From contig JAZUBZ010000021.1 in assembly GCA_045638805.1 (NCBI GenBank), positions 1-52,986 on the forward strand: a DNA stretch of 52,986 bases, given 5' to 3'. The translations under genes were made by a program, and so were the position numbers. This DNA is from Eubacteriales bacterium (GTDB lineage Bacteria > Bacillota > Clostridia > Oscillospirales > CAG-272). The notes beneath the pieces are model-generated. The model had not been told where the DNA came from, made no database searches, and saw only the letters and a list, made by a program, of their open reading frames with translations. Shown here piece by piece: positions 1 through 52,986 of this stretch (positions are counted from its first letter, which is position 1; every line of letters starts with the position of its first letter).

Positions 1-90
1 TCGCGGTTTTTTAAGGCAGCGCCTTAAATCGCCCTCCGCAGAGGGCGAAATCCCCCTATTCGTCCCAAAAGCGGCGCGCACGCCGCGCAT

Positions 91-158
91 CCCCTTTTAC
101 TAACAGTTTAAACTTTGTGTAATTTGACAAACCCTGCGATAGAATACAGGGTTTGTCA
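91..158 (+). repeat. Conserved non-coding module, copy 1: a 46-nt motif followed by a 12-bp hairpin
   Basis: ccccttttactaacagtttaaactttgtgtaatttgacaaaccctg matches the reverse complement of 47094-47139 at 39 of 46 positions. It is followed by the hairpin tgacaaaccctg / cagggtttgtca (125-158). Confidence 0.6.
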
Positions 159-167
159 GTAGTCTGA

Positions 168-188
168 CACCCATGAGGGTGATTTTTT
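168..188 (+). terminator. Possible intrinsic terminator, plus strand
   Basis: Short stem caccc-atga-gggtg followed by a T6 run. The T-run sits only on the plus strand, so it does not serve the minus-strand HD gene. Confidence 0.35.
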
Positions 189-192
189 CGTT

Positions 193-684
193 TTATAAAT
201 CAAATTCTTTCATGAGAGAATGAAAACGGTTCTGTTCATGCCCTTTTATCTCAAACAACGGGTTATACAAAACGTGTTGCATGACATCGGCATCTTTCAA
301 AATTTCATCCAAAGTATCATGGACCAATGATTTGTCACTGTGATTATATATTGCTGTACATACCATGGAAATTTCATCTTCGGTAAATATGTTTAATGAA
401 TTCATGAGGCTTCGTGCCATTTCAGCGCCCTTATGAGCATGATCTTTGGGATCCATATTAGCGTATGAATATATATCATGTAACATACCTGCAATAACAG
501 CCAATTCAGTGTTTTCTTGACGTTTAATAGATAAAAGAGCACATGCCTGTGAGACACCGTATAAATGCAAATAAGCACATCTTCGTTCTTCATTATCTTT
601 CATATTCAGTAAGATATCATCAATTACTTCTCGGACTTTTTCGATTCTGTTCATAACAATTTCCACCTCCAAGGCTACTGTCAT
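193..684 (-). CDS. HD-domain metal-dependent phosphohydrolase
   Basis: 163-aa ORF with the HD dyad in GMLHDIYSY and further conserved His residues (HAHKG). Confidence 0.7.
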   Translation of the reverse strand: MTVALEVEIVMNRIEKVREVIDDILLNMKDNEERRCAYLHLYGVSQACALLSIKRQENTELAVIAGMLHDIYSYANMDPKDHAHKGAEMARSLMNSLNIFTEDEISMVCTAIYNHSDKSLVHDTLDEILKDADVMQHVLYNPLFEIKGHEQNRFHSLMKEFDL

Positions 685-750
685 ACGACACTATAGATTT
701 TTATAATTCAAAGTAAGGCAAGTTTGCATCCATAGCATTTTTTACTTTGT

Positions 751-1296
751 TTAATGCTTCACTATAACCTTCACTGCCTCGAGGGCATTTTCTGCGATTA
801 TATCAGCTTCATGGTCTGCCCATGTGTGACGGAATTCACCGAGACTTCTTTTTCCGCCGCCGGTCAATACCAAAACACCTTTGCACCCTGCATTGTGTGC
901 CATCACGATTTCGTTTTTGCCCATGTCACCTATAACAAAGCATTTTTGTATGTCAAGGTCATATTTTTTTGCGCATTGCCACATAAGTCTGGGTTTGGGC
1001 TTTTTACAGTCACAATTATCTTCACTTGTGTGCGGACAACAAAGAAATTCATCTATCAAAATACCATCCGAATTAAAGAAGCTGAGGATACGGTTTGCCT
1101 CTCGATCATACACTTCTGCGGAGAGAATGCCTTTCCCGATCTTGCTTTGATTCGTAATAATGATATTTTTATACCCATTATTTTTCGCAAGGCTGAGAGC
1201 TTCTTTGGAAAACGGGTATGGTTCAAAGGTATTGATGCTTGCGACTGCATCGCCACCTAAAGTTCCTTGCAAATCCCAAAACAGAGCTTTGTTCAT
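751..1296 (-). CDS. HAD-IIIA family hydrolase, GmhB / histidinol-phosphatase-like
   Basis: 181-aa ORF with the Zn-finger-like motif CCPHTSEDNCDCKKPKP that is typical of GmhB-type phosphatases, plus GDMGKNE. Confidence 0.7.
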   Translation of the reverse strand: MNKALFWDLQGTLGGDAVASINTFEPYPFSKEALSLAKNNGYKNIIITNQSKIGKGILSAEVYDREANRILSFFNSDGILIDEFLCCPHTSEDNCDCKKPKPRLMWQCAKKYDLDIQKCFVIGDMGKNEIVMAHNAGCKGVLVLTGGGKRSLGEFRHTWADHEADIIAENALEAVKVIVKH

Positions 1297-1426
1297 GGTT
1301 ATTACTCCTGCGTGTTCTATTTGAGTTGTTTTATATTTCTTAATAATAGCATAACATAATAATTATATCAATACAAGTTTTGTCCTGTAATACACCGATT
1401 CTGTCCTCGAATTATGTTTTTCCAGG

Positions 1427-2413
1427 TCAACCATACTGCTCAGCCTTGATTTTCGGATACGTGCGTATCATTTTCGTGTCAACCGTTGAGGGATCGTCTT
1501 CGCGGTATATGAATAATCTGCCTCCACGACGTTCGTTCTCACCGTAACAGCTGTAGCCTGCCGCGGCATCCCAGAGAAGTCTTATACCGCAGTATTCAGC
1601 ATCAAAATCATTTCGGTGTGTATGACCGCAGCAGATCGCTTTCACGTCCCCGCGCTGAAGCAGGAGTGAAAACAACCCCGGGTTAAAGGGCATGGTTGCA
1701 AGCCCCTCGTCGTAATGACCGTCGCGCACGCAGATTTCGGGGTTTGAATATGCGGTAATGTATTCGTAGGGCGCTATGTGCATACAAAGAAGCCCCGGGA
1801 CTTTTTTGCCCATATCCTGTTCAAGCTTCATGGAGGTATTATAATACCACATAAGCTGATCGAAGTATAGCATACCCCAAACGCCGTACCCAACGGGAGT
1901 ATTGGGCAGTCCCGCCATTTTATGCATATCACCACCCACAAGGCCGTTAAGTTCGGTGACGTAATGGTTTGTGTCAAGTCCCCAGACGGCAAGGGATATT
2001 TCACCTTTCGAGTTATATACGGGGAGGATAAAATTGGACTTGCCGTGCACGGTATCATCCGTGTGAGCGGATATACAGTTAGGATAGCTTTCGTATATAC
2101 TTTGCTGAAGGGAAATATCTATCGGTGCGTCGTGATCGTGATTACCAAAGACGTGTGCCCATGGAATCCCGCGCTGCTCCATCGGGGAAGTGAAGACGTC
2201 CAAAAATGAGCGCAGGTCTTTTTCGTCACTTATCTTGGTTCCGTCGCAGTTGTCCCCGCCCCAGATGACAAGATCGGGATCGCTCTCTTCTATCAGGATC
2301 TCAACCGAGCGAAGGGATCTGGAGTCGTAATGCACCGACTCCTGCAGATCAGACATCATTAAAACGCGAAACGTACCGTCTTCGCGAAACTTTAGTTTTC
2401 TTTTAGCGGCCAT
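1427..2413 (-). CDS. Metallophosphoesterase (calcineurin-like)
   Basis: Motifs GGDNCDG, GNHDHD and CGHTHRND. I chose the ATG at 2413, preceded by GGAGGGGT, over the TTG at 2482 used by the ORF track. Confidence 0.75.
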   Translation of the reverse strand: MAAKRKLKFREDGTFRVLMMSDLQESVHYDSRSLRSVEILIEESDPDLVIWGGDNCDGTKISDEKDLRSFLDVFTSPMEQRGIPWAHVFGNHDHDAPIDISLQQSIYESYPNCISAHTDDTVHGKSNFILPVYNSKGEISLAVWGLDTNHYVTELNGLVGGDMHKMAGLPNTPVGYGVWGMLYFDQLMWYYNTSMKLEQDMGKKVPGLLCMHIAPYEYITAYSNPEICVRDGHYDEGLATMPFNPGLFSLLLQRGDVKAICCGHTHRNDFDAEYCGIRLLWDAAAGYSCYGENERRGGRLFIYREDDPSTVDTKMIRTYPKIKAEQYG

Positions 2414-2590
2414 AGCGTGTACCCCTCCGATGAACGTTGTATAGTATGTTTCTATTATAGCAGAGAAGGGTGGAGAGCGCAAGTGGATTCATGAGATTTA
2501 GGTATACCCTAATGAAACACGGGGAGAGGGAAAAGGTTGAGCGGAGCCCCGCCCCGCTCGTTTGGTTATTGGGTTTTACTTGAAAAATTG

Positions 2591-3082
2591 TTATTCCCGT
2601 ATATTTTTATACCAAATATCTATCTCGTCTTCTGTGGGGGATTCCCATAAGGATAAGCATTTACCTAAAAGACCCTCATCCAAGAAATACTCATACGTGC
2701 TGTTATCGTTAAGCACACGACTGTTTCTCTCCAAAATGTTCTTGTACCAAGTCATGTTATCAACATCAATATAATGCCATTCACAAGGAATATTCTGTGA
2801 ATCGTAAAACTCTGTCAGCTTTCGTCTGCCTTCACGGCTCCAAAAACCCCAATCAAGAATCACGTTGCATCCTATGTTTATTAGTTCAACAGATTTGTTT
2901 TTGAAGTAGTTACAGATTCTTATGGTCATTTCGTCGTGCTTTTCGTCTAAATCTTTATCAAATAGTGCATTTACAATTTCATCGCAAGACAGGACAACCG
3001 CATTTTCTTTTTCTTTGAGTTGCTTAGTATAATATGATTTTCCGGCACAGATTTTGCCGCAGATAGCTATGATTTTTGCCAT
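2591..3082 (-). CDS. P-loop NTPase / kinase-like protein
   Basis: Walker A motif CGKICAGKS near the N-terminus. The ATG at 3082 is preceded by a GGAGG RBS. Confidence 0.6.
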   Translation of the reverse strand: MAKIIAICGKICAGKSYYTKQLKEKENAVVLSCDEIVNALFDKDLDEKHDEMTIRICNYFKNKSVELINIGCNVILDWGFWSREGRRKLTEFYDSQNIPCEWHYIDVDNMTWYKNILERNSRVLNDNSTYEYFLDEGLLGKCLSLWESPTEDEIDIWYKNIRE

Positions 3083-3500
3083 AAAACCTCCTGATTTGAA
3101 TATATTATTTATTTTACGCAAACAACTGTAATCATGTTCCCACCGCCTTTCAATTATAACAGAGAGTGTTGAATGTTTATTATATTTAGCTTTCGTTCCG
3201 CGCGTTTAGTATCACGCTTGCCGCGGTAAATGAGGTTTCGTATATACTGTGCGAAATCGACAAAAAACGATAACCACACGTTCAATTATATATTAGATAT
3301 AGATATTGTCAAGAGTTTTTTGGGAAAAAGTAAAAATATAATAAAAAGGCACCATGATAGGTGATATGAAGATAGCTTCATGTGATACAGTAAGTGCGAA
3401 CAGACTACTTCCGCTTACGGAAGTAGGACTAGATCCACGGCGCAAATACAGTGTGTTTGGTTTTGCTTCGCAGAACTACCGCCTTTCGATTCCAGTTGTA

Positions 3501-3538
3501 AAAATCAAAAGGCACCTTTATAGGTGCCTTTTGATTTT
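3501..3538. terminator. Bidirectional intrinsic terminator next to tRNA-Val
   Basis: Perfect 16-bp stem aaaatcaaaaggcacc / ggtgccttttgatttt with loop tttata. A/T runs lie on both sides. Confidence 0.7.
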
Positions 3539-3612
3539 TGGAAACAACTGGAATCGAACCAGTGACCCCTTGCATGTCAAGCAAGTACTCTAACCAGCTG
3601 AGCTATGCTTCC
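3539..3612 (-). tRNA. tRNA-Val: tRNA-Val, anticodon GAC
   Basis: The reverse complement reads GGAAGCA-TA-GCTC-AGCTGGTTA-GAGT-A-CTTGC-TTGACAT-GCAAG-GGGTC-ACTGG-TTCGATT-CCAGT-TGTTTCC-A. This folds into a full cloverleaf with one G-U pair in the acceptor stem. CCA is not encoded. Confidence 0.9.
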
Positions 3613-3767
3613 GTATTTTACGCGTGTTATTATATCACATAACAGAACAAAAATCAAGACTTTTTTGAAAATATTTCATTCCGCGCAATTTGTGACATTT
3701 TTTACCCAGCGGGTGATTTATAATTATGTCAAAGTAAAATCAAGGAAAAAGAAAGTACGGTATTAAT

Positions 3768-4115
3768 ATGTTAAACAGCGTAAAAAATGTGGAGTTTTCA
3801 AACGTAGGCGGTGTACTTACCGCTTTCGTAAAGGGCGAGATAGACCACCACAACGCCAAGTCTGCCCGAAGCATGATAGATCGCGAGCTTGAAAAGATCC
3901 GTCCCACACAGCTTACCCTTGACCTGTCGGCGGTAAGCTTTATGGACAGCTCCGGACTTGGACTGATACTCGGCAGATACAACAAGGCTGTCGAGCTTGG
4001 TGTGAAATTTACTGTGAGAAACCCAACTCCCGCAACAATGAAAATTATCTCCCTTGCAGGGGGAGAACGGATATTCGACGTGATAACCGATAACATCGAA
4101 AACGATAACACTTGA
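3768..4115 (+). CDS. spoIIAA: Anti-sigma-F factor antagonist SpoIIAA (STAS domain)
   Basis: 115 aa with the FMDSSGLGLILGRY phosphorylation-site motif. It is first in a spoIIAA-spoIIAB-sigF gene order. Confidence 0.9.
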   Translation: MLNSVKNVEFSNVGGVLTAFVKGEIDHHNAKSARSMIDRELEKIRPTQLTLDLSAVSFMDSSGLGLILGRYNKAVELGVKFTVRNPTPATMKIISLAGGERIFDVITDNIENDNT

Positions 4116-4128
4116 ACGGAGCAAGATT

Positions 4129-4581
4129 ATGAGCAAGAACGAATGTATTAACGAGATAAAACTGAATTTTCCGTCATATTCAACCAATGAGGGGACGGCG
4201 CGAGCAATGGTATCTGCCTTTTGTGCCTCACTCAACCCTACAGTCGAGGAGCTGTCCGACATTAGATGCGCCGTGTCCGAGGCGGTTACCAACTGTACGG
4301 TACACGCATACAAAAACGAGATAGGCACGGTGGCACTTACAGTTAAGCTTTATGCCGACAGAACGGTGAAAATTGAGGTGAAGGACAAGGGCTGCGGCAT
4401 TGCAGACGTAGAAGAGGCTCTTCAGCCTCTCTTCACAACAGACCCGGAGGGCGAGAGAAGCGGCATGGGATTTACCGTCATGGAAAGCTTCATGGATCAC
4501 GTTTCGGTGAAGTCGGCACTCGGTCGCGGAACAAAGGTAACGATGAAACGGCGACTGTCGGCACTTCCGGTAAAACGATAA
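4129..4581 (+). CDS. spoIIAB: Anti-sigma-F factor / serine kinase SpoIIAB
   Basis: 150 aa with HATPase_c-type N-box (AVTNCTVHAY) and G-boxes (DKGCGI, GMGFTVM). Confidence 0.9.
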   Translation: MSKNECINEIKLNFPSYSTNEGTARAMVSAFCASLNPTVEELSDIRCAVSEAVTNCTVHAYKNEIGTVALTVKLYADRTVKIEVKDKGCGIADVEEALQPLFTTDPEGERSGMGFTVMESFMDHVSVKSALGRGTKVTMKRRLSALPVKR

Positions 4582-4639
4582 TACATAACCCATGTCCTAA
4601 GCAGGACGTGGACTGCTTTTACCGAAAGGATGATAAAAA

Positions 4640-5374
4640 TTGAATCAGACACAAAAAATATCACTCCATGAAGAAAATGTGCGTTTGCTGAATCTGTATA
4701 CAGACGGCGACGAGAGCGTAGTCGGACGGCTGATGGAGATAAATATGGGACTTGTGACGGGGCTTGCATACAGATTCCGCGGAAGGGGCACGGACTACGA
4801 GGATCTCGTTCAGATAGGCTCTATCGGAATGTTGAAGGCAATACGAAGCTTCGACGTGTCACGTGGTACTGCCTTTTCCACCTACGCTGTACCGCTTATC
4901 GTAGGCGAGATACGCAAATATCTGAGAGACGACGGTCCCGTCAAGGTCAGCAGAACACAAAAGCGTCTTGGCGCCATGCTTCTTCACGAAAGGGAAGTGT
5001 ACATCAGGGAGCACGGTCATGAGCCACGCATAGACGAGCTTGCCGCCGCTTGCAACGTGTCTTCTGCAGAGGCGGCGGTTGCAATGGAGTCCACGTCTCC
5101 CATTCATTCACTGTCTGAGATAATCGGCGGAGATGATATGCCTCTTGAAAGCGTACTCGCATCTCCCGACGATAACCTTGGAAAGACTGTTGAATACGTG
5201 GCACTTGCAGAGTCCATACGAACTCTTGACCCGTTATGGCGTCAGATCATAACTCTCAGGTATTTCAAGGATTTTTCGCAGCAACAGACGGCTGATGCGC
5301 TGGGACTCACACAGGTGAAGATCTCAAGAGAGGAAAAGAAGATATTCGCCCGCCTCCGCGCGGAGCTGGGATAA
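4640..5374 (+). CDS. sigF: Sporulation sigma factor SigF
   Basis: 244-aa sigma-70 family protein with regions 2-4. It is third in the spoIIA operon and uses a TTG start. Confidence 0.88.
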   Translation: MNQTQKISLHEENVRLLNLYTDGDESVVGRLMEINMGLVTGLAYRFRGRGTDYEDLVQIGSIGMLKAIRSFDVSRGTAFSTYAVPLIVGEIRKYLRDDGPVKVSRTQKRLGAMLLHEREVYIREHGHEPRIDELAAACNVSSAEAAVAMESTSPIHSLSEIIGGDDMPLESVLASPDDNLGKTVEYVALAESIRTLDPLWRQIITLRYFKDFSQQQTADALGLTQVKISREEKKIFARLRAELG

Positions 5375-5378
5375 AAAT

Positions 5379-5409
5379 AAGGCTTGTATCGTTTGTTGAT
5401 ACAAGCCTT
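5379..5409. terminator. Bidirectional terminator between sigF and the convergent alpha-galactosidase operon
   Basis: 12-bp stem aaggcttgtatc / gatacaagcctt. The T-run is clearer on the minus strand. Confidence 0.65.
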
Positions 5410-5417
5410 AAATCTTT

Positions 5418-5618
5418 TTAATCCTTTTTATCAAACAGAGTACAACCTGCGCGACGGAAACGTTCGATCATGTCTCGCATGTCGCTTTCGGGAACGTTCC
5501 ACTTTTTAGCGAGACAAGCGGGGCAGAGGAAGCTTTCGGCATTCCTGCTGACAGTTTTCAGATACAGCCCGATCTCGTCACGGGTAAGCTCTTTTTCGCA
5601 TTCAGTGCAACGCGGCAT
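5418..5618 (-). CDS. Small zinc-ribbon-like protein (CxxC...CxxC), function unknown
   Basis: 66 aa with CTEC and CPAC pairs. Its ATG shares one base with the TAA stop of the upstream alpha-galactosidase gene (TAATG). Confidence 0.45.
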   Translation of the reverse strand: MPRCTECEKELTRDEIGLYLKTVSRNAESFLCPACLAKKWNVPESDMRDMIERFRRAGCTLFDKKD

Positions 5619-6748
5619 TAGGCTTTAACTACCTTTACAAGGAATACTCTTGCACCGTGTGACTGGACACGGGGAGCGAAATACTCCTTGAATACACCGA
5701 TCTTTTCACCGTTGAAGGCATCGGTAATTTCAAGTCCCATGCCTGATTCGTTTGAAAGACCGAAGTCTGAGAAGCAGGTGTGTGTGTCAGCCCAACCGTT
5801 GGAGTAGTTGAAATATGCGAGGGCGTATTCGTTATCGCTGAGGTGCTTGAAATATATGTTCTTATCAAAATTCTGATAACCGAGGTGAGCCATCTTATAA
5901 GGGGGACGGCACTCAATATCCTGGTTGATACGGAGAAGATTCTTGTTTGTGATAAGCTCGATAAGCTCTTCTGAAAGGGTTCTTACGTCGCATCCCAGCA
6001 TCAAGGGAGTACCGAACATACACCACATGGAGAACTGCGCGCGGTATTCCTCATAGCTGAAGGAAGAGGTACTTACAAGACCCTTACCGCACATTCCGAC
6101 GGTGAGCATGTCAAGGTCGTTGTAGCAACCGGGCGCACTGTAACAGAATTTGTGCTCCTGCTCGAAGATGATATTCTTTATTGACTCAAAGGAGTCGCTG
6201 ATGTCACCGGTACTGCGATACATGGAGCCACCTACCGCACGTGCCCAATCCTTGGAATGGTCGCCTGTGCAGAGAGAGAACATGATCTCTCTGCCGCTTG
6301 CCTTCAGCGCCATACCCATTCTGCGGTAAAGCAGGTGTATGTCGATATTCGGGGGGATGAAGCATCCGTCGTACTTAAGGAAGTCAACCTCCCAATCGGC
6401 GAAAGTCTGTGCGTCAAGATACTCGTGATCCATGCTGGCGGGAAGGTTTCCGCAGGTTCTGAGACCCGCGCATGAGTAGATACCGAACTTAAGACCGAGT
6501 GAATGTACGTAGTCTGCTACGTACTTCATTCCATGGGGGAATTTCACCGGATCTGCCACAAGTCTTCCGGTTACGGGATCACGATCCTTAGCTTCCCAAC
6601 CGTCGTCAACTACAACGTATTTGTAGCCTGCTTTGTCAAGACCCAGCTTTACGATCGCATCTGCTGTTTCGAGAACGATCTGCTCGTTAATATCGGTGCC
6701 GAATGTGTTCCAGGAATTCCATCCCATTGGAGGTGTATATGTCATCAT
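5618..6748 (-). CDS. GH27 alpha-galactosidase, apparently cytoplasmic
   Basis: 376 aa with PPMGWNSWNTFG, VVVDDGW and FLKYDGC motifs characteristic of GH27. No signal peptide. GGAG RBS. Confidence 0.85.
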   Translation of the reverse strand: MMTYTPPMGWNSWNTFGTDINEQIVLETADAIVKLGLDKAGYKYVVVDDGWEAKDRDPVTGRLVADPVKFPHGMKYVADYVHSLGLKFGIYSCAGLRTCGNLPASMDHEYLDAQTFADWEVDFLKYDGCFIPPNIDIHLLYRRMGMALKASGREIMFSLCTGDHSKDWARAVGGSMYRSTGDISDSFESIKNIIFEQEHKFCYSAPGCYNDLDMLTVGMCGKGLVSTSSFSYEEYRAQFSMWCMFGTPLMLGCDVRTLSEELIELITNKNLLRINQDIECRPPYKMAHLGYQNFDKNIYFKHLSDNEYALAYFNYSNGWADTHTCFSDFGLSNESGMGLEITDAFNGEKIGVFKEYFAPRVQSHGARVFLVKVVKA

Positions 6749-6826
6749 ATCAAACCTCTCCTTTCAAATTATAAATATAAACGATAAGGCAACATTCCAC
6801 GAGAAATATTGCCTTTGAATTCAATA

Positions 6827-8311
6827 TTAACCGTGGAATAACTTTTTTGTCTGATGCTTTGGTTCCATGGTGAGATTGATACCGAGCTTGCGGTAGGTAG
6901 TTGAATCAACGCCCGAAACGATCACCGTCGCGTGCGCCTCGGCGCCGCGGAGCTTTTCAAGCTGCTTCATTGCAAGTGCGGCTACAGGGTTCGTAGTAGC
7001 TGAAATTGCAAGAGCGATGAGAATCTCGTCTGCATGGAGACGGGGATTGTGTCCGCCGAGAGTTTCGGTTTTGAGTCTGCTGAGAGGCTCGATAACTACG
7101 GGAGGGAGAAGATGTATCTCGTCGTTGATGTCTCCAAGTACCTTTAGAGCATTAAGGAGAGCAGCGGCGGACGCTCCGAGAAGTTCGGAGGTCTTACCCG
7201 TAACGATCTGTCCGTCGGGAAGCTCTATGGCAACTGCGGGACCGTCGGTTTCTTCTTCCTTATCTAGTGCCGCCTTTACAGTACGTCTGTATTCTGTGGT
7301 AACGCCTGGGCGGTTCATGAGAAGCTCGGACTTTGATACTTCATCGGTATCAACAGTACCGCTCTGCTTTTTGCAAAGGGTATCGTAGTATCTGCGAACT
7401 ATCTCCATCTTAGCAGCTTCGTTAACAGCCTCAGCGTCGGTGATACAGTAGCCCGTCATATTCACGCCCATGTCAGTGGGAGACTTGTAGGGACACTCAC
7501 CGTAGATATTTTCGAAGATGAGCTTTAATACAGGGAATATCTCAACGTCGCGGTTGTAGTTGACAGTAGTCTCGCCGTATGCTTCAAGATGATAGGGGTC
7601 GATCATGTTAAGGTCACTAAGGTCAACGGTTGCCGCCTCGTAAGCGATGTTTACGGGATGGTTGAGTGAGAGATTCCAGATGGGGAAGGTCTCGTATTTA
7701 GCGTAACCGGACTTGATGCCGCGCTTGTTATCGTGGTAAAGCTGAGAGAGGCACGCCGCCATCTTGCCGCTTCCGGGTCCGGGGGCTGTAACAACTACAA
7801 GGGAGCGCTCGGTTTCAATATAATCGTTCTTACCGTATCCCTCTTCACTTGCGATAAGCTTTGCGTTAGAGGGATATCCGGGAATATGATAATGCTTGAA
7901 TACCTTGATACCGAGATTCTGAAGTCTCTTAATAAATGCATCAGCCGCGGGCTGTGCGGCATACTGATTGATGACAACACTGCCTACGTACAGACCGATT
8001 CCGGTAAATGCGTCGATAAGACGGATGGCATCCATATCATAGGTGATGCCGAGATCGGCACGCATCTTATTCTGCTCGATCGCAACAGCGGAAACAACTA
8101 TGACGATCTCAGCCTGATCCTTCAGCTTCATAAGCATACGGATCTTACTTTCGGGTGCAAAGCCGGGAAGAACACGGGACGCGTGGAAATCGTCAAAGAG
8201 CTTACCGCCTATTTCCAAGTAGAGTTTACCTCCGAAGCTTTGAATTCTTTCGAGAATTCGCTCGGACTGAAGACTCAGATATTTTTCATTATCAAAACCG
8301 ATCTTGAACAT
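6827..8311 (-). CDS. DUF1846 (UPF0371) family protein
   Basis: N-terminus MFKIGFDNEKYLSLQSERILERI is typical of the family. I chose the internal ATG at 8311 over the ORF-track start at 8443. Confidence 0.75.
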   Translation of the reverse strand: MFKIGFDNEKYLSLQSERILERIQSFGGKLYLEIGGKLFDDFHASRVLPGFAPESKIRMLMKLKDQAEIVIVVSAVAIEQNKMRADLGITYDMDAIRLIDAFTGIGLYVGSVVINQYAAQPAADAFIKRLQNLGIKVFKHYHIPGYPSNAKLIASEEGYGKNDYIETERSLVVVTAPGPGSGKMAACLSQLYHDNKRGIKSGYAKYETFPIWNLSLNHPVNIAYEAATVDLSDLNMIDPYHLEAYGETTVNYNRDVEIFPVLKLIFENIYGECPYKSPTDMGVNMTGYCITDAEAVNEAAKMEIVRRYYDTLCKKQSGTVDTDEVSKSELLMNRPGVTTEYRRTVKAALDKEEETDGPAVAIELPDGQIVTGKTSELLGASAAALLNALKVLGDINDEIHLLPPVVIEPLSRLKTETLGGHNPRLHADEILIALAISATTNPVAALAMKQLEKLRGAEAHATVIVSGVDSTTYRKLGINLTMEPKHQTKKLFHG

Positions 8312-8414
8312 AAGATACTCCAATAAAATACTATATAAACTATGAAAATCAGCTGCTTTGGGCAAAATTGCAAAAACAGCTTCATATGAATGATTTATTA
8401 AACAATACGGATAT

Positions 8415-8443
8415 ATTATATAATAATTCTTTTGCTTTTGCAA
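8415..8443 (-). promoter_or_regulatory. Sigma-A-type promoter for the DUF1846 gene
   Basis: On the minus strand, TTGCAA, a 17-nt spacer, then TATAAT. Confidence 0.5.
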
Positions 8444-8564
8444 GTGATTTTATAAAAAGACTTCAAAAGTTTTCGTGAAAAATATGAATATTACCGTCAA
8501 CCGTTTCTCATTAGGGTAATCTCTTAAAAAACGGTAAAACATTTGTGCAAGTACCTGTCATAAC

Positions 8565-8593
8565 ATTGACTTTTACTTCCTAATATGTTACAA
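8565..8593 (+). promoter_or_regulatory. Sigma-A-type promoter for proBAC
   Basis: TTGACT, a 17-nt spacer, then TACAAT, about 50 nt upstream of the proB ATG. Confidence 0.55.
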
Positions 8594-8643
8594 TTATACA
8601 GATTATAGATATTTTCGTACAATATAGAAAGGCACATATCCCA

Positions 8644-9729
8644 ATGAGCAAAAAGCTTTTTATAGTTAAGATAGGAACAAGTTCTCTTACCTGCAAGGGC
8701 GGAGACATTGACACAGATAAAATACGAAATATTGTCCGTCAGGTGGCAGATATTCGCGACGCTGGTCATGACGTGGTGGTAGTTACGTCAGGCTCTATTG
8801 CCGCAGGCTTCAGAGCGCTCGGATATACCTCACGTCCCACGTCCGTTGCTGCAAAGCAGGCGTCAGCCGCTGTCGGTCAGGGTCTTCTTATGGAGGAATA
8901 CACAAAATTCCTTTCAGATAGAGGGTACGTCAGCGCGCAGATACTCTTAACGCGCGGCGACTTTACAGATAAGAGACGTTACAAGAATGCGTTCTCCGCA
9001 CTTGAGATACTTCTCAGCCGCGGCGCTGTGCCGATAATCAACGAGAATGATACCATCGCAGTCGAAGAGCTTCACGTGGGAGACAACGACACCCTGTCTG
9101 CACAGGTTGCCGCTATGCTCCATGCAGATCTGCTGATCCTAATGACTGATACGGACGGACTTTACACAAAGAATCCCTCAAAGTACGATGATGCTGAGCA
9201 TATTTCGGTAGTTGAGCACATCACGCCCGAGATAGAGTCCTTTGCGGGAGGCGCGGGAAGCGCTAACGGTACGGGAGGCATGATTACCAAGGTAAAGGGC
9301 GCGGCGCTTGCCACACGTGCGGGTGTGCCTGTTGTTATATGCTCATCCGCTGACGAAAACGTAATAGTCAAGGCATCTGAGGGAAAGGCTAAATGTACTC
9401 TCTTCAAGGCAGACGGAAGTCTTAAAACCCGCCTTCAGTGGATGGCGTTCTACGCACCTGCAGGCGGAAACATATTCGTTGACCGAGGTGCGGCAGAGGC
9501 TCTTAAAAAGAACGGCAGAAGTCTGCTGACAGCCGGTATCACCGCGGTCGAGGGTGATTTTTCCAAGGGGGATGTAGTAAAGATCATCACCTCTGGAGAC
9601 CACGTGCAGATAGGACGCGGTATTGTATCCTTCTCGAAAAATGAACTTTATGACATGATGAACAGACACGACATGCACAGCGAGGTGGCTGTACATAAGG
9701 ATAATCTCGTGCTGACGGATCTCAGCTGA
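8644..9729 (+). CDS. proB: Glutamate 5-kinase with C-terminal PUA domain
   Basis: 361 aa with VTSGSIAAG and INENDT motifs, in a proB-proA-proC gene order. Confidence 0.9.
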   Translation: MSKKLFIVKIGTSSLTCKGGDIDTDKIRNIVRQVADIRDAGHDVVVVTSGSIAAGFRALGYTSRPTSVAAKQASAAVGQGLLMEEYTKFLSDRGYVSAQILLTRGDFTDKRRYKNAFSALEILLSRGAVPIINENDTIAVEELHVGDNDTLSAQVAAMLHADLLILMTDTDGLYTKNPSKYDDAEHISVVEHITPEIESFAGGAGSANGTGGMITKVKGAALATRAGVPVVICSSADENVIVKASEGKAKCTLFKADGSLKTRLQWMAFYAPAGGNIFVDRGAAEALKKNGRSLLTAGITAVEGDFSKGDVVKIITSGDHVQIGRGIVSFSKNELYDMMNRHDMHSEVAVHKDNLVLTDLS

Positions 9730-9762
9730 TTATTAATATTGAGTTACAAAAGAGGCAAAATT

Positions 9763-11010
9763 ATGAATACAGAACTTATACTTCAGGCACAGAGTGCCAA
9801 GGATGCGGCAGTTAAGCTTGCGGTTGCGACAACAGAAGAAAAGAACAGAGCGCTTCACCTTATTGCAGATGCTCTCATGGAAAGATGCGAAGAAATACTT
9901 TCTGCAAATAAGCTTGATACAGACGCTGCGCGCGCCAAGGGCACGGGCAGTGCTATGATCGACCGTCTTACCCTCACAGAGGCACGTATTTGCGATATTG
10001 CAGAGGGCGTACGACAGGTGGCAGACCTTCCAGATCCCGTAGGCGAGGAGATCGAAAGCTTCACCCGCCCGAACGGTCTAAAAATAAAAAAGGTACGCGT
10101 TCCTCTCGGCGTTATCGGAATGATATACGAAGCGCGTCCCAACGTTACCGTTGATGCGGCTGTTCTTGCGCTTAAGGCAGGCTCTGCTGTGCTTCTCAGA
10201 GGAAGCGGAAGTGCGCTTAACTCAAACCTTGCAATAGTTAAGGTAATGCGAGAGGCTCTCAAAAATACGAATATCCCCGAGGATGCGATCGCCCTTGTAG
10301 GCGGTGTGTCCCATGACGTGGTTGACGAGATGATGTCACTTAGAGGTTACATCGACCTTATGATCCCCCGCGGCGGTGCGGGACTTATCAGACGCGTTGT
10401 TGACGGATGCCGCGTTCCCGTGCTTGAAACCGGAGTGGGAAATTGTCATATCTACGTAGACAAATATGCCGATGCCAAAATGGCAGAGCGTATACTCATC
10501 AATGCAAAGACACAGCGACCCGCCGTGTGTAATGCGGCTGAAACACTTCTCGTTCACACTGCCAGACGTGATCTTGCACTCGCTCTTTGCGAAAGCTTGA
10601 AGACGGCGGGAGTTACAGTACACGGCTGTCCTGAGATATGTAAGCTGTTCCCTGAAGCTATTCCCGCAGAGGAAGTTGACTATACAGACGAGTACCTGTC
10701 GCTTCATATGGCGGTGAAGATAGTTGAGAGTGAGGACGATGCCATCGCTCATATCAGACGCTACGGTACGGGTCACACCGAGGCTATTATCACAAGCTGT
10801 CCCGAAGCCGCTGAAAAGTTCACCCGCGAGGTTGACGCATCCAGCGTAAACGTAAACGCATCCACAAGATTTACCGACGGATTCCAGTTCGGTTTCGGCG
10901 CTGAGATAGGTATCTCTACCCAGAAGATGCACGCGAGAGGCCCCCTCGGGCTTCGCGAGATCACATCTTTTAAATTTATCGTTGAAGGAAACGGTCAGGT
11001 TCGCGAATGA
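9763..11010 (+). CDS. proA: Glutamate-5-semialdehyde dehydrogenase
   Basis: Aldehyde dehydrogenase fold with catalytic Cys context (PAVCNAAETLLVH). I preferred the ATG at 9763 with its RBS over the TTG at 9739. Confidence 0.9.
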   Translation: MNTELILQAQSAKDAAVKLAVATTEEKNRALHLIADALMERCEEILSANKLDTDAARAKGTGSAMIDRLTLTEARICDIAEGVRQVADLPDPVGEEIESFTRPNGLKIKKVRVPLGVIGMIYEARPNVTVDAAVLALKAGSAVLLRGSGSALNSNLAIVKVMREALKNTNIPEDAIALVGGVSHDVVDEMMSLRGYIDLMIPRGGAGLIRRVVDGCRVPVLETGVGNCHIYVDKYADAKMAERILINAKTQRPAVCNAAETLLVHTARRDLALALCESLKTAGVTVHGCPEICKLFPEAIPAEEVDYTDEYLSLHMAVKIVESEDDAIAHIRRYGTGHTEAIITSCPEAAEKFTREVDASSVNVNASTRFTDGFQFGFGAEIGISTQKMHARGPLGLREITSFKFIVEGNGQVRE

Positions 11011-11031
11011 CGGCAGAAAGGGAGAAGAAAA

Positions 11032-11838
11032 ATGTATCTTGATAAAAAAATTGCGTTCATCGGAAGCGGATTTATGGCAGGCGCCATGATGAACGGTATC
11101 GTAAAAGGCGGAGTTTGTGACGCAGATAACATTTACGTTATAAATGAGGCGTTTCCCGAAAGCGTCGAAGAAGCCGTAGAAAAGTACGGTGTGGTTCATG
11201 GAAAGCCCGATGACATTGCAAAATGCGACGTGGTGGTATTCGGTGTAAAGCCGCAGATATTCCCTGAGGCTGTGGAGATGTACGGCGAGTACCTTACGTC
11301 CGACAAGTTATATCTTTCCATCATGGCGGGTATCTCCTGCGGAAAACTTGAAAGCATACTTGGAGGGGCGAGAGTAGTCAGACTTATGCCGAACATGCCC
11401 TTGTCAGTAGGTGCTTCAGCTACGGTATACGCTCTCGGCAGTGCATCAGGTGAGGCTGAAGCTGAGATAACCGAGGCGATTTTTGCTCCCCTTGGAATTA
11501 TAAAGAGAGTTAGTGAAGACGAGATATCCGCTGTTACCGCATTGTCGGGAAGCGGCCCTGCATATTTCTGCCGCATGGCTGAGGCTATGACCGAAGTGGG
11601 AATAAAGATGGGGCTTGAAGAGTCACTGGCGGCGGAGCTTGCCGTACAGACCCTTGTCGGTACTGCAGAAACCATTAAAGCTCTCGATATCACTCCTGCG
11701 GAGCTTCGTGTGCGTGTAACCTCAAAGAAGGGAACAACTGAAGCGGCGCTTAATGCAATGACTGAAAACGATTTTGAAGGTATAATCGAGTCTGCAATGA
11801 ATGCATCTAAAAACAGAAGCGACGAGCTTGGCTCGTAA
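11032..11838 (+). CDS. proC: Pyrroline-5-carboxylate reductase
   Basis: 268 aa with an N-terminal Rossmann motif (IAFIGSGFMAG) and a P5CR C-terminal domain (SKKGTTEAAL). Confidence 0.9.
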   Translation: MYLDKKIAFIGSGFMAGAMMNGIVKGGVCDADNIYVINEAFPESVEEAVEKYGVVHGKPDDIAKCDVVVFGVKPQIFPEAVEMYGEYLTSDKLYLSIMAGISCGKLESILGGARVVRLMPNMPLSVGASATVYALGSASGEAEAEITEAIFAPLGIIKRVSEDEISAVTALSGSGPAYFCRMAEAMTEVGIKMGLEESLAAELAVQTLVGTAETIKALDITPAELRVRVTSKKGTTEAALNAMTENDFEGIIESAMNASKNRSDELGS

Positions 11839-11866
11839 ATATATTTAAACGTACAGGAGGATACGA

Positions 11867-12535
11867 ATGGATATTAAAGAAATTCTTTCAAAGGTCGATC
11901 ACACCTTGCTGAGGGTAGACGCAACTCTTCCCGAGATAAAGACGATTATAGACGACGCCGTAAAATACGGCTGTGCATCCGTGTGTATTCCTCCGTCATA
12001 CGTGAAAGCGGCAAGCGAATACTCTGACGGAAAGATCAAAATATGTACCGTGATCGGATTCCCTAACGGGTATGCCACAACGGCGGTGAAATGCTTTGAG
12101 GCTGATGACGCCGTTAAAAACGGTGCGGATGAGATTGATATGGTCATTAATGTGACCATGGTGAAAAACGGACTTTTTGACGAAGTTCTTGCCGAGATAC
12201 GCGCGGTAAAGGCAGCGTGCGGCGATAAGCTGTTAAAGGTGATAATCGAGACCTGCCTTCTTACCGAGGAAGAGAAGATCAGGCTTTGCCGTGTTGTGTC
12301 TGAGTCGGGAGCCGATTATATCAAGACATCCACCGGATTTGCCGGCGGTGGAGCTACCCCCGAAGACGTGGCTTTAATGGCGGCAAATATTACGGGTGGG
12401 CTCAAAATAAAGGCGGCTGGAGGAATAAAGACAATTGCCGATGCCGAAGAATTTATTCGTCTTGGAGCTGAGAGGCTTGGCACAAGCCGAATCGTCAGCA
12501 TCGTAAAAAAAGAAGAAACTAATGCTTTGTATTAA
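11867..12535 (+). CDS. deoC: Deoxyribose-phosphate aldolase
   Basis: 222 aa with the Schiff-base lysine context DYIKTSTGF. Confidence 0.9.
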
Positions 12536-12554
12536 GAAAGGTAAGGTTATAACT

Positions 12555-13307
12555 ATGAACTATCCTACCCCTCATATCAATGCTACTCCCGAAGATTTTG
12601 CTAAAACAGTATTGATGCCCGGTGACCCCCTGAGAAGTAAGTTTATTGCCGAAAACTTTCTTGAAAACGTACGCCTCGTGAATAACGTACGCGGTGTTCA
12701 GGGATATACGGGAACGTACAAAGGTGCGCCCGTGTCCGTTATGGCAAGCGGAATGGGAATCCCGTCTATCGGAATTTATTCTTACGAGCTTTATAACGCG
12801 TTCGGTGTGGAAAACATCATCCGCGTAGGCTCTGCGGGATCGATAAACTATGATGTTAAAGTCCGCGATATTATCATCGCCCAGGGTGCGTGCACCAATT
12901 CAAACTTTGCACATCAGTATCACCTGCCGGGTACCTTTGCGCCTATCGCAAGCTATGAGCTGCTTCGTACCGCTGTAGGTGTTGCGGACACTATGGACGT
13001 AAACTATCACGTTGGAAATATTCTTTCCTCCGACACCTTCTATAACGACGACGAAGGCATCCCCGAGGCTATGACGTCAACTGCGCCGTGGGCAAAGATG
13101 GGCGTTATGGGCGTTGAAATGGAGGCGGCAGGACTTTATATGACGGCGGCAAGGTGTGGATGTCGTGCTCTTGTAATATGTACAGTATCCGACCACATAT
13201 TAACGGGTGAGGCTACAAGTGCTGAGGAAAGACAGACTACCTTTACCGATATGATGACCCTTGCTCTTGAAACAGCACTCAGAATGGAAAACAAAAATGA
13301 CAGATAA
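12555..13307 (+). CDS. deoD: Purine nucleoside phosphorylase, DeoD type
   Basis: N-terminus TPHINA...LMPGDPLR and GVEMEAA motifs. The ATG at 12555 follows a GGTAAGG RBS. Confidence 0.85.
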   Translation: MNYPTPHINATPEDFAKTVLMPGDPLRSKFIAENFLENVRLVNNVRGVQGYTGTYKGAPVSVMASGMGIPSIGIYSYELYNAFGVENIIRVGSAGSINYDVKVRDIIIAQGACTNSNFAHQYHLPGTFAPIASYELLRTAVGVADTMDVNYHVGNILSSDTFYNDDEGIPEAMTSTAPWAKMGVMGVEMEAAGLYMTAARCGCRALVICTVSDHILTGEATSAEERQTTFTDMMTLALETALRMENKNDR

Positions 13308-13704
13308 AGAAAAACGTGAGCTTTGCCTTTGTGCCGTACGTGCGATGAAGAATTCATATTCGCCTTATTCGGGATTCAAGGTCGGTGCAGCACTCCTTTG
13401 CAGAGACGGGACAGTTTACGAAGGGTGTAATATAGAAAATTCCGCTTATTCTCCTACTGTATGTGCGGAGAGGGTGGCGGTATTCAAGGCAGTCAGCGAA
13501 GGTATGAAAGATTTTACTGCTATTGCCGTGGCAGGTGGACATGACGGACATATAACGTGTCGTATCACTCCGTGCGGTGTGTGCCGTCAGGTGCTTGCGG
13601 AATTTGTAAAAGAGGATTTTACGGTGCTTGCGGTCAAAAGTGATGACGGGGAGTTTGACGAATTCACTGCTGACGCGTTGCTTCCGCACTCGTTCTCACT
13701 TTAA
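13297..13704 (+). CDS. cdd: Cytidine deaminase
   Basis: CAERVA and PCGVCRQ zinc-binding motifs. The start overlaps the deoD stop by 11 nt. Confidence 0.85.
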   Translation: MTDKEKRELCLCAVRAMKNSYSPYSGFKVGAALLCRDGTVYEGCNIENSAYSPTVCAERVAVFKAVSEGMKDFTAIAVAGGHDGHITCRITPCGVCRQVLAEFVKEDFTVLAVKSDDGEFDEFTADALLPHSFSL

Positions 13705-13739
13705 GAAAAAATAGTTATTTACAAAACGGAGGTGAGCAC

Positions 13740-15041
13740 ATGAGAATGTACGATATTATTGCTAAAAAGCGTGACGGTGAGAGATTAACGGATGAAGAGA
13801 TCAAATATTTTGTAGACGGCATTACCTCGGGTGAAATTCCCGATTACGAAATTTCAGCGCTCCTGATGGCTATGTTTATACGCGGCATGGACGACGTGGA
13901 AACCTCAACTCTAACGGATGCTATGGCAAATTCGGGTGACAGCGTGGATCTTTCCCGTTTCGGTGATCTGTCTGTAGATAAGCACAGCACGGGAGGTGTG
14001 GGAGATAAAACGTCTTTTGTCATATCTCCGATAGTTGCCGCCCTTGGGTGTAAGGTCGCCAAGATGTCAGGTCGCGGTCTCGGTCATACGGGTGGAACTG
14101 TCGATAAGCTTGAATCTATCCCCGGGTACAGGACGTCGGTGACACCCGACGAGTTTATCGGTATTGCAGAGAAAGTAGGTCTGTCTCTTGTGGGCCAAAG
14201 CGGGAACATGGCTCCCGCTGATAAAAAGCTGTATGCTCTCCGTGACGTGACGGCAACTGTCAACAGTATCCCGCTTATTACCTCAAGCATAATGAGTAAA
14301 AAATTAGCGGCAGGCGCCAAAAATATTGTTCTTGACGTAAAAGTGGGCAGCGGAGCGTTCATGAAGACTTTAGAGGATGCAGAAGCTCTTGCGCGTTCAA
14401 TGGTGAATATAGGAAAACGATGCGGTAGAAACGTTACTGCGGTGCTGACGGGAATGGACTCCCCCCTCGGATGCGCAGTAGGTAATTCTCTTGAAGTAGC
14501 AGAAGCGGTGGCTGTACTGAAGGGTGAGTCTTGCGGTGAACTGCGTGACGTATGCGTAGTCCTTGCGGCGGAGATGGTCTCTCTCGTTTATGGCATTTCC
14601 ACGAGCGACGCAGAGGCAAAAGTGCTTGACGCGCTTGGCAGCGGTGCGGCATTTGAAAAGATGAAAGAGTGGATAGCCGCGTCGGGCGGAGACGTTGCGT
14701 ACGTTGAGAATACTGAACTGTTTACAAAGGCAAGCTTTGAAAAGAAAATTCTGTCTCCTTCGGACGGGTATATAACGAAAATGGATGCAGAAAAGATCGG
14801 AACAGCGTCGGTTGTACTCGGAGCGGGCAGAGAAAAGAAGGATGACCTGATAGACCATTCTGCCGGAATCATTCTTTGTGCCCATACGGGAGACTTCGTA
14901 AACAAGGGGGATGTTCTCTGTACTTTGTACACGAACAAAGAGACAGCGTTAGCTTCTGCCGAAAAGCTATATCTTGAAGCTGTAACGCTTGGAGACATCA
15001 AACCTGATACATCTCCTACAGTTTATAAAATAATCAGATAG
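13740..15041 (+). CDS. pdp: Pyrimidine-nucleoside (thymidine) phosphorylase
   Basis: 433 aa with KHSTGGVGDK and SGRGLGHTGGT motifs. Confidence 0.9.
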   Translation: MRMYDIIAKKRDGERLTDEEIKYFVDGITSGEIPDYEISALLMAMFIRGMDDVETSTLTDAMANSGDSVDLSRFGDLSVDKHSTGGVGDKTSFVISPIVAALGCKVAKMSGRGLGHTGGTVDKLESIPGYRTSVTPDEFIGIAEKVGLSLVGQSGNMAPADKKLYALRDVTATVNSIPLITSSIMSKKLAAGAKNIVLDVKVGSGAFMKTLEDAEALARSMVNIGKRCGRNVTAVLTGMDSPLGCAVGNSLEVAEAVAVLKGESCGELRDVCVVLAAEMVSLVYGISTSDAEAKVLDALGSGAAFEKMKEWIAASGGDVAYVENTELFTKASFEKKILSPSDGYITKMDAEKIGTASVVLGAGREKKDDLIDHSAGIILCAHTGDFVNKGDVLCTLYTNKETALASAEKLYLEAVTLGDIKPDTSPTVYKIIR

Positions 15042-15082
15042 AATAGAATGTGCGTGCGATAAGCACTTGCAAGAATAGTACA

Positions 15083-15940
15083 ATGCCTAACAAAGTATTT
15101 TTAGAAATAACCAATGCGTGTAATCTGTCCTGTAGTTTCTGTCATGGGACACGTCGCAGTATCCGTTTTATTGAAACAGATGAGTTTCGCAGAGCCGCTA
15201 CCGAAGCGAGAGGCTTTGCCGAGTATCTGTACTTTCATCTGATGGGGGAGCCTCTGCTTCACCCGCACTTAGGTGAGTTTTTGGATATAGCAGGTGAGCT
15301 TGGCTTTAAGGTTATACTCACCACAAACGGCACTTTGCTAAAGAGATGCCAAGACGTGCTTCTTAGTAAAAGTGCGCTGTTCAAGGTAAGTATTTCGCTT
15401 CATTCCTTTGAGGCAAACGATAAGGGTGCAGATTTTGAGACATATCTTGACGACTGTTTCAGCTTTTGCAGGTCAGCAGCCGATGTCGGGAAGATAGCGG
15501 TAATGCGTTTATGGAATAAAGGCGGAGCGGAGGAGCTTAATCGCGATATCATAGCGCGGATGCACGAATATTTCGACCGTGACGGAAATAACACATGGCG
15601 TGAGATATACAGTGGATATAAGATAGATGAAAAAGTATTCCTCGAATGGGGAGAGAAATTCGATTGGCCCGATGAGGACGCTGAGATTTGCTCCGACAGC
15701 CATTCATGCTACGGACTTCGTGACCAGATAGGAATACTCAGTGACGGTACGGTAGTGCCGTGTTGTCTTGACGCAGACGGTGCGATACCGCTTGGTAACG
15801 TGTTTGAGCAGCCTCTTTGCGAGATACTCACTTCTGCGAGAGCTGTTGCTTTGAAGAAAAGCTTTGAGACGAGACGTATTACGGAAAAGCTGTGTCAGAG
15901 ATGCGGCTACGCAAAACAGAAGGGATACGGTAAAAAGTAA
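15083..15940 (+). CDS. Radical SAM / SPASM-domain protein
   Basis: CNLSCSFC (CxxxCxxC) cluster near the N-terminus and a Cys-rich C-terminal region (VVPCCLDADG...CQRCGY). I chose the ATG at 15083. Confidence 0.75.
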   Translation: MPNKVFLEITNACNLSCSFCHGTRRSIRFIETDEFRRAATEARGFAEYLYFHLMGEPLLHPHLGEFLDIAGELGFKVILTTNGTLLKRCQDVLLSKSALFKVSISLHSFEANDKGADFETYLDDCFSFCRSAADVGKIAVMRLWNKGGAEELNRDIIARMHEYFDRDGNNTWREIYSGYKIDEKVFLEWGEKFDWPDEDAEICSDSHSCYGLRDQIGILSDGTVVPCCLDADGAIPLGNVFEQPLCEILTSARAVALKKSFETRRITEKLCQRCGYAKQKGYGKK

Positions 15941-15977
15941 AGTTTAGATTTGCCTTAAAGTATGAATCACGGAGGAT

Positions 15978-17249
15978 ATGATGAAAACAATTAAATTCCC
16001 GTATGGCAAAGATTTTTTGGAGCATGATTTTGAAAGTCCCGTGACTGTACTTGCATCGTCAATTAACAAGTACGTGCCTGAAAAGTCTGAGGAGGAGCTA
16101 GTAAGAGATGCAATTGTGTCCCCCCTTGGGTCACCGCGGCTTTCACAGCTTGCGGCAGGTAAAAAGAATATAGTGGTCATCGCAAGTGATCACACTCGAC
16201 CTGTGCCAAGCAAGATAATTATGCCGTTTGTGCTTGAAGAGATAAGACGCGGCTCACCTGACGCCGATATCACGATACTAATTGCTACCGGGTGTCACAG
16301 AGGCACTACCAAAGACGAACTTATCTCAAAGTTCGGACGTGACATCGTACATAACGAAAAGATAATTATCCACGACTGTGACGACGGAGAAAATCTTACT
16401 ATGATTGGTATTCTCCCCTCCGGCGGTGAGTGTGAGATAAACAGTATTGCGGTAAACGCCGAGCTTCTCGTGGCGGAGGGCTTTATCGAGCCTCACTTTT
16501 TCGCAGGATTTTCGGGCGGCAGAAAAAGCGTGCTACCCGGTGTCGCAGGCAGAAGCACCGTTCTTGCCAACCATTGTTCGGAGTTTATTGACCATCCAAA
16601 TGCAAGAACAGGTGTGCTTGAAGATAACCCCATTCACGCGGATATGCTGTGGGCGGCTGATAAGGCACGCCTCGCATTTATCGTTAACGTAGTACTTAAT
16701 GAAAATAAAGAAATTATCTACGCCGTGGCAGGTGCACATAAGGATGCTCATACAGACGGTGTCAGATTTCTAACCGATTTATGCGGAGTGGAGAAAACTG
16801 TAGCTGACGTTGTTATCACCACAAACGGAGGGTATCCCCTTGACCAGAACATGTATCAGGCTGTAAAGGGAATGACTGCGGCTGAGTTCTGCGTAAAAGA
16901 TGGCGGCGTTATTATAATGCTTGCAAAATCAGATGACGGAATCGGAGGCGAACACTTTTACAGACAGCTTGCGAATGAGAAAGATATTCGTAAGACCATG
17001 GAGCTTTTTCTCAGTCGAAGAAGATGTGAAACGGTACCCGACCAATGGCAGACTCAGATACTTCTACGAGTACTGATGAAGTCAAGTGTTATTTACGTGT
17101 CCGACATGGATGACGAGGTAGTAAGAGAAATGCACATGATCCCTGCTCGTTCCGTGAGTGAGGCGCTCTCTCTTGCCGCAGATATTCTTGGAAGAGAAGA
17201 CTTCAGCATAACTGCAATACCCGACGGAGTTTCTGTGATAGTGAGGTGA
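15978..17249 (+). CDS. LarA-family (nickel-pincer dependent) racemase/epimerase homologue (DUF2088)
   Basis: 423 aa with ASDHTRP, GCHRG and GGYPLDQNMYQAVKG motifs resembling lactate racemase LarA. No larB, larC or larE nearby. Confidence 0.7.
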   Translation: MMKTIKFPYGKDFLEHDFESPVTVLASSINKYVPEKSEEELVRDAIVSPLGSPRLSQLAAGKKNIVVIASDHTRPVPSKIIMPFVLEEIRRGSPDADITILIATGCHRGTTKDELISKFGRDIVHNEKIIIHDCDDGENLTMIGILPSGGECEINSIAVNAELLVAEGFIEPHFFAGFSGGRKSVLPGVAGRSTVLANHCSEFIDHPNARTGVLEDNPIHADMLWAADKARLAFIVNVVLNENKEIIYAVAGAHKDAHTDGVRFLTDLCGVEKTVADVVITTNGGYPLDQNMYQAVKGMTAAEFCVKDGGVIIMLAKSDDGIGGEHFYRQLANEKDIRKTMELFLSRRRCETVPDQWQTQILLRVLMKSSVIYVSDMDDEVVREMHMIPARSVSEALSLAADILGREDFSITAIPDGVSVIVR

Positions 17250-17259
17250 TGAGGACTAT

Positions 17260-17856
17260 ATGCGTAAATTTGTTAATATAGCGTTTATCGTTGTGTTTTT
17301 AGCAACATTGCTGTGGAGCCCGGTTATGATACTCATAAACGGGGTCGTGCCTATCTTCCTTCTTCTTGCTGAGCTTGATTTTTATTTCTGTCTCCGATAT
17401 TTTCTGAATTCCGGTGCGGCAAAAGGGAAGTTTCGCAGTATAACTAACGGCGTGTCAATCGTCATTTCGTCATTGGTTTTACTGTTGTACATAACTGAGC
17501 TTATCATATGCAGTGGCTTGGGAGTGCAGTGTATCTATACGGCGCTTGTCGGAAAGCTGCTGTTTGGGTGGACGTTAGCTTACGTACTCTTCAGATGTGT
17601 ATACTGGTGGATAGTAGATACTATTGATAAAAAACAAAGAGAAAGTATGCCTATGTGGCTTCTTGATGAGGACGTTTTCCTCTTAGGCAAGGTGAGAAAC
17701 GGCAAATTTTATCCGGATTCTGATAAATGCGGATTTTACGCACAAACCATCGACAGTACCATGTATGGCAGAACGTTGTTTGGAAGCCTTGAGGAGGCAG
17801 TTGCCGTTCACGGAGAGCTTCCGATTATCGACGCTGAGACGTATAAAGACGAATAA
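17260..17856 (+). CDS. Hypothetical membrane protein
   Basis: 198 aa with about four N-terminal hydrophobic segments and a soluble C-terminal tail. No recognisable motif. Confidence 0.45.
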   Translation: MRKFVNIAFIVVFLATLLWSPVMILINGVVPIFLLLAELDFYFCLRYFLNSGAAKGKFRSITNGVSIVISSLVLLLYITELIICSGLGVQCIYTALVGKLLFGWTLAYVLFRCVYWWIVDTIDKKQRESMPMWLLDEDVFLLGKVRNGKFYPDSDKCGFYAQTIDSTMYGRTLFGSLEEAVAVHGELPIIDAETYKDE

Positions 17857-17862
17857 AAATAC

Positions 17863-17892
17863 CCGCCGTTGTTCAAAAACGAACAACGGCGG
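17863..17892. terminator. Bidirectional terminator between convergent membrane-protein genes
   Basis: 12-bp stem ccgccgttgttc / gaacaacggcgg. Confidence 0.7.
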
Positions 17893-17906
17893 TTTGCATT
17901 TTGCTA

Positions 17907-18359
17907 TCATATTTTCTTTGAAAGCTGGTGGTTAACAAGAGTGGCAAATCTTTCACTGACGATAGCGATAGACTCAATATGTACTTTTCCATTACCAACG
18001 AACAGAGTCATGGAATCCTTGTTTTGTCGAATACCTCTTATATCGCTGAAACGGTAACGGTGCGTCGCACCGAGAAACGTAGTATATTCAAACTCTTCAT
18101 CCGACAGCACCTTGATCTTTTGATTGCGTCTGCACATGATGGCAGTAACACCGAGGACGAGACAGACGGGACAGAAAATGAGAAGCATACGGCTATGTAC
18201 GAAGAAAAATGCTACAAGGAGAGTTAGCGAGGCTGCAATAAGAGCGATGCCGAATGCCAGCAGAAAATTCGGCAGATGAACGTCATATTCTTCATCTTTC
18301 TTTATACCTGCAAGTGCGAGGAGTGCCTCCGTCATGCGTACAAAAATTCTGAATTTCAT
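17907..18359 (-). CDS. Hypothetical membrane protein
   Basis: 150 aa with two central TM segments followed by a small soluble domain. Confidence 0.45.
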   Translation of the reverse strand: MKFRIFVRMTEALLALAGIKKDEEYDVHLPNFLLAFGIALIAASLTLLVAFFFVHSRMLLIFCPVCLVLGVTAIMCRRNQKIKVLSDEEFEYTTFLGATHRYRFSDIRGIRQNKDSMTLFVGNGKVHIESIAIVSERFATLVNHQLSKKI

Positions 18360-18388
18360 AATTATGACAAGTCCTTAGCAGTGTATTA

Positions 18389-18883
18389 TTAAAACAATTT
18401 ACTTTTACGGAATACGTTAAAGAGCAAGAGACCAGCGACAATTCCCGCAACCGCCTGAACACTGTTTGCTGCTGCGTTCATGAGTGAGGCGTAGGCTCCG
18501 TACAGAAATACTTCAAATACAAAGTAACCGACTATCATCAGAACTTCTGCTGATACGGCAGATACGATGGCTGAGAGGATATTACCCGTTTTTTTGCTGA
18601 GAGCCTTCATTACAAAGTAAGCGGTGAGCGCCATGAGTCCCTTAATAACGAATGTTACGGGAGCGTACAGTACGTATCCTGCAAATAAGTCTGCAAGTGC
18701 ACTTCCTATAGCCGCGGCGGCAAATGCATAAGCAGGGGAGATGAACCAACCGCATACCAGTACGATACTGTCTCCGAGATTCACATAACCGCCTTGAAAA
18801 GAGGGAATCTTGATGACCATTGTTGCGACGCATGCGAGGGAGGCGAACAATGCGGACATTACGAGTTTTTTAGTTTTGTTCAT
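18389..18883 (-). CDS. ECF-transporter S (substrate-capture) component, substrate unknown
   Basis: 164 aa, all-hydrophobic with about five to six TM segments. The N-terminus (VMSALFASLACVATMVIKIP) is typical of ECF S components. Confidence 0.6.
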   Translation of the reverse strand: MNKTKKLVMSALFASLACVATMVIKIPSFQGGYVNLGDSIVLVCGWFISPAYAFAAAAIGSALADLFAGYVLYAPVTFVIKGLMALTAYFVMKALSKKTGNILSAIVSAVSAEVLMIVGYFVFEVFLYGAYASLMNAAANSVQAVAGIVAGLLLFNVFRKSKLF

Positions 18884-18924
18884 AATAAAATCTACCTTTA
18901 TAAACGATTAAAAATCATGCAGTT

Positions 18925-18952
18925 ATTATAACATCCAAAAAAAAGAAATCAA
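18925..18952 (-). promoter_or_regulatory. Candidate promoter for the ECF S-component gene
   Basis: On the minus strand, TTGATT, a 16-nt spacer, then TATAAT. Confidence 0.4.
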
Positions 18953-18970
18953 TGATTCTACGCAAAAAAC

Positions 18971-18999
18971 TTGACAAAATATTACACCTCGGGTAGAAT
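18971..18999 (+). promoter_or_regulatory. Sigma-A-type promoter for the nucleoside-hydrolase / beta-helix operon
   Basis: TTGACA, a 17-nt spacer, then TAGAAT. Confidence 0.55.
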
Positions 19000-19058
19000 T
19001 AATATATATAATGATGAAAAAAGATTTCGCACCGCTTATGCGGAGAATGGAGACTTAT

Positions 19059-19979
19059 ATGACGATAGAACAGAGAATCAAGAATCTTAGCGTACCTGAA
19101 GGGAAAATAGACGTTATCCTTGACACTGACGCTTACAATGAGATCGACGATCAGTTCGCAATTTCATACATGCTTAAGTCAACTGACAAATTTAACGTGA
19201 AGGGAATATGCGCCGCACCTTTCCACAATGATAAGTCAGAGTCATATGCAGATGGAATGAACAGAAGCTATGACGAGATCATAAAGCTTCTGGGGCTCAT
19301 GGGTATGGATGACTTCAAGAAAGAAGTATATCACGGAAGCAAAAAGTACCTGCCCGACGAGAAAACTCCCGTAGAATCCAATGCGGCAGACTTTATGGCG
19401 TATCTTGCCGATAACTACACTCCCGAAAATCCCCTTTATATTGTTGCTATCGGCGCTATCACAAACGTGGCGTCTGCGATACTCATAAATCCCCGAATGA
19501 TCGAGAATTGCGTTGTCGTTTGGCTTGGCGGAAACGGACGTCACAATCCCGTAGGTTCATGGGAGTTTAATATGATACAGGATATCCCTGCCGCACGCGT
19601 TGTCTTTGGCTGCGGTATCCCTCTCGTTCAGCTTCCTTGCGGAGGCGTGGTTGACCACTTTACCACTACAAAGTATGAGCTTGAGCATTGGCTTCGCGGT
19701 AAGAACGCGCTTTGTGATTACCTCGTTGACAATACTATCGAAGCGGCTGAGTCTTACGCTGCAGGTAAACCCTGGTCAAGAGTTATCTGGGACGTGACCG
19801 CTGTTGCATGGCTGATGAATGAAGGAAACAGATTTATGTCTGACGTGCTTGTACCCGCGCAGATACCCGAAGCTGACAAGCATTATTCATTCGACGACCG
19901 CCGTCACTTTATCAAATATGTATATGAGATATACCGCGATGCGCTTATGGAGCATCTTTTTGAGACACTTGCGAAGTAA
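19059..19979 (+). CDS. Nucleoside hydrolase (IUNH) family protein
   Basis: DTDAYNEIDDQFAI matches the N-terminal Asp cluster (DxDxxxDD) of inosine/uridine-preferring nucleoside hydrolases. The ATG at 19059 follows GGAGA. The 5-prime end is uncertain (19011, 19047 or 19059). Confidence 0.75.
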   Translation: MTIEQRIKNLSVPEGKIDVILDTDAYNEIDDQFAISYMLKSTDKFNVKGICAAPFHNDKSESYADGMNRSYDEIIKLLGLMGMDDFKKEVYHGSKKYLPDEKTPVESNAADFMAYLADNYTPENPLYIVAIGAITNVASAILINPRMIENCVVVWLGGNGRHNPVGSWEFNMIQDIPAARVVFGCGIPLVQLPCGGVVDHFTTTKYELEHWLRGKNALCDYLVDNTIEAAESYAAGKPWSRVIWDVTAVAWLMNEGNRFMSDVLVPAQIPEADKHYSFDDRRHFIKYVYEIYRDALMEHLFETLAK

Positions 19980-19990
19980 GGAGAAATGAG

Positions 19991-21601
19991 ATGGCAGACA
20001 GAAATACAGTATATTTCAGCGAATTTTTAACAGACGATCATACTGAGTCCTTTGCAAAGGCGATGGAATATCTCAGAAATCATCCGGATACAACCTTTGT
20101 TATCGAACCCGGCGTTTATAATATAACAACCCCTCTTGCAAGAGAGACACAGATGAACGTTATGTCAGGCAAGTACGGCAAAAAGCAAGAGAGGATCATA
20201 TTTAACCCTAAGTTTGAGTACAGCCGCGGAATTGATTTTTACGGACAATCAGGTACTGTGGTCAAAGCGTATGGCGTAACCATAATGGTTGACGGATTTA
20301 TGGAACCGGTTTCGCTCAGAGACTGTTCAAAAGTAGAGCTTTGCGGACTTGTGATAGATCACAAGAGAAAGCCTTACAGCCGAGGCGTGGTAACTAAGTT
20401 TGAAAAGCTGTCTGAGGAGGGAAATGCAAGGGCAACCATTGAGTTTGAGCCTCAGTGTCCGATACAGCCCGGAACTCCTCTCGATCTCAGATACATTTTT
20501 ACCAATCCCTCAACGTACGTAGATATTTTTGCCGAGGTGACAAACTTTGAGTTTGTTGACGAGTATCATATCAATGTTGAGCTTGAAAATGCGTACCATT
20601 TTGATGAGAATTATACAGAGTTTTATACTGTTCATACCTATCATTCCCGTCCCGCAATACTTATTGAACGAGCAAGTGATATAAAGCTTTCGGACGTTAT
20701 CGTCCACAGTCAGCCCGGTATGGGTATTGTCGGAAACAGAAGCCATAACGTTACACTCAGCGGTGTGTCAGTAATTCCTTCGATAGGTCACCACATGGCA
20801 ACCAATACGGACGGAACACATTTTACGTCTATGACAGGTCTTCTCCGATTTGAAAGATGTACCTTTGAGGGGCAGGGCGATGATTTCGTAAACATTCACG
20901 CATATTATCAGGCGATAATCGAACGCGTGTCTCCTACGGAATTCTATATGCAGGAAAAGACTCCCGACGGCACTCACGCACAGAGCCTTGATTACCCAGA
21001 CGTTGGTGATACGCTTGAACTTACAAATATCAAGACACTTGAGTATACCGATCAGTATACAGTCGTTGAGTGTGAGCCGCTTCCCGACGAATGGAAGTGC
21101 AGGATCGTACTTGACCGTCCGCTTCCCGAGAATACCGATAATCTTGTGCTTGCCGACGTGACGCGTCTTCCGCGTCTTGAGGTGGTGGGATGCCATGCGA
21201 GAAACCATTTCGCACGGAGTATTCTTGTGAAAACGAGAAATGCGCTGATCGAAAACAACCATTTCTATGGAGTTCAGTCACAGGCGATACGCGTAGCACC
21301 GGAGGCAGGCTGGTATGAGGGAGTTGCTCCTGCAAACGTGGTAATACGCGGAAACAGAATTGTAAACTGTAATTTTCTGTCCGAGGACAGAGGTGCGATC
21401 ACCGTTTTAGCTGATTCGGAAGACCCGAACGGTCAGTGCATGAAGAATATCGTTATCGAAGACAATATTATTGAATGTCCGACCTCTGACTATGGTATTC
21501 TCGTCCGCAACGTTGACGGAGTTACCGTGAGACGTAATCACGTAATTGCACGCTGTGAAAACGTAAAGATAGAGGCATGTACCAATATTGTTTGTGAATG
21601 A
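19991..21601 (+). CDS. Right-handed beta-helix protein with GH28-like motifs, paralogue 1
   Basis: 536 aa, no signal peptide. TNTDGTHF and GQGDDFVNIH resemble the NTDG / G-DD catalytic motifs of beta-helix glycoside hydrolases. Repetitive V/I-x-N-N segments are present. Confidence 0.65.
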   Translation: MADRNTVYFSEFLTDDHTESFAKAMEYLRNHPDTTFVIEPGVYNITTPLARETQMNVMSGKYGKKQERIIFNPKFEYSRGIDFYGQSGTVVKAYGVTIMVDGFMEPVSLRDCSKVELCGLVIDHKRKPYSRGVVTKFEKLSEEGNARATIEFEPQCPIQPGTPLDLRYIFTNPSTYVDIFAEVTNFEFVDEYHINVELENAYHFDENYTEFYTVHTYHSRPAILIERASDIKLSDVIVHSQPGMGIVGNRSHNVTLSGVSVIPSIGHHMATNTDGTHFTSMTGLLRFERCTFEGQGDDFVNIHAYYQAIIERVSPTEFYMQEKTPDGTHAQSLDYPDVGDTLELTNIKTLEYTDQYTVVECEPLPDEWKCRIVLDRPLPENTDNLVLADVTRLPRLEVVGCHARNHFARSILVKTRNALIENNHFYGVQSQAIRVAPEAGWYEGVAPANVVIRGNRIVNCNFLSEDRGAITVLADSEDPNGQCMKNIVIEDNIIECPTSDYGILVRNVDGVTVRRNHVIARCENVKIEACTNIVCE

Positions 21602-21610
21602 GATGAACCT

Positions 21611-23218
21611 ATGGAAAGAAATACAGTATATTTCAGAGAGTTTTTAACAGATGACCATACAGAGTCATTTGCCAGTGCAATGGAATACCTGAGAGAGCAT
21701 CCGTATACCACCCTTGTGGTAGAGCCCGGGGAGTACGTTATTACTACGCCCCTTGCAAGAGAAGCTCAGCGTGCCGTGATGGCGGGCGAATACGGTGATA
21801 ATCCGCAGAGAGTTATGTTTAATCCGAGCTACGAGTACAGCCGCGGCATAGACTTTTACGGTCAGACTGGTACTGTAGTTGAGGCGTGCGGCGTAAGATT
21901 GATAGTTGACGGCTTCATGGAGCCAATATCTCTCAGAGACTGTACTGAGGTAGAACTTCGCGGACTTACAATGGATCACAAGCGAAAGCCCTATAGCCGC
22001 GCTGTGGTTATCGAAGCAGGTGAGCCGGCGGATGATGGGACACGGGAGTGTGTGCTTGAATTCGATGAAGAATGTCTCATCAATAAGGGGACACCGCTGA
22101 AGATGCGAAGCTTGTTCTTTGATCCGAGTTCATACGAAAATATATACGCGCGGATAAACAGTTATGATTATATCGACGAGCGTCATATAAAAGCAAGCGT
22201 GGAAAACGCTTCGAGAATCATCCCGCACGTAACCGAATATTACACCGTCCATAGTTATCACTCACGTCCTGCCATACTTATTGAAAGGGCAAGCGATATA
22301 AGACTTACGAACGTTACAATACACAGCCAACCGGGTATGGGGGTTGTAGGTAACAGAAGCCATAACGTTACCTTAAGCGGACTTAAGGTAGTGCCGTCTA
22401 TAGGGCACCATATGTCTACCAACACGGACGCTACCCACTTTACGTCCATGACGGGACTTCTCCGCCTTGAAAACTGTACATTTGAGGGACAGGGTGACGA
22501 CTTCGTAAACGTTCATGCGTATTACCACGAAATAATAGAACGTGTGTCACCGTGTGAGTGCTACATGCAGGAGAAGACCCCTGACGGTACTCACGCACAA
22601 AGCCTTGATTATCCCGACGTGGGTGATAAGCTTGAACTTACCGACAGGCAGAACATGAAGCTTGTTGACAGCTTCACGGTGATTGAATGTGAGCCTCTTC
22701 CCGACGAGTGGAAGTGCAGAGTAGTGCTTGACCGTCCGCTTCCCGATAATACAGACGGGCTTGTTCTTGCAGACGTAACGAGACTTCCCAAGCTTGAGGT
22801 AGTGGGATGTCACGCGCGAACCCATTTTGCACGCAGTATACTTATCAAAACGAGAGACGTGCTTATAGAGGACAACCATTTCTTCGACGTGCAGGGCTCT
22901 GCCGTTCACGTGGCACCTGAGGCGGCGTGGTATGAGGGTGTGTCCCCCGAAAACATTACCATACGCGGGAACCGTATCGTGAAGTGCTGTTACCGCTGGG
23001 AGAGAAGGGGAGCTATCACCGTTATGGCTGATACTGCCGATCCCACTGCGAAATGCATGAAGAACATTGTGATCGAGGATAATATCATCGACTGTCCCAC
23101 CACAGACTACGGTATATTTGTCCGCAACGTGGACGGGGTGACGGTGAGACGAAACAGCATCATATCAAAACGTGAAGACGTTAAGATAGAATGCTGTGAC
23201 AACGTAAGCTTAGAATAA
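21611..23218 (+). CDS. Right-handed beta-helix protein with GH28-like motifs, paralogue 2
   Basis: 535 aa, collinear with the preceding gene over its full length and about two-thirds or more identical by eye. The same TNTDATHF and GQGDDFVNVH motifs are present. Confidence 0.65.
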   Translation: MERNTVYFREFLTDDHTESFASAMEYLREHPYTTLVVEPGEYVITTPLAREAQRAVMAGEYGDNPQRVMFNPSYEYSRGIDFYGQTGTVVEACGVRLIVDGFMEPISLRDCTEVELRGLTMDHKRKPYSRAVVIEAGEPADDGTRECVLEFDEECLINKGTPLKMRSLFFDPSSYENIYARINSYDYIDERHIKASVENASRIIPHVTEYYTVHSYHSRPAILIERASDIRLTNVTIHSQPGMGVVGNRSHNVTLSGLKVVPSIGHHMSTNTDATHFTSMTGLLRLENCTFEGQGDDFVNVHAYYHEIIERVSPCECYMQEKTPDGTHAQSLDYPDVGDKLELTDRQNMKLVDSFTVIECEPLPDEWKCRVVLDRPLPDNTDGLVLADVTRLPKLEVVGCHARTHFARSILIKTRDVLIEDNHFFDVQGSAVHVAPEAAWYEGVSPENITIRGNRIVKCCYRWERRGAITVMADTADPTAKCMKNIVIEDNIIDCPTTDYGIFVRNVDGVTVRRNSIISKREDVKIECCDNVSLE

Positions 23219-23236
23219 GAACTCAATATTTCAGAG

Positions 23237-23268
23237 ATCCCGAGGATAAAACGTCCTCGGGATTTTTC
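23237..23268 (+). terminator. Intrinsic terminator of the beta-helix operon
   Basis: 10-bp stem atcccgagga / tcctcgggat followed by TTTT. Confidence 0.75.
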
Positions 23269-23342
23269 TGTATTCGTGCATAAAAATTCCGCTTTCAGGC
23301 ACAATCTTAATAACTGATCTTTTTGAAAGAAGGGGCATAAAT

Positions 23343-24377
23343 ATGTCACACGGAATCATTACGCCGCGCCGCGGCGTTTATATCATCTCAAGCGGAGCAG
23401 TCGCGGGACACGAGGAAGAGGCGGGACCCATAGGCGGATGCTTTGACGCGGTAGATACAAATGAAGACCGTTTCGGTACGGACACGTGGGAAAAGGCGGA
23501 AAGCGAGATGCAGAGACTTGCAGTGGGCTTTGCGCTCAGTAAAGCGGGAGTGGACACGTCAGATGTGGGGGCAATGCTTGCGGGGGATCTTCTCAATCAA
23601 TGCGTAGGCTCCAACTACGGGCTAACGGATTATAGGATTCCATACATGGGTCTGTACGGTGCGTGCTCTACTGCGTCTGAGGGGATATTACTCGGTACTT
23701 TGCTTTGTTCATCGTCCATAGATAGAGCGGTGGCGGTCACATCCTCGCACTATTGTTCTGCGGAAAGACAGTTCCGCTTTCCCCTCGAATACGGCGGACA
23801 GAGGCCACCCACCGCGCAATGGACGGTCACGGGTTCGGGGGCGTTTCTTTTATCGGGTGATAAGGATGACTTAATGAAGATTGGTACAGATTACGTTCCC
23901 CGTGTGTCAGAGGTCTTGCCGGGATACGTTACCGATAAAGGAATATCGGATGTCAACAATATGGGCGCGGCGATGGCGCCTGCGGCGGCAGACACGCTGT
24001 ACAGGTATTTTAAAGAGGGACACGACCCGTCGGAGTTTGACCTCATAATTACGGGGGATCTCGGTAGTGAGGGAAGCGGTATTTTATGTGAACTGCTTTC
24101 CGAAGAGGGAGTGGACATTACAAAAAATCACGTTGATTGCGGATGTATCATATACAACGCTGACGAGGCGGACAAGCATGCCGGTGGTTCCGGATGCGGT
24201 TGCAGTGCAGTTGTCATGGCGGCGCATATTTTAAAAAACATCAGAGAAGGTGTACTGTCCGACGTGCTGTTTGTGGGTACGGGAGCTTTGATGAGCCCCC
24301 TTGTGCTGAATCAGGGGAGCAGTATTCCCGGTATCGGACATCTTGTTCGAATTACGGGAGAGAGGATTGGAAAGTGA
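23343..24377 (+). CDS. spoVAD: Stage V sporulation protein AD
   Basis: 344-aa thiolase-like protein. N-terminus and length fit SpoVAD, and it is followed by spoVAE. Confidence 0.88.
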   Translation: MSHGIITPRRGVYIISSGAVAGHEEEAGPIGGCFDAVDTNEDRFGTDTWEKAESEMQRLAVGFALSKAGVDTSDVGAMLAGDLLNQCVGSNYGLTDYRIPYMGLYGACSTASEGILLGTLLCSSSIDRAVAVTSSHYCSAERQFRFPLEYGGQRPPTAQWTVTGSGAFLLSGDKDDLMKIGTDYVPRVSEVLPGYVTDKGISDVNNMGAAMAPAAADTLYRYFKEGHDPSEFDLIITGDLGSEGSGILCELLSEEGVDITKNHVDCGCIIYNADEADKHAGGSGCGCSAVVMAAHILKNIREGVLSDVLFVGTGALMSPLVLNQGSSIPGIGHLVRITGERIGK

Positions 24378-24378
24378 T

Positions 24379-24747
24379 ATGGACGGAATACTCGGATACG
24401 TGACGGCGTTTGCTGTTGGCGGTGGAATATGTGTTATAGCGCAAGTTCTTATAGATAAAACAAAGCTGACCCCTGCAAGAATACTTGTGTCTTACGTGGT
24501 TGCGGGAGTTATACTGACGGGTGTGGGGCTTTACGAGCCTCTTGTGAAATTCGCGGGAGGCGGAGCTACAACCCCTCTCACGGGATTCGGTTATACCATT
24601 GCGAAAGGTGTAAAGGAAGCGGTAGATAAAGAAGGACTCATCGGTGCTCTGAAGGGCGGACTTACCGCAACCGCGGGAGGTATCACAGCCGCGCTGTTCT
24701 TTGGAGTTATAGCCGCGTTGATATTCAAAAGTAAGCCGAAAAGATGA
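24379..24747 (+). CDS. spoVAE: Stage V sporulation protein AE (SpoVAEB-type)
   Basis: 122-aa membrane protein with GLYEPLVKFAGGGATTPLTGFG, closely matching the SpoVAEB signature. The ATG lies 1 nt after the spoVAD stop. Confidence 0.85.
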   Translation: MDGILGYVTAFAVGGGICVIAQVLIDKTKLTPARILVSYVVAGVILTGVGLYEPLVKFAGGGATTPLTGFGYTIAKGVKEAVDKEGLIGALKGGLTATAGGITAALFFGVIAALIFKSKPKR

Positions 24748-24748
24748 T

Positions 24749-24791
24749 AAAGTACCGTGTCCGATACTGATTATTCGGAACACGGTACTTT
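24749..24791. terminator. Bidirectional terminator between spoVAE and the SLH gene
   Basis: Stem of about 16 bp, aaagtaccgtgtccga / tcggaacacggtacttt, with one bulge. Confidence 0.7.
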
Positions 24792-24818
24792 ACTTTAGTA
24801 TTTGAACTAAAAACTTGA

Positions 24819-26327
24819 TTATTGATAATAATGGAATCCTATGTCATTGAGTCTAACGTCCAGACCTGCGTCACTGAGAATCTCATTACCCATCTTGAGC
24901 ATATCATCACCCAGGTTCTTTACGTTTCCTATCGCAGTATAGACATCAGAATCATTACCTTCGTAATAACTGAAACTTATATTAGGATTTGCATTAAAGT
25001 CTCCTGCATCAAAAGTTCCTTCACCGTAGAAGAGAAGTTCTCCGTCAGCGTTATAGTATTCGTACATGAAGTCAATTTTTGTGGAATTTTTCGGAAGAAG
25101 GAAAGCGATATAATCGCTGTGACCCGTGTTATTGAATACATGAGCTCCAATGAGTGATAAGGACTGTACTTCTTCCCAATACATTATACCCATGCTGAAA
25201 CTTTCACTGTCGCTTGTCCAATAACGACCGTTGTCGGGATTTGTGACAGTTGCGTATTTATATATAACATCATAGGGACAGTAACCGCAAACTGTACATT
25301 TACCACCTGACATGGTGTGACCTCTGTATCCGCCTGCTGTGGCTCCGCATCTGTAGCATGTTGCAAGTTTTATACAGGTGGCGGGTGCATAATTGTGTCC
25401 GTATGCGTGGGTTCTGACGTTACCGCAAACGGTACATTTTTCAGGTTCGGTACACGTAGCCTTAGTAGGATAGTTATGAAGTCCCGCGTCGGGCTCTACT
25501 TCCTCACCGCAAGTCTTACACGTACCGCCGACTTTACATGAAAGGGTGTCGCAAAGGTGACCCGTGGGAAGACCGTCCGCCATGCCGCACTTAGCGCATA
25601 CTGCTGAAGCAGTACATGTTGCCTCGCTGAAGTCATGCTCGCAGTCACCGTAGAAATAGAGGGAAAGGAAGGACATAAACAGCTTTACTGCCTGTTCTCT
25701 CGTTACGGGCATCTGAGGAGATACAGCCTTGTGAGAGGTAGCGGTACTTGAGATAAGACCCGCGCAGATGGCGTATTTTACGCCGTCAACTGCCCATGCT
25801 GAGATCTTGTCCGCGTCGGTATAATCGTCGAGAATGCTGTCGTCAACAGTTACGGAATAGTTTTCCTTTTCCATAAAGCGCATAAATACGGTTGCAAGCT
25901 GTTCACGGGTCATGGTCATGTTGGGAGAAAAACGTCTTTCACCCGTGCCGTTCATGTATTCATTGAAGAATGCCCATTCCACAGCGTCGATGTACCAGCA
26001 GGTTTCGCTGTTGTCGCAGTCGTCAAAGGAATCCCAGCCTGCTACAGACGTATCAGCCTTAATAGCTCTCGCAAGCATTACAGCGAAGGTGGCACGGGTA
26101 AGCTCACCCTTGGGGTTAAAGGTGTATGTGTTTCCCGCACCGGAAATGATCTCGTTTGAGTAGCAGTAGATAAGTCCGGGAATATACCAGGAAGTCTCGT
26201 CTATATCTTCAAAGGGAAGCTTTCCGTGACTTGAGATTACACCTTCTGCTTCTGCTGCGTGGGTTACGAACGGAACGGATGACAAAAGGAAAGTCATCAC
26301 GATAAGGATAGAAATTAGCTTTTTCAT
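24819..26327 (-). CDS. Secreted SLH-domain cell-surface protein with a Cys-rich repeat region
   Basis: Signal peptide (MKKLISILIVMTFLLSSVPFVTHA), three SLH repeats (W-Y-I...TRA/TRE motifs), then five ATC-x4-C-x2-CG-like modules and a C-terminal domain of unknown function. Confidence 0.75.
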   Translation of the reverse strand: MKKLISILIVMTFLLSSVPFVTHAAEAEGVISSHGKLPFEDIDETSWYIPGLIYCYSNEIISGAGNTYTFNPKGELTRATFAVMLARAIKADTSVAGWDSFDDCDNSETCWYIDAVEWAFFNEYMNGTGERRFSPNMTMTREQLATVFMRFMEKENYSVTVDDSILDDYTDADKISAWAVDGVKYAICAGLISSTATSHKAVSPQMPVTREQAVKLFMSFLSLYFYGDCEHDFSEATCTASAVCAKCGMADGLPTGHLCDTLSCKVGGTCKTCGEEVEPDAGLHNYPTKATCTEPEKCTVCGNVRTHAYGHNYAPATCIKLATCYRCGATAGGYRGHTMSGGKCTVCGYCPYDVIYKYATVTNPDNGRYWTSDSESFSMGIMYWEEVQSLSLIGAHVFNNTGHSDYIAFLLPKNSTKIDFMYEYYNADGELLFYGEGTFDAGDFNANPNISFSYYEGNDSDVYTAIGNVKNLGDDMLKMGNEILSDAGLDVRLNDIGFHYYQ

Positions 26328-26541
26328 AATTATAATAGTCCTTTCTGATAAGCTGATTTAATCAAATTATATCATTAATGTATTTTAATGTCAATGAAAT
26401 AAACGGAACATTTCCATTTTTTGAGGTGATTCTTACAACTAATATATCCCCGTCCGCGAAAACTCCTCTTTCACAGACGGGGATGGTTAATATTATAATA
26501 ATCTGATAAATATTTACTTATTATAGAGTATACAAAAACAG

Positions 26542-27414
26542 TTACCTTTTAACACCGCCGAGCGCGTGAATGTATGCATCCTCAAGTGTCGGCTCAACCG
26601 ATACTGAATCGGTAAGTCCGCCGTCTGCAACATAGCGTACCTTCGCAACACCGTCAACGTAAGCCACGGATGTAACTATCGCATCGCGGCGGAGCATAGC
26701 TTCTTCTTCAGGTGTACCTGAGTGTTCCCAAAGCTTGCCTTTGATACCGTCGATAAACTCACCTTTGTCACCAACGTACTTCACTTGTCCCTTTTCAAGA
26801 ATGCAGATGTTATGGCAGAGATTTTCGATGTCCGCGGTGATATGAGTTGAGAAAATGATCGTTCTGCCCACCGCAATACGTGAGAGCAGGTTGAGAAAGT
26901 AGAGTCTTTCCTCGGGGTCGAGACCCGTTGTAGGTTCGTCGATGATAAGCACCTTCGGCTCGTCGATTATAGCCTGCGCGATTCCTGCACGGCGAAGCAT
27001 ACCGCCGGAGTAGTTGCCGAGGCGCTTCTTTTCTTCGCCCACGAGACCAACGGTTTCGATGGCACCCTCGATCTTCTCTTTACGAACTTTCTTATCCTTG
27101 ATACCCTTCATGATGCAAACATAATCAAGGAATTCTACGATATTCAGTCTCGGCATGAGCTTTGTGCTCTGAGGCAGATATCCGAGGGACTTACGGAACT
27201 CATCCCGATTGGATTTCAGTTCTTTACCGTCGAAGGAAATTTCTCCGTCGGTTTGATCCATAACCGTTGCGATGATTCGCATGATTGTAGTCTTACCTGC
27301 ACCGTTACGCCCGATGAGACCAAATATACCTTCGGGAATCTCGAAAGAAACATCGTCAAGCGCCTTTTTCTTGCCGAGGGGATAGATTTTAGTTAAGTTT
27401 TTTATTTCGATCAT
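26542..27414 (-). CDS. ABC transporter ATP-binding protein (ABC-2 / LanF-like)
   Basis: Walker A GRNGAGKT, signature YSGGMLRR, Walker B LIIDEPTTGLD. Confidence 0.9.
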   Translation of the reverse strand: MIEIKNLTKIYPLGKKKALDDVSFEIPEGIFGLIGRNGAGKTTIMRIIATVMDQTDGEISFDGKELKSNRDEFRKSLGYLPQSTKLMPRLNIVEFLDYVCIMKGIKDKKVRKEKIEGAIETVGLVGEEKKRLGNYSGGMLRRAGIAQAIIDEPKVLIIDEPTTGLDPEERLYFLNLLSRIAVGRTIIFSTHITADIENLCHNICILEKGQVKYVGDKGEFIDGIKGKLWEHSGTPEEEAMLRRDAIVTSVAYVDGVAKVRYVADGGLTDSVSVEPTLEDAYIHALGGVKR

Positions 27415-27438
27415 GGTTGAATTATTCCTTTCAAAGTA

Positions 27439-28194
27439 TCAATCTCCGAATCCCTTGTGGAGCTTTTCGCGGCGGAGGAGCAAGTACGTTACAACAAGCA
27501 AAACAACGGTTATTCCAAGGAAAATGATTCTGTTATATGTCCATGCATTTTTCAAAGCCGGCAAGTCAATATATTGTTCAGCCATTGCGTTAGGTACTTC
27601 ATCTCCTAACATATAGCTTGAAATAAAAGGATCAACGAAACAAAACTTGATATCATATATCCCCTTCTGAATGTCTTTACTTATCATCGAGAAAAATGTA
27701 CCTAAAAACATACAGATAAACAGCGGCGCATAACAGTTTCTTGTGATCACACGTATGAAACAAAACAGTACAAAGAAAAATGTTATACTTACAAACAGAG
27801 ATATTGCCAAATAAAATTTGAAGTTTTCGGGTATGTAAATTGGTATCCATTGTGGAGCGGGCCCGTCGTAGGGGATGTATTTATATAGCACCAATATCAC
27901 ATATGACGGCAGAAGTGTGCCTAAGTAAATGGGTAACGATTTATATAAAAACAGTTTTTCCGTACTCACGCCACAGACGAGGGCAAGCTCGATCTCGTTT
28001 TTATCAGGCAGAATAAACGAGCAAAGCAATACCAGAATAAACGGGACGATCACTTCGGACTTTTCAACATATCCTGCAAACTTCGGATGGGTTATGAGAA
28101 AACTCGGTTCCCATATTTGCGTTGTAAACGCAAGGATTGCTAAAGCTAACGGAAAGATCAGTATAGCTTTTTTGAATGAACGTATCAGAATCAT
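27439..28194 (-). CDS. Polytopic membrane protein, putative ABC-2 permease subunit
   Basis: 251 aa with about six TM segments. It lies immediately upstream of the ATPase in the same operon. Confidence 0.55.
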   Translation of the reverse strand: MILIRSFKKAILIFPLALAILAFTTQIWEPSFLITHPKFAGYVEKSEVIVPFILVLLCSFILPDKNEIELALVCGVSTEKLFLYKSLPIYLGTLLPSYVILVLYKYIPYDGPAPQWIPIYIPENFKFYLAISLFVSITFFFVLFCFIRVITRNCYAPLFICMFLGTFFSMISKDIQKGIYDIKFCFVDPFISSYMLGDEVPNAMAEQYIDLPALKNAWTYNRIIFLGITVVLLVVTYLLLRREKLHKGFGD

Positions 28195-28216
28195 AGATTA
28201 CACTCCTTAAGATCAC

Positions 28217-29053
28217 TTATATTTGTCTCCTTCGGGTACAGATATAACATATAGTATAGCAACCGATTGAAAGAAACAAGAAAACAAGTATCCACGTTGT
28301 GATCTCACGAATAGGATCCCTCATATATCCATATATCATTGGATGTATGTATTCTGTGTCATAGAAGTTCACATATTGATATGCATTGAAGTTAAATGTC
28401 CAAAAATATTTACTGAATGTGTTTGCCCCCATTACGTATGCGAGGTTGGTTCTAAGTGCGTACATAACTATGACGTATATACTTCCGACTATCACTCCAA
28501 GTCTTCCGTTTTTGAGGATTGCTGTCACCATGTAAGAAAGTCCTATGTAAAACAGAAGTATGGGCAACTCGCACGTTACAATGAGCCTGAAAATCCTTAT
28601 GACCGAATCAGCTATAAACTCGTTTACAGTAAATTCATAGAGTCCGCGAGTTATGCAGTAAGAATATACCGCAAAATATGAAGTAATCGTAAGTACTATA
28701 AAATTCACACTTATGATGGCGCATAGACGTCCCGTAAAATATGTTAGTGGGGAGACGCCTCCTGCCTTTTCGATTTCATAAAAACCGTTTTTATAATCCC
28801 CGTTTACAGCAAGCATGGTTGAAATTACTGCAAACAGCGGAATACCGTAACTCATCGTCCAAAGACTAAGCGCATTAGGGATAAGTTTCAGATATAGAAA
28901 GTAACTTACAGTAAAGTCTTCTGAATTATCTCCCACGAGGAAACCAAGTTTTGACTCGATGAACGTGTTAAGCAGGGTAAGGACGAGTATTATCCAGAAG
29001 ATCGGAGAACGAAAGAGTTTTTTTATAGTGTTAACGTAAGTTTTTCTGAACAT
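28217..29053 (-). CDS. Polytopic membrane protein, putative ABC-2 permease subunit
   Basis: 278 aa with about six TM segments, in the same operon. Confidence 0.55.
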   Translation of the reverse strand: MFRKTYVNTIKKLFRSPIFWIILVLTLLNTFIESKLGFLVGDNSEDFTVSYFLYLKLIPNALSLWTMSYGIPLFAVISTMLAVNGDYKNGFYEIEKAGGVSPLTYFTGRLCAIISVNFIVLTITSYFAVYSYCITRGLYEFTVNEFIADSVIRIFRLIVTCELPILLFYIGLSYMVTAILKNGRLGVIVGSIYVIVMYALRTNLAYVMGANTFSKYFWTFNFNAYQYVNFYDTEYIHPMIYGYMRDPIREITTWILVFLFLSIGCYTICYICTRRRQI

Positions 29054-29070
29054 GCCGCGCCTCCGAATAT

Positions 29071-29844
29071 TTATTCCTTAGTTACTTTTTTGAATGCAAC
29101 GATACAGCTTAAATCCCCTTTGAGGTTTTCGGGAAGCTTAAAACCGTCCCATTCTATATTTTCGGGAAATATATAAGTTCTTGATATTGAATTTCCCTCG
29201 GGTGAATATGTGATACTTGCAGCGTTCAGCTTACTGTCGATCATGAATATCTCACCTTCATTATCAAAAACAACAAAGTCAGCGGAATATATGAGAGACT
29301 CTTCTTCCGGATAATTAAATTCGAGAGGGAAATTCATAAGTAGAGAAACTCTTGGCTTATCGTACGCATTTCCATCTAAGTCTCCGCCCATGGGAAACGG
29401 AGTTACATTTACAACGGTTCTCGAGCTTAAATAATTTGCATACGTTTCGTTGTCATAAGGTTTTGTTTCTACCTCATACTTGTAACTCTTGAATGTTGTT
29501 TCGGGTGAAAAAACAAAATAGTTTTTATATCCCTTAGGAAAACCTTCGAAAATCTTTGTTAAGTTCTTAACAGATTCACCGTTATCATCAAAAAACTCAG
29601 CAGTTATAACAACGGTGTATGCGTTATCGGTCATGTTTTCTGCATTCAGGATCAGAACGTTACCGTCTTCGTATTTATAAGTTTTCTCAGATATTAAAAA
29701 ACCGTGTTCTTCTCCGTCAATAGAGATTTCCTTCTCTGCATCATACTGCTTGATAGGTTCTTGTGCATCAGCAGTATCATTTTTACATCCGCATACAACC
29801 ACTGTTATAAATAGAATCACTATAATCAATAATGATTTTTTCAT
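29071..29844 (-). CDS. Putative lipoprotein, function unknown
   Basis: 257 aa with a signal sequence ending ITVVVCGC (lipobox-like). The rest is hydrophilic and beta-rich. Confidence 0.6.
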   Translation of the reverse strand: MKKSLLIIVILFITVVVCGCKNDTADAQEPIKQYDAEKEISIDGEEHGFLISEKTYKYEDGNVLILNAENMTDNAYTVVITAEFFDDNGESVKNLTKIFEGFPKGYKNYFVFSPETTFKSYKYEVETKPYDNETYANYLSSRTVVNVTPFPMGGDLDGNAYDKPRVSLLMNFPLEFNYPEEESLIYSADFVVFDNEGEIFMIDSKLNAASITYSPEGNSISRTYIFPENIEWDGFKLPENLKGDLSCIVAFKKVTKE

Positions 29845-29900
29845 AATAGGCTCGTTATCCTTTCGTTTTATATTAAATGAAGTTGAGTAAACCCAAAATC

Positions 29901-32345
29901 CTAATATACGCGTATTGCATCCGGAAACTCATCTTTTCCGTCTGTGAAGGTGATACGCTCTTCTTCATCCAAAACGATGTCGTAAAGTACTTCGCTTTCA
30001 TCGTCGCGGCGGACTTTAAGTCTCACTTCTCCGTCGTTACATTCCTCGAATGATAACTCACCCCATTGAAGAATTGAATACGTATAGCATTGCTCTGTTG
30101 CAAACTCATTTACTACTATAAGCTCAAAGGTGAATATGCCTGATGTTTTGCCGTGCATGAGGTAACAGTCTTCTGCTTTCCCGTCACGGTCAATGTCGAA
30201 TGTTTTGGTATCGTATAAGAATTTTGCATTTTCGGCAAGTTCGGAGAATACTTCCATGTATGAACTGTCCTCAACTTTTTTTAACTTCTTGAACATTGTC
30301 CCGTCATTGTATAGTGGTATTACATCATTCTCATCTATGTGTTGAGGAATAGGTGGAGCGGTTGATAAGCTTTTGTTGAATATGAGATTTCCTTCGCCAT
30401 CAACGTCGAAAACGTATTTAGTTTCATACTTCGGACCGGTATGGGTTATAACTAAGGTGTCACTGTCACGGACATATGTACCGATAAGTGTCGCCGAACT
30501 CACGAACGATGTTCCTGTGAATACACAGCTGTTGTTAATGTCAGAAAGGAATATATGCGGTTCTATATAATGTCCTGATCTATCGCTTGAGTACACATAC
30601 AAAGTACCGGTTCTGAGAGGGGAGACTGCAGCTTCTTCTGAGGGATTCCCCCCGTGCGGCAGGTAAAACTCTGCCCATACCTTGTAGGTTTGCACAAATC
30701 CGTCATAGCCCATTGTAACCTCCGTTTCAAAACGGTATTTACCCGATTTGGTCAGGTCACATCCGTCAAGGTAATATTTGTTGGTAACAGAGCTGTGATC
30801 GTCAAGAGAATATCCGATAAGATCGAATACTTTATTTTCATCCATACATGAGACAAGCTCACCGCCCTCGTCATAGCGGTACAGCGCGAACTTATCCCCA
30901 TAGGTGACCTCATCCGAAAACAGGTTCCTCAGCATTACCTCAAGGTATCCGCCGCGTGCGTCTGCCATGATGGAAATGATTCTTGCGCTTATTCTGACAT
31001 CATCTGAACCAATCATTCCTGTGGTAAATCCAACTTCACTTGAAAATGAGCTTTTCTCTATAACTGCGCTTTTCGCAACCTCGGGATTTACCACCTTATA
31101 GCTGAGGGTAGGCTTCGTGCCGGTGTATATCCAAAATTCACCGAAGTCCTTGCTGAAGCAAAGCTGCATTCCGTCACCGAGCTGTACGCGGTTTGTCATG
31201 TCGCGGTTGTCACTGCGGTCTCTTGAGATGGGACGCTGTTGGAGACGGACCTCTTTCAGTGTATCTATCACGTCCGCCACGGTGTCTGCGTCATATACGT
31301 CACTCGTCAGTTTACCCTGATATATGGTGAGTGTCTCTACACCATCGAATATTTCTGCGTAGTCTCCCGTTTCTTCCTCGCTCAGCTCGGTGATAGCTAT
31401 GCTTGCAGGGTCGGTGAGAAGAAATATTCCAACAGCCGCACACACGATAAGTCCCGCAAGGATCAGCCACACCGTGGGCTTTTTGTAGCTCAGCACGTTT
31501 TTGACACGCATTTTCAGACCCGTCTCACCGAAGGCGAGAGGGCAAGCGGCAATGCTCTTTCTTGATACACTGCAGTTGATAAGCGCGGTGGCATACGTGC
31601 TCTTTATCTCACTACCCGATTTTTTCAAAACAGCCTCGTCGCAGGCACATTCAATGTCACGGCACAGAAGCACGTATGCAACCCACATTATGGGATTGAA
31701 CCAATGAATGGCAAGAAGCATAAATCCGAGGGGCTTCCAAATAAAGTCGAACCTTTTTATGTGACATCTTTCGTGAGCCAGCACGTGCTCTGCATCTGCC
31801 TCGTCAATACTTGAGGGAAGGTAGATGACAGGTCTTATAAATCCTAATATAAAAGGCGAATCGATACTGTCGCAGAGACGAACATTATGCTCTCCTTCCA
31901 TGGGAAGTGATATTCTTACCCGTAGCTTCAGCCTGACATAGCTGACCACCGTATAAAGAAGCATCAGGCACATTCCCGCTACCCAAACTATCGAGGCAAT
32001 AAACGTCAAAATCTGCATGGGATTTGCGCTGTACTCGGGAGTGGGTGCAAGCGTACCACTCTGTAGTAACGGGTTTACCGCGTTATCTACGGCTCCGATA
32101 CCGCTGTGTATGGTGGGCGTGTCGGCAATGCCGATATCCTGCGGAATCGCTTCGGACGTCGGTATCATGCTGACGTTACTTTCGAATGATATGGGGCAAA
32201 TGAGCCTTACTGCAACGGCTGCCCAAAGGATGAGCATTATCCACTTGGGTGCGCGACGGAGTAAAATCCTTGCTAAGACTACTGCGGCGCACACGAAGGT
32301 AGCGGACAAGCTCATATTAAGTATTTTTAAAAATATGTCTGTCAT
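29901..32345 (-). CDS. BlaR1/MecR1-family M56 peptidase signal transducer with a non-canonical sensor domain
   Basis: 814 aa. N-terminal TM segments and zinc-protease motif HERCH (HExxH) in AHERCHIKRFD. The start overlaps the blaI-like stop by 4 nt. The C-terminal region of about 500 aa lacks the SxxK, SxN and KTG penicillin-binding motifs. Confidence 0.8.
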   Translation of the reverse strand: MTDIFLKILNMSLSATFVCAAVVLARILLRRAPKWIMLILWAAVAVRLICPISFESNVSMIPTSEAIPQDIGIADTPTIHSGIGAVDNAVNPLLQSGTLAPTPEYSANPMQILTFIASIVWVAGMCLMLLYTVVSYVRLKLRVRISLPMEGEHNVRLCDSIDSPFILGFIRPVIYLPSSIDEADAEHVLAHERCHIKRFDFIWKPLGFMLLAIHWFNPIMWVAYVLLCRDIECACDEAVLKKSGSEIKSTYATALINCSVSRKSIAACPLAFGETGLKMRVKNVLSYKKPTVWLILAGLIVCAAVGIFLLTDPASIAITELSEEETGDYAEIFDGVETLTIYQGKLTSDVYDADTVADVIDTLKEVRLQQRPISRDRSDNRDMTNRVQLGDGMQLCFSKDFGEFWIYTGTKPTLSYKVVNPEVAKSAVIEKSSFSSEVGFTTGMIGSDDVRISARIISIMADARGGYLEVMLRNLFSDEVTYGDKFALYRYDEGGELVSCMDENKVFDLIGYSLDDHSSVTNKYYLDGCDLTKSGKYRFETEVTMGYDGFVQTYKVWAEFYLPHGGNPSEEAAVSPLRTGTLYVYSSDRSGHYIEPHIFLSDINNSCVFTGTSFVSSATLIGTYVRDSDTLVITHTGPKYETKYVFDVDGEGNLIFNKSLSTAPPIPQHIDENDVIPLYNDGTMFKKLKKVEDSSYMEVFSELAENAKFLYDTKTFDIDRDGKAEDCYLMHGKTSGIFTFELIVVNEFATEQCYTYSILQWGELSFEECNDGEVRLKVRRDDESEVLYDIVLDEEERITFTDGKDEFPDAIRVY

Positions 32346-32710
32346 TTTGATTCCTCCTCGTATTTCTCCACCATTCGGCGGAGCTCGTCAAGCTCGCTTT
32401 TTGAGAGAGTTTTTCTCTTTGTGAACGCGGCAATGAACGCAGGCAGGGAACCGCCGAAGGTCTCATCTACGAACTGCTCGCTTCTTGCGGCGTAGAATTC
32501 CTCTTTCGTTATAACGCTCGTTACACTGCCACCTTCGTTTTTGAATATACCCTTCTCGCAAAGGCGCTTCAGCACAGTATATGTGGTGGACTTCTTCCAA
32601 TCAAACTCCTCTGCGGCAATCTTCACAAGTTCAGTTGACGAGATAGGCTCTCTCTCCCAAATAATATCTGCGAATTTTGCTTCAGCTGTACCCATCTGAT
32701 AATCACTCAT
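32342..32710 (-). CDS. BlaI/MecI/CopY-family transcriptional repressor
   Basis: 122-aa winged-helix protein (FADIIWEREPISSTELVKI...TTYTVLKRL). It lies directly upstream of the M56 gene and overlaps it. Confidence 0.88.
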   Translation of the reverse strand: MSDYQMGTAEAKFADIIWEREPISSTELVKIAAEEFDWKKSTTYTVLKRLCEKGIFKNEGGSVTSVITKEEFYAARSEQFVDETFGGSLPAFIAAFTKRKTLSKSELDELRRMVEKYEEESK

Positions 32711-32734
32711 TTTGTTTAACCCCTTTCAATGAAT

Positions 32735-32786
32735 TCTACACTCTGTAGACCAATTATATTTTACATCATGTAGACCAATTTGTCAA
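32735..32786 (-). promoter_or_regulatory. Promoter of the blaI-like operon with two TACA/TGTA dyad operators
   Basis: On the minus strand, TTGACA (32781-32786), a 17-nt spacer, then TAAAAT (32758-32763). Dyad TACAtcaTGTA (32762-32772) lies in the spacer. Dyad cTACActcTGTAg (32736-32748) lies just downstream of the -10. Both dyads are followed by the same GACCAATT. Confidence 0.6.
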
Positions 32787-32923
32787 TAGAACCGCGAAAT
32801 TACGTCTCTGTCACATTGCACAAAAATAGCACAGTTATATTGTGCATGTAGAACAATAACCGATTTACAGTAACCAAGTGCTTATGCAGTCATCCAAAAG
32901 TGATTTTTGAAGTTAAAATACAG

Positions 32924-32952
32924 TTGACAAAGTGGGGAAGTGTGTATATAAT
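32924..32952 (+). promoter_or_regulatory. Consensus sigma-A promoter for the HPr-like gene
   Basis: TTGACA, a 17-nt spacer, then TATAAT. Confidence 0.55.
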
Positions 32953-33010
32953 ACAGTTGTGTTAAGATGAATTTACATACACAAGATATTGAAAGGAAGG
33001 TGTTTCTGCG

Positions 33011-33244
33011 GTGGAAAAGACAAAGTATTTATATAAAGTTGAGCTTCCGACCGGTGCCGACGTGATTGAGTTTAACAGAGCAGCGACCCGCTTTCCGGGT
33101 AAGGTGCATCTTGTTAACGGCTCCAAAAGACTGAACGCTAAGAGCTTTCTTTGCGTACATCTTGCAAAGGTAGCGTGGAATGAGATATACATAGAAAGTG
33201 ACGCTGACTGCTTTAAGGAGTTTCGTAAGTTTATAGTGAAATAA
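33011..33244 (+). CDS. HPr-fold small protein lacking the phospho-histidine
   Basis: 77 aa with a GTG start. A manual alignment to HPr puts TGADVIEF against SGIHARPA, so His15 is replaced by Asp. It puts NAKSFLCV against NLKSIMGV, so a Ser46-like residue is kept. Confidence 0.5.
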   Translation: MEKTKYLYKVELPTGADVIEFNRAATRFPGKVHLVNGSKRLNAKSFLCVHLAKVAWNEIYIESDADCFKEFRKFIVK

Positions 33245-33278
33245 AAAAGTATCGGAACAAACGTACCGATACTTTTTT
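33243..33278. terminator. Bidirectional terminator between the HPr-like gene and niaR
   Basis: aaaaaagtatcgg ... ccgatactttttt. Confidence 0.7.
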
Positions 33279-33279
33279 A

Positions 33280-33786
33280 TTATTCTTCAATATAACCTTT
33301 TGCGTCCATTTCCGCTTCGATCCTGTCGAGCGTTTCTTCATTCTGTGCGCGAACGGTGTGATAATGATGGCCGCCCGTGATGTGCATGAGCTCAACGGAG
33401 GTTCCGCTTCTTACACCCTCGATGAAACGGTCAATGTCCGCCATAGTTGATATACCGAGTCTTGCCTCAAGCTTACCGTATACCTTATGCCAAACGAACA
33501 CGTTGACGATAGTGCCGCCGAGAGAAACTATAATTGAAAGCTCATCCTTTGTTTCCGATGTGGTGTGATAGGTTTTAATAATTCGCTCGACATGGGGAGT
33601 TTTACGTAAAACGTATCCGTAATGTGTGGGGATTATGTCATAACCCGACTTCTTCAAAGCAGAGATGTCCTGGACGATTATCTGTCTTGATACACCGAAC
33701 TCTTTCGAAAGATCAGCTCCGGTGATAGCTGTTTCCTTTGTTAGCAGATAGTCTGCAATAGCTTGTCTTCTTTCGTCTGCCTTCAT
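33280..33786 (-). CDS. niaR: NiaR/YrxA-type transcriptional repressor (HTH_11 plus 3H domain)
   Basis: 168 aa. N-terminal HTH (ITGADLSKEFGVSRQIIVQDISALK) and a C-terminal His-containing 3H-like domain (HTTS...WHKVYG...GGHHYH). Confidence 0.75.
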   Translation of the reverse strand: MKADERRQAIADYLLTKETAITGADLSKEFGVSRQIIVQDISALKKSGYDIIPTHYGYVLRKTPHVERIIKTYHTTSETKDELSIIVSLGGTIVNVFVWHKVYGKLEARLGISTMADIDRFIEGVRSGTSVELMHITGGHHYHTVRAQNEETLDRIEAEMDAKGYIEE

Positions 33787-33847
33787 TGATTGTCCCCTTA
33801 TATACCTTCCTGTTACTTACTGTATGGTGAATCCCTGCGTGTGAGTG

Positions 33848-33890
33848 ATTATAACATAGAACTTTACACATGTCAAGTGAAATGTAAAGT
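33848..33890 (-). promoter_or_regulatory. niaR promoter with an overlapping 8-bp-arm inverted repeat
   Basis: On the minus strand, TTGACA (33871-33876), a 17-nt spacer, then TATAAT (33848-33853). The inverted repeat actttaca (33861-33868) / tgtaaagt (33883-33890) brackets the -35. Confidence 0.5.
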
Positions 33891-33935
33891 TTTGTTCAGT
33901 ACAACTGTGTAGCTGGACTGCGTTGAGACTGAACA

Positions 33936-33989
33936 TTGACAAATCGCGTTTTTTTGTGTATAATATAACTGAAATGTTGAATTATCAAC
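33936..33989 (+). promoter_or_regulatory. Consensus promoter for the marR-like operon plus a palindromic candidate operator
   Basis: TTGACA (33936-33941), a 17-nt spacer, then TATAAT (33959-33964). Palindrome GTTGA-atta-TCAAC lies at 33976-33989. Confidence 0.55.
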
Positions 33990-34029
33990 CCCTAAATATA
34001 TTCCTGCAATTATATATAAGGAGAAGGCA

Positions 34030-34485
34030 ATGACCGACAGATTTGAGAGATTTTCGATCGCTATTTCCGAAATATCAAAATATTGGCACAGACTCGCTTC
34101 CGAAGAAATGGAGAAGCATGGACTTAAAGGGCCTCACGCCATATATCTTACTACACTGTTTCGTAATCCTGATGGACTCACTGCGCCCCAGATATGCGAG
34201 ATATCCGGTAAGGATAAGGCAGATGTTTCAAGAATGATGGCTATTATGGAACAAAAGGGACTCGTTACAAAGGAAAGTGTAAATAAAAATTTGTACCGTG
34301 CGGTGTTCCGTCTGACTGAAGAGGGAAGGGTAGCTGCCGGATTTGTAAGAGACAGAGCCAATCTTGCTGTGAAGATAGCCGGCGGTGATCTTACTGAAGA
34401 ACAGCGTGCTGTATTCTACGAGTCTCTTGAAGTGATAACGAATAAGCTCCGTGAGCTTTCCCGCGACGGACTACCCGCGGAATAA
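34030..34485 (+). CDS. MarR-family transcriptional regulator
   Basis: 151-aa winged-helix protein (LTAPQICEISGKDKADVSRMMAIMEQKGLV). Confidence 0.85.
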   Translation: MTDRFERFSIAISEISKYWHRLASEEMEKHGLKGPHAIYLTTLFRNPDGLTAPQICEISGKDKADVSRMMAIMEQKGLVTKESVNKNLYRAVFRLTEEGRVAAGFVRDRANLAVKIAGGDLTEEQRAVFYESLEVITNKLRELSRDGLPAE

Positions 34486-34528
34486 ACGGGGGACGTAAAA
34501 CAGGTAATAAACAGAAAGGAGCAGTATT

Positions 34529-36721
34529 ATGCCGCTTTCAGCCAAGACGGTACGGGCAAGACTGAGAATGATAAAGCCTATCATTTCCACCCGTTCGCTT
34601 AAGACTATAAGACGCGGTCAGAATATGATTGGTGAACTTACAGAGCACAGATACAGAGACCTTGTTATGGTTAAAAAGCATACCTTTGAGACTTTTGAAG
34701 GCGCTTGGGTCATACCGAGAGATGAAAGAAGACGTGGAGTAATACTTTATCTCCACGGTGGCGGATATACTTGCGGGGGGATAGAATATGCGGTTGGCTT
34801 TGGCTCAATGCTTGCAGAAAGATTCGGCGCAAGAGTATTTTGTCCTGCATACAGACTTGCCCCGGAGGCTCCATTTCCCACGGCAGTGAACGACAGTCTT
34901 GAGGCGTATATGTATCTCCTTTCCAAAGGATACTCTGCAGGCCGTATTGTGCTTTGCGGTGAAAGTGCGGGAGGAGGACTTTGCTATTCTCTTTGTGTTA
35001 AGCTGAGGGACCTCAACATGGATATGCCGTGCGGTATAGTTGCCATGTCGCCGTGGACTGATATGACTCAGTCCGGTGAATCATATAAAACTAATCTTGA
35101 ATGTGATCCGTCCATGACACCTGAGCTGTTGAACTTTTTTGCCGACAGCTACGTTACGAATAAGAGGGAACCATTGGCGTCCCCGCTGTTTGCAAGTTTG
35201 TACGGACTGCCTCCGTCAATAATCTTTGTAGGCGGCGATGAGATAATGCTTGACGACTCGATAAAAATGCATGAAAAGCTGCTTTCTGCACACGTTGACA
35301 GCAGACTTCACGTGGCGTCTGCCCGTTGGCACGGCTATCTCTTGTACGGCCTTTCGGAGGATAAAAAGGATCTTTCTGAAATGGGAAGATTTCTTGATAC
35401 GGTAATGGGTCAGGAGGAAAAGCTCCGTTGGATGCCTCTTGATAATGCGGCGAAGATCTATCCTGCGGCGCGTACCGAACAATGGAGTAACGTATTCAGA
35501 CTTTCCGCAACTCTTACGGAGGATGTGGACGAGGAGATCCTCCGTTCAGCTCTTGACGTAACGGTGCGCCGTTTCCCGGCATTTTCCGTAAGACTTAAAG
35601 CAGGTATGTTCTGGTACTACCTTGAGCAGTTATCTTCAGCTCCTGAGATAATGGAGGAGATGAGCTATCCACTCACAAGAATGACTAATGCTGAAACTGC
35701 TAAGTGTGCTATCAGAGTTATCGTTTACCGTTCAAGAATAGCGGTGGAGATATTTCACTCTATAACCGACGGTAACGGCGGACTTGTGTTCCTTAAGACA
35801 CTCGTTGCCGAATATCTCCATCAAAAGCATGGGCTGCAGATACCTGCGGAATACGGAGTACTTGGCAGACTTGAGGAGCCGAAAGAAGCTGAGATCGAGG
35901 ACAGCTTCCCTAAATATGCTGCAGATGTTCCCGCAAGCAGAAAAGAGAGGACTGCGTGGCATCTCGACGGTCACAGAAATCCTGCAGGCGAGCTTATCAT
36001 CACCTGTCTTGAAATGTCGGTAAGTGAAGTAAAAGCCAAGGCAAAGGAATACGGAGTCAGCATAAATACGTTTTTGTGTGCGGCCATGATGATGGCGCTG
36101 CAAAATCTTCAAAAGACACAGGTGATATCTCCTAAAAGGCGATTGCCTATAAAGCTTCTTATTCCTGTAAATCTGCGTAATATCTTCGAAAGTGAAAGCC
36201 TTCGCAACTTTGCACTGTATACTACGCCTGAGATCCGTCCATCGCTGGGTGAGTACACCTTTGCAGAAATATGTAAGGTCATAACTCATCACATGGGTCT
36301 TGACGTAACTGCAAAGCAGATGTCGTCCAAGATCGCCACAAACGTGAACAGCGAAAAAATGATGATAGTCAGAGTAATGCCGCTTTTTATCAAAAATTTC
36401 GTGATGAAGGCAGTTTTTGATACTGTGGGCGAGAGAAAATCCTGCCTTACTCTGTCCAATTTAGGAGATGTGAAGCTTCCCGACGTGATGAAACCGTATA
36501 TTGAAAGGTTTGATTTTATTCTCGGTACGCAGGCGTCCGCGCCGTATAACAGCGGTGTTATATCTTTTGGTGGGAAGATGTTCTTTAATTTTACAAGAAA
36601 TATCAGAGAATCCTATCTTGAGCTTGCTTTCTTTGAAGTGCTTCGTGATATGGGTATCTCTGTCACAGCAAGCAGCAATATGGATGCCGTTGAAAGTGGT
36701 AACGTAGCGAAAAAGAGATAA
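34529..36721 (+). CDS. Fusion protein: alpha/beta-hydrolase (esterase/lipase family IV) plus condensation/alcohol-acyltransferase-like domain
   Basis: N-terminal HGGGY oxyanion motif and GESAGG nucleophile elbow. The C-terminal 430 aa or so carry FHSITDGNG, which resembles the HHxxxDG motif of condensation / WS-DGAT / PapA5-type acyltransferases. Confidence 0.7.
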   Translation: MPLSAKTVRARLRMIKPIISTRSLKTIRRGQNMIGELTEHRYRDLVMVKKHTFETFEGAWVIPRDERRRGVILYLHGGGYTCGGIEYAVGFGSMLAERFGARVFCPAYRLAPEAPFPTAVNDSLEAYMYLLSKGYSAGRIVLCGESAGGGLCYSLCVKLRDLNMDMPCGIVAMSPWTDMTQSGESYKTNLECDPSMTPELLNFFADSYVTNKREPLASPLFASLYGLPPSIIFVGGDEIMLDDSIKMHEKLLSAHVDSRLHVASARWHGYLLYGLSEDKKDLSEMGRFLDTVMGQEEKLRWMPLDNAAKIYPAARTEQWSNVFRLSATLTEDVDEEILRSALDVTVRRFPAFSVRLKAGMFWYYLEQLSSAPEIMEEMSYPLTRMTNAETAKCAIRVIVYRSRIAVEIFHSITDGNGGLVFLKTLVAEYLHQKHGLQIPAEYGVLGRLEEPKEAEIEDSFPKYAADVPASRKERTAWHLDGHRNPAGELIITCLEMSVSEVKAKAKEYGVSINTFLCAAMMMALQNLQKTQVISPKRRLPIKLLIPVNLRNIFESESLRNFALYTTPEIRPSLGEYTFAEICKVITHHMGLDVTAKQMSSKIATNVNSEKMMIVRVMPLFIKNFVMKAVFDTVGERKSCLTLSNLGDVKLPDVMKPYIERFDFILGTQASAPYNSGVISFGGKMFFNFTRNIRESYLELAFFEVLRDMGISVTASSNMDAVESGNVAKKR

Positions 36722-36733
36722 GGAGGTACGTTG

Positions 36734-37426
36734 ATGTATTGCGTAAAATGCGGTGTTAAGCTCGGGGAAAATGAGAAAAAATGTCCCCTTTGCGGAACGG
36801 TAGTGTTTCACCCGGATGTGAAACAGCCCAAGGGAGAGGATGTATATCCTCACGGAAAGCTTCCCGAGATAAATAAGTCCCTTGTAACTGCGGCGGTTTT
36901 GACTGCTATGTTTATAATTCCGATTGTAACCGTGCTTCTTTGTGACTTGAAGGTATATGGAAAGATAACGTGGTCGGGTTACGTGGTTGGGGCCTTGCTT
37001 CTTACATATATAATAGCAGTGTTTCCAATGTGGTTCCGCTCTCCGAATCCCGTGATATTCGTGCCTTGCTCTTTTGTGGCGGCGGGAATATATGTCCTTC
37101 ACATTGATCTTGCATTGGACGGCGGATGGTTTTTGTCCTTCGCATTTCCAATTATCGGATGTATAGGACTTACTGCTACAGCTATGACGGCGTTGTTTCG
37201 TTACATTAAAAAAGGCGGGTTATATATTTTAGGCGGTGCATTCTGTTTCATAGGACTGTGTATGCTTCCCATGGAATTTCTTGCAAAATATACCTTCGGT
37301 GTCAGCAGATTTATCGGATGGAGCTTATATCCCCTTTCGTCTCTCGTGCTCATAGGCGCGTTTCTCATCTTCCTTGCGATCTATGCTCCTGCTAGAAAAT
37401 ATCTCGAAAGAATATTCTTTATCTGA
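36734..37426 (+). CDS. Zinc-ribbon membrane protein
   Basis: N-terminal CVKCG...CPLCG zinc ribbon followed by about five to six TM segments. It starts 13 nt after the fusion gene, and its RBS overlaps the fusion gene's stop. Confidence 0.6.
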   Translation: MYCVKCGVKLGENEKKCPLCGTVVFHPDVKQPKGEDVYPHGKLPEINKSLVTAAVLTAMFIIPIVTVLLCDLKVYGKITWSGYVVGALLLTYIIAVFPMWFRSPNPVIFVPCSFVAAGIYVLHIDLALDGGWFLSFAFPIIGCIGLTATAMTALFRYIKKGGLYILGGAFCFIGLCMLPMEFLAKYTFGVSRFIGWSLYPLSSLVLIGAFLIFLAIYAPARKYLERIFFI

Positions 37427-37467
37427 TTTGCGTGAGGAATATATTGAAAGGAGACACATATATTAAT

Positions 37468-38190
37468 ATGAAGATCAAAGCAGTACTTTTTGACCTGGAC
37501 GGAACTCTGCTCCCTATGGATCAGGACGTATTCATAAAGGATTATTTTACCCGGCTTATACGTAAGGTTGCGCCCTTTGGCTACGATCCCGTGCTTCTCG
37601 AAAAAGCGATATGGAAGGGAAGTGCCGCAATGGTGAAAAACGATGGTGTACGTACTAACGAGGAAGTCTTTTTCGATACTTTCGTTGATATTATGGGTGA
37701 GGGAATAAGAATTCATCTTCCCGTGTTCGACGAATTCTATAAAAACGAGTTTGACGAGGTGCGCCACGTCTGTGGATACACTCCCGTAGCAGACAGGGTA
37801 GTGAAGCTCGTTCGTAGGCTCGGACTTCGCGCGGTCCTTGCGACGAATCCGCTATTTCCGCCGGAGGCGACGCTTGCCCGTTTGCGTTGGGCAGGACTTG
37901 ATGCGAACGATTTTGAACTGATAACTACCTATGATAATTCATCCTACTGTAAGCCGAATACGAAGTATTATCTCGCCATCTGTGAAAAACTTGGTTTATT
38001 ACCTGAGGAATGTCTGATGGTCGGAAATGACGTTGGTGACGATATGGTGGCGGGAAAAATCGGTATGGATACGTTCCTTCTTGATGACTGCCTTATCAAC
38101 CATATGAAGGATGACGTTTCAAATTATTCATGCGGTAGCTTTTCGGAATTGGAAAATAAAATACTTGATTTGGAAAAAAATGTATTTTGA
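37468..38190 (+). CDS. HAD-superfamily hydrolase
   Basis: FDLDGTLL motif I, ATN motif II region and GNDVGDD motif IV. Confidence 0.8.
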   Translation: MKIKAVLFDLDGTLLPMDQDVFIKDYFTRLIRKVAPFGYDPVLLEKAIWKGSAAMVKNDGVRTNEEVFFDTFVDIMGEGIRIHLPVFDEFYKNEFDEVRHVCGYTPVADRVVKLVRRLGLRAVLATNPLFPPEATLARLRWAGLDANDFELITTYDNSSYCKPNTKYYLAICEKLGLLPEECLMVGNDVGDDMVAGKIGMDTFLLDDCLINHMKDDVSNYSCGSFSELENKILDLEKNVF

Positions 38191-38255
38191 ATGTGTATAG
38201 CTACGAAAAAAACAATAATTTTTTTGCTTTTTTTAACATAATGCAAAAAAACACC

Positions 38256-38284
38256 TTGCAAAAACATAAAAAGTATGATATAAT
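38256..38284 (+). promoter_or_regulatory. Sigma-A promoter of the Opp-like operon (extended -10)
   Basis: TTGCAA, a 17-nt spacer ending TGa, then TATAAT. Confidence 0.55.
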
Positions 38285-38470
38285 CCTCATATGCAGTACG
38301 GATATATAAAAAAGAAAAATGAAATCGGCGCAAAATGACCGGTCATTTTGTTGTTTACGGTTACACCGTAAACAACACTTAAGTATTTATTCGTATACAT
38401 GATTTGTAGTTGACTCTTTTGGCATAAAGAGTTGCTATATAAAAATTTATTTTAATGGAGGAAAACTCTC

Positions 38471-40759
38471 ATGAAAAGATTACTCGCAATACTCCTCGTT
38501 GCAGTAATGACACTTTCTCTTTTCGCTTGCGGCAAGACAGGTGACAATGACGAGACCGGTAACAAAGATAACGGTAACGCTGATGCAGCTGTAAGCCTTG
38601 CAGGTAAGAAGTACGGTGTTGAACTCGAGGACGGCAAGTACGACGGCGATTACATCTCCCTCTACAAGAAGTACGGTGACGATGTAACAATCGCAGACGT
38701 AACCGAAGATCCTGAAACAGGCTTCGCTTACATCGAAAAGGATGGCACCAAGTACGAGCTTGGTATGGACTTCCTTTCCCGCGCAATGGTTTACAATTGC
38801 GAAGTTCCCGAAGGCAGCGACAAGTACAAGACTGCTGACGACGTTTACGCTATGTGGTGGAAGCTCTACATCCAGAGATGGAACTATCTCCTTCCCGAGA
38901 TTCCGCTCTACTCCAACGAGTACTACGATCTCTTTAACACACAGATCGGTGGCGTTAAGGAAAATCCCACAAACCCCTACTGGGATGTAACCAGCGCACT
39001 TATCGACTGGACAAGTGCTAAGGAAGACAAGAGCATCATTATCGGTAACACAACCGAGCTTTCCGGTAAGTTCCGTTACTCCACTTTCGGTGGTAACAAC
39101 CCCGGCGCAGCTGACCTCGACGTTGAAGAGCTTTCAACAGGTCTCGGTACCGTTGTAACCACTAAGGAAGGCGGTTACGTATGGAACGATACAGTTGTTA
39201 AGTCTCACGAGGCTGTTGAAAACGAAGACGGCACAAAGACATACACAATCGAGATTTACGATGACCTTAAGTACAGTGACGGTACAGCTATCACTGCTAA
39301 GGACTACCTCGTACACACTCTCGTATTCTCCTCTCCCGTAGCAGAGGCTGCAGCTCAGAAGAACCACGAATCCGGTAAGGCCATCGTTGGTTTCGACAGC
39401 TTCAAGCTTTACGCAGGCGAAGCTGCTGAGGGCGCTACAAAGGAACTCTCCGGTCTCAGACTTCTTGATACATACAAGTTCTCTGTAACCATTTCCGCAG
39501 ACTTCCTCCCCTACTACTATGATATCACATACGCTGGCTTTGCTCCCGAATGGGCAGCAATGTGGATCGGTGATGCTGAGGTTAAGGACGACGGTAACGG
39601 CGCATACCTCACAGATTCTTTCTACGCTAAGGACGGCGATGCATTCGTAAATGCAACTCTCATCGAAGAGACATCCAGAAACACAGACACAACATATCCC
39701 TACACAGGTGCATACGTTGTTGAATCCTACGACAAGGGCGACAAGTCCGCAGTTCTCGTAAAGAACCCCTACTTCAAGGGTAACTACGAGGGTACTGTTC
39801 CCGCAATCGAAAAGGTTGTTTACAAGTACATCATCTCCAAGACTCAGCTTCAGGACCTTGAGGCTGGTAACCTCGACTTCATCGCAGGTATCACAGGCGG
39901 TAATGGGACAGACGAGGCTCTTACACTCGTAAAGAACAACGAAGGTAAGTACGATACCATCAACTACAGCCGTGCAGGTTACGGTAAGCTTGGTTTCCGT
40001 GCTGACTACGGTCCCGTTCAGTTCACTGAAGTACGTCAGGCTATCGCATACTGCATGGACCGCGCTGAATTCGCTAAGACATTCACAGGCGGTTACGGTG
40101 GAGTTGTTAACGGTCCTTACTACACAGGTTCTTGGATGTACAAGAAGGCTCAGGAGTTCGGTATAACTCTTGATGCATTCGCTACATCTGCTGACTCCGC
40201 TAAGGAAGTTCTCGTTGCTGGCGGTTGGATCTACAACGCTGAAGGCGGCGAGTACACAGATGGTGTTCGTTACAAGAAGATTCCTGCAGCTGAGGCTACA
40301 GAAAACGACATCAACTACAAGTCTAAGGACGGCGCTTACAAGACCACTAAGGTAGGAGACGACTACTACATGCCTCTCGTACTCAACTGGTTCGGTACAG
40401 CTGATAACGACTTTACTGACCTTCTCGTTACCGGCTTCATGGAGAATGACAACATCGAAGCTATCGGTATGAAGGTATGGAACAACATCGGTGACTTTAA
40501 CCCCATGCTTGACGAGCTCTACCAGGCACAGATCTACGGTTACTACTCCGGTACACCTATGTATTCCGTATTTAACTTCGCTACTGGCTTTACATCTGCT
40601 GCATACGATTACGCCTACAACTGGACAATCGATCCTGCTGAGTATGATAACTACTCTATTTGCTACCTCAAGGATATGGCAGACGTTTACTGGCTTGCTG
40701 ATTCCGAGAAGGGCGTAGCTCCCGAGACAGAGCCTGCTGCAACTGAGACTGCTGAATAA
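38471..40759 (+). CDS. ABC transporter substrate-binding lipoprotein, family 5 (peptide/oligosaccharide/nickel type), unusually large
   Basis: 762 aa. Lipobox LFAC-GK, and an overall family-5 SBP-like composition with an extended N-terminal region. Confidence 0.8.
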   Translation: MKRLLAILLVAVMTLSLFACGKTGDNDETGNKDNGNADAAVSLAGKKYGVELEDGKYDGDYISLYKKYGDDVTIADVTEDPETGFAYIEKDGTKYELGMDFLSRAMVYNCEVPEGSDKYKTADDVYAMWWKLYIQRWNYLLPEIPLYSNEYYDLFNTQIGGVKENPTNPYWDVTSALIDWTSAKEDKSIIIGNTTELSGKFRYSTFGGNNPGAADLDVEELSTGLGTVVTTKEGGYVWNDTVVKSHEAVENEDGTKTYTIEIYDDLKYSDGTAITAKDYLVHTLVFSSPVAEAAAQKNHESGKAIVGFDSFKLYAGEAAEGATKELSGLRLLDTYKFSVTISADFLPYYYDITYAGFAPEWAAMWIGDAEVKDDGNGAYLTDSFYAKDGDAFVNATLIEETSRNTDTTYPYTGAYVVESYDKGDKSAVLVKNPYFKGNYEGTVPAIEKVVYKYIISKTQLQDLEAGNLDFIAGITGGNGTDEALTLVKNNEGKYDTINYSRAGYGKLGFRADYGPVQFTEVRQAIAYCMDRAEFAKTFTGGYGGVVNGPYYTGSWMYKKAQEFGITLDAFATSADSAKEVLVAGGWIYNAEGGEYTDGVRYKKIPAAEATENDINYKSKDGAYKTTKVGDDYYMPLVLNWFGTADNDFTDLLVTGFMENDNIEAIGMKVWNNIGDFNPMLDELYQAQIYGYYSGTPMYSVFNFATGFTSAAYDYAYNWTIDPAEYDNYSICYLKDMADVYWLADSEKGVAPETEPAATETAE

Positions 40760-40817
40760 TTAGTTTCGGTTTAGCCGACTTCTGACGGTAAAACGTTAGA
40801 AATGAAAATTGAATTTC

Positions 40818-40848
40818 TCCGCCGCCGCCATATGCGGCGGCGGATTTT
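40818..40848 (+). terminator. Strong intra-operon hairpin / terminator after the SBP gene
   Basis: 11-bp GC stem tccgccgccgc / gcggcggcgga followed by TTTT. Confidence 0.75.
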
Positions 40849-41166
40849 CAAGTATTTTCGCACATTTTGTTATTTAACATATTTTTGTTTTTAGCTAAGA
40901 CTTTATGTAATTCTTAATACCCATATCGGGTAATAATACAGATGAGCGCAAAATTGCGGGAAAACGGCACTTTATAAGTCGGTTCCTTATTTTCCGAAAA
41001 CACATCTCTGTTTTATGCAGAGGGTGAAAAACTTAAAACAGAGTTTTGCTTTCGGAAAATCCGTCAAAACTGTTGATTTCTTTTGAGTTAAACTCAGTGC
41101 GGACAAGTTGTCTGTGCTGAGATATGAAAATCCTATCAATGCCATTCAGGCTAAATGGAGAAAAAT

Positions 41167-42207
41167 ATGGGAAAGTATATTTTAAAGAGACTGGGATATA
41201 TGTTCGTGGTTCTGATCATATTATCTTTTCTCCTTTTTTTGATATATAACCTGGTGCCCAGTAACCGTGCTTACACGGAAGCTAATGAACAGGTTAAAAC
41301 AATGCGTCACCTTACTCCCGAACAAAGTAAGGCGAAGTTTAATGAACTGTACAAAGAGTATCAGATCAAATACGGTACTGATACCAATAATAAGCTTGTA
41401 CGTTACCTCCGTTGGGTTGGTGTTATGCCCAATGCAAAGGGTGACTACATCGGTCTTCTTCAGGGTAACTTCGGTTATTCCTATCAGGAAAAGGATGACG
41501 TTGTAAACGTTATTCCCGCTCCGATGAAGAACACGGTAATTATCAATATCTTCTCTACTATCTTGGCTCTTGGAATAACCATTCCCCTCGGTATTCTCTG
41601 CGCAGTAAAGAAGGGAAGCCGCGGCGATAAGTTCGTAGGCGTGTTTACTATTATCGGTTACAGCTTACCTGTGTTTATTATTGCTATTCTGTTTATCTGG
41701 CTGTTCTGTTCAAAGCTTCACTGGTTCCCGCCCAGCGGTATGAAGACTCCCGGTTCAGACTTCCATGGTTGGGAATACATTAAGGACAGAGCATATTACC
41801 TCGCACTTCCTCTCATCACCATGACGTTCTGTTCTCTCGGAAGCATGACCAGATACGTACGTGCTTCTATGATAGACGCACTTTCTCTTGACTGTATCAA
41901 GACAGCAAGAGCAAAGGGTGTAAGAGAAAAGATCGTTATCTTCTCTCACGCATTCAGAAATGCGCTTATTCCTATCGTGACTCTCGTAATCGGTTGGTTC
42001 CTCAGCATCTTCTCCGGTTCTCTTATGATCGAGCAGATGTTTGGACTTAACGGTATGGGTGACCTTATGATCACTTCTCTCCGTACATCTGACTTCGACG
42101 TTATTATGATCCTTCAGGTGTTCTACGTTACCATCGCTCTTCTCGGTAACCTTATCATCGATATCGCATACGGTCTGGTTGACCCCAGAGTCCGTGTTAA
42201 TAAGTAA
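41167..42207 (+). CDS. ABC transporter permease, OppB/DppB type
   Basis: N-terminus MGKYILKRLGYMFVVL and a BPD_transp_1-type EAA region (TARAKGVREKIVIFSHAFRNALIP). Confidence 0.85.
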   Translation: MGKYILKRLGYMFVVLIILSFLLFLIYNLVPSNRAYTEANEQVKTMRHLTPEQSKAKFNELYKEYQIKYGTDTNNKLVRYLRWVGVMPNAKGDYIGLLQGNFGYSYQEKDDVVNVIPAPMKNTVIINIFSTILALGITIPLGILCAVKKGSRGDKFVGVFTIIGYSLPVFIIAILFIWLFCSKLHWFPPSGMKTPGSDFHGWEYIKDRAYYLALPLITMTFCSLGSMTRYVRASMIDALSLDCIKTARAKGVREKIVIFSHAFRNALIPIVTLVIGWFLSIFSGSLMIEQMFGLNGMGDLMITSLRTSDFDVIMILQVFYVTIALLGNLIIDIAYGLVDPRVRVNK

Positions 42208-42222
42208 TAGGAGGAATATAAA

Positions 42223-44211
42223 ATGAGCAAAATGAATAATAAAGATAATTCCTCCAAGAAGCGCGGTTTTTTCGGAACCATCGGCAGATGGTTTAAGAGA
42301 CTGTTCTTCGGTTCAGCACGTGAGCTTGAGGATTTTGATCCCATGACCGCTGCTGAGCGCGCAAGACAGGCAGACGTTGAAGAGATCGTCAGCCCAGCAA
42401 AACAGGTTTTCCGTGGCTTTATTTCTCACAAGGGTGCAATGTTTGCCGTTTGTGTAGTTATCGGAATGTTTCTTCTCGTTTTCCTTGGCCCTCTCTTTAT
42501 GCCTAATTATGATGATGCATATAAAGAGACTACCCAGAAGAATATCAGACCCGGTCTCGGTATGATGTCTGTTCCTAAGGAGATCGCCGATGATATCAAG
42601 TCTATTGATTCATACGGATCATTCTCAGTGGGTATTTCAAATTCCGGTAAGTTAGCAGTGTGGGGCGATACTAAGCTTGGTACTACAGGCGTTGACATTG
42701 CTGACATTCCCGAGGTTGTTAAGAACTCAAAGATCCTTTATGCAGCTGCAGGTTATGACCATATTATCGCTATTGATGAAGAGGGTCATGTATACGGTTG
42801 GGGTAATGATCGACTCGGTCAGTTTGGTTACTTCGATGAAACAGCTTTCCCCAATATTTATAGTCTGCCCGAAGATATCGCTAACGGTGGAACTGTAAAC
42901 GTTGACGATATCAAAGAGCTTGAGTGCGGATATCAGGCATCTTGTATCCTTATGAAAGACGGTTCGAAGATACTTTGGGGTAACAAGAACGCTTATAATA
43001 ATCTTGAAGCTATATCACTTAACACCACTCCCATCGTAGACATCGACTTTACTCTTAACTACGTTGTTTGTGTTCAGGAAGACGGTAATGCTATCTTCAC
43101 GTCTCAGAAGGGCTTGTATACCAAGGTAAGAGGCGACCTTGACGAAGAAACTGTCAGCATGTTCGAGTTCCTTGGTGGACGTAAGATCGTTTCTCTCAGC
43201 GCGGCTCAGAAAGACGTTGCTTTCATTCTTGAAGATGGAACTGTTGGTTTCTCAGGTGACTATTCACTTAATGAAGTTCCTATGGGTGATATGGAAGATG
43301 GCGAAAAGGTTATTGATATTTCTTCCGGTCATCATCACCACATTATCCGTACAGACCGCGGTAACCTCTATTCCTGCGGTGACAACACGTGGGGACAGCT
43401 TAACGTTCCCCGTAGGGCTGAGTCTGCTGACCACATTCTTTCTGCCGGTTTCCAGAACTATGCAGTAAACGAGGATGGTAAGATAACGTCCAAGTGGGGC
43501 CTTAAGGGGTACATCTTCGGAACAAACGGTGACGGTCAGGATATTTTCCAGCGTATCATCAACGGTGGTAAGATGACAATGACCATCGGTGCTGTTGCGG
43601 TTATCATCTCATCCATAATCGGTATTATCGTAGGTTGTATTTCCGGATATTTCGGCGGCGCTGTAGATATCTTCCTCATGCGTGTTACCGAGATCTTCTC
43701 CGCGATCCCCTTCCTTCCTTTCGCACTTATCCTCTCAGCTATCATGGGAAGCCTTCCCTGGAGCGAGAATGCTAAGATATTCCTTATCATGTGTATCCTT
43801 GGTGTTCTGACTTGGACAGGTCTTGCAAGACTTGTAAGAGGTCAGGTTCTCGTAGCACGTGAGTCCGAGTACGTAACAGCCGCTAAGGCAATGGGCGTTA
43901 AGGAATCCAAGATCGCGTTCAAGCACATCCTTCCCAACGTAATTTCCGTAATTCTCGTAACTCTGACACTTGACTTTGCAGGCTGTATGCTTACCGAGAC
44001 ATCTCTGTCATACCTCGGTTTCGGTGTTACACCTCCCAGACCGACATGGGGTAATATGCTTAACGGAGCTAACAACTTCACCATTATCTCAAACTTGTGG
44101 TGGCAGTGGCTCTTCCCGGCAATATTCCTTGCTATCACAACAATTTGTATCAACGTTGTCGGTGATACCCTCCGCGACGTAATGGACCCCAAGGGTAACT
44201 CTGAAAGATAA
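42223..44211 (+). CDS. ABC transporter permease, OppC/DppC type, with an inserted RCC1-like propeller of about 340 aa
   Basis: 662 aa. TM1, then seven RCC1-like repeats, then the canonical FGTNGDGQDIFQRIINGG motif and an EAA region (AAKAMGVKESKIAFKHILPN). Confidence 0.8.
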   Translation: MSKMNNKDNSSKKRGFFGTIGRWFKRLFFGSARELEDFDPMTAAERARQADVEEIVSPAKQVFRGFISHKGAMFAVCVVIGMFLLVFLGPLFMPNYDDAYKETTQKNIRPGLGMMSVPKEIADDIKSIDSYGSFSVGISNSGKLAVWGDTKLGTTGVDIADIPEVVKNSKILYAAAGYDHIIAIDEEGHVYGWGNDRLGQFGYFDETAFPNIYSLPEDIANGGTVNVDDIKELECGYQASCILMKDGSKILWGNKNAYNNLEAISLNTTPIVDIDFTLNYVVCVQEDGNAIFTSQKGLYTKVRGDLDEETVSMFEFLGGRKIVSLSAAQKDVAFILEDGTVGFSGDYSLNEVPMGDMEDGEKVIDISSGHHHHIIRTDRGNLYSCGDNTWGQLNVPRRAESADHILSAGFQNYAVNEDGKITSKWGLKGYIFGTNGDGQDIFQRIINGGKMTMTIGAVAVIISSIIGIIVGCISGYFGGAVDIFLMRVTEIFSAIPFLPFALILSAIMGSLPWSENAKIFLIMCILGVLTWTGLARLVRGQVLVARESEYVTAAKAMGVKESKIAFKHILPNVISVILVTLTLDFAGCMLTETSLSYLGFGVTPPRPTWGNMLNGANNFTIISNLWWQWLFPAIFLAITTICINVVGDTLRDVMDPKGNSER

Positions 44212-44223
44212 GGAGACGATATA

Positions 44224-45237
44224 ATGCCGTTACTTGAAGTTAAAAATCTGCATACCCATTTCAGAACGAAAAAAGGCACGGTTCGTGCCGTAAACGACGT
44301 CTCCTATTCTCTTGAACCCGGTAAGACCATCGGTATCGTTGGTGAGTCCGGTTCAGGAAAATCCGTGTCTGCTATGAGTATTCTCCGCCTTCTCGACTCC
44401 AACGGCTACATTGCCGAGGGCGAAGTATACTTTGAAGGCAGAGAGCTTACCAAGCTTCCCATGGACGAGATGTACAAGCTCCGCGGAAATGCGATCTCCG
44501 TTATCTTCCAGGAGCCTATGACGTCACTTAATCCCGTATTCTCAGTAGAGCGTCAGCTCAGTGAGCCCTTCATCATTCACCAGGGTATGAATAAGAAGCA
44601 GGCGAGAGCAGAAGCACTTAAGATGCTCTACGACGTACAGATCCCCAACCCTGAGGCTGTTATCAAGCAGTATCCTCATCAGCTTTCCGGCGGTATGCGT
44701 CAGCGTGTTATGATCGCGATGGCGCTTGCATGTAAGCCTAAGATCCTTATCGCTGACGAGCCTACAACAGCACTTGACGTTACTATTCAGGCGCAGATCC
44801 TCCGTCTTATGAACGACCTTCAGCGTGAGAAGGGAACAAGTATCCTCTTCATTACTCACGACCTCGGCGTAATCAATGAGATGGCAGACGACGTCGTTGT
44901 AATGTACTGCGGACAGGTTGTTGAGCAGGCCAGCTCAAAGATGATATTTACAGACTCCAAGATGAGTCACCCCTACACTGAGGGACTTATGTATTCAATC
45001 CCCCGTATCGATAATATTACGGGTAAGCTTGAGCCCATCCCCGGTGTAGTACCCCATCCGCTTAATCTTCCCAAGGGTTGTAAGTTCGCGCCCAGATGTA
45101 AGTACTGTACACAGAAGTGTATTGATGAAGAACCTAAGCTGACAGACGTTGGCGGCGGTCAGAAGATCAGATGTTTTTATCCTAACAAGGAGGAGAGACT
45201 TTCAGATGCCCACAAAGAAATTACTGTCAATAACTAA
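44224..45237 (+). CDS. ABC transporter ATP-binding protein, OppD/DppD type
   Basis: GESGSGKS, LSGGMRQR and LIADEPTTALD, plus a C-terminal oligopeptide-type Cys motif. Confidence 0.9.
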   Translation: MPLLEVKNLHTHFRTKKGTVRAVNDVSYSLEPGKTIGIVGESGSGKSVSAMSILRLLDSNGYIAEGEVYFEGRELTKLPMDEMYKLRGNAISVIFQEPMTSLNPVFSVERQLSEPFIIHQGMNKKQARAEALKMLYDVQIPNPEAVIKQYPHQLSGGMRQRVMIAMALACKPKILIADEPTTALDVTIQAQILRLMNDLQREKGTSILFITHDLGVINEMADDVVVMYCGQVVEQASSKMIFTDSKMSHPYTEGLMYSIPRIDNITGKLEPIPGVVPHPLNLPKGCKFAPRCKYCTQKCIDEEPKLTDVGGGQKIRCFYPNKEERLSDAHKEITVNN

Positions 45238-46816
45238 TCTTAAGAAGTATTTCCCCGTTGCGAAATCGTCTGTCTTCCAGAAGCAGCAGCTTTACGTTCG
45301 CGCTAACGAGGATATTACGATCGATATTTATGAAGGTGAGACTATCGGTATCGTTGGTGAGTCCGGTTGCGGTAAGTCCACGCTCGGACGTACCCTCCTT
45401 CAGCTTTACCCTCAGACCGCAGGTACTACTATGTACTACGGTACAACACTTGACAAGCTGACACCTAAGTACGTTAAGGACACACTTGTTCACCTTGACA
45501 GATATAAAAACAAGCTCAGAAAGGCAAGCGCAAAGGCGCGTGACCTTGAGGCTAAGGTTGAAGCTGTCGGCGGTGAAGACAATGCAGACTTCTATCTGCT
45601 TCAGGATAGAAACCTTGCTCTCTGCGAAGAGCAGACTTGCCTTAATCACATCGTTAAGCTCCTCGGCGGTTTCTACGCAAAGGATGATAACAATGAGGGT
45701 AGAGACCTTATTCTTAAGCTTTTCTGTCAGGATGAGGCGAGAAACGCCGTTGAAGCTAAGCTTCGTCCCATTCTCGTTGAGCTTGAGCATATCTCTTCTC
45801 TTGAAAGCACAGAGAGAACTAAGCTTGAAGGAAAGGTAGCAAAGCTTACTTCTAAAAAGAATGCATATGAGGCTGAGATCGCTAAGTTCGACAAGGAAGC
45901 AGATGACCTTCAGCGCCGTCTTGATGCTCTACGTGCTATGCACATGTCCGATCCTGAGTTTGCTAAGTATGAGGCAATGAGAGATACAGGTATTGACCTG
46001 TCCAGACTTAAGTATTCTGAGATGCGCGGCCTCCGCCGTGACCTCCAGATCATCTTCCAGGACCCCTACTCAAGCCTTAACCCCAGATTCACCATCGGTC
46101 AGATCATCGAGGAAGGTCTTGTAACTCACAAGTTCTACAAGCCCGGCTCTCCCAAGATGAGAGAGCATATCACGAATACGGTCCTTGAGTGCGGACTTCA
46201 GGAGTATATGCTCCACAGATATCCTCACCAGTTCTCCGGCGGTCAGCGTCAGCGTATCTCCATCGCACGTGCGCTTGCCGTTAAGCCGAAGTTTGTAGTT
46301 TGTGACGAGTGTGTATCAGCTCTTGACGTATCCATTCAGTCACAGATCATCAACCTTCTTCAGGAACTGAAGGAAAAGGAAAACCTCACATATATGTTCA
46401 TTTCCCACGACCTTTCCGTCGTAAGATACATTTCTGACAGAATCTGCGTTATGTATCTGGGTAACATCGTTGAGCTTGCAGATGCGGCAACAGTGTTTGA
46501 CGATCCCCGTCATCCTTACACCGTAGCGCTGCTTTCCTCTATCCCCACTACTGATATTGAAGCTCTCAATAAGGAAAGAATTCTTCTTGAGGGTAACATT
46601 CCCAGTCCCATCAGACCTCCGTCAGGATGTAAGTTCCACACTCGTTGCTACATGGCTTGTGACAAGTGTTCCCGTGTTCCCCCTCCGCTTACAGAGGTTG
46701 AACCCGGTCACTTCGTAGCTTGTCACTTCGCTGAGAAGAAGATCGACGAGAACGGAAATTACCTCTTTAAGCTTCCTAAGATGGAGAAGAGAAGCAACAG
46801 AGGAACTGAGGAATAA
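45206..46816 (+). CDS. ABC transporter ATP-binding protein, OppF/DppF type, with a large internal insertion
   Basis: GESGCGKST, FQDPYSSLNP, FSGGQRQR and VVCDECVSALD. About 180 extra residues lie between Walker A and the Q-loop. The ATG at 45206 follows AGGAGGAG. Confidence 0.85.
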   Translation: MPTKKLLSITNLKKYFPVAKSSVFQKQQLYVRANEDITIDIYEGETIGIVGESGCGKSTLGRTLLQLYPQTAGTTMYYGTTLDKLTPKYVKDTLVHLDRYKNKLRKASAKARDLEAKVEAVGGEDNADFYLLQDRNLALCEEQTCLNHIVKLLGGFYAKDDNNEGRDLILKLFCQDEARNAVEAKLRPILVELEHISSLESTERTKLEGKVAKLTSKKNAYEAEIAKFDKEADDLQRRLDALRAMHMSDPEFAKYEAMRDTGIDLSRLKYSEMRGLRRDLQIIFQDPYSSLNPRFTIGQIIEEGLVTHKFYKPGSPKMREHITNTVLECGLQEYMLHRYPHQFSGGQRQRISIARALAVKPKFVVCDECVSALDVSIQSQIINLLQELKEKENLTYMFISHDLSVVRYISDRICVMYLGNIVELADAATVFDDPRHPYTVALLSSIPTTDIEALNKERILLEGNIPSPIRPPSGCKFHTRCYMACDKCSRVPPPLTEVEPGHFVACHFAEKKIDENGNYLFKLPKMEKRSNRGTEE

Positions 46817-46832
46817 TTAAGGAGTATTTCCC

Positions 46833-47030
46833 ATGCTTTGGTGGAAGAAACTGAAAAAGTCAACACCCGAAAATGAGAAAGAATTTTCCGACCGCTTCAA
46901 GGAAGCAGGAGTTACGTGGAAAGATAAGTTTGCAATGATAATTGCGGCGTTTATAACGCTTTTCATTCCCGCAACACTGATACTTGTCGGTATGGTACTT
47001 CTCGTAATGTGGATGTTTGGCGCACTGTAA
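46833..47030 (+). CDS. Small membrane protein, function unknown
   Basis: 65 aa with a good RBS (AAGGAG) and one C-terminal TM segment. It is the last gene of the operon. Confidence 0.4.
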   Translation: MLWWKKLKKSTPENEKEFSDRFKEAGVTWKDKFAMIIAAFITLFIPATLILVGMVLLVMWMFGAL

Positions 47031-47035
47031 AAAAT

Positions 47036-47063
47036 AAGCCTGCTGTCATTTGACAGCAGGCTT
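47036..47063. terminator. Hairpin terminator after the Opp-like operon, with the T-run on the minus strand
   Basis: 13-bp stem aagcctgctgtca / tgacagcaggctt. It is preceded by AAAAAT, so the U-run is better for a minus-strand transcript. Confidence 0.6.
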
Positions 47064-47070
47064 CAGTTTA

Positions 47071-47139
47071 TTGACAACCCCTGTGTTTTGACACAGGGGT
47101 TGTCAAATTACACAAAGATTTAATTATTAGTAAATGCGG
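47071..47139 (-). repeat. Conserved non-coding module, copy 2, inverted relative to copy 1
   Basis: The reverse complement reads ccgcatttactaataattaaatctttgtgtaatttgacaacccctg followed by the hairpin gacaacccctg / caggggttgtc. See the repeat at 91-158. Confidence 0.6.
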
Positions 47140-47457
47140 ATAAGTGCTCTGCGGAGTGCGACACATGGCTTTACCCCAAGCCCTTGCGATCTTTAGAGAA
47201 TGATCGACAAAGTTTTTGTACATTTGTTTGTTTGAGGATCGCTGTTAAATACATTCAGTCATGTCTTGAAATTGGATACCAATGCATTTGCTTACAGTTG
47301 AGGGTGAATTATAATAAAAGAAAATGGATAGAATATACGTGATGTGGACAATCAGTAGCTTTCGATAAAAATCTGTTTTTGTAAATTTGCTCAAAAATTT
47401 GCCTGCGTTTTTTTTGAGATTTGTAACAGAATTTTTTGTGAATAATAAACCAACCTA

Positions 47458-47486
47458 TTGAATTTTTGCTCATTTTGTTATATAAT
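47458..47486 (+). promoter_or_regulatory. Candidate promoter for the cofE-like / guaA-like operon
   Basis: TTGAAT, a 17-nt spacer, then TATAAT. Confidence 0.5.
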
Positions 47487-47598
47487 AAAAATGTGTTTTT
47501 TCGTATTATCGTAATGATGCGAATAGCAGTGGTGTGCCACTGCTTTCGGCACAATTTTTTTAAAGGTCTTATGACCTACAGAAAGGATTCCAAAGATT

Positions 47599-48798
47599 AT
47601 GGAACAGAACACAAGAAGAGTCGGTACAATTTCCCGCGGTATCCGCTGCCCCATCATCCGTGAAGGTGATGATCTTGCGACTATCGTAGCCGACAGCGTG
47701 CTTGAAGCTGCTAAGTACGAAGGCTTTGAGCTTCGTGACCGCGACGTCATTTCCATTACTGAATCAATCGTAGCACGTGCACAGGGTAACTATGCCTCTG
47801 TCGATGACATTGCTGAAGACGTCAGAACAAAGCTCGGCGGTGAGACCGTCGGCGTTATCTTCCCCATCCTCTCCCGTAACCGTTTCGCAATTTCTCTGCG
47901 CGGTATAGCTAAGGGAGCAAAGAAAATTGTGCTTATGCTCAGCTACCCCTCCGACGAGGTTGGTAACGAGCTTGTAAGCCTCGACAAGCTTGACGAGGCT
48001 GGTGTTAACCCTTACTCAGACGTACTCTCTCTTGAGAAGTACCGTGAGCTCTTCGGGGTAAACCTCCACGAATTCACAGGCGTGGATTACGTTGATTACT
48101 ATGCATCCATCGTTCGCGAGGCAGGCGCTGAGGTTGAGATCGTTTTCGCAAATCAGGCGAAGGCTATCCTTAACTATACAGACTGTGTTCTCACCTGCGA
48201 CATTCATACAAGAGCTCGTACAAAGAGAATTCTTAAGGCTGCAGGCGCAAAGATCGTTCTCGGTCTTGATGATATCCTCAACGCTCCCGTAAACGGAAGC
48301 GGCTGCAACGAAAAGTACGGTCTTCTTGGTTCTAACAAGTCTACCGAAGACAAGATCAAGCTCTTCCCCAGAAATGCAGAACCCCTCGTTCTTTCTATTC
48401 AGGACAAGATCCTCAAGGCTACAGGTAAGCTTGTAGAGGTTATGGTATACGGCGACGGCGCATTCAAGGATCCTCAGGGTAAGATCTGGGAGCTTGCTGA
48501 CCCGGTAGTTTCTCCTGCTTTCACACAGGGACTCGTAGGTACTCCCAACGAGCTTAAGCTCAAGTACCTTGCAGATAACGATTTCAAGGATCTCTCCGGG
48601 GAAGCTCTCCGCGAGGCTATCTCCGCAAGCATCAAGGCAAAGGGTGACAACCTTGTAGGTAACATGGCATCCCAGGGTACAACCCCCAGACAGCTTACAG
48701 ACCTTATCGGTTCTCTCTGCGACCTTACCAGCGGTTCCGGTGACAAGGGTACTCCCGTAGTCCTTGTTCAGGGATATTTCGATAACTATACAAACTGA
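47599..48798 (+). CDS. CofE-like (F420-0:gamma-glutamyl ligase family) protein
   Basis: 399 aa with ITESIVARAQGN near the N-terminus and DLTSGSGDKGTPVVLVQG near the C-terminus, resembling the F420_ligase fold. Confidence 0.65.
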   Translation: MEQNTRRVGTISRGIRCPIIREGDDLATIVADSVLEAAKYEGFELRDRDVISITESIVARAQGNYASVDDIAEDVRTKLGGETVGVIFPILSRNRFAISLRGIAKGAKKIVLMLSYPSDEVGNELVSLDKLDEAGVNPYSDVLSLEKYRELFGVNLHEFTGVDYVDYYASIVREAGAEVEIVFANQAKAILNYTDCVLTCDIHTRARTKRILKAAGAKIVLGLDDILNAPVNGSGCNEKYGLLGSNKSTEDKIKLFPRNAEPLVLSIQDKILKATGKLVEVMVYGDGAFKDPQGKIWELADPVVSPAFTQGLVGTPNELKLKYLADNDFKDLSGEALREAISASIKAKGDNLVGNMASQGTTPRQLTDLIGSLCDLTSGSGDKGTPVVLVQGYFDNYTN

Positions 48799-48817
48799 TT
48801 ATTAAAGGAGAAATAAT

Positions 48818-49819
48818 ATGAGCAACAACGTAAGACCCGAAAACATGGCTCGTATCACTACTCCCGAGCTTGCAAAGGCCTTCATCGACGAGCAGATCGC
48901 CGAGGTCAGAGCTCAGGTTGGCGATAAGAAAGTGCTTCTCGCCCTCTCCGGCGGTGTAGACTCATCAGTAGTAGCTGCACTTCTCGTAAAGGCAATCGGC
49001 AAGCAGCTTGTTTGTGTACACGTAAACCACGGTCTCATGAGAAAAGACGAGTCCGAGAACGTTATCAAGATCTTCCAGGCCGAGCTTGATGCTAACCTTA
49101 TTTATGTAGACGCTACCGACCGTTTCCTCGACCTTCTCGCAGGCGTTGCTGATCCCGAGAAGAAGAGAAAGATCATCGGTGCTGAATTTATCAACGTATT
49201 CGCTGACGAGGCTCGCAAGCTTGAAGGTATTTCCTTCCTCGCTCAGGGTACTATCTACCCCGACATCCTTGAGAGCATCAAGGCAGCTGAGGGCAAGAAG
49301 GCAGTTAAGTCTCACCACAACGTAGGCGGTCTTCCCGAGGACCTTCAGTTCGATCTCGTTGAGCCTATCAAGCTCCTCTTCAAGGATGAAGTAAGAGTTG
49401 TTGGTGAAGCTCTCGGTCTCCCCCATGCAATGGTATACCGTCAGCCCTTCCCCGGTCCCGGCCTCGGCGTACGCTGTCTCGGTGCTATCACACGTGACAG
49501 ACTCCACGCTCTCCGTGAGGCAGACGCTATCCTTCGCGAGGAGTTTGACAAGAACGGTCTCGCTGAGAAGGTATGGCAGTACTTCATCGCAGTACCCGAC
49601 ATCAAGAGCGTAGGCGTACGTGACGAAAGCCGTTACGAAGGCTGGCCGGTAATCATCCGCGCGGTAAATACCACCGACGCTATGACCGCAACTATCGAGG
49701 AGATCCCCTATTCCATCCTCCATCACATCACAAACCGTATCACTCACGAGGTTGAAGGAATCAACCGCGTACTGCTCGACTTAACACCCAAGCCGATCGG
49801 TACTATCGAGTGGGAATGA
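48818..49819 (+). CDS. guaA: GMP synthase ATP-pyrophosphatase plus dimerisation domains only (no GATase domain)
   Basis: 333 aa. PP-loop LALSGGVDSSV begins about 40 aa from the N-terminus. KSHHNVGGLP, FPGPGLGVR and the C-terminal PIGTIEWE align with the C-terminal two-thirds of GuaA. Confidence 0.85.
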   Translation: MSNNVRPENMARITTPELAKAFIDEQIAEVRAQVGDKKVLLALSGGVDSSVVAALLVKAIGKQLVCVHVNHGLMRKDESENVIKIFQAELDANLIYVDATDRFLDLLAGVADPEKKRKIIGAEFINVFADEARKLEGISFLAQGTIYPDILESIKAAEGKKAVKSHHNVGGLPEDLQFDLVEPIKLLFKDEVRVVGEALGLPHAMVYRQPFPGPGLGVRCLGAITRDRLHALREADAILREEFDKNGLAEKVWQYFIAVPDIKSVGVRDESRYEGWPVIIRAVNTTDAMTATIEEIPYSILHHITNRITHEVEGINRVLLDLTPKPIGTIEWE

Positions 49820-49917
49820 TACCAAAAAACGCTGAAAACCCTTATAAACAAAGGGGATTCGAGGACATCAAAAGCCTCGTGACAACGTTTTGACAACATT
49901 TCAGATTATTCATAAAT

Positions 49918-49959
49918 AAAGAGCTAACAGATTTTTGTTACAAAGTCTGTTAGCTCTTT
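49918..49959. terminator. Bidirectional terminator at the chromosome / mobile-element junction
   Basis: 14-bp stem aaagagctaacaga / tctgttagctcttt, flanked by T-rich runs on both strands. Confidence 0.7.
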
Positions 49960-49965
49960 TTGTTT

Positions 49966-50718
49966 TTATATTTCGGTCATCTTGATTGTGCCATGTAATC
50001 CTATGTTTATTTTATCGGTATAGTTTCCTACCTTACAAATCGTTTTATAAGCTGATACAAGTGATAGTATCGCTGCGCCATAATTCTTATTTGGTTTACA
50101 CATCAGAGATACGCCCAATGAAATTTGAAAACACATGCTCTCGATTTCTTTGAGAGACATATAATCTTCTGCATCAAGTTCTATTCGACACTCTTTAATC
50201 GAATTCGCTTCTGATAGTAGTGTAATTCCGCTTGCGGCTAAAATCATAAACATCTTTTGAACTTTTTGCAGATGATCTACCTGCATCTTCGATTGTTGAT
50301 CAAGAGAGTATTTATCTTTCAGTACGTTCAATCTTGATTCGGCTTCTTCAAATGAGATTTTTTCTTCGCCGGGATATTGTTGACCAGCATAAAGCATGTA
50401 TTGAAAAGTCGAGTAGATTGCTGGATCTTTATCCCAATCGAAGTTATCGTTTAATCTTTCATCGAACCAAAGAATTCGTTCAATCATCATTTTTAACTGT
50501 TCTTTTAGTTCTCTGAAGTATATTGCTCGTGTTTTGGCTTTGCGTTTATGTTCTTTTTTTAGTGATGCCATGTCAAGGAAAATTGCCATAATTGCAGCTG
50601 CAATACCACTACAACCGATACCAGATAAGATTGTTAAAATATTACAATCCCAAATGCAGGCTGGAATTAGTAGTAACAACGAAATTACGATTGTCCAAAT
50701 ATATATCTTCTTATTCAT
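49966..50718 (-). CDS. Membrane-anchored protein of unknown function (mobile-element cargo)
   Basis: About 250 aa with two N-terminal TM segments and a largely helical soluble domain. I preferred the ATG at 50718 with an AGGTG RBS. The ORF track extends to 50751. Confidence 0.5.
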   Translation of the reverse strand: MNKKIYIWTIVISLLLLIPACIWDCNILTILSGIGCSGIAAAIMAIFLDMASLKKEHKRKAKTRAIYFRELKEQLKMMIERILWFDERLNDNFDWDKDPAIYSTFQYMLYAGQQYPGEEKISFEEAESRLNVLKDKYSLDQQSKMQVDHLQKVQKMFMILAASGITLLSEANSIKECRIELDAEDYMSLKEIESMCFQISLGVSLMCKPNKNYGAAILSLVSAYKTICKVGNYTDKINIGLHGTIKMTEI

Positions 50719-50734
50719 GTGAACACCTGCTCTT

Positions 50735-51262
50735 TCATTCTTGGACATCACTTTTCAAGGATTCCACCAGCATATCGCTGAGTTCCTGCGAAGGCACTTT
50801 TGCCCAACACTGGGTATTGTCAAATTTAGGATAACGGTAACGCCAACGGTCATATTCCTCTTTGCTGATTTCACCCTTACGGTACTTCTCAGCTTCCTTT
50901 TGCCAAGCACTAAAAGAATCATATAATGAACTGTACGTTTTTTCTCTGTTTTTATCGAGATGCAAACATACTTCACCATCAAGCTTGTCTATTTTCAAGC
51001 CGTAGATATCTTCTAATGCAAACAATGTATGCATTAATCCAAGGTAAGTATCAATATCAGGAACGTTTAACGCTAATGTAGAAACATTCAATGCATTCGC
51101 AAGGGACTCAGTCAGCGCCGGTTTGGGCGTCCTTTTTCCGGATTCATATTGAGCTAATCGTATATCAGCTGTTTTCTCAGGAAAACCGACTTTAACACCG
51201 AGTAGCTTTTGTGTCATACCTTTTAGATTTCTGAAGAATCTTATTCTTTCTCCTATTCCCAT
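50735..51262 (-). CDS. XRE-family HTH transcriptional regulator with a C-terminal extension
   Basis: 175 aa. N-terminal HTH_3 (IRFFRNLKGMTQKLLGVKVG...LAQYESGKRTP). It is divergent from the xis/int genes. Confidence 0.85.
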   Translation of the reverse strand: MGIGERIRFFRNLKGMTQKLLGVKVGFPEKTADIRLAQYESGKRTPKPALTESLANALNVSTLALNVPDIDTYLGLMHTLFALEDIYGLKIDKLDGEVCLHLDKNREKTYSSLYDSFSAWQKEAEKYRKGEISKEEYDRWRYRYPKFDNTQCWAKVPSQELSDMLVESLKSDVQE

Positions 51263-51297
51263 AGCAAATCTACTCCAAACTTATATATTATGCAATA

Positions 51298-51327
51298 AGT
51301 ATAACATAAATGTTTAAGCAGTGTCAA
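51298..51327 (-). promoter_or_regulatory. Promoter of the XRE gene
   Basis: On the minus strand, TTGACA (51322-51327), an 18-nt spacer, then TATACT (51298-51303). Confidence 0.5.
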
Positions 51328-51333
51328 GATAAT

Positions 51334-51351
51334 CTAAACAATTTTGTTTAG
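51334..51351. promoter_or_regulatory. Palindromic operator candidate in the divergent control region
   Basis: CTAAACA-attt-TGTTTAG. The half-site TGTTTAG recurs at 51386-51392 inside the rightward promoter spacer. Confidence 0.4.
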
Positions 51352-51369
51352 TATTCTTTGTAAAACCAC

Positions 51370-51398
51370 TTGACTTAACGCTATTTGTTTAGTATAAT
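51370..51398 (+). promoter_or_regulatory. Consensus promoter for the xis-like / int genes
   Basis: TTGACT, a 17-nt spacer, then TATAAT. Confidence 0.55.
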
Positions 51399-51512
51399 TA
51401 AGATACTTAAACATTTCGCGTTAAGTCCTTTCGTGGCAGACACTTTATCCATATTACATAATTTGCTTATATATTATAAAGCATATAAGCATAACGAAAG
51501 GAGGTGAACGTA

Positions 51513-51713
51513 ATGTTTGAGGATTATTATATGACGGTCGATGACGTCGCCCAGGCACTCAAGGTTTCAAAATCCTTTGCTTATAAGGTAATACGAACAA
51601 TGAATGCCGAACTTAAAAAACAAGGTTTTTTCACTATTTCAGGTAAAGTCAGCAAACAGTACTTTTTAGAAAAGACCTGTTACGATGCAACAAAATCTAA
51701 AGAAAGGAAATGA
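51513..51713 (+). CDS. Small HTH DNA-binding protein (excisionase / MerR-like)
   Basis: 66 aa. MTVDDVAQALKVSKSFAYKVIRTMN is typical of Xis-type HTH_17 proteins. A GGAGG RBS lies 8 nt upstream of the ATG at 51513. Confidence 0.6.
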   Translation: MFEDYYMTVDDVAQALKVSKSFAYKVIRTMNAELKKQGFFTISGKVSKQYFLEKTCYDATKSKERK

Positions 51714-51717
51714 GTTA

Positions 51718-52797
51718 ATGTCAGTCTACAAAGATGAAAAAACAAACACCTGGATGGTTTACTATCGAATTACCGATTGGCAAGGAAATCGAAAACAAAG
51801 TACAAAAAGAGGATTTCCGACGAAGCGCGAAGCACTTGCTTGGGAACGTGAGATAAACAATAAATCTCAAGGCGATCTCAGCATGAACTTTTCAAGCTTT
51901 ATTGAAGCTTACACGGTTGATATGAAAAATCGTGTCAAAGAAAACACATGGCACACCAAAGAACATATCATACGAACAAAGATACTGCCTTACTTCGGAA
52001 AGCGAAAGATCAACGAAATTAAGCCGAGAGATATTATTGCTTGGCAAAATGAAATGATAAAAAGCTGTGACAGTAACGGTAAAAGGTACTCTCCCGTATA
52101 TCTCAAGACTCTTCATAATCAGCTCAGCGCCATATTTAATCATGCCGTTAAGTTCTATGGCTTGAGTGAAAATCCCGCCTCTAAGGTTGGAAATATGGGC
52201 AAAGCCAAAAGCCGTGAAATGCTCTTTTGGACTAAAGACGAGTATCAGAAATTCGCTTTTGCTGTAATGGACAAGCCATCCTCATATTATGCGTTTGAAA
52301 TGCTGTATTGGTGCGGGATCCGTGAGGGTGAGCTGTTAGCATTAACTGCAGGAGACTTTGATTTCGAACGTGGTACTGTAAGCATTAATAAGTCTTATCA
52401 GAGGATCAAAGGCAGAGACGTAATTACAGACCCCAAAACACAGAAAAGTAATCGAGTGATAAAAATGCCTGATTTCCTTGTTGGTGAAATAATGGAGTAC
52501 TGTGCAAAGCTCTATGGATTACAAAAGCATGACAGAGTATTCAATATAACAAAGAGCTATCTTCAGAGAGAAATGGAAAGAGGTGCTAAGGAAGCAGGAG
52601 TTAAACGTATACGCATCCATGATCTGCGTCACAGCCATATTTCCCTTCTTATCGAGATGGGATACTCTGCAGTAGCAATTGCTGATCGAGTAGGACACGA
52701 AAGCATTAACATAACTTATAACTATGCTCACCTATTCCCGTCAACGCAAATAGATATGGCTGACAAACTAAATAACTTTAGAAAGGAGCCATCGTAA
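51718..52797 (+). CDS. int: Tyrosine site-specific integrase
   Basis: N-terminal arm-binding-type domain (VYKDEKTNTWMVYYR), catalytic R (GIREGEL), HDLRHSH and a C-terminal Y in ITYNYAH. Confidence 0.9.
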   Translation: MSVYKDEKTNTWMVYYRITDWQGNRKQSTKRGFPTKREALAWEREINNKSQGDLSMNFSSFIEAYTVDMKNRVKENTWHTKEHIIRTKILPYFGKRKINEIKPRDIIAWQNEMIKSCDSNGKRYSPVYLKTLHNQLSAIFNHAVKFYGLSENPASKVGNMGKAKSREMLFWTKDEYQKFAFAVMDKPSSYYAFEMLYWCGIREGELLALTAGDFDFERGTVSINKSYQRIKGRDVITDPKTQKSNRVIKMPDFLVGEIMEYCAKLYGLQKHDRVFNITKSYLQREMERGAKEAGVKRIRIHDLRHSHISLLIEMGYSAVAIADRVGHESINITYNYAHLFPSTQIDMADKLNNFRKEPS

Positions 52798-52986
52798 ATG
52801 TCAGCAAAGAATTTAGATAAACACTCTCGTTTCAGAAGTGTGACCGTGGGATTTCGTGTTTCGCCCGAAGAGCACGATACTCTAAACCGTATCGTTGCAC
52901 TGTCGGGACTTACGAAGCAGGAATACTGTTATCGTAAGTGTACAGACCGTGAAGTCATTGTAGAAGGTAATCCAAGAGTATATAAA
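52798..52986 (+). CDS. MobC-like / ribbon-helix-helix relaxosome accessory protein, truncated by the window end
   Basis: The open frame from the ATG at 52798 (RBS GGAG) runs to the window end. Translation: MSAKNLDKHSRFRSVTVGFRVSPEEHDTLNRIVALSGLTKQEY... The R-x-V-x-F-R-V-S/T-x-E-E pattern resembles mobilisation accessory proteins. Confidence 0.4.
   Translation, partial: MSAKNLDKHSRFRSVTVGFRVSPEEHDTLNRIVALSGLTKQEYCYRKCTDREVIVEGNPRVYK

Follow-up and report, generated by a model that had tools for sequence, protein, structure and literature searches.

A GMP synthase without a glutamine amidotransferase domain in Clostridia, and its CofE-like operon partner as a candidate enzyme of the AMP branch

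Introduction

How is GMP made by a bacterium whose GMP synthase has no glutamine amidotransferase (GATase) domain, and why is the gene for that synthase preceded by one for a CofE-like protein? Both questions are raised by a locus in a 52,986-nt stretch of Eubacteriales DNA (contig JAZUBZ010000021.1; the whole stretch is hereafter the window), in which a 333-aa GuaA is encoded just downstream of a 399-aa protein related to the F420-0:gamma-glutamyl ligases. Reviews of GMP synthetase (GMPS) describe the bacterial enzymes as two-domain and glutamine-dependent. An earlier note, made from the sequence of the window alone, offered two readings of the pair: an ammonia-dependent GMP synthase, or a neofunctionalised adenylating enzyme that, together with the ligase, handles a non-canonical substrate.

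Operon structure

Both open reading frames lie where the earlier note had placed them, with the CofE-like gene upstream and a gap of 19 nt, and together they form a two-gene operon bracketed by a promoter-like site and a terminator (Table 1). Because the stop codon of the first gene falls 19 nt before the guaA start, a GATase domain cannot be attached to the second. At about 20 related loci the promoter hexamers can be aligned 5' of the CofE-like gene, whereas the leader sequence is unconserved; the GAAAGGA motif is kept in close relatives. A hairpin at 47526-47543 was considered as a leader control element and rejected, as it is not conserved. A search of the 780-nt gap upstream of the CofE-like gene against Rfam returned nothing at gathering or E-value thresholds, and no riboswitch was found by Rfam upstream of this gene in 40 other loci.

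Table 1. Features of the two-gene operon, in coordinates of the window
Feature	Position	Strand	Description
Promoter-like site, sigma-70-type	47458-47486	+	TTGAAT, 17 nt, TATAAT; 10/12 matches
Ribosome-binding site GAAAGGA	47581-47587	+	11 nt 5' of the CofE-like ATG
CofE-like gene	47599-48798	+	399 aa
GuaA ATP-pyrophosphatase-only gene	48818-49819	+	333 aa
Intrinsic-terminator-like hairpin	49918-49959	+	18 pairs, then a T-run; closes the operon

The short GuaA

The 333-aa protein qualifies as a GMP synthetase ATP-pyrophosphatase unit by the curated cut-offs of TIGR00884 (guaA_Cterm; 439.4 bits, cut-off 338.75), NF000848 (full GuaA; 464.4 bits, cut-off 400) and PF00958 (120 bits, cut-off 27). 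The NF000848 match covers profile positions 195-512 only. Present are the ATP-pyrophosphatase and dimerisation domains; missing is the N-terminal class I GATase domain with its Cys-His-Glu triad. With the PP-loop SGGVDSS starting at residue 44, the motif KSHHNVGGLP and a C-terminal TIEWE, the protein is indeed the C-terminal part of GuaA that had been recognised from the sequence. Among proteins of known structure it scored 360 bits against 7sbc, 348 bits against 1gpm and 313 bits against 6jp9, the last being subunit B of the Methanocaldococcus jannaschii (Mj) enzyme; matches to NAD synthase models were weak and lay around the PP-loop.

Conservation of the active site was assessed with motif definitions from a GMPS review (PP-loop SGGxDS, lid IK(T/S)HHN, and the Asp and Glu of PDxxES; PMC10526850), which names as essential the residues that are kept in the short GuaA. 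Across 22 short forms the PP-loop (S44-S50) is invariant, as are D149, E152, K164, H166 and N168, while position 167 is His in 21 of the 22; K189, R193, Q254, R272, R317, K325, I330 and E331 are likewise invariant. The clade has kept the whole XMP-binding C-terminal loop (K325, I330, E331), its partner arginine (R317) and the trans-subunit arginine (R272), equivalent to Mj K302, I307, E308, R294 and R249. The lid motif begins with V instead of the canonical I (VKSHHN). The GVMGDxRTY loop around Arg272, described as invariant across all GMPS, is relaxed in the short forms: these retain just its G, V and R, and positions 268-271 and 273-275, which are fixed in full-length forms, vary within the clade. 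D70N and F288A are fixed changes in the clade and, together with the relaxed loop, may count against canonical activity.

In the phylogenetic placement that the earlier note had proposed, short forms and a set of remnant forms fell into one paralogue clade (support 100/100) on a stem of 1.33 substitutions per site, nested among the full-length GuaA of Oscillospirales. Identity between the short and full-length GuaA of the same genome is 49-56%. The remnant forms retain the first ~76 residues of the GATase, which argues for domain decay of a fused bacterial gene and not for a split gene.

Of the 199 sampled Clostridia genomes (at least 90% complete), about 50 have no GuaA other than the short form, the host subclade included. 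No other form occurs in the closest relatives (G006-G009 and G015-G017), and in G039 and G096 a short copy adjoins a full-length guaA. Since the genome from which the window comes is only 71% complete, genes missing from it are judged absent on the strength of its near-complete relatives. The claim that no GATase ORF is adjacent to the short guaA was borne out, and PF00117 found no class I GATase anywhere in this 71%-complete genome.

Might the short GuaA instead be subunit B of an archaeal-style two-subunit synthase, its GATase encoded elsewhere? Two-subunit GMP synthases exist in archaea, the score against the M. jannaschii subunit is substantial, the genome itself is incomplete, and one sampled genome (G079) encodes a separate GuaA-type GATase in an ORF of 210 aa (TIGR00888, 254.7 bits). 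However, TIGR00888 (E <= 1e-25) found no GuaA-type GATase in 46 of 50 short-only genomes (at least 90% complete), whereas the same search recovered the GATase in 14 of 14 reference genomes, archaea included. In five near-complete relatives the best match to a GuaA-type GATase was 27.7 bits against a cut-off of 172. In five relatives the sole PF00117 protein was HisH, with its hisBHAF operon context confirmed in both loci examined. The GATase remnants point to decay as well. An unlinked partner was rejected on these searches, and we regard the two-subunit arrangement as highly improbable.

IMP dehydrogenase is present (PRK07107-type, 960-978 bits). The short GuaA is thus a sole copy with no GATase subunit, an IMP dehydrogenase to accompany it and intact catalytic residues, and the reading of it as an ammonia-dependent GMP synthase is well supported. 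It is very probably the only GMP synthase of these bacteria, with ammonia as its likely nitrogen source in vivo. XMP would be adenylated with ATP at the conserved PP-loop/lid-loop site, and the adenyl-XMP would then be aminated by free ammonia.

Fold and identity of the CofE-like protein

The 399-aa protein matches PF01996 (1.2e-56) and lies far below the CofE equivalog cut-offs (TIGR01916, 43.4 bits vs 180.65; NF009809, 46.4 vs 274), the equivalog matches covering residues 17-73 only. An AF2 model (pLDDT 93.4) aligned with Archaeoglobus fulgidus CofE (2phn_A) at Z 16.1 and rmsd 3.9, with 184 residues aligned at 19% identity across model range 9-394; Foldseek gave E 1.5e-8 for the model against CofE. 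An alpha/beta (HUP/Rossmann-like) domain of ~170 residues is inserted at about residues 80-255, and in the model it resembles USP and the ArgG N-domain (Z 6-7). P89, S92-R95, D119-N123, H157, H203 and R205 of the insert are invariant. No significant match to PDB sequences, CofE included, was obtained with the family profile; three collinear weak sequence blocks are common to the family and CofE. Names, cluster members and the ESM Atlas provided an automatic F420-ligase label only. The earlier note's term 'CofE-like ligase' is apt for the fold (PF01996, 2phn) but not as an F420 ligase: judged by its profile scores, this is a CofE-fold protein and not a true F420 ligase. Gut Clostridia are not known to produce F420.

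Two further roles were considered for the CofE-like protein and rejected. FolC (TIGR01499) scores higher than its cut-off in 35 of 41 relatives, nearly all CofE-like carriers included, so a FolC2 role is not needed. PyrG is missing from the host subclade, but a CTP synthase substitute was rejected because neither PyrG nor the CofE-like gene occurs in G026 or G030; many genomes of the class sample with the CofE-like gene and without PurA have PyrG (PyrG positives only were used).

Linkage of the two genes

Close homologues of the CofE-like protein are 87-99% identical. In 32 of 80 close loci a guaA gene directly follows the CofE-like gene, about half of the close loci show the linkage, and the only recurrent neighbour in these loci is an enzyme of the other IMP branch. 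Among 30 diverse loci, taken at class level, the pair is adjacent in two; linkage is kept in the host genus and some others, and the usual neighbour in the diverse loci is a LysR regulator, an enolase or an unrelated gene, not a purine gene. Co-occurrence, which the earlier note had suggested as a check, gave a divided answer: the odds ratio for the CofE-like gene and short GuaA is ~9.6, but the CofE-like gene stands without a short GuaA in 40 sampled genomes, and a short GuaA without the CofE-like gene in 13. As either gene can be found alone, the CofE-like protein is not an obligate GuaA partner. Of the two observations that together would have told against the note, a separate GATase subunit was not found, and the other, a lack of conserved linkage, is mixed, in that linkage holds in some genera and in few of the diverse loci.

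These data bear on whether the two proteins are a single machine, with the CofE-like protein as nitrogen donor or channelling partner, or with a neofunctionalised GuaA working on a non-canonical substrate. The gap of 19 nt, the shared promoter and terminator, the frequent adjacency in close loci and the odds ratio would all suit such a machine, as would the long stem branch and relaxed loop of the short clade. Against it stand the genomes with one gene only, the rarity of adjacency in diverse loci, the two genomes in which a short copy sits beside a full-length guaA, and the retention of catalytic residues in a GuaA that is the sole one where IMP dehydrogenase is present. We consider a joint machine very unlikely. 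The neofunctionalised pair of the earlier note in particular is unsupported, since each gene frequently occurs alone.

Distribution of the CofE-like gene relative to PurA and PurB

Of 200 Clostridia genomes, 96 have the CofE-like gene, nearly always as a single copy. The earlier note did not foresee that its distribution is complementary to that of PurA and PurB. In a cross-table of 199 genomes, 64 have the CofE-like gene without PurA, 92 have PurA without the CofE-like gene, 31 have both and 12 have neither; thus 64 of the 76 PurA-less genomes carry the CofE-like gene, and nine of the 12 genomes with neither also lack guaA. Expressed for GuaA-bearing genomes, 170 of 173 have PurA, the CofE-like gene or both, and three have neither. 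Both exclusive states occur inside 18 of 63 families. The pattern does not depend on GuaA type: among PurA-less genomes with full-length GuaA only, 10 of 11 have the CofE-like gene. A prediction made in advance, that CofE-less relatives should have PurA, was borne out in all five. A series within the host genus runs from PurA and full-length GuaA only (G010), through canonical and alternative enzymes for both branches (G001, G004 and G005), to the alternative pair only (G000 and G007).

PurB is usually lost along with PurA. In six genomes PurB occurs with the CofE-like gene where PurA is missing. No genome combines PurA with the CofE-like gene but lacks PurB, and the 31 genomes in which those two occur together have PurB as well. 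A weak PurB-like match in G037 is ArgH, not PurB. PurB is missing in 58 genomes with the CofE-like gene, where the de novo pathway is mostly kept; most PurA-less carriers lack PurB and have purC and the rest of that pathway, with purC inside the pur operon of PurB-less genomes. Seven carriers lack PurM, and with it a de novo pathway, and six of these also lack PurA and PurB. As an observation on the same pathway in the host genome, its PurF starts MGGFFG, the Cys1 nucleophile being changed to Gly.

The complementary pattern suggests that the CofE-like protein acts in the AMP branch (IMP to AMP) as a candidate replacement for PurA, an assignment that we put forward as plausible but tentative. 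The CofE fold is a GTP-dependent ligase type in which a phosphorylated intermediate is formed and an amine joined, here with a nucleotide-binding-like insert; the enzyme may therefore activate IMP in an NTP-dependent step, with ammonia then attacking to give AMP. This direct use of ammonia is suggested because most CofE-like carriers lack adenylosuccinate lyase, although we hold that particular mechanism to be rather doubtful.

Several points weigh against a place in the AMP branch. By analogy with CofE, a carboxylate would be the expected target of activation, and what IMP has to offer is a lactam oxygen; gut bacteria without PurA might also just rely on adenine salvage. The 31 genomes with PurA, PurB and the CofE-like gene, and the three GuaA-bearing genomes with neither PurA nor the CofE-like gene, do not follow the pattern; the 40 loci show no purine riboswitch or further regulatory tie, and the diverse loci often have a LysR neighbour. 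Finally, because PurB is lost and purC kept, SAICAR cleavage is left without an enzyme in these carriers, an activity for which the AMP branch does not account.

Some of the same facts would be explained if the CofE-like protein ligated an unrelated substrate, for instance by glutamylation or amidation of a cofactor or metabolite. The anticorrelation with PurA and PurB would in that case stem from a common way of life in the gut or from streamlining of the genome, and the adjacency to short guaA only from co-regulation or shared descent. The genomes with all three genes, the non-purine neighbours in diverse loci and the lack of a purine riboswitch are as this reading would have it; a chlamydial COG1478 member acts on folate, and the SAICAR lyase gap shows that these genomes have further unassigned enzymes. 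What it leaves unexplained is the near-complete coverage of GuaA-bearing genomes (170 of 173), the recurrence of both exclusive states within 18 families, the tracking of PurA absence irrespective of GuaA type (10 of 11) and the success of the advance prediction, while FolC is present and PyrG is not complementary. An unrelated substrate is nonetheless fairly plausible in our judgement, though not favoured.

A different purine step is conceivable too, namely amidation of the CAIR carboxylate with ammonia to give AICAR, bypassing PurC and PurB. Ligation of a carboxylate and an amine is native CofE chemistry, and the 58 PurB-less carriers that mostly keep the de novo pathway are in keeping with such a step. 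It is nevertheless improbable: carriers without PurM would have no use for it, purC is kept in the pur operon of PurB-less genomes, and six genomes have lost PurA but kept PurB, with the reverse seen in none.

Taking the GuaA part and the CofE-like part jointly, we lean towards the view that the operon carries alternative enzymes for both branches leading from IMP. Such an operon would be an ammonia-based module replacing GuaA, PurA and PurB in the ammonia-rich habitat of the gut. A wider proposal, in which an undescribed, non-orthologous IMP-to-AMP aminating ligase of CofE fold that makes PurA and PurB dispensable, a GATase-less GuaA with an obligate need for ammonia and the Gly-PurF are parts of a cross-lineage shift in Clostridia from glutamine and aspartate to ammonia, is speculative and would have to be called unlikely at present.

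Implications

About a quarter of the sampled high-quality Clostridia genomes have only a GATase-less GuaA for which a partner was not found, so genome-scale metabolic models and the automatic label 'glutamine-hydrolyzing GMP synthase' are in error for many species of the gut and rumen. PurA is missing in about a third of the sampled genomes, and mostly PurB too, with the de novo pathway kept; these genomes would be read as adenine auxotrophs. The CofE-like gene, complementary to PurA and annotated as an F420 ligase, is a candidate for the missing step that lends itself to direct test. Should this hold, it would represent a new enzyme for a textbook reaction and a rewiring of central nitrogen metabolism to gut ammonia. 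A literature search found no paper tying PF01996 or COG1478 to purines and none describing a GATase-less bacterial GuaA.

Comparison with known systems

The nearest relatives of the short GuaA are the bacterial two-domain enzymes. Its ATP-pyrophosphatase and dimerisation domains are homologous to those of Escherichia coli (1GPM) and Acinetobacter baumannii (7SBC) GuaA (348-360 bits), the alignment running end to end from E. coli residue 212, and the PP-loop, the KSHHN lid, the K...IEWE loop and the XMP-contacting arginine are common to both. It differs in lacking the N-terminal GATase of ~200 residues and in belonging to a separate paralogue clade with D70N, F288A and a relaxed GVMGDxRTY loop. 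In architecture it is closer to the archaeal ATPPase subunit B (6JP9; Pyrococcus horikoshii 2DPL), which is also a lone ATPPase unit of ~310-330 aa. When isolated, the M. jannaschii subunit forms GMP with NH4+ (Km 4.1 mM; PMC10526850). Unlike the archaeal two-subunit enzyme, the short GuaA has no partner GATase gene, and its sequence is nearer to bacterial GuaA. NadE offers a further parallel, as it has a single-domain, ammonia-dependent form; a PP-loop amidating family thus exists with and without a glutaminase module, although NadE acts on another substrate and belongs to another branch of the PP-loop superfamily.

The CofE-like protein has its core fold in common with CofE (2PHN, 2G9I, 7ULD), as the Z score and Foldseek match indicate, but identity is 12-19%, the insert is additional, equivalog scores are far too low, and the family is widespread in Clostridia, where it tracks PurA absence. 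Recruitment of a COG1478 member to another ligation has a precedent in chlamydial CT611 (FolC2), which complements an E. coli folC mutant in a host without F420 (PMC1971073); the comparison is by description, and chlamydiae lack folC whereas most relatives here have it. The likeness to PurA is one of analogy and not homology. PurA has an unrelated fold and uses aspartate together with PurB, which most CofE-like carriers lack, but in both PurA and CofE GTP phosphorylates a substrate oxygen and an amino group displaces the phosphate, and the phyletic patterns of PurA and the CofE-like gene are complementary.

Gene pair and genomic surroundings

The earlier note had described two adjoining open reading frames, and both were found exactly where it had placed them, on the forward strand and 19 nt apart. 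An Opp-type ABC transporter lies 5' of the pair, and an XRE-type regulator and tyrosine integrase lie 3'. A 662-aa OppC-type permease in the window carries an RCC1-repeat (beta-propeller-like) insertion between its N-terminal transmembrane segment and its permease domain. The AT-rich segment (36% G+C) that begins right past the operon terminator is probably the terminal part of an integrative element; besides the integrase it carries genes for an XRE-type HTH protein and for a 261-aa protein with no annotation.

Coordinates of features in the window and in other genomes
Feature	Location	Strand	Description
OppC-type ABC permease	window:42223-44211	+	662 aa
Sigma-70-like promoter	window:47458-47486		upstream boundary of gene pair
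CofE-like gene (P0001)	window:47599-48798	+	399 aa
Short guaA (P0002)	window:48818-49819	+	333 aa; 19 nt after P0001 gene
Strong terminator	window:49918-49959		downstream boundary of gene pair
AT-rich segment	window:49966-52986
PurF-like gene, window's own genome (G000)	C69:531-1952	-	474 aa; outside window
PurF-like gene, relative G040	L161:7527-8951
Complete pur operon, relative G040	C6:34000-47500 (L161)
Stand-alone GATase ORF, G079	C240:3701-4261		210 aa
Tandem full-length and short guaA, G039	C122:27218-29743
Tandem full-length and short guaA, G096	C42:7594-10146

The pairing, to which the earlier note had attached functional weight, recurs across genomes but is far from fixed. In the class sample of Clostridia genomes (at least 90% complete), 55 carried both the CofE-like gene and short GuaA, 40 the CofE-like gene only, and 13 short GuaA only. 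Among 80 close loci, 32 had short guaA immediately downstream of the CofE-like gene, 5 had it at another place in the locus, and 36 lacked it despite having room; of 30 diverse loci, just 2 had the two genes side by side. Since each gene is often found alone, the two proteins are not obligate partners. The commonest neighbour of the CofE-like gene among the diverse loci (9/30) was a divergent LysR regulator. These regulators of about 300 aa (loci L130, L137, L148, L149, L152, L154-L156, and L158) are apparently transcribed divergently, and their effector might reveal the pathway of the CofE-like gene.

Probable GMP synthesis without a glutaminase

In profile searches P0002 matched the full-length GuaA model over positions 195-512 only (464 bits), bearing out its description as a pyrophosphatase without the class I glutamine amidotransferase (GATase) domain; it scored 439 bits with the model of the guaA C-terminal part. 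Residues named as essential in a review of GMP synthetases (PMC10526850) were conserved across 22 short forms with one exception (H167 to Y in one form). They are the PP-loop, the PDxxES-helix Asp and Glu, the Lys-x-His-His of the lid, the Lys, Ile, and Glu at the C-terminus with the partner Arg, and the trans-subunit Arg. Unlike canonical GuaA, the short forms have D70N and F288A fixed, and the loop around the trans-subunit Arg, invariant in other GuaA, is relaxed.

The window's genome is a metagenome-assembled genome of 1.73 Mb and 71% completeness, in which neither a full-length guaA nor any class I GATase was found; absences were therefore checked in relatives. Many of the 40 relatives carry full-length guaA and a short paralogue together. 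The window's closest kin (G006-G009 and G015-G017, 73-98% complete) and the near-complete G021, G022, G037, and G040 have short guaA only. Against the GuaA GATase model (cut-off 172), five near-complete short-only genomes reached 27.7 bits at best. Five genomes of this kind had as their sole PF00117 protein an ORF of about 205-235 aa, which in both genomes examined was HisH, in a hisB-hisH-hisA-hisF operon. Of 199 Clostridia genomes, about 50 had GATase-less GuaA only and about 18 had both forms. The GuaA GATase model, used to look for a separate GATase elsewhere as the earlier note had proposed, gave no match even at 1e-25 in 46 of the 50. Among the remaining four, two gave weak sub-cut-off GATase matches, and in G167 a full-length guaA is broken across contig ends. 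The fourth, G079, has a stand-alone GATase ORF (254.7 bits against the GuaA GATase model) alongside GuaA matches of GATase-less or remnant type; this ORF is part of a genuinely split enzyme or else of a gene interrupted in the assembly. The same search recovered the GATase in 14 of 14 reference genomes, among them archaea whose enzyme has two subunits. Because nearly all short-only genomes gave no GATase match while this control was positive, a two-subunit GMP synthase with an unlinked GATase was rejected, with one genome as a possible exception.

The IMP dehydrogenase of short-only genomes is a genuine one, of the PRK07107 type (960-978 bits). These cells thus produce XMP, and no enzyme of theirs other than short GuaA can use it. 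With essential residues kept, IMP dehydrogenase present, and no GATase partner, the earlier suggestion of an ammonia-dependent GMP synthase is supported, and short GuaA is likely that enzyme and the cell's only one. Rumen and hindgut ammonia reaches millimolar concentrations. In vitro, ATPPase units can draw on external ammonia, the isolated M. jannaschii subunit with a Km of 4.1 mM (PMC10526850).

The type of IMP dehydrogenase co-varies with that of GuaA among relatives and in the class sample: the PRK07107 type occurs in most short-only genomes, the TIGR01302 type mostly with full-length GuaA.

The CofE-like protein and its possible role in the AMP branch

P0001 matched Pfam F420_ligase at 1.2e-56 and scored 46 bits against the NCBIfam CofE equivalog (cut-off 274). 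It is extremely conserved (>8000 matches; none of the best 120 falls below 87% identity), and its family is broad, with 363 representative clusters (E<=1e-30) of proteins 370-415 aa long. Of 200 Clostridia genomes sampled, 96 encode it, nearly always in single copy. The family profile gave no significant match to CofE at the sequence level. The predicted structure (pLDDT 93.4) shares the fold of CofE (Z 16.1 against the A. fulgidus protein), with an alpha/beta domain of some 170 residues interrupting it. This insert resembles universal stress protein and the argininosuccinate synthetase HUP domain with middling scores (Z 6-7), so that only its general fold can be named from the model; invariant P89, S92, R93, N94, and R95 fall in the loop joining its first strand and first helix. 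There is a substantial chance that P0001 is an enzyme of new function.

As CofE is a GTP-dependent ligase, a missing purine ligase was sought. Five CofE-positive genomes, of which four are 98-100% complete, yielded no PurA. Across 199 genomes, 64 had the CofE-like gene without PurA, 92 PurA without the CofE-like gene, 31 both, and 12 neither; 9 of the 12 also lacked any guaA, and most were very small (0.8-1.5 Mb). One or both were present in 170 of 173 GuaA-bearing genomes. PurA-less genomes with full-length GuaA only had the CofE-like gene in 10 of 11 cases; the gene tracks PurA absence regardless of GuaA type. Both exclusive states occur inside 18 of 63 families, and thus the pattern is not one of shared ancestry. 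Five CofE-less relatives from the window's own order all had PurA, as predicted beforehand, and CofE-positive G021 lacked it. The window's genus forms a series: G010 has the canonical enzymes only, G001, G004, and G005 both sets, and G000 and G007 the alternative pair only. PurB is usually lost alongside PurA (58 CofE-positive genomes without either); six lacked PurA but retained PurB, and none was missing PurB alone. Seven carriers have no PurM, which speaks against a part in the de novo pathway, and the absence of any PurB/ArgH-superfamily lyase from several carriers argues against a succinylated intermediate.

The most economical reading of this comparative genomics is that the CofE-like protein supplies the IMP-to-AMP branch, to which we give slightly less than an even chance. 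For that role the likely mechanism is direct use of ammonia, although as a whole we consider it less probable than not: the CofE-fold enzyme would activate IMP with an NTP before attack by ammonia, and the operon would join two IMP branch-point enzymes, both ammonia-dependent. The main rival, a real possibility though one we would sooner doubt than accept, is that the protein is a ligase with no part in this branch and that its distribution simply follows lifestyle. Several points weigh against the AMP branch: 31 genomes carry PurA, PurB, and the CofE-like gene together; the known chemistry of CofE acts on carboxylates rather than lactams; a search upstream of the gene in 40 loci turned up no purine riboswitch or other link in regulation; and genomes without PurB retain purC and the rest of a complete pur operon, leaving a SAICAR-cleaving activity unexplained. 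A literature search linking PF01996/COG1478 with purine metabolism found nothing.

Other purine and pyrimidine genes

A PurF-like amidophosphoribosyltransferase in G000 starts MGGFFG, as does that of G040, with an in-frame stop just upstream of the start; it scored 160.6 bits, and both proteins fall far short of the PurF cut-off of 350. Gly stands where canonical PurF has its glutaminase nucleophile Cys. Judged by sequence, this looks like another purine enzyme unable to use glutamine, and offers coherent side support for the ammonia-based reading.

Complete pur operons were located in G040, G037, G007, and G069, in the order guaB-purE-purC-purF-like-purM-purN-purO-like-purH(AICARFT-only)-purD-purL. 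No PurB was found anywhere in these genomes; a weak PurB-like match in G037 proved to be ArgH. SAICAR cleavage is unaccounted for in 58 sampled PurB-less genomes, most with PurM. Many near-complete genomes of Oscillospirales (G006-G009, G015-G017, G021-G023, G026, G029-G031, G036, G037, and G040) gave no match to CTP synthase (PF06418). With HisH the sole PF00117 protein in these relatives, CarA seems absent too, which suggests pyrimidine salvage or other enzymes.

Origin of short GuaA and comparison with known systems

A chlamydial relative of the CofE-like protein stands in for a missing FolC (PMC1971073); P0001 does not, such a substitution being ruled out by the presence of FolC in 35 of 41 relatives, nearly all carriers of the CofE-like gene among them. 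Bacterial GMP synthetases are said to be of the two-domain type (2023 review, PMC10526850), so a GATase-less sole GuaA is a variant undescribed in the field; our literature search for one found nothing.

In a maximum-likelihood tree of the ATPPase domain, the short forms were one clade (100/100 support) bar one long-branch sequence. Its stem is long (1.33 substitutions per site), and it branches from within the full-length GuaA of Oscillospirales. In G039 and G096 short guaA lies directly downstream of full-length guaA, and adjoins that gene, not the CofE-like gene. Remnant forms of 429-449 aa (L102 in G035, L105 in G036, and in G044, G053, G056, G064, G079, G170, G172, and G230) keep the first ~76 GATase residues fused to the ATPPase unit, the catalytic part being gone, and fall inside the short clade. 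They show that short guaA is a decayed fused bacterial gene, not a transferred archaeal subunit; P0002 is likewise nearer to bacterial GuaA enzymes (348-360 bits) than to archaeal subunits (294-313 bits).
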